A stretch of DNA of 17,216 nt. Origin: Coleofasciculus chthonoplastes F2-STO-03. GTDB taxonomy: Bacteria; Cyanobacteriota; Cyanobacteriia; Cyanobacteriales; Coleofasciculaceae. The notes under the pieces are model-generated. The model was given only the letters and a program-made list of their open reading frames with translations, did not search any database and was not told the DNA's origin. The translations under genes and the position numbers were made by a program. The stretch is taken from the NCBI GenBank assembly GCA_040222015.1, contig JAVJWO010000204.1:1-17216 (forward strand), in the 5' to 3' direction. Position 1 is the first letter of the stretch, and the number at the start of each line of letters is the position of its first letter. Of this stretch, positions 1 through 17,216 are shown piece after piece.

Positions 1-132
1 ACAACAAAACCCGCCCTCCCCAGCGATAACTGAACAACAAAACCCGCCCTCCCCAGCGATAACTGAACAACAAAACCCGCCCTCCCCAGCGATAACTGAA
101 CAACAAAACCCGCCCTCCCCAGCGATAACTGA
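1..132. repeat. Tandem array of four identical 33-bp units (ACAACAAAACCCGCCCTCCCCAGCGATAACTGA), truncated by the window edge
   Basis: Units start at 1, 34, 67 and 100 with no spacers. Each contains the AAACCCGCCC arm also seen at 1698 (inverted) and 17128. The array ends 1 nt from the stop codon of the 134..505 gene. Confidence 0.95.
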
Positions 133-133
133 A

Positions 134-505
134 CTATTCCCAGGCGTCGAGGTCTATGGCTTTTGATCCGCCTCGTTCTAGCTGTCCTAAAAGTTTACCC
201 AACTGATACCACACTAACCAGCCAATGAATAGAGTTAGAGGTAGGGAAATGGTGTAAGCCAGGAATGTGGGAAAGCTAAAAATTTCTAACCCAGCCGCCA
301 GAAATACACAAATTCCGACGGAAATTCCTAGGAATGGGATGAATAATGGCAATCCTTGCATTTGAGCCAGACTGCGAGAGGAACGGTTTTTTGACCATTC
401 CTGTACCTTTTGTTTCAGTGTGGCTTCAAACGCCGCACCACAGGTAATCCCAACCAATAAACCCATCACTAACAATAAATAAGGCGGTTCATGAAGATAA
501 TACAC
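134..505 (-). CDS. Conserved cyanobacterial hypothetical membrane protein (about 3 TM helices)
   Basis: 123-aa ORF with a GTG start and three hydrophobic segments. The N-terminal YYxxEPPYxLL..G..FEATLKQ and C-terminal GGSKAIDLD resemble a cyanobacterial family I recognise. Confidence 0.75.
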   Translation of the reverse strand: MYYLHEPPYLLLVMGLLVGITCGAAFEATLKQKVQEWSKNRSSRSLAQMQGLPLFIPFLGISVGICVFLAAGLEIFSFPTFLAYTISLPLTLFIGWLVWYQLGKLLGQLERGGSKAIDLDAWE

Positions 506-569
506 AAAGCACTCCCAGCTTATAAGTCCGATACAGCCAGATTGTACCTTTAAGCGGTGACGTATTGAG

Positions 570-974
570 TTATGATTTACTTGGGCGATGTGACTGGCGC
601 GAGTAGACCAAAGCCGATCGCATCCAGACCCAACCCAGAAAACTCCCGATAAAATAAGCGGGGAAATCTGACCAAGTAAAGGTATTCCCCAAGATAACCC
701 GACCCAGTAACGTGGCTCGGATTGCTTGCAAAAATGGAGATTGCCATAGTTGCAGAACCTCCAGGAGACAAGTAACTATACAGACGCCTACCGCCGTCCA
801 CAGGGGTGACGCTTGGGGGAAGAAAAGCCCAACCAGGAGAATCCAGAAAATCTCATAAGCAAAGCTACCCAGTCGGTCATTCAGCCATTCCGGTGCAGGT
901 GCGTAAAACCGTACTGCATACCCCAAGGGAGCAATAAGGATAATGCTGATGAGCAGGATAATGCGATATTTCAA
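570..974 (-). CDS. DUF2809-like membrane protein
   Basis: 134 aa, hydrophobic, with the motif E.LQL..P.LQAIRATLLGR.ILG.TF.W.DF..Y typical of DUF2809. Confidence 0.75.
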   Translation of the reverse strand: MKYRIILLISIILIAPLGYAVRFYAPAPEWLNDRLGSFAYEIFWILLVGLFFPQASPLWTAVGVCIVTCLLEVLQLWQSPFLQAIRATLLGRVILGNTFTWSDFPAYFIGSFLGWVWMRSALVYSRQSHRPSKS

Positions 975-996
975 AATAGGATAGTGGTCAACCTCT

Positions 997-1518
997 CTAC
1001 ACCCATCGCTTTAACTCAGGATTAGCACTCAACTCTAATTCTGGAAACGCATAAACGACAACGCCTGTATCGGGGTCATTGTCAATATTCACATACCCGG
1101 ACTTGACCAAATCGTTCAACGTCGCTTCTACTTCTGCAAACCCTCGTCCCGTATCGACAACCCCCTGAGTCACGGACAATTTACCGCCTCTGACTTCAGC
1201 CGCTTTCACTAATTGGACAACAAAGGAGTCATGGTTTAAAGTAGCAGGAGCATGATAAGGCTGGACTAATGTGGGTGAACCAGAAACCGTTGCTTCTCCA
1301 GTGATGCGATCGCGCTTCCCATATTTGAGATAATGTTCTTCTACCATTCCGGGAATCAGAAACAGGTCAACGAATTGACCAACCCCAAATAATCCCCCTG
1401 TACAAAACCACAACAAACCTGTGCCAATCTTACCATTGTAGAAACGGTGCAATCCGGCAAATCCAAACAGAAAGCCGAACCACAACAAATAACTCCCCTC
1501 ACGTCTATTTATATCCAT
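997..1518 (-). CDS. TM2-domain (NINE) protein with a C-terminal winged-helix-like region
   Basis: TM2 motif [46 protein letters not shown] (1531-1526) lies 7 nt before the ATG at 1518, so that start is preferred over TTG 1524. Confidence 0.85.
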
Positions 1519-1697
1519 TGCCAATCCTCCTCTTGGTTTGGTTTAGCTAAAGCGCTCTATCCCAGTCACAGGCTGCATCGGCTTAAACTCCAGCCTGATT
1601 AACTTAAAGCCAGCCACGTAAGTTCTCCTGTGGTTCTTTACACGCTTTCTTTCATTATCGCCAAACTTTGAGCGAAACGTTTTGAGTATTGAGAAAT

Positions 1698-1711
1698 GTA
1701 GGGGCGGGTTT
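1698..1711 (+). repeat. Solo left arm of a GTAG-type REP (GTAGGGGCGGGTTT)
   Basis: Exact reverse complement of AAACCCGCCCCTAC in the 17122-17216 array. No partner arm nearby. Confidence 0.7.
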
Positions 1712-1751
1712 CACTCTATAGGGGTTGCTGAACAAGTGTTTTGGTGAGGAG

Positions 1752-1814
1752 AGGGAACAGGGAATAGGGAATAGGGAATAGGGAATAGGGAATAGGGAAC
1801 AGGGAACAGGGAAT
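1752..1814. repeat. STRR-type heptamer repeat, 9 x AGGGAA(T/C)
   Basis: Nine contiguous heptamers counted directly. Heptamer STRRs are established in filamentous cyanobacteria. Confidence 0.95.
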
Positions 1815-1853
1815 AGGCTATAGAAATTTTGTCCCCCAGCTTCCCCAGCTTCC

Positions 1854-1877
1854 AGACGTAGCATGCTACGTCTCTAC
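1854..1877. repeat. REP-like palindrome AGACGTAGCATGCTACGTCT(CTAC) within CCCCAGCTT-like repeats
   Basis: Perfect 20-bp palindrome 1854-1873, downstream of the guaA stop. Same AGACG..CAT-G..CGTCTCTAC layout as the element at 13847. Confidence 0.85.
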
Positions 1878-1911
1878 AAGCTTCCCAGCTCCCCCATCTC
1901 CCCCTAAATCA

Positions 1912-3540
1912 CTATTCCCACTCAATCGTTCCCGGTGGCTTAGAGGTAATATCGTAAGCCACGCGATTAACACCTTTAACTTCATTCACAATCCGATTAG
2001 AAATGATTTCGAGTAAATCGTAAGGAACTCGTGACCAATCCGCCGTCATTCCGTCCTCACTACTCACCAAACGCAGCACAACCGGATACGCATACGTGCG
2101 CTGATCCCCCATTACCCCAACACTGCGAATCGGGAGTAAAACAGCAAACGCTTGCCACAGCTCATGATAAAGTCCATGTCGATTAATTTCCTGGCGAACA
2201 ATCAAATCCGCATCGCGCAGAATATTCAGCCGTTCTGCGGTGACTTCGCCAATAATCCGAATCGCTAATCCGGGTCCGGGGAAGGGATGACGCCGCACAA
2301 TTTCTTCGGGTAAACCAATGGAACGTCCCACTTTGCGAACTTCATCTTTGAATAGTTTCCGTAAGGGTTCCACTAGCTTAAAGCGCAAGTCTTTGGGTAA
2401 ACCCCCGACGTTATGATGACTCTTAATTTTCACCGCCACCCGTTCCCCGGTTTTGGGATCAACATTAGTATCCGCTGACTCAATCACATCGGGGTAAAGC
2501 GTACCCTGAGCCAAATAGTCAAAAGGACCCAGAATTTTGGATTGTTCTTCAAAGACACGAATAAACTCGTGACCAATACGACGACGCTTTTCTTCAGGAT
2601 CAGTCACCCCTTCCAGCCGAGCCAGGAAGCGATCGCGGGCGTTAACATATTCTACAGGAATATGAAATTCGCCCTGAAACAGCTTAACCAACCGTTCTGG
2701 CTCCAGTTTTCGCATGAAGCCTTGGTCAATAAACATACAGGTCAATTGGTCGCCAATCGCCTTGTGCAATAAGAAAGCTAGGGTTGAGGAATCCACACCA
2801 CCGGAAAGGGCTAGCAGTACCCGTTTACCTCCCACCTTGGCGCGAATTTCGCGAATGGCTTCCTCGACAAAAGCTTCCGTCGTCCAAGTGGGTTCGCAGT
2901 CGCAGATGTGATAAACGAAATTGCGAATTAACGCGATACCCCCAACCGAATGCACGACTTCCGGGTGAAACTGCACCCCATAGAGATGCTTCTGGTGATC
3001 CGCGATCGCGGCGCAAGGAGTATTATCGGTATGGGCTAGGACTTCAAAGCCGTCTGGCAATTCCTCACAGGAATCTGCATGACTCATCCATACAATTGAG
3101 TTTTCTTCCACGTTCGTCAACAAGTCCGTGGGATCATCGATATGCAGCGAGGCTTTGCCATACTCTCCCCGTTGAGAGCGGGTTACTTTCCCACCTAGTT
3201 GCTGTACCATTAACTGCATCCCATAGCAAACCCCCAAGATAGGGATACCCATAAGCAAAATTTCGGGATCACACTGAGGTGCAGCGTCATCGTAGACGGA
3301 ATTCGGACCTCCCGATAGAATAATGCCTTTGGGACTCAGTTGTCGGAGTTTTTCCGCGCTGGTGCGATAGGAGATAACTTCCGAATACACCTGAGTTTCG
3401 CGGATACGACGAGCGATGAGTTCTGAATATTGAGAGCCAAAATCCAGAATCACAATCATCTGGCGATGTAACTGGTTTTGTCGAGCGGTTGTGGGTAATG
3501 TCTCTACTGGTTGAGATGCGTTTCCTGTTGGTCTAGTCAC
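1912..3540 (-). CDS. guaA: GMP synthase (glutamine-hydrolysing)
   Basis: GATase motifs [15 protein letters not shown] and [10 protein letters not shown]-loop [17 protein letters not shown], and C-terminal [13 protein letters not shown]. Confidence 0.98.
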
Positions 3541-3667
3541 TGCTTTCTTTGTCCTGTAAGCGCAATTTTAATAAGGGTATATCTCTCGCCATCAAGTCGG
3601 CTACTGATAGCAAGAGAATCTATTGGTTTAACAGATGGAGCCAAGCTTTATAGATATTCTTATTAAC

Positions 3668-4774
3668 TTAACATAATTGCGAAAGTAATGTGGCTCCCGT
3701 TGGGCTAGTGACGATGACTTGGCGGTTGCGATCAAATAACAGGGAACCGACTCGTACTTCTTGCTGGCTATGCTTATAAATATAGTCTTGGCTACGTTTA
3801 TCTATCGTAGACGCGATCGCCCGATAAATCTGATTCACCCAATCACTCCCCTCCTTAGCATCCAATTGCCGCAAATAGGTCAACGCGGCTTCGGTGGTGG
3901 GACTGGTAAAAACTGCCTGTAAAATCGGCGTGGGTAATCCCACTTGAGCGCCATGAGCGGTGAGAATTTCCAAGCGTCCATCGGCTAAGTGATGATGGGT
4001 GTGAAAAATTCCACCGGCTAACTTGATCAGCTTACCATGATACCCGAATAATAAAAGTCCAGGGATTTCCTGCAATCCCGCCGCCACTAATAGGGGACCG
4101 AGCCAATTAGCAGTTTTGACTAATTGCTCTGGATTAATTCCCATCTGTCGCGCCAAACTTAACCCATTTTCTCCCACACAGAAGACTAAACAATCAAAAC
4201 AGAGGGCTTTAATTTGCAGTTGTTCGCGATAAGCTTGCAGTTGCTCAGGAGCGCTTAAGGGTTGAGAAATACCTGTCGTTCCCAACAATGATAATCCTTC
4301 TAGCACACCAAACGCAGCATTCGATGTCCGTTCTGCCAGTTTACGTCCTTCGGGTAAAATAATTGTCACCTGAATTTTCTCATCGGGTGCAAGTAAGCGA
4401 CTGAGATTCCTTTGTAATAAGGTCTCAGCATAGCCATAAATTGCCGCTTTTCCTGCGGCATTTAATTGTCGTCCAATTCCTTCACCGCCGACTATCTGTA
4501 CCTGTTCGGTTTGCTCAGATTGTCCCCATTCCACAACTGCCCAAATCGGAGTATTTCGGGTTATATCAATGTTATCCCCCGGATCACTGCGGGTAATTGC
4601 CAATGCCATTCCTGGGTGAATTCCGGCGACTTGCTCAATCGGAATGTCTGCCGTTTCTGGAGGTTCAATTAAGTCTACAGATACGGCATCTAGGGGTTTA
4701 GCTTGGCGCAACCACTGCAACGCCGCCATAGCGGAAGCACAAGCAAAGACGGGTAGAGTATATCCAGATCTCAA
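3668..4774 (-). CDS. cbiD: Cobalt-precorrin-5B C1-methyltransferase CbiD; 5' end apparently interrupted by an IS, TTG start formed at the IS junction
   Basis: Motifs RSGYTLPVFACA, SDPGDNIDITR, GGEGIG, RTSNAAFGV.EGLSLLGTTG and GYHGKLIKLAGGIFHTH. The rest of the frame is intact. Confidence 0.93.
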   Translation of the reverse strand: MRSGYTLPVFACASAMAALQWLRQAKPLDAVSVDLIEPPETADIPIEQVAGIHPGMALAITRSDPGDNIDITRNTPIWAVVEWGQSEQTEQVQIVGGEGIGRQLNAAGKAAIYGYAETLLQRNLSRLLAPDEKIQVTIILPEGRKLAERTSNAAFGVLEGLSLLGTTGISQPLSAPEQLQAYREQLQIKALCFDCLVFCVGENGLSLARQMGINPEQLVKTANWLGPLLVAAGLQEIPGLLLFGYHGKLIKLAGGIFHTHHHLADGRLEILTAHGAQVGLPTPILQAVFTSPTTEAALTYLRQLDAKEGSDWVNQIYRAIASTIDKRSQDYIYKHSQQEVRVGSLLFDRNRQVIVTSPTGATLLSQLC

Positions 4775-4940
4775 TGAACTACCCAGATTTACTTCGTTGA
4801 GGTCTGGGTTTCTACAACCAGACCAGTAGGACTGTGTTTCTGACGCTTCATTTGTCCTAGTTGCTTCATGCTTCCCGTTCGCTTGCGCTTACAAGTTTCT
4901 GAAGTAGAGCTAGAGACATCAGCGTCTACGAGGCTCGTTC
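4755..4940 (-). ncRNA. Predicted TnpB omega-RNA (reRNA): scaffold overlapping the tnpB 3' end and right end, with guide from flanking cbiD sequence
   Basis: Inferred from the established architecture of IS605 TnpB systems. Only the right-end hairpin is seen directly, and the boundaries are approximate. Confidence 0.55.
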
Positions 4941-6114
4941 CAAACCCCGGTAGAATTCCTAACGCCCACAAAAGCATTACCAAAGCAGCGGCTAAATCGC
5001 GATCCATTGTGAGTCCACATTTATGACAATGGTGAACTCTTTCATCTAAGGTCTTTTTTTGTTGATTTCCACAGTTAGGACAAGTCTGGGATGGTTTGAC
5101 TTTTCGAGTAGGAACCTCAACAAAGACTCCGCCCGCGTCTTTTACCTTGTATTCAATCGCTGACCTCAGCATTCCCATTCCCACGTCTAAAATGGATTTG
5201 TTTAGTCCAGCCTTTTGCTTTTTTCGTTTACCTTTTTTAGAAGAGCGGGTCATTTTAGAGACTTCTAGTTTTGACCTAGCAACGAAGCTATTACAGCGAA
5301 CAATATCTGTTGCTACTTGGTGTACCCAGTTTTGACGCTGATTAGCTACCTTACGGGAAAATTTGCTAATTTTCGCTTGGGCTTTTTTCCACCGACTAGA
5401 GCCTTTCTGTTTCTTCTTTCTATTGGGCGCTGTCTTACGACGCTTTCCCTTGGAAAGATGCTTGATTTTTGCCTCAGCTTTTCGTAGAAAATTAGGGGGC
5501 CTCATAAAAGAATGGTTTTCCCCATCAGTTATCGCTAATGCCGACTTGCAACCAAAGTCGATGCCAACTGAACCAAAATCTGTTTGTCTTGTCGCCGCCT
5601 TTAATTCAGTTAGATTAACGGTTATACTTGCATACCATTTTTCATTACGGTAGACAAGGGTGCAGGTTGTTGGAATCCCCCAGATCCGGGCTTTGCCGCG
5701 CATTTGGATTGAACCAATTTTGGCTAATTCCAGATAACCGTTATCACCCGTTGTGTGAGCCTTCCATCCCGTTTTACTTGGATAAGTCCAGCCAGAGTAA
5801 TGCTTAATTGACTTGTATTTAGGACGTTTTGCTAACCCTTTTAACCACCGATTAAATGCGTAATCAACACGATTTAAAGTGGCTTGTAGAGTCATGCAGT
5901 TGCATTCCTTATACTCTGTCCAAACTTCCTTAAAAGCAGGTAAAGAGTTTTGTTGCTCGAAATAGTCAACCCGATGGTTAAACTTTTGGTACTGGGTGAA
6001 CCGATTACAAACAGCAGCGTTGTACAAATCCTTGTGCAACTTACGGTGATACCGCAATGTCTGCTCTTGCTTTTTATTGGGGTATAGCCGAAAAGTTACA
6101 CGTCTTGTTGGCAT
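4789..6114 (-). CDS. tnpB: RNA-guided endonuclease TnpB family protein, possibly nuclease-inactive
   Basis: N-terminal TFRLYPNKKQ, RuvC-I GIDFG (D186), zinc ribbon PSQTCPNCG..HCHKCG, RuvC-III DRD (D373). AGGAGG RBS at 6128-6123. The RuvC-II region reads FVARSKL. Confidence 0.95.
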   Translation of the reverse strand: MPTRRVTFRLYPNKKQEQTLRYHRKLHKDLYNAAVCNRFTQYQKFNHRVDYFEQQNSLPAFKEVWTEYKECNCMTLQATLNRVDYAFNRWLKGLAKRPKYKSIKHYSGWTYPSKTGWKAHTTGDNGYLELAKIGSIQMRGKARIWGIPTTCTLVYRNEKWYASITVNLTELKAATRQTDFGSVGIDFGCKSALAITDGENHSFMRPPNFLRKAEAKIKHLSKGKRRKTAPNRKKKQKGSSRWKKAQAKISKFSRKVANQRQNWVHQVATDIVRCNSFVARSKLEVSKMTRSSKKGKRKKQKAGLNKSILDVGMGMLRSAIEYKVKDAGGVFVEVPTRKVKPSQTCPNCGNQQKKTLDERVHHCHKCGLTMDRDLAAALVMLLWALGILPGFGTSLVDADVSSSTSETCKRKRTGSMKQLGQMKRQKHSPTGLVVETQTSTK

Positions 6115-6148
6115 CGCCGTTCCCTCCTGTTACACTTAACATAGCATA

Positions 6149-6389
6149 TTGAGAGATCACGTTCATCTATTGGTAGATTTTCACCCAGACAACCACCTAT
6201 CATCTCTGATTGGTAGCATGAAGTCTGCATCTAGTCGAATCATCAGAAAAGACTTTGCTGCTCAACTGTCAAAAACTCATACTAAGTCGGCATTTTGGTC
6301 AGGTTCTTATTATGTTGCTTCCACTGGTGGTGCGCCCATTGAGAGCAATTTTGGCTTACATCAAATCCCAAGACGCACCTCAAAATTAA
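6149..6389 (+). pseudogene. tnpA: IS200-type Y1 transposase TnpA remnant (5'-deleted, +1 frameshift)
   Basis: HUH motif DHVHLL, then MKSASSR and FWSGSYYVASTGGAPIE. The catalytic helix ILAYIKSQ lies in another frame (6348-6389, TAA), so the frameshift is near 6345. The region upstream of HUH is missing. Confidence 0.88.
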
Positions 6390-6436
6390 CCCTGAGCCAA
6401 GTCGAAGGGTTGATTGCCTCCGTTCCTCCGGCAATC

Positions 6437-6498
6437 CGCTATCCCTCCCCACCCTCCTGAGTCTGCGAAGGATCTGCTGAGGGTGGAGAGGGATAGCG
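6437..6498. other. IS left-end subterminal hairpin
   Basis: CGCTATCCCTCCCCACCCTC (6437-6456) pairs with GAGGGTGGAGAGGGATAGCG (6479-6498) at 19 of 20 positions. Confidence 0.8.
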
Positions 6499-6550
6499 AA
6501 CACGTTGACATGGTAGATCATTAGATTCTGCACTTGGACAAAGCGACGCC

Positions 6551-7024
6551 CTAAACCCAGCCAATAACATCCCGAATCTGAGACTTGGCATACTCGCAGT
6601 CAATATGCTGCTGTGCTTTAGATAACGCGGTTTCCGGTCGCTTGTACCAGCGTTGCGATCGAATACAAAGACCATCTCGTCGAGTGGCTTCCCAGGAATA
6701 ACGGGCGCGGTCTACTACCAACCACACTTTATAACCCCGATGCTGTTGTTGGGGAAATTTCAACAGACCAATCTCAGCTAGCACGCTTAAGCGCATCTGG
6801 GAACGAGCTAACCGTTTCATCAACTCCAGAAAGCAAACAGCAGCGCGTTTAGCATCATCATGAGTTGGGTAACGATAGCGATCTCTGGGTTCAAACTTAA
6901 AGTCAGATCCAATCAGTGAAAACCGGAACTTCCCGGACGCTTCCTCAACAAAGGTGACTCGCCAGGAGGTGTTGGGATACCGAACGCAGAAGCCAGAAGG
7001 CTGAATTTTGACCGTCGCTGTCAT
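6551..7024 (-). CDS. Hypothetical basic protein with an apparent two-fold internal repeat
   Basis: Protein-like ORF (ATG 7024, alternative TTG 7036). It ends about 40 nt upstream of the inferred original cbiD ATG. No family recognised. Confidence 0.6.
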   Translation of the reverse strand: MTATVKIQPSGFCVRYPNTSWRVTFVEEASGKFRFSLIGSDFKFEPRDRYRYPTHDDAKRAAVCFLELMKRLARSQMRLSVLAEIGLLKFPQQQHRGYKVWLVVDRARYSWEATRRDGLCIRSQRWYKRPETALSKAQQHIDCEYAKSQIRDVIGWV

Positions 7025-7151
7025 CTGAAGTCTCAAGTATAAAGGGTGGAAGGCATTGAAAGAGGGTAGAAATCACCATCAAGATTGTCAGGGCGTCTCG
7101 CTGAAACAGGAAGCGTTACTATGCCACAATCCATTGGGAGCATATCACCTT

Positions 7152-7251
7152 TGTAGGTTGGGTCTTTGGAACGTAGGCGGAGCCTTCTTTCCGAGTAACC
7201 CAACTGCCAAAATCTCTTGTTGGGTAACGCTTGCGCTCTACCCAACCTACA
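7152..7251. repeat. REPIN-like element with GTAGGTTGGGT / ACCCAACCTAC termini
   Basis: 12-bp terminal inverted repeat TGTAGGTTGGGT (7152) / ACCCAACCTACA (7240), with inner ACCCAAC and GTTGGGT arms forming two inverted REP hairpins. Confidence 0.8.
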
Positions 7252-7444
7252 GTAATGTTTTGTGCTATCACGCTCCATACTCCCCAATCCATAATAGCCT
7301 TGCCAGCCCGGTATCCGCCTCAGTAAATTGTCGCATGTTCTCAGAAAAAAGTTGATGCTGATCTACCTATCTCAGGCTGGGAAATGCTAAGTTAATGGCA
7401 CTGACTTAAAAGCATTTTCATATCGCCGAAACCCTTGATATACC

Positions 7445-7476
7445 GTAGGGTGGCTTGAGCGAAGTCGAAACCCACC
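7445..7476 (+). repeat. GTAG-type REP hairpin (GTAG GGTGG..GAGCGAAGTCGAAA..CCACC)
   Basis: GTAG foot and GGTGG/CCACC stem. The loop resembles GAGCCAAGTCGAA near 6394 and GAGCCTGTCGAA near 8265. Confidence 0.6.
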
Positions 7477-7555
7477 AGCATACCAGTCAGTACCATTCAT
7501 GTTAAGGTAGCGAAGCTAACCACTTGGAAAGTTCATCCCATCCAGGAGTGAGGAA

Positions 7556-8203
7556 ATGTCAGGAGTATTTCCACCCCGACGACACAAAAAACACAAGACA
7601 ACCGTAAAACGCTTTCTCCTGTTTACTGGACTAAGTTTAATCAGTTTTATCCTCTGGGGAGTCATCACCCAACACCGAGTTACCGCCTCAGAGGTTATGC
7701 CGACTCAGATAACGACCAACACCAACACCTATTGGCAGGGAGGTTCGTTTCCCGTTGAGAATTTTCAGGCTTATACCTCTCCCTACGGCTATCGTCGTTC
7801 TCCCCGTGGATCGGGTACAGAATTTCATCGCGGCTTAGACATCGCTGCACCCGAAGGCAGTTACATTCGCAACTGGTGGGCAGGTCAGGTGGTCTCCCTC
7901 TCCGATAATACCGCCTGTGGCACGTCTATCACCATCCAATCTGGTGAGTGGAAGCATATATACTGTCACCTCAAAGGTCATGTGGAAACAGATAGCCAAG
8001 GCGTGTATTTAAGCGATCGCAGTGGCGGGATTCAACTCTGGAAAGGTCAACAGATACCCACTGGTACCCGAATTGGTCGCGTGGGTATGACCGGGCGCAC
8101 CACGGGTCCTCATTTGCATTGGGGGGTAAAGTACGCCGACAAATACATTGACCCCGCCTTAGTTCTCCGGGAAATGTACCGACAGCAAACGGCATCGAAC
8201 TAA
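7556..8203 (+). CDS. M23 family metallopeptidase
   Basis: Zinc motifs HRGLD (HxxxD) and TTGPHLHW (HxH), YCHL, RVGMTG, and an N-terminal signal/TM segment. Purine-rich GGAGTGAGG upstream of the ATG. Confidence 0.92.
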   Translation: MSGVFPPRRHKKHKTTVKRFLLFTGLSLISFILWGVITQHRVTASEVMPTQITTNTNTYWQGGSFPVENFQAYTSPYGYRRSPRGSGTEFHRGLDIAAPEGSYIRNWWAGQVVSLSDNTACGTSITIQSGEWKHIYCHLKGHVETDSQGVYLSDRSGGIQLWKGQQIPTGTRIGRVGMTGRTTGPHLHWGVKYADKYIDPALVLREMYRQQTASN

Positions 8204-8257
8204 TAGGACACAGCAAAATGCTGAAACCAAGACCCGTCAATCTCTTCCCTTCTGCCT

Positions 8258-8416
8258 GGTTGGTGAGCCTGTCGAACCACTGCCCTCTGCCCTCTGCCTT
8301 TTGCTATAGTAGCGAGCAAGATGCTCGCACTACAAGGATTTCGTCATTGTTGACATTAAGGTTTGAATGCAGATGACATAAACCTTACAGCCTTCTGCCT
8401 TTCTTCTTCTGCCTTC
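8258..8416. repeat. Composite intergenic repeat cluster between convergent genes
   Basis: TGCCCTC/TGCCTTC heptamers, a small hairpin at 8258-8280, and the imperfect palindrome GTAGCGAGCAAGATGCTCGCACTAC at 8309-8333. Confidence 0.7.
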
Positions 8417-10486
8417 TTAATGTATCACCGCCATTTGTTTTTCTGGCAGTTGGGTGTGTTCGGCAACAATTTGTCGGAATTGCTCCCCTTCAATGGTTTC
8501 CTGCTCCAACAAAAGATCTACTAAGCGATCAATCAACGGTCGATTGTCGCGAATTAGCTGACGAGCTTCCTCATAGCATCGCATCGCGATCGCTTGCACT
8601 CGATGATCGATTTTAGCGGCAACTTCTTCGGAATAGTCAGATCGCTGCGTCCAACCGCCGCCGAGAAACACTTCGCTGTTCGGGCGTTCCAGAGCAACCG
8701 GACCTAAATCAGACATCCCATACCGAGTCACCATCTCACGCGCCAGTTCTGCCACTTTCTTAATATCACTAGCCGCACCAATGGTCACTTCACCATGACC
8801 AAAGACTTCTTCTTCCGAAGCCCGACCCCCTAAAGCAATGGTAATCTGATCAATGAGCCACGTCCGAGGCAAGTACAGATCCCCCAGATCACTGGAGCGA
8901 CTGATATCCATAAATTCCTCATTGGGTAAGGGTTGAGCAAATCCACCCACGCCACCGGAACGGGGCAAAATGGTCACCTTGTTTAAGGGATCAGAATTTT
9001 TCAGGATAGTTATCAGCAAGGCATGTCCAATCTCGTGGTAGGCAATTAATCGCTTTTTCTTACTATCCAGAAGCGGCGTCATTTGCAGACCAATACTGAC
9101 GCGATCGATGGCATCATCAATTTCTAGAGGTGTAATTGCCTCTTTACGCCGTCGGGCGGTGAGGATCGCCGCCTCGTTGAGTAGGTTCGCCAAATCCGCG
9201 CCCGAAAATCCTGGAGTGCGTCGCGCGATCGCTTCTAAGGATATCTCCGGTGCCAATTTTTTATTCCGACTATGGACATCCAATATTCCTAGGCGTCCAT
9301 TATAGGTAGGCAGATCGACCATAACATGGCGATCAAATCGCCCAGGTCTAAGCAGGGCGGAATCTAAAACATCGGGACGGTTGGTCGCTGCAATGATGAT
9401 AATCCCCGTATTCCCCTCAAATCCATCCATTTCCGTGAGTAACTGGTTGAGGGTTTGCTCTCGCTCATCGTTACCCCCACCGATTCCCGCACCCCGTTGT
9501 CTGCCAACGGCATCAATTTCGTCGATGAAGATTAAACAGGGAGCATTTTCTTTGGCTTTTTTGAATAAATCCCGCACCCGTGAGGCTCCCACCCCGACGA
9601 ACATCTCCACAAACTCACTGCCCGAAATGCTAAAGAACGGAACCCCCGCTTCTCCCGCGATCGCTTTTGCCAGCATGGTTTTTCCTGTACCCGGAGGACC
9701 GACTAACAGCACCCCTTTGGGAATACGCGCACCAATGGCGGTAAATCGTTCCGGTTGTTTCAGAAACGTGACGACTTCTTGTAATTCTTCTTTGGCTTCT
9801 TCAATCCCTGCCACATCACCAAATTGTATCCCGGTTTTCGCTTCCATCTGAAAGCGAGCGCGGGATTTGCCAAAGTTTAACGCTTGACCCGAACTACTCG
9901 CAGAGCGGCGCAGAATCATCATCAGTCCGGCGAGCAATAGTAAGAGAAAAAATAACTGCATCACCAACCCTAAAGCGGCGGAATTATTCGTGGTTGGCGT
10001 CACATCCAAGGGAATATTGGTGTTCCGCAGTTTCCCAATCAGTTCGCCATTTTGCTCCAGTAGCATGATTTCTTGGGGCGGTTCGGCGTCTTCCTGTCCG
10101 GCGAAGTAGACTCTGGCAACATCACGGGCGGGGTCAAGTTCAACTTTTTTGATAGTACAATCCGTTTGCGAGGTCTGACTCGGTGGGATCTCTTCATCTG
10201 GGGATGAGGGTGGCGGAGTGCACTCATCAATTTTCCGCAAAAGCTGCCCATAGCTTAACGATGGCTTTTGTTCCGTCTGTTGCGCTTGGGCAGGGACACC
10301 TAGCATCACACCTTGAACGATCACTAAGCTGGTTACCATACGCCACCAATAACCGAGTTTAACCTGTGGCGGCTTTGGCTTACCCGTTGAACCTCTACGC
10401 GGTTCTTGTCCCATCCATGATCTCATCCAGGAACTGTTGTTCATCGAAAATTTCCCTTGTTGGTCCTGTCTATTAACTCGCAGCAT
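8417..10486 (-). CDS. ftsH: ATP-dependent zinc metalloprotease FtsH (true start may be a downstream Met)
   Basis: Two TM segments, Walker A GPPGTGKT, pore FVG, Walker [30 protein letters not shown], and zinc motif HEIGH. Confidence 0.97.
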
Positions 10487-10709
10487 AATGCTGCCAAGGC
10501 GTGACGCGGCACGTTCAACTGCTTACCAACCTCTAGTTTAGCGTTCCTCTAATCTAGCCGTGGCTAGGGGAGGATGCAATCGTGTTTTCGGAAAACTGAA
10601 GGGGTGACCAAGGACTGGAAGAGTAGGCAGGGTGTGGGGTGTGGGATGTGGGATGTCAGTAACCAGGGAACTAAGGTATTTTGTATTAGAAAGTATTAAT
10701 CGGCAAGAC

Positions 10710-11255
10710 ATGGTAAAAATTGTTGGCATTAATGGTAGCCTGCGAGCTAAATCCTATAGCTATCAAGCTTTAACCTTAGCCATTCAGCGGGTGCAAGCCT
10801 TGGGCGCATCCACAGAAATCCTTGACCTGCGACAGATGCAGTTACCGTTTTGTATCGGTAGTGATGACTATCCCGGTTATCCCGATGTTGTCCGGTTACG
10901 GGAAACGGTACAGGAAGCCGATGGCTTAATTTTGGTTACACCGGAATATCACGGGGGCGTGAGTGGGGTACTCAAAAATGCCCTAGATTTGATGACATTT
11001 GACCATTTATCGGGTAAAGTGACAGGGCTGCTCAGTGTTTTAGGCGGTCAAGCTAACAGTAATGCTCTCAATGAACTCCGGCTGATTATCCGTTGGGTTC
11101 ACGGTTGGGTGATTCCTGAGCAAATCGCTTTTGGTCGGGCGTGGCAAGCGTTTGGTGAGGATGGCAAGCTTTTAGATGAGAAACTCTCGAAGCGTTTAGA
11201 TCAGTTTGCGGAAAGTTTAGTTGATCATTCTCGCAAGCTGCGGGGCGTGTTATAA
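10710..11255 (+). CDS. NADPH-dependent FMN reductase (flavodoxin-like)
   Basis: MVKIVGINGSLR..S.S and TPEYHGGVSGVLKNALD motifs. ATG 10710 is preferred because the upstream extension is GTGTGGG/ATGTGGG heptamer sequence. Confidence 0.92.
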   Translation: MVKIVGINGSLRAKSYSYQALTLAIQRVQALGASTEILDLRQMQLPFCIGSDDYPGYPDVVRLRETVQEADGLILVTPEYHGGVSGVLKNALDLMTFDHLSGKVTGLLSVLGGQANSNALNELRLIIRWVHGWVIPEQIAFGRAWQAFGEDGKLLDEKLSKRLDQFAESLVDHSRKLRGVL

Positions 11256-11561
11256 CATTTTTTACTAAAACATGACTGAACGAAGATTCGTTTAAATAGC
11301 GTGTTGGTTGTTTCTTGTTCTCGCTGTCCTGTTGCCAAAATTTAACGGAAGTGGTTTAATAGTAAGCCACTTATTTATCGCCGCTTTTAAGGCATTGACA
11401 AGCTAAATTGTCAATACCTCTTATATTTAATTTTGTCAACAAATATAAAATTTAGTATAAATTTAACAATTATTTTTAGTAAACTTAAACTCTCATTTGT
11501 AAAAATTAAAATAGAGGGAGTCAATCACCTTCGCTTTGTTACTCAAGAATACCTAAGACCC

Positions 11562-11843
11562 ATGATGATATCAGCCATTCCTTCACAACCGACGAGTGCT
11601 TCGGCTCAATGTCTTTGTAGCTATGCCAACACAACTAGCTCCCTGCAAGTGATTCGGATTGGTAACCCTAGCGCTTACAGTTTTGAGCGTATTGTTTTCC
11701 CTGGCGATCGCCTGTTGTTTGAAGCGGCATCAGATGCTCAACTCGAAGTTTTATCAACTTATCTGGGTCAAGCGATCAAGATTGAGAAAATTCCCTGTCA
11801 CCAGTTGCAGGTTGAACTTAATCAGCCTCGGCTATCAGCTTAA
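11562..11843 (+). CDS. DUF1830 domain protein
   Basis: CSY.N.T..LQV.RI.N....FER.VFPG.RLLFEA...AQLEV is typical of this cyanobacterial family. ATG 11562 is preferred over the AT-rich extension. Confidence 0.85.
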   Translation: MMISAIPSQPTSASAQCLCSYANTTSSLQVIRIGNPSAYSFERIVFPGDRLLFEAASDAQLEVLSTYLGQAIKIEKIPCHQLQVELNQPRLSA

Positions 11844-11936
11844 GAAATAAATAGCATAAAGAAGGCACATTGGTACAGGTTTTTAAACAAAACTTAACAT
11901 TGTTTGAAACTCACATTGCCACAATCGATAAAGAAT

Positions 11937-11968
11937 GGGGAGGAAGATCGGTTTCCTCCTCTTTTTTT
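11937..11968 (+). terminator. Rho-independent terminator
   Basis: GGGGAGGAA-gatcggt-TTCCTCCT stem-loop followed by CTTTTTTT. Confidence 0.7.
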
Positions 11969-12004
11969 GTGCTTGTGGGGACGTGCGATCGCACAGAAAT
12001 GCCG

Positions 12005-12010
12005 TATAAT
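12005..12010 (+). promoter_or_regulatory. Candidate -10 box (TATAAT) for ureC
   Basis: Perfect TATAAT 35 nt upstream of the ureC ATG and downstream of the terminator. Confidence 0.45.
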
Positions 12011-12045
12011 TAACCCGCCCCATAGCATCTGCCAGAGAAACCGCG

Positions 12046-13764
12046 ATGAGTTACCGAATGGATCGCCGCGCTTACGCTGAAACTTATGGTCCGACTGTAG
12101 GCGATCGCATCCGTCTCGCTGATACTGAATTGTTCATTGAAGTGGAACGCGATTTCACCACTTATGGCGATGAAGTCAAATTTGGTGGCGGTAAAGTCAT
12201 TCGGGATGGGATGGGACAATCTCCGATATCTAATGCGGATGGGGCGGTGGATCTGGTGATTACCAATGCCCTAATTTTGGATTGGTGGGGAATTGTCAAA
12301 GCTGATATTGGGATTAAAGACGGTAAGATTTTCCAGATTGGCAAAGCTGGAAATCCCAATATTCAAGATAACGTCGATATTATTATTGGTCCGGGGACGG
12401 AAGCCGTAGCGGGGGAAGGGATGATTCTCACCGCTGGGGGGATTGATTCCCATATTCACTTTATCTGTCCCCAACAAATTGAAGTGGCGATCGCATCCGG
12501 GATTACCACGATGTTAGGCGGGGGTACGGGACCGGCTACCGGTACCAACGCCACGACTTGTACACCGGGTCCCTGGAATATTTATCGGATGCTGCAAGCG
12601 GCTGATGCGTTTCCGGTAAACTTGGGATTTTTGGGTAAAGGCAATAGTAGTCAACCCCAAGGACTTGTAGAACAAGTGCTAGCAGGGGCAATGGGGTTAA
12701 AGTTACACGAAGATTGGGGAACTACGCCAGCCACAATAGACACCTGTCTCAGTGTCGCCGATGACTATGATATTCAAGTCGCCATTCATACCGACACCCT
12801 CAACGAAGCCGGATTTGTAGAAAACACGATCGCGGCATTCAAAAACCGCGCCATCCATACCTACCATACCGAAGGTGCAGGCGGGGGTCATGCCCCTGAT
12901 ATTATCAAGGTTTGTGGTCAAGCTAATGTTCTACCCTCATCCACGAATCCCACTCGCCCCTATACGATGAACACCCTGGAAGAACATCTGGATATGTTGA
13001 TGGTATGTCATCACTTAGATCGGGGGATTCCAGAAGATGTCGCCTTTGCCGAGTCTCGGATTCGCCGGGAAACGATCGCGGCTGAGGATATTTTGCACGA
13101 TTTAGGCGCATTTAGTATGATTGCCTCCGATTCCCAGGCGATGGGGCGAGTTGGGGAAGTGATTATTCGCACCTGGCAAACGGCGCACAAGATGAAAGTG
13201 CAACGGGGCGTTTTATCTTCATCCTCTGGGGAAATGGTGGATCATGATAACTTCCGGGCAAAGCGGTATGTAGCAAAGTACACGATTAACCCCGCCATTA
13301 CCCATGGTATTGCTGACTATGTGGGTTCAGTGGAGAAAGGGAAGCTGGCAGACTTGTGTTTATGGAAACCCGCCTTTTTTGGCGTGAAACCGGAGATTGT
13401 GATCAAAGGGGGTATGATCGCCTGGTCACAGATGGGGGATGCTAATGCCAGTATTCCCACACCCCAACCGATTCACAGCCGCCCCATGTTTGGCAGTTTT
13501 GGCGGTGCGATCGCGGCTACGTCGTTAACCTTTGTATCTCAAGCGGCATTAGACCGAGACATTGCTACACAATTGAAGTTACAAAAATCTGCCGTTGCGG
13601 TGTCCAATACGCGGCAAGTGAGTAAGCGAGATATGAAATTAAATGATGCATTACCTCAGATGGAGGTTGATCCAGAAACCTATCAAGTTAGGGCAGATGG
13701 AGAATTGTTAATTTGCGAACCAGCTAAGAGTTTACCCATGGCACAGCGTTACTTTTTGTTTTAA
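12046..13764 (+). CDS. ureC: Urease subunit alpha
   Basis: [14 protein letters not shown], nickel ligands [22 protein letters not shown] and HTEGAGGGH, flap [17 protein letters not shown], and C-terminal [10 protein letters not shown]. Confidence 0.99.
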
Positions 13765-13846
13765 GAGAACAGTCATCTATAAAAAGGATTATAAAAAAAG
13801 GGTAATTATAGCAATAGACACATCGATTAGGACGTTCGGCACCATT

Positions 13847-13874
13847 GTAGAGACGCGCCATGGCGCGTCTCTAC
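13847..13874. repeat. Perfect 28-bp REP palindrome GTAGAGACGCGCCATGGCGCGTCTCTAC
   Basis: Self-complementary, located between the convergent ureC and PIN genes. Confidence 0.92.
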
Positions 13875-13894
13875 TAATTGGTGTAATCTTAGAT

Positions 13895-14452
13895 CTATGG
13901 TACGCGATCGCACCAGGTTGCCAGTAATCGCTTAGACTCAGGTTTTGCACCACTTTCCAGCCACTCAATCGGTGTCTCTTCTTCCACTTGATCGGGATTC
14001 ACCCACACAATCTCTTTGAGTGCGTTAATTTCACTAGCCGCCTGACTAAAAAATGTTCTGGCTGTATTATCATCCAACGATATCACAGTTTTATCTGTCG
14101 CGATCGCGGCTTCCAGTAATCGTAAATCTTTGAACATTTCTGCACGCTTTCTGTCAGTACCAGCAATCCGATAAATTTTATCCCATAACTCCTTATCCAC
14201 TGACACATTTAAAAAGACAAACTTCCCTTTAGCTACCATCCGACGACGCCATCTAAGCGCAAATACTGATTGATGCTTATCCCACTCGTCTTTAATATCC
14301 GGCGTCATGACAACTTTGTGACAGATATCCAAAACAGCTTGTAAAAAATCCCGACAGTGTATTGAAGTTGGATGAATCGCATCCTCTCCACCCGATGAAC
14401 GGGCAACTGACGCATCAATTACCAGTCGCTTTGAAATCACTTTAGCTACCAC
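13895..14452 (-). CDS. PIN-domain-like protein (putative ribonuclease)
   Basis: Acidic residues at PIN-like spacing: LVIDASV, TPDIKDEW, KDLRLLEAA and VISLDD. The GTG at 14452 overlaps the end of the ATPase gene by 11 nt. Confidence 0.7.
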   Translation of the reverse strand: MVAKVISKRLVIDASVARSSGGEDAIHPTSIHCRDFLQAVLDICHKVVMTPDIKDEWDKHQSVFALRWRRRMVAKGKFVFLNVSVDKELWDKIYRIAGTDRKRAEMFKDLRLLEAAIATDKTVISLDDNTARTFFSQAASEINALKEIVWVNPDQVEEETPIEWLESGAKPESKRLLATWCDRVP

Positions 14453-15806
14453 TCGAACCTTCCGATAAACGAGATTCAGCCGCATTTAAATAGCGACTTT
14501 CTAATTTTAAAGATACATCACTAAAATCTTCGGGAAAATCTCCAAAAGCACCTGCTTCATCTAAATCAGCGCTACTAACTTTTGTCATCCCATCATCTCC
14601 CCGTGTAAACCAGTGCAATTTTACCAAATCTGGCGAGAGTTGACGTTCTGCGACTAAAGATTGAACCGCTAAAAGTAGCAATTCACTGTGAGTTTCTATA
14701 ACAACACGCACACCCCGTTTAGCTGCATCTGCTAGTATATTCGCTAAAGCAGCTTGGGCGCGAGGATGTAAGTGAAGTTCGGGTTGTTCTATGTACACTA
14801 ACTGTCCTGTTTTGGCTACCAAAAGTCCTACTAAAACTGGTAAAACTTGAGAGACACCGATACCAACATCAGCAATGCTAAAACGACCTATCCGTAATTC
14901 AACCTGTACATCATTAACCTGCACAGCTTCAATTTTAGGTAATCCAATTATCTCAAGTGTTTTATTTAAATGGTTAATATGTTTATCATTTGATTCCTGC
15001 CATTCATTAATTATACTGGCAACGTAATTCTCAAAAGTACCGGGAAATTCGCTGCCAATAGCTGTGGTAGGATAAGTCCGTTCGGGATTACCTCTTAGCC
15101 CTGGCAGATGAATCATTTTGCGAATATTGGTTTTAAATAAATTTGTATGAGAATGGCTATCATATAAATTGGCATCCAGCAATGTACTTTCCTCGGTATT
15201 TATACTCACGCAAATTTTAGATTTACAGGTTAAATCAAGGAAACAACGTTCAAGATTAATGCTATATTCTAAGTGGTCAACCATTTCTCCTGTGTTTTGT
15301 ATAATCCATCCAATAGATTCATTTTTATTTTGATAATACTCTGTCAAAAAATATAATATTTCTTGACGAGCCATTCCTTTCCAAAATCTGTTTTCTTTTT
15401 CTCCTTCTTTATGTTTAATTTCAAAATTTGTTAACTTACCCCGATTTGCGGTTTTAAATTTTTGAAATAAACTTTTTGATTGATCTATTTCTATATTTGT
15501 CGAAAATACGCAAATATTTTTCTTTGATTTGAATTGAGAAAATATTTGTTCATTAGCAGTAAATCGCACATTCGGACCATTCAGTAACAATGCACCAGGG
15601 TCATAGGGTGCTTCCAGGGTTTGCTTCATCAACAATAATGGCTGCATGATGCTGGATTTACCTGAACTATTCGCACCCGCAAGAATGGTTAAAGGGCGGA
15701 TTTCAATACTGCACTCGTCATAAAGAGACTTAAACCCCTGTACAGAAATCCTGGTAATTCCCTGAACTTCCTTGTCGTTGCTTTCAGGCGATGTAGATTG
15801 ACTCAT
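14442..15806 (-). CDS. ABC-type (AAA_15/AAA_21, DUF3696-like C-terminus) ATPase
   Basis: ISVQGFKS, Walker A GANSSGKS, signature-like DVGIGVSQ, Walker B YIEQPELHLHP, H-loop IETHSE, and C-terminal LDEAG.F.DFP.DF.D. Confidence 0.88.
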   Translation of the reverse strand: MSQSTSPESNDKEVQGITRISVQGFKSLYDECSIEIRPLTILAGANSSGKSSIMQPLLLMKQTLEAPYDPGALLLNGPNVRFTANEQIFSQFKSKKNICVFSTNIEIDQSKSLFQKFKTANRGKLTNFEIKHKEGEKENRFWKGMARQEILYFLTEYYQNKNESIGWIIQNTGEMVDHLEYSINLERCFLDLTCKSKICVSINTEESTLLDANLYDSHSHTNLFKTNIRKMIHLPGLRGNPERTYPTTAIGSEFPGTFENYVASIINEWQESNDKHINHLNKTLEIIGLPKIEAVQVNDVQVELRIGRFSIADVGIGVSQVLPVLVGLLVAKTGQLVYIEQPELHLHPRAQAALANILADAAKRGVRVVIETHSELLLLAVQSLVAERQLSPDLVKLHWFTRGDDGMTKVSSADLDEAGAFGDFPEDFSDVSLKLESRYLNAAESRLSEGSSGS

Positions 15807-15832
15807 AACTTAAATACACTCTTTCTTTTGTT

Positions 15833-16816
15833 TTACCGCTTTTTTTCCATATCCGCATAAGCCGCATAAACTCCCTGCACGTTATACCAATTCAGGAAAA
15901 TTCGGGCAATTTCTAAGGCTAACTGCGACTTCCCTTGATTAATCAAATATTGCAAAAAAGATGCCATGGTTCGTTCATTTAATCGCCCACCTAGAGAAAG
16001 AACACCCCAGAGTATCCGGTGCAGCCATGTCATCTGAATCATCATCCGCACGTCCCAAGTAGGATGTTTTTGATAAAATAATACCCCCATGCGTCCCCGT
16101 TGAATTTCTCGGTCAATCATCTGGGGAATTTGGTCTAAATTAAACGGAGGATGCCAATGATAGCCAACAGCCGCCGGACATTTAATCAGTTTTAAGCCTA
16201 ACTGTTTGAGGCGAACACCTAGTTCTAAGTCTTCCCAACCATAGAGTTGAAAGCGAGTGTCAAACAGTCCCGCTTCCTCCAACCACTTCCGCGCGATCGC
16301 AACATTTCCAGTAGCAAAATAGGCGGCGGAGAAATCCGTTATCTTGTAGGGTTCTGAACTAGGATTATCGAAATTGTTGGTATTAATTACCCAGCCATAA
16401 GTAAAGACGCGATCGCTCCCTAACTGCTGTTGTCCCTGAACCAGTGCATCAGCATGGGCTTGGAGGAAATTCTCGGTAACGACTAAATCGCTATCGATAA
16501 AGATAATTGTATCGCCTTTAGCCTTCTCAACGCCTAGATTTCGGGCGGCGGCTGGACCCAGGTGATCTTGAGAGAGCGATCGCACTTTGGACAGTTCATG
16601 ACGATGAGAGTCTAGCCACTCTAGGGTGCCATCCGTTGAGCCATCATCCACGACGACGACTTCATAGCCAGCGACAACAGTATCGTCTCTGAGATGTTGG
16701 TGTTCTAAAGCTTTCAGGCACTTTTGTAGAATGGGTAGACGATTGTACGTGGGAATAACAACGCTGAAAAAGAAGGATGAGGGATGCGGTATTAGAGATG
16801 ATTTTTTGTACTTCAT
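15833..16816 (-). CDS. Glycosyltransferase family 2 protein
   Basis: SVVIPTYNR, VVDDGSTDGT, GPAAARNLG, FIDSD (DxD) and YGWEDLELG motifs. Confidence 0.95.
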   Translation of the reverse strand: MKYKKSSLIPHPSSFFFSVVIPTYNRLPILQKCLKALEHQHLRDDTVVAGYEVVVVDDGSTDGTLEWLDSHRHELSKVRSLSQDHLGPAAARNLGVEKAKGDTIIFIDSDLVVTENFLQAHADALVQGQQQLGSDRVFTYGWVINTNNFDNPSSEPYKITDFSAAYFATGNVAIARKWLEEAGLFDTRFQLYGWEDLELGVRLKQLGLKLIKCPAAVGYHWHPPFNLDQIPQMIDREIQRGRMGVLFYQKHPTWDVRMMIQMTWLHRILWGVLSLGGRLNERTMASFLQYLINQGKSQLALEIARIFLNWYNVQGVYAAYADMEKKR

Positions 16817-16857
16817 TCAGGGGTAAACGACTGTAGGACTTATTGATTATGAATCAG

Positions 16858-17107
16858 GGCGGGTTTTGTTGTTCCGTTATCGGTGGGGAGGGCGGGTTTT
16901 GTTGTTCCGTTAGTGGAGAGGGCGGGTTTTGTTGTTCCGTTAGTGGAGAGGGCGGGTTTTGTTGTTCCGTTAGTGGAGAGGGCGGGTTTTGTTGTTCCGT
17001 TATCGGTGGAGAGGGCGGGTTTTGTTGTTCCGTTATCGGTGGGGAGGGCGGGTTTTGTTGTTCCGTTATCGGTGGGGAGGGCGGGTTTTGTTGTTCATTT
17101 ATCGGTG
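16858..17107. repeat. Tandem array of eight 33/30-bp units (GGCGGGTTTTGTTGTTCCGTTA[TCG]GTGGRGAG)
   Basis: Units start at 16858 (33), 16891, 16921 and 16951 (30 each), 16981, 17014 and 17047 (33 each), and 17080 (divergent). The reverse complement matches the 1-132 unit at 31 of 33 positions. Confidence 0.95.
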
Positions 17108-17121
17108 ACTAGCTGAATTTA

Positions 17122-17216
17122 GTCCCTAAACCCGCCCCTACGATTGTCCCTAAACCCGCCCCTACGATTGTCCCTAAACCCGCCCCTACGATTGTCCCTA
17201 AACCCGCCCCTACGAT
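17122..17216. repeat. Tandem array of 24-bp units GTCCCTAAACCCGCCCCTACGATT, truncated by the window edge
   Basis: Identical units at 17122, 17146, 17170 and 17194, each carrying the right REP arm AAACCCGCCCCTAC. Confidence 0.95.

What the first reader, a model, noticed from the sequence alone, without database searches (positions are those of the whole stretch)
4765..6511. IS605 element inserted in the first codons of cbiD, with its right end supplying a replacement TTG start
Seen: on the minus strand the left flank reads ..ctacc ATG TCA A|cgtgttcgctatccc (ATG at 6511) and the right junction reads ..gggtagttcaT|TG AGA TCT GGA TAT. Removing 4774-6504 (1731 bp) gives in-frame ATG TCA ATG AGA TCT GGA TAT (MSMRSGY). 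A 1-nt shift of both boundaries gives MSLRSGY. Established: IS200/IS605 elements insert 3' of a short motif without duplication and excise precisely. Inference: the target was TCAA, and cbiD is now separated from its native leader and start. It remains an intact ORF starting at a junction TTG 14 nt after the tnpB stop, so this cobalamin gene may depend on tnpB read-through or on excision by a TnpA supplied in trans.
Basis: partly seen in the sequence, partly recalled or inferred. Interest (0 to 1): 0.72.

Follow-up and report, generated by a model that had tools for sequence, protein, structure and literature searches.

The report
Stuck transposon spreading at cbiD start
A broken IS200/IS605 transposon sits in the first codons of the vitamin B12 gene cbiD of a mat cyanobacterium and leaves the gene in frame behind a TTG at its right end, and nearly the same copy occupies this spot on different host backgrounds, which likely means it spread between lineages by RNA-guided homing of its TnpB nuclease rather than by jumping.

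Summary
Observation confirmed. A 1,731-bp IS200/IS605 element (4774-6504) sits 3' of TCAA in codon 3 of cbiD. Empty relatives read ATG TCA ATG AGA; the element's last T turns that ATG into TTG. cbiD is intact, and G000 has metH but no metE match, so cbiD is likely still used. Excision by TnpA in trans is unlikely: the left-end DNA guide (GAGT in sister copies) is overwritten, and tnpA is broken. The same insertion occurs in public runs on at least three host haplotypes. In run X6 the element differs from the window by 0.8% and the flanks by 3.9%, up to 19-32 bp from the junctions. Across the genus, 7 of 10 shared-site TnpB pairs differ by 1% or less, against 1 of 107 host windows. Best reading: TnpB homing onto empty alleles between lineages, tolerated because the right end restores a start codon. 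The window's TnpB has lost its RuvC-II glutamate, and three runs hold an in-frame, target-less empty allele. No cutting or expression was shown. An earlier scan note describes a related end-replacement layout in a phage, not this site.

The parts
6551..7036 (-). Upstream host ORF (161 aa, no family), stop 39 nt before the native cbiD ATG; same neighbour in empty relatives
   Evidence: (no Pfam or NCBIfam match)
6505..6511 (-). Stranded native start ATG TCA A; TCAA (6508-6505) is the target motif
4774..6504 (-). IS200/IS605 element, 1,731 bp, no target duplication
6437..6498 (-). Left-end hairpin, extended to a 20-bp stem; the extension overwrote the guide (6492-6489 reads CCCT, sister copies GAGT)
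   Evidence: pattern found in 2 of 52 genomes
6155..6387 (+). tnpA remnant (Y1 HUH): first ~66 codons deleted, frameshift near the 3' end; 3' limit approximate
   Evidence: (PF01797, profile 49-112 of 121)
6123..6146 (-). Remaining tnpB leader: TG-n-TATGTT and AGGAGG; the TTGACA seen in other copies is deleted (read by eye; not called by the promoter scan)
4789..6114 (-). tnpB, 441 aa, open frame; RuvC-II Glu replaced by Ser281 (5274-5272)
4774..4812 (-). Right end: guide GAAA (4812-4809), hairpin 4808-4782 (weakened at 4789-4788 in the window), end motif TCAT (4777-4774); predicted 3' part of the omega-RNA scaffold
4772..4774 (-). Junction TTG: T from the element plus TG of the old codon-3 ATG
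4754..4773 (-). Predicted omega-RNA guide = first codons of cbiD; would match the empty TCAA allele
   Evidence: inferred from TnpB biology; no TCAA plus 8-nt match elsewhere in G000
3668..4774 (-). cbiD, cobalt-precorrin-5B C1-methyltransferase, 368 aa from TTG, intact
1912..3540 (-). guaA (GMP synthase), 127 nt downstream of cbiD

Best explanation
This is an IS200/IS605 element in codon 3 of cbiD that has a broken tnpA and no left-end guide, likely can no longer jump, and likely spread between host lineages by TnpB-guided homing, tolerated because its terminal T leaves an in-frame TTG that is predicted to start CbiD. Shown: the ends, the empty site, the guide loss, the intact cbiD frame, and the same insertion on different host haplotypes with the element more alike than its flanks. 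Inferred steps: (1) one TnpA insertion at TCAA split the ATG of codon 3; (2) cbiD is transcribed through the element and likely re-initiated at TTG by ribosomes stopping 14 nt upstream on tnpB; (3) the left hairpin was extended by template switching, erasing the guide; (4) TnpB with a guide equal to the first cbiD codons would cut empty TCAA alleles, and repair would copy the element in with little flank; (5) the nuclease then decayed in the window's lineage (Glu281 to Ser), and an in-frame allele keeping TCAT instead of TCAA would escape cutting.
For: Filled junction contigs in X1, X2, X3, X6, X9 and the left junction in X5: studies P1, P2, P3, P6. Window versus X6: 11 differences in ~1,370 bp of element, 30 in 770 bp of flank (Fisher p about 1e-6, overstated because changes cluster). 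Nearest flank differences lie at 6523 and 4742. The X5 flank haplotype is closer to the empty genome G005 (8 of 739) than to the filled window (24 of 739). The guide-less left end, with its extra change, is shared (X5 record 7, X6 record 16), so the copies descend from one insertion. Other copies in G000 and fetched loci are at most 89% identical. X2-X7 keep the catalytic Glu. Genus survey: 7 of 10 shared-site TnpB pairs differ by 1% or less in the ORF, 9 of 10 less than their flanks; 1 of 107 host windows is that alike; identity mostly ends close to the element; G000 paralogs of four such elements are at most 88% alike over their length. cbiD: 22 synonymous and 7 non-synonymous differences to X2/X5, pN/pS 0.10; metH present, metE, btuB and TonB receptors not found; cobA, cbiF, cbiG-H, cbiE-T present. 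TnpB-driven, TnpA-independent spread is shown for plasmids (passages).
Against: No cutting, target motif, transcript or protein start was measured. The X data are metagenome contigs: the path through the element interior is linked by depth, not by one contig, and tables were cut (181 rows hidden, 14). X2, X4, X5, X6 are one study; X1 may be the window's source. All 8 same-genus genomes are empty or masked at cbiD (G006 is masked upstream), so the allele is not fixed in the genus. No co-conversion tract was detected, so the direct footprint of break repair is missing. 2 of 10 shared-site pairs do not fit (L178 mosaic, L232 5.5%). The DDE control gave only one shared locus, probably a resident gene. 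Empty alleles were not found in G000 for the six pairs between other genomes. The TTG region is predicted to be less open than the native start (0.17-0.23 versus 0.43 unpaired), and no minus-strand promoter was called.
Confidence: 0.6

Rival explanations
1. The filled allele moved between lineages by ordinary homologous recombination without nuclease drive, and later recombination replaced the flanks.
For: Flank SNPs are mosaic among G001-G007, so these lineages recombine. No DDE control of equal size could be built.
Against: Only 1 of 107 host windows is within 1% of G000, while 7 of 10 shared TnpB pairs are. Identity ends near the element on both sides at cbiD (19 and 32 bp). A neutral or costly insertion has no reason to shed its flanks and persist.
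Confidence: 0.2
2. The insertion is old, was inherited vertically with loss in some lineages, and its interior was later homogenised by conversion from circulating copies.
For: The 83-bp left-end part has 1 difference, too short to date on its own. The Ser variant also stands in a broken paralog, C214b, which hints at conversion between copies. L178 is a mosaic.
Against: No paralog above 89% exists to act as donor in G000. G005 would need a precise loss back to TCAA although the left guide is gone. X5 flanks group with empty G005.
Confidence: 0.1
3. cbiD is restored, when needed, by precise excision through a TnpA supplied in trans, or TnpA inserted repeatedly at the same site.
For: An apparently intact tnpA of this family lies at G000:C214:19142-19570. 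The right end keeps its guide and end motif.
Against: The left guide is erased; guide mutation abolishes the complex and excision in IS608 and ISGst (passages). No TCAA joint was listed in any of the 8 runs laid; X1 shows no empty joint. G000 holds 105,327 TCAA sites, so a repeat hit is improbable.
Confidence: 0.05
4. cbiD is silenced or nearly so by the insertion, and the filled strains live on cobamide or methionine from the mat community.
For: TTG without a clear Shine-Dalgarno, in a structured region. In-frame empty alleles coexist with filled ones in X4 and X5, as selection for reversion would give. Recent arrival leaves little time for decay, so the pN/pS value may predate the insertion.
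Against: No stop or frameshift in the window's cbiD or listed for the X haplotypes. metE, btuB and TonB receptors not found in a 99.99% complete genome. RNA run X9 has contigs over both junctions (30 letters on the element side at the right end, and DNA carry-over is possible).
Confidence: 0.15

Closest known systems
IS605 group of IS200/IS605 (IS608, ISDra2, ISGst; PMC3201880 and 10.1101/2023.03.14.532601, passages read)
   Same: Divergent tnpA and tnpB, subterminal hairpins, insertion 3' of a tetranucleotide without duplication, guide-target covariation.
   Different: This copy lacks the left guide and a working tnpA; in the window TnpB lacks the RuvC-II glutamate. It sits inside a host start region and keeps the gene in frame.
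TnpB restorative homing (Meers et al. preprint) and TnpB drive in multicopy plasmids (10.1101/2025.02.20.638934, passages read)
   Same: Guide taken from the right flank; the empty site is the predicted target; spread need not involve TnpA.
   Different: Those are laboratory results on sister chromosomes or plasmids. Here the signature is on chromosomal loci of natural lineages several percent apart. The review PMC13565253 (section 6.1 read) calls copying into orthologous sites theoretical and cites the plasmid case.
Homing endonuclease cycle of introns and inteins (PMC13565253, passages read)
   Same: Insertion in a conserved needed gene, harmless to its product, with invasion, nuclease decay and escape alleles.
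   Different: No splicing: the host gene is spared by a replacement start codon. The nuclease is RNA-guided.
IStrons (PMC10690162, search listing only)
   Same: TnpB element tolerated inside a host gene.
   Different: No group I intron match and no room for one: 16 nt from the tnpB stop to the end, and the 390 nt upstream are tnpA remnant.
TldR, nuclease-dead TnpB repressors (PMC10705468, search listing only)
   Same: RuvC-inactivating change in the window's TnpB.
   Different: Still inside the element, change is recent and lineage-specific, and no TCAA plus 8-nt guide match exists in G000.

Membership tests
IS200/IS605 (IS605 group) | Y1 HUH transposase TnpA | tested here: met
   PF01797 match on a remnant, E 3.5e-17; full frames in sister copies
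IS200/IS605 (IS605 group) | TnpB-family protein | tested here: met
   NF040570 239.6 bits, cut-off 100; PF01385 and PF07282
IS200/IS605 (IS605 group) | Subterminal hairpins at both ends | tested here: met
IS200/IS605 (IS605 group) | Insertion 3' of a short motif, no duplication | tested here: met
   empty sites in G001, G005, L031, L032
IS200/IS605 (IS605 group) | Guide at the foot of each hairpin pairs with its cleavage site | tested here: met
   Family level: 17 of 18 left ends covary with their target; right guide GAAA with TCAT
TnpA-mobile IS605 copy | Left-end guide present in this copy | tested here: not met
   CCCT in place of GAGT at 6492-6489
Active TnpB nuclease | RuvC D-E-D triad in the window's protein | tested here: not met
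   Ser281 aligns with the Glu of VEDL/FEDL in two solved relatives; 18 of 18 related loci printed keep Glu
Active TnpB nuclease | RuvC-II Glu in the copies of runs X2-X7 | tested here: met
   5273, 5274, 5276 differ from the window at full depth
Active TnpB nuclease | Cuts the TCAA empty site | not testable with these tools
   needs an interference or cleavage assay
Homing element | Element more alike between lineages than its flanks | tested here: met
   0.8% versus 3.9% at cbiD; 9 of 10 other pairs
Homing element | Short co-conversion tract beside the cut | tested here: inconclusive
   bounded at under 19 bp left and under 32 bp right; no informative SNP inside
Homing element | Host gene product preserved | tested here: inconclusive
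   frame intact and TTG in place; translation not shown
IStron | Group I intron core | tested here: not met
   no Rfam match in the element; no space
TldR | Guide with a matching target in the host genome, outside a transposon | tested here: not met
   0 matches of TCAA plus 8 guide bases in G000

The most novel reading that the evidence does not exclude
TnpB elements act as RNA-guided homing endonucleases between species-level lineages of mat cyanobacteria, driving fixed chromosomal insertions across a 3-8% divergence gap without TnpA. The cbiD site shows the whole cycle: invasion of a needed gene made harmless by a right-end start codon, loss of mobility, nuclease decay, and an in-frame escape allele. 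A second shared element at the first ATG of a DUF3038 gene suggests start-codon replacement is a repeated way to be tolerated.
Probability: 0.45. Interest if true: 0.8.

Novelty: new variant of a known kind. Interest (0 to 1): 0.64.

Why it matters
TnpB is among the commonest genes in bacteria, and why it persists is argued from laboratory work on sister chromosomes and plasmids. A natural chromosomal site where a transposase-immobile element has crossed between lineages, with live, dead and escape alleles all in hand, makes inter-lineage homing directly testable. It also shows a splicing-free way to sit in a needed gene. In six paper searches I saw no report of this site or of natural inter-lineage chromosomal TnpB homing; most subscription journals are not in that library.

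Tried and rejected
Alternative boundaries (4775-6505): rejected by guide covariation and by TCAA empty sites; empty sites of other copies sought in G000 were mostly uninformative (11 loci, 2 lean to TCAA/TTAA, the rest ambiguous or without a match). Long co-conversion tract: suspected from the cut table, rejected. Idea that the window's right-hairpin change opens the cbiD start region: the DNA hairpin weakens from -10.8 to -5.7 kcal/mol, but predicted RNA openness does not rise (0.17 versus 0.23). Upstream in-frame start for cbiD: none among ATG, GTG, TTG. IStron and TldR readings: rejected. Metagenome pattern scan for both junction types: 2 matches, both empty. Promoter and terminator scan: counts equal to shuffles, no minus-strand promoter. 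DDE control: 36 full-length loci of 60 gave one shared locus only. Earlier-findings search by sequence: nothing. PMC4850488 passages added nothing on this genus. Supplements were not read.
Full report
Observation. On the minus strand the window reads ATG at 6511, TCAA at 6508-6505, 1,731 bp of element, then TTG AGA TCT GGA TAT from 4774. The ORF 3668-4774 is CbiD (PF01888; TIGR00312 over cut-off), followed by guaA. A search of 41 genomes found cbiD in 40; 30 loci were read. G005 and G001 have ATG TCA ATG AGA, G002 and G007 ATG TCA ATA AGA, and G004, G003 and G008 lack the first ATG but keep the second. The codon that the element turns into TTG is therefore the likely natural start in three relatives. 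Two metagenome records are also empty. The closest relatives of the element lie in records titled Coleofasciculus, so the host is probably of that genus.

Ends. All 6 right ends found in G000 end TTCAT. In IS608 the first two guide bases pair with the first two bases of the cleavage site and the third base is unpaired (PMC3201880, passages); pairing of the fourth base I take from AAAG/TTAC and from recall. The family follows this rule: 14 left ends pair TCAA with GAGT, 2 pair TTAA with AAGT and 1 pairs AGAA with CTGT, of 18 left ends (10 rows from the opposite arm dropped). The right end has GAAA before its hairpin and ends TCAT.

State of this copy. tnpA lacks its first 66 or so codons and is frameshifted. 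The left hairpin is extended to 20 bp by a copy of its own 3' arm, which replaced GAGT by CCCT; the pattern occurs in 2 of 52 genomes, here and in an unrelated copy in G008. Guide mutation abolishes the IS608 synaptic complex and ISGst excision (10.1101/2023.03.14.532601, passages). An intact-looking tnpA exists at G000:C214 but would likely not excise this copy. TnpB is an open 441-aa frame whose Ser281 aligns with the RuvC-II Glu of solved relatives; 18 of 18 related loci printed keep the Glu, and run X1 confirms the window's letters.

Is cbiD still used? G000 (99.99% complete) has metH, no match to metE, btuB or TonB receptors, and intact-looking cobA, cbiF, cbiG-H and cbiE-T. The listed differences between the window and the X2/X5 haplotype in cbiD are 22 synonymous and 7 non-synonymous, though these may predate the insertion. 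No other start codon lies upstream in frame, and the next is codon 16, inside the conserved motif region. tnpB keeps a Shine-Dalgarno and stops 14 nt before the TTG, so translational coupling is my inferred route. Against it, the region is predicted to be structured and no promoter was called. TnpB cuts its own mRNA with RuvC (PMC10278001, passages), so loss of the Glu might spare the joint transcript; this is untested. RNA run X9 has contigs over both junctions at depth 5-6, which is weak evidence.

The same insertion in other lineages. Of 24 runs listed, 8 were laid. X2 and X3 have contigs running from cbiD into the right end with 44 and 48 differences over 1.4 kb; X6 and X9 do too, and X5, X6 and X9 bridge the left junction. 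In X6 the element differs from the window at 11 of about 1,370 bases and the flanks at 30 of 770 (three flank differences were counted from the contig total, not from listed rows). Flank differences reach 6523 and 4742. The X5 flanks differ from empty G005 at 8 of 739 sites and from the window at 24. These copies share the guide-less left end, keep the catalytic Glu and the full right hairpin, and in X2-X6 carry a larger tnpA deletion (joint 6154-6422). No other copy in G000 or in the fetched loci exceeds 89% identity. One insertion has thus reached at least three haplotypes, more recently than the flanks diverged, and likely without TnpA.

An escape-type allele. X4, X5 and X7 show a joint 4774-6506 (depth 7, 14, 5.5). 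Contigs end exactly at 4777 and 6506, with 3 shared letters, so this allele keeps TCAT and reads MSLRSGY. X4 and X5 hold it beside the filled allele; for X7 a filled allele is only inferred from where contigs end. It is not the precise TnpA product. It could come from deletion between the two TCA triplets or from aborted homing repair; I cannot tell which. It would lack the predicted TnpB target motif.

Genus survey. The 30 best PF01385 loci of each of G005, G002, G007 and G001 were fetched (120 of 203 matches), and 100 full-length ones were compared. Ten cross-genome pairs share a site; ORF divergence is 1% or less in 7, below flank divergence in 9 (pooled 193 of 11,529 versus 532 of 9,164). 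One pair is mosaic and one is old. Of 200 host windows of 500 bp, 107 had a unique match in G000 and 1 was within 1% (this background is against G000 only). L065 and G000:C178 give an eleventh case. The DDE control is weak, and element ends were not mapped for most pairs.

Comparison. Restorative homing and a plasmid drive by TnpB are published. A 2026 review calls copying into orthologous sites theoretical and cites the plasmid case (PMC13565253, section 6.1). Searches showed no natural chromosomal case between lineages. The element is an IS605-group member, not an IStron or TldR. An earlier scan note (e1-6049872) describes nuclease cassettes that bring replacement gene tails in a phage; I did not test it.

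Verdict. Homing between lineages 0.6, plain recombination 0.2, old insertion with conversion 0.1, TnpA routes 0.05. Separately, CbiD made from the TTG is likely (about 0.75) but not shown. Interest 0.64.

Noticed in passing
L156:2301 / G000:C46 ~66,400; empty in L309, L310, L312, L316: A different TnpB element, identical in G005 and G000 (0 of 1,354 differences, flanks 5.9%), ends at the first ATG of a DUF3038 gene; the ATG is kept across the junction. Whether that ATG is the true start is unknown.
   Followed up: partly
L065 / G000:C178 ~75,000-76,700: Another shared-site TnpB element: 18 of 1,640 differences inside, 70 of 1,239 left, 39 of 1,438 right.
   Followed up: partly
G008:C155:16911-16937 (L105, L127): An unrelated copy has lost its left guide by the same kind of hairpin extension, so this is a recurrent way for these elements to become fixed.
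   Followed up: partly
window 6386-6409: A 24-bp REP-like insert just after the tnpA stop is present in four G000 copies and absent in C58.
   Followed up: no
window 4774-4875 and joint 4872-6419 in run X9: RNA contigs of the right-end region at depth about 120, and a miniature ends-only derivative at depth 66, from other copies; fits abundant omega-RNA but contigs cannot show level or strand.
   Followed up: no
window 5273-5276, 5358-5361, 4788-4789: The window's element differs from the X copies mostly by clustered multi-base changes; the one at 5273-5276 also stands in the broken copy C214b.
   Followed up: no
window 7135-7285: About 150 bp present in the window and absent in several relatives, with many loose contig ends: likely a small repeated element.
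   Followed up: no
window 12197-12487 (-): Rfam 5_ureB_sRNA match antisense to the urease alpha-subunit gene.
   Followed up: no
window 16843-17116: Tandem repeat that translates as repeated GGFCCSV units.
   Followed up: no
G016:C128, G023:C66, G037:C3: cbiD matches come in two pieces in three more distant genomes; not examined.
   Followed up: no
G000:C138:3842-3988 (L124): Cobalamin riboswitch next to a CobW-like ORF (protein name from recall of the motif).
   Followed up: no
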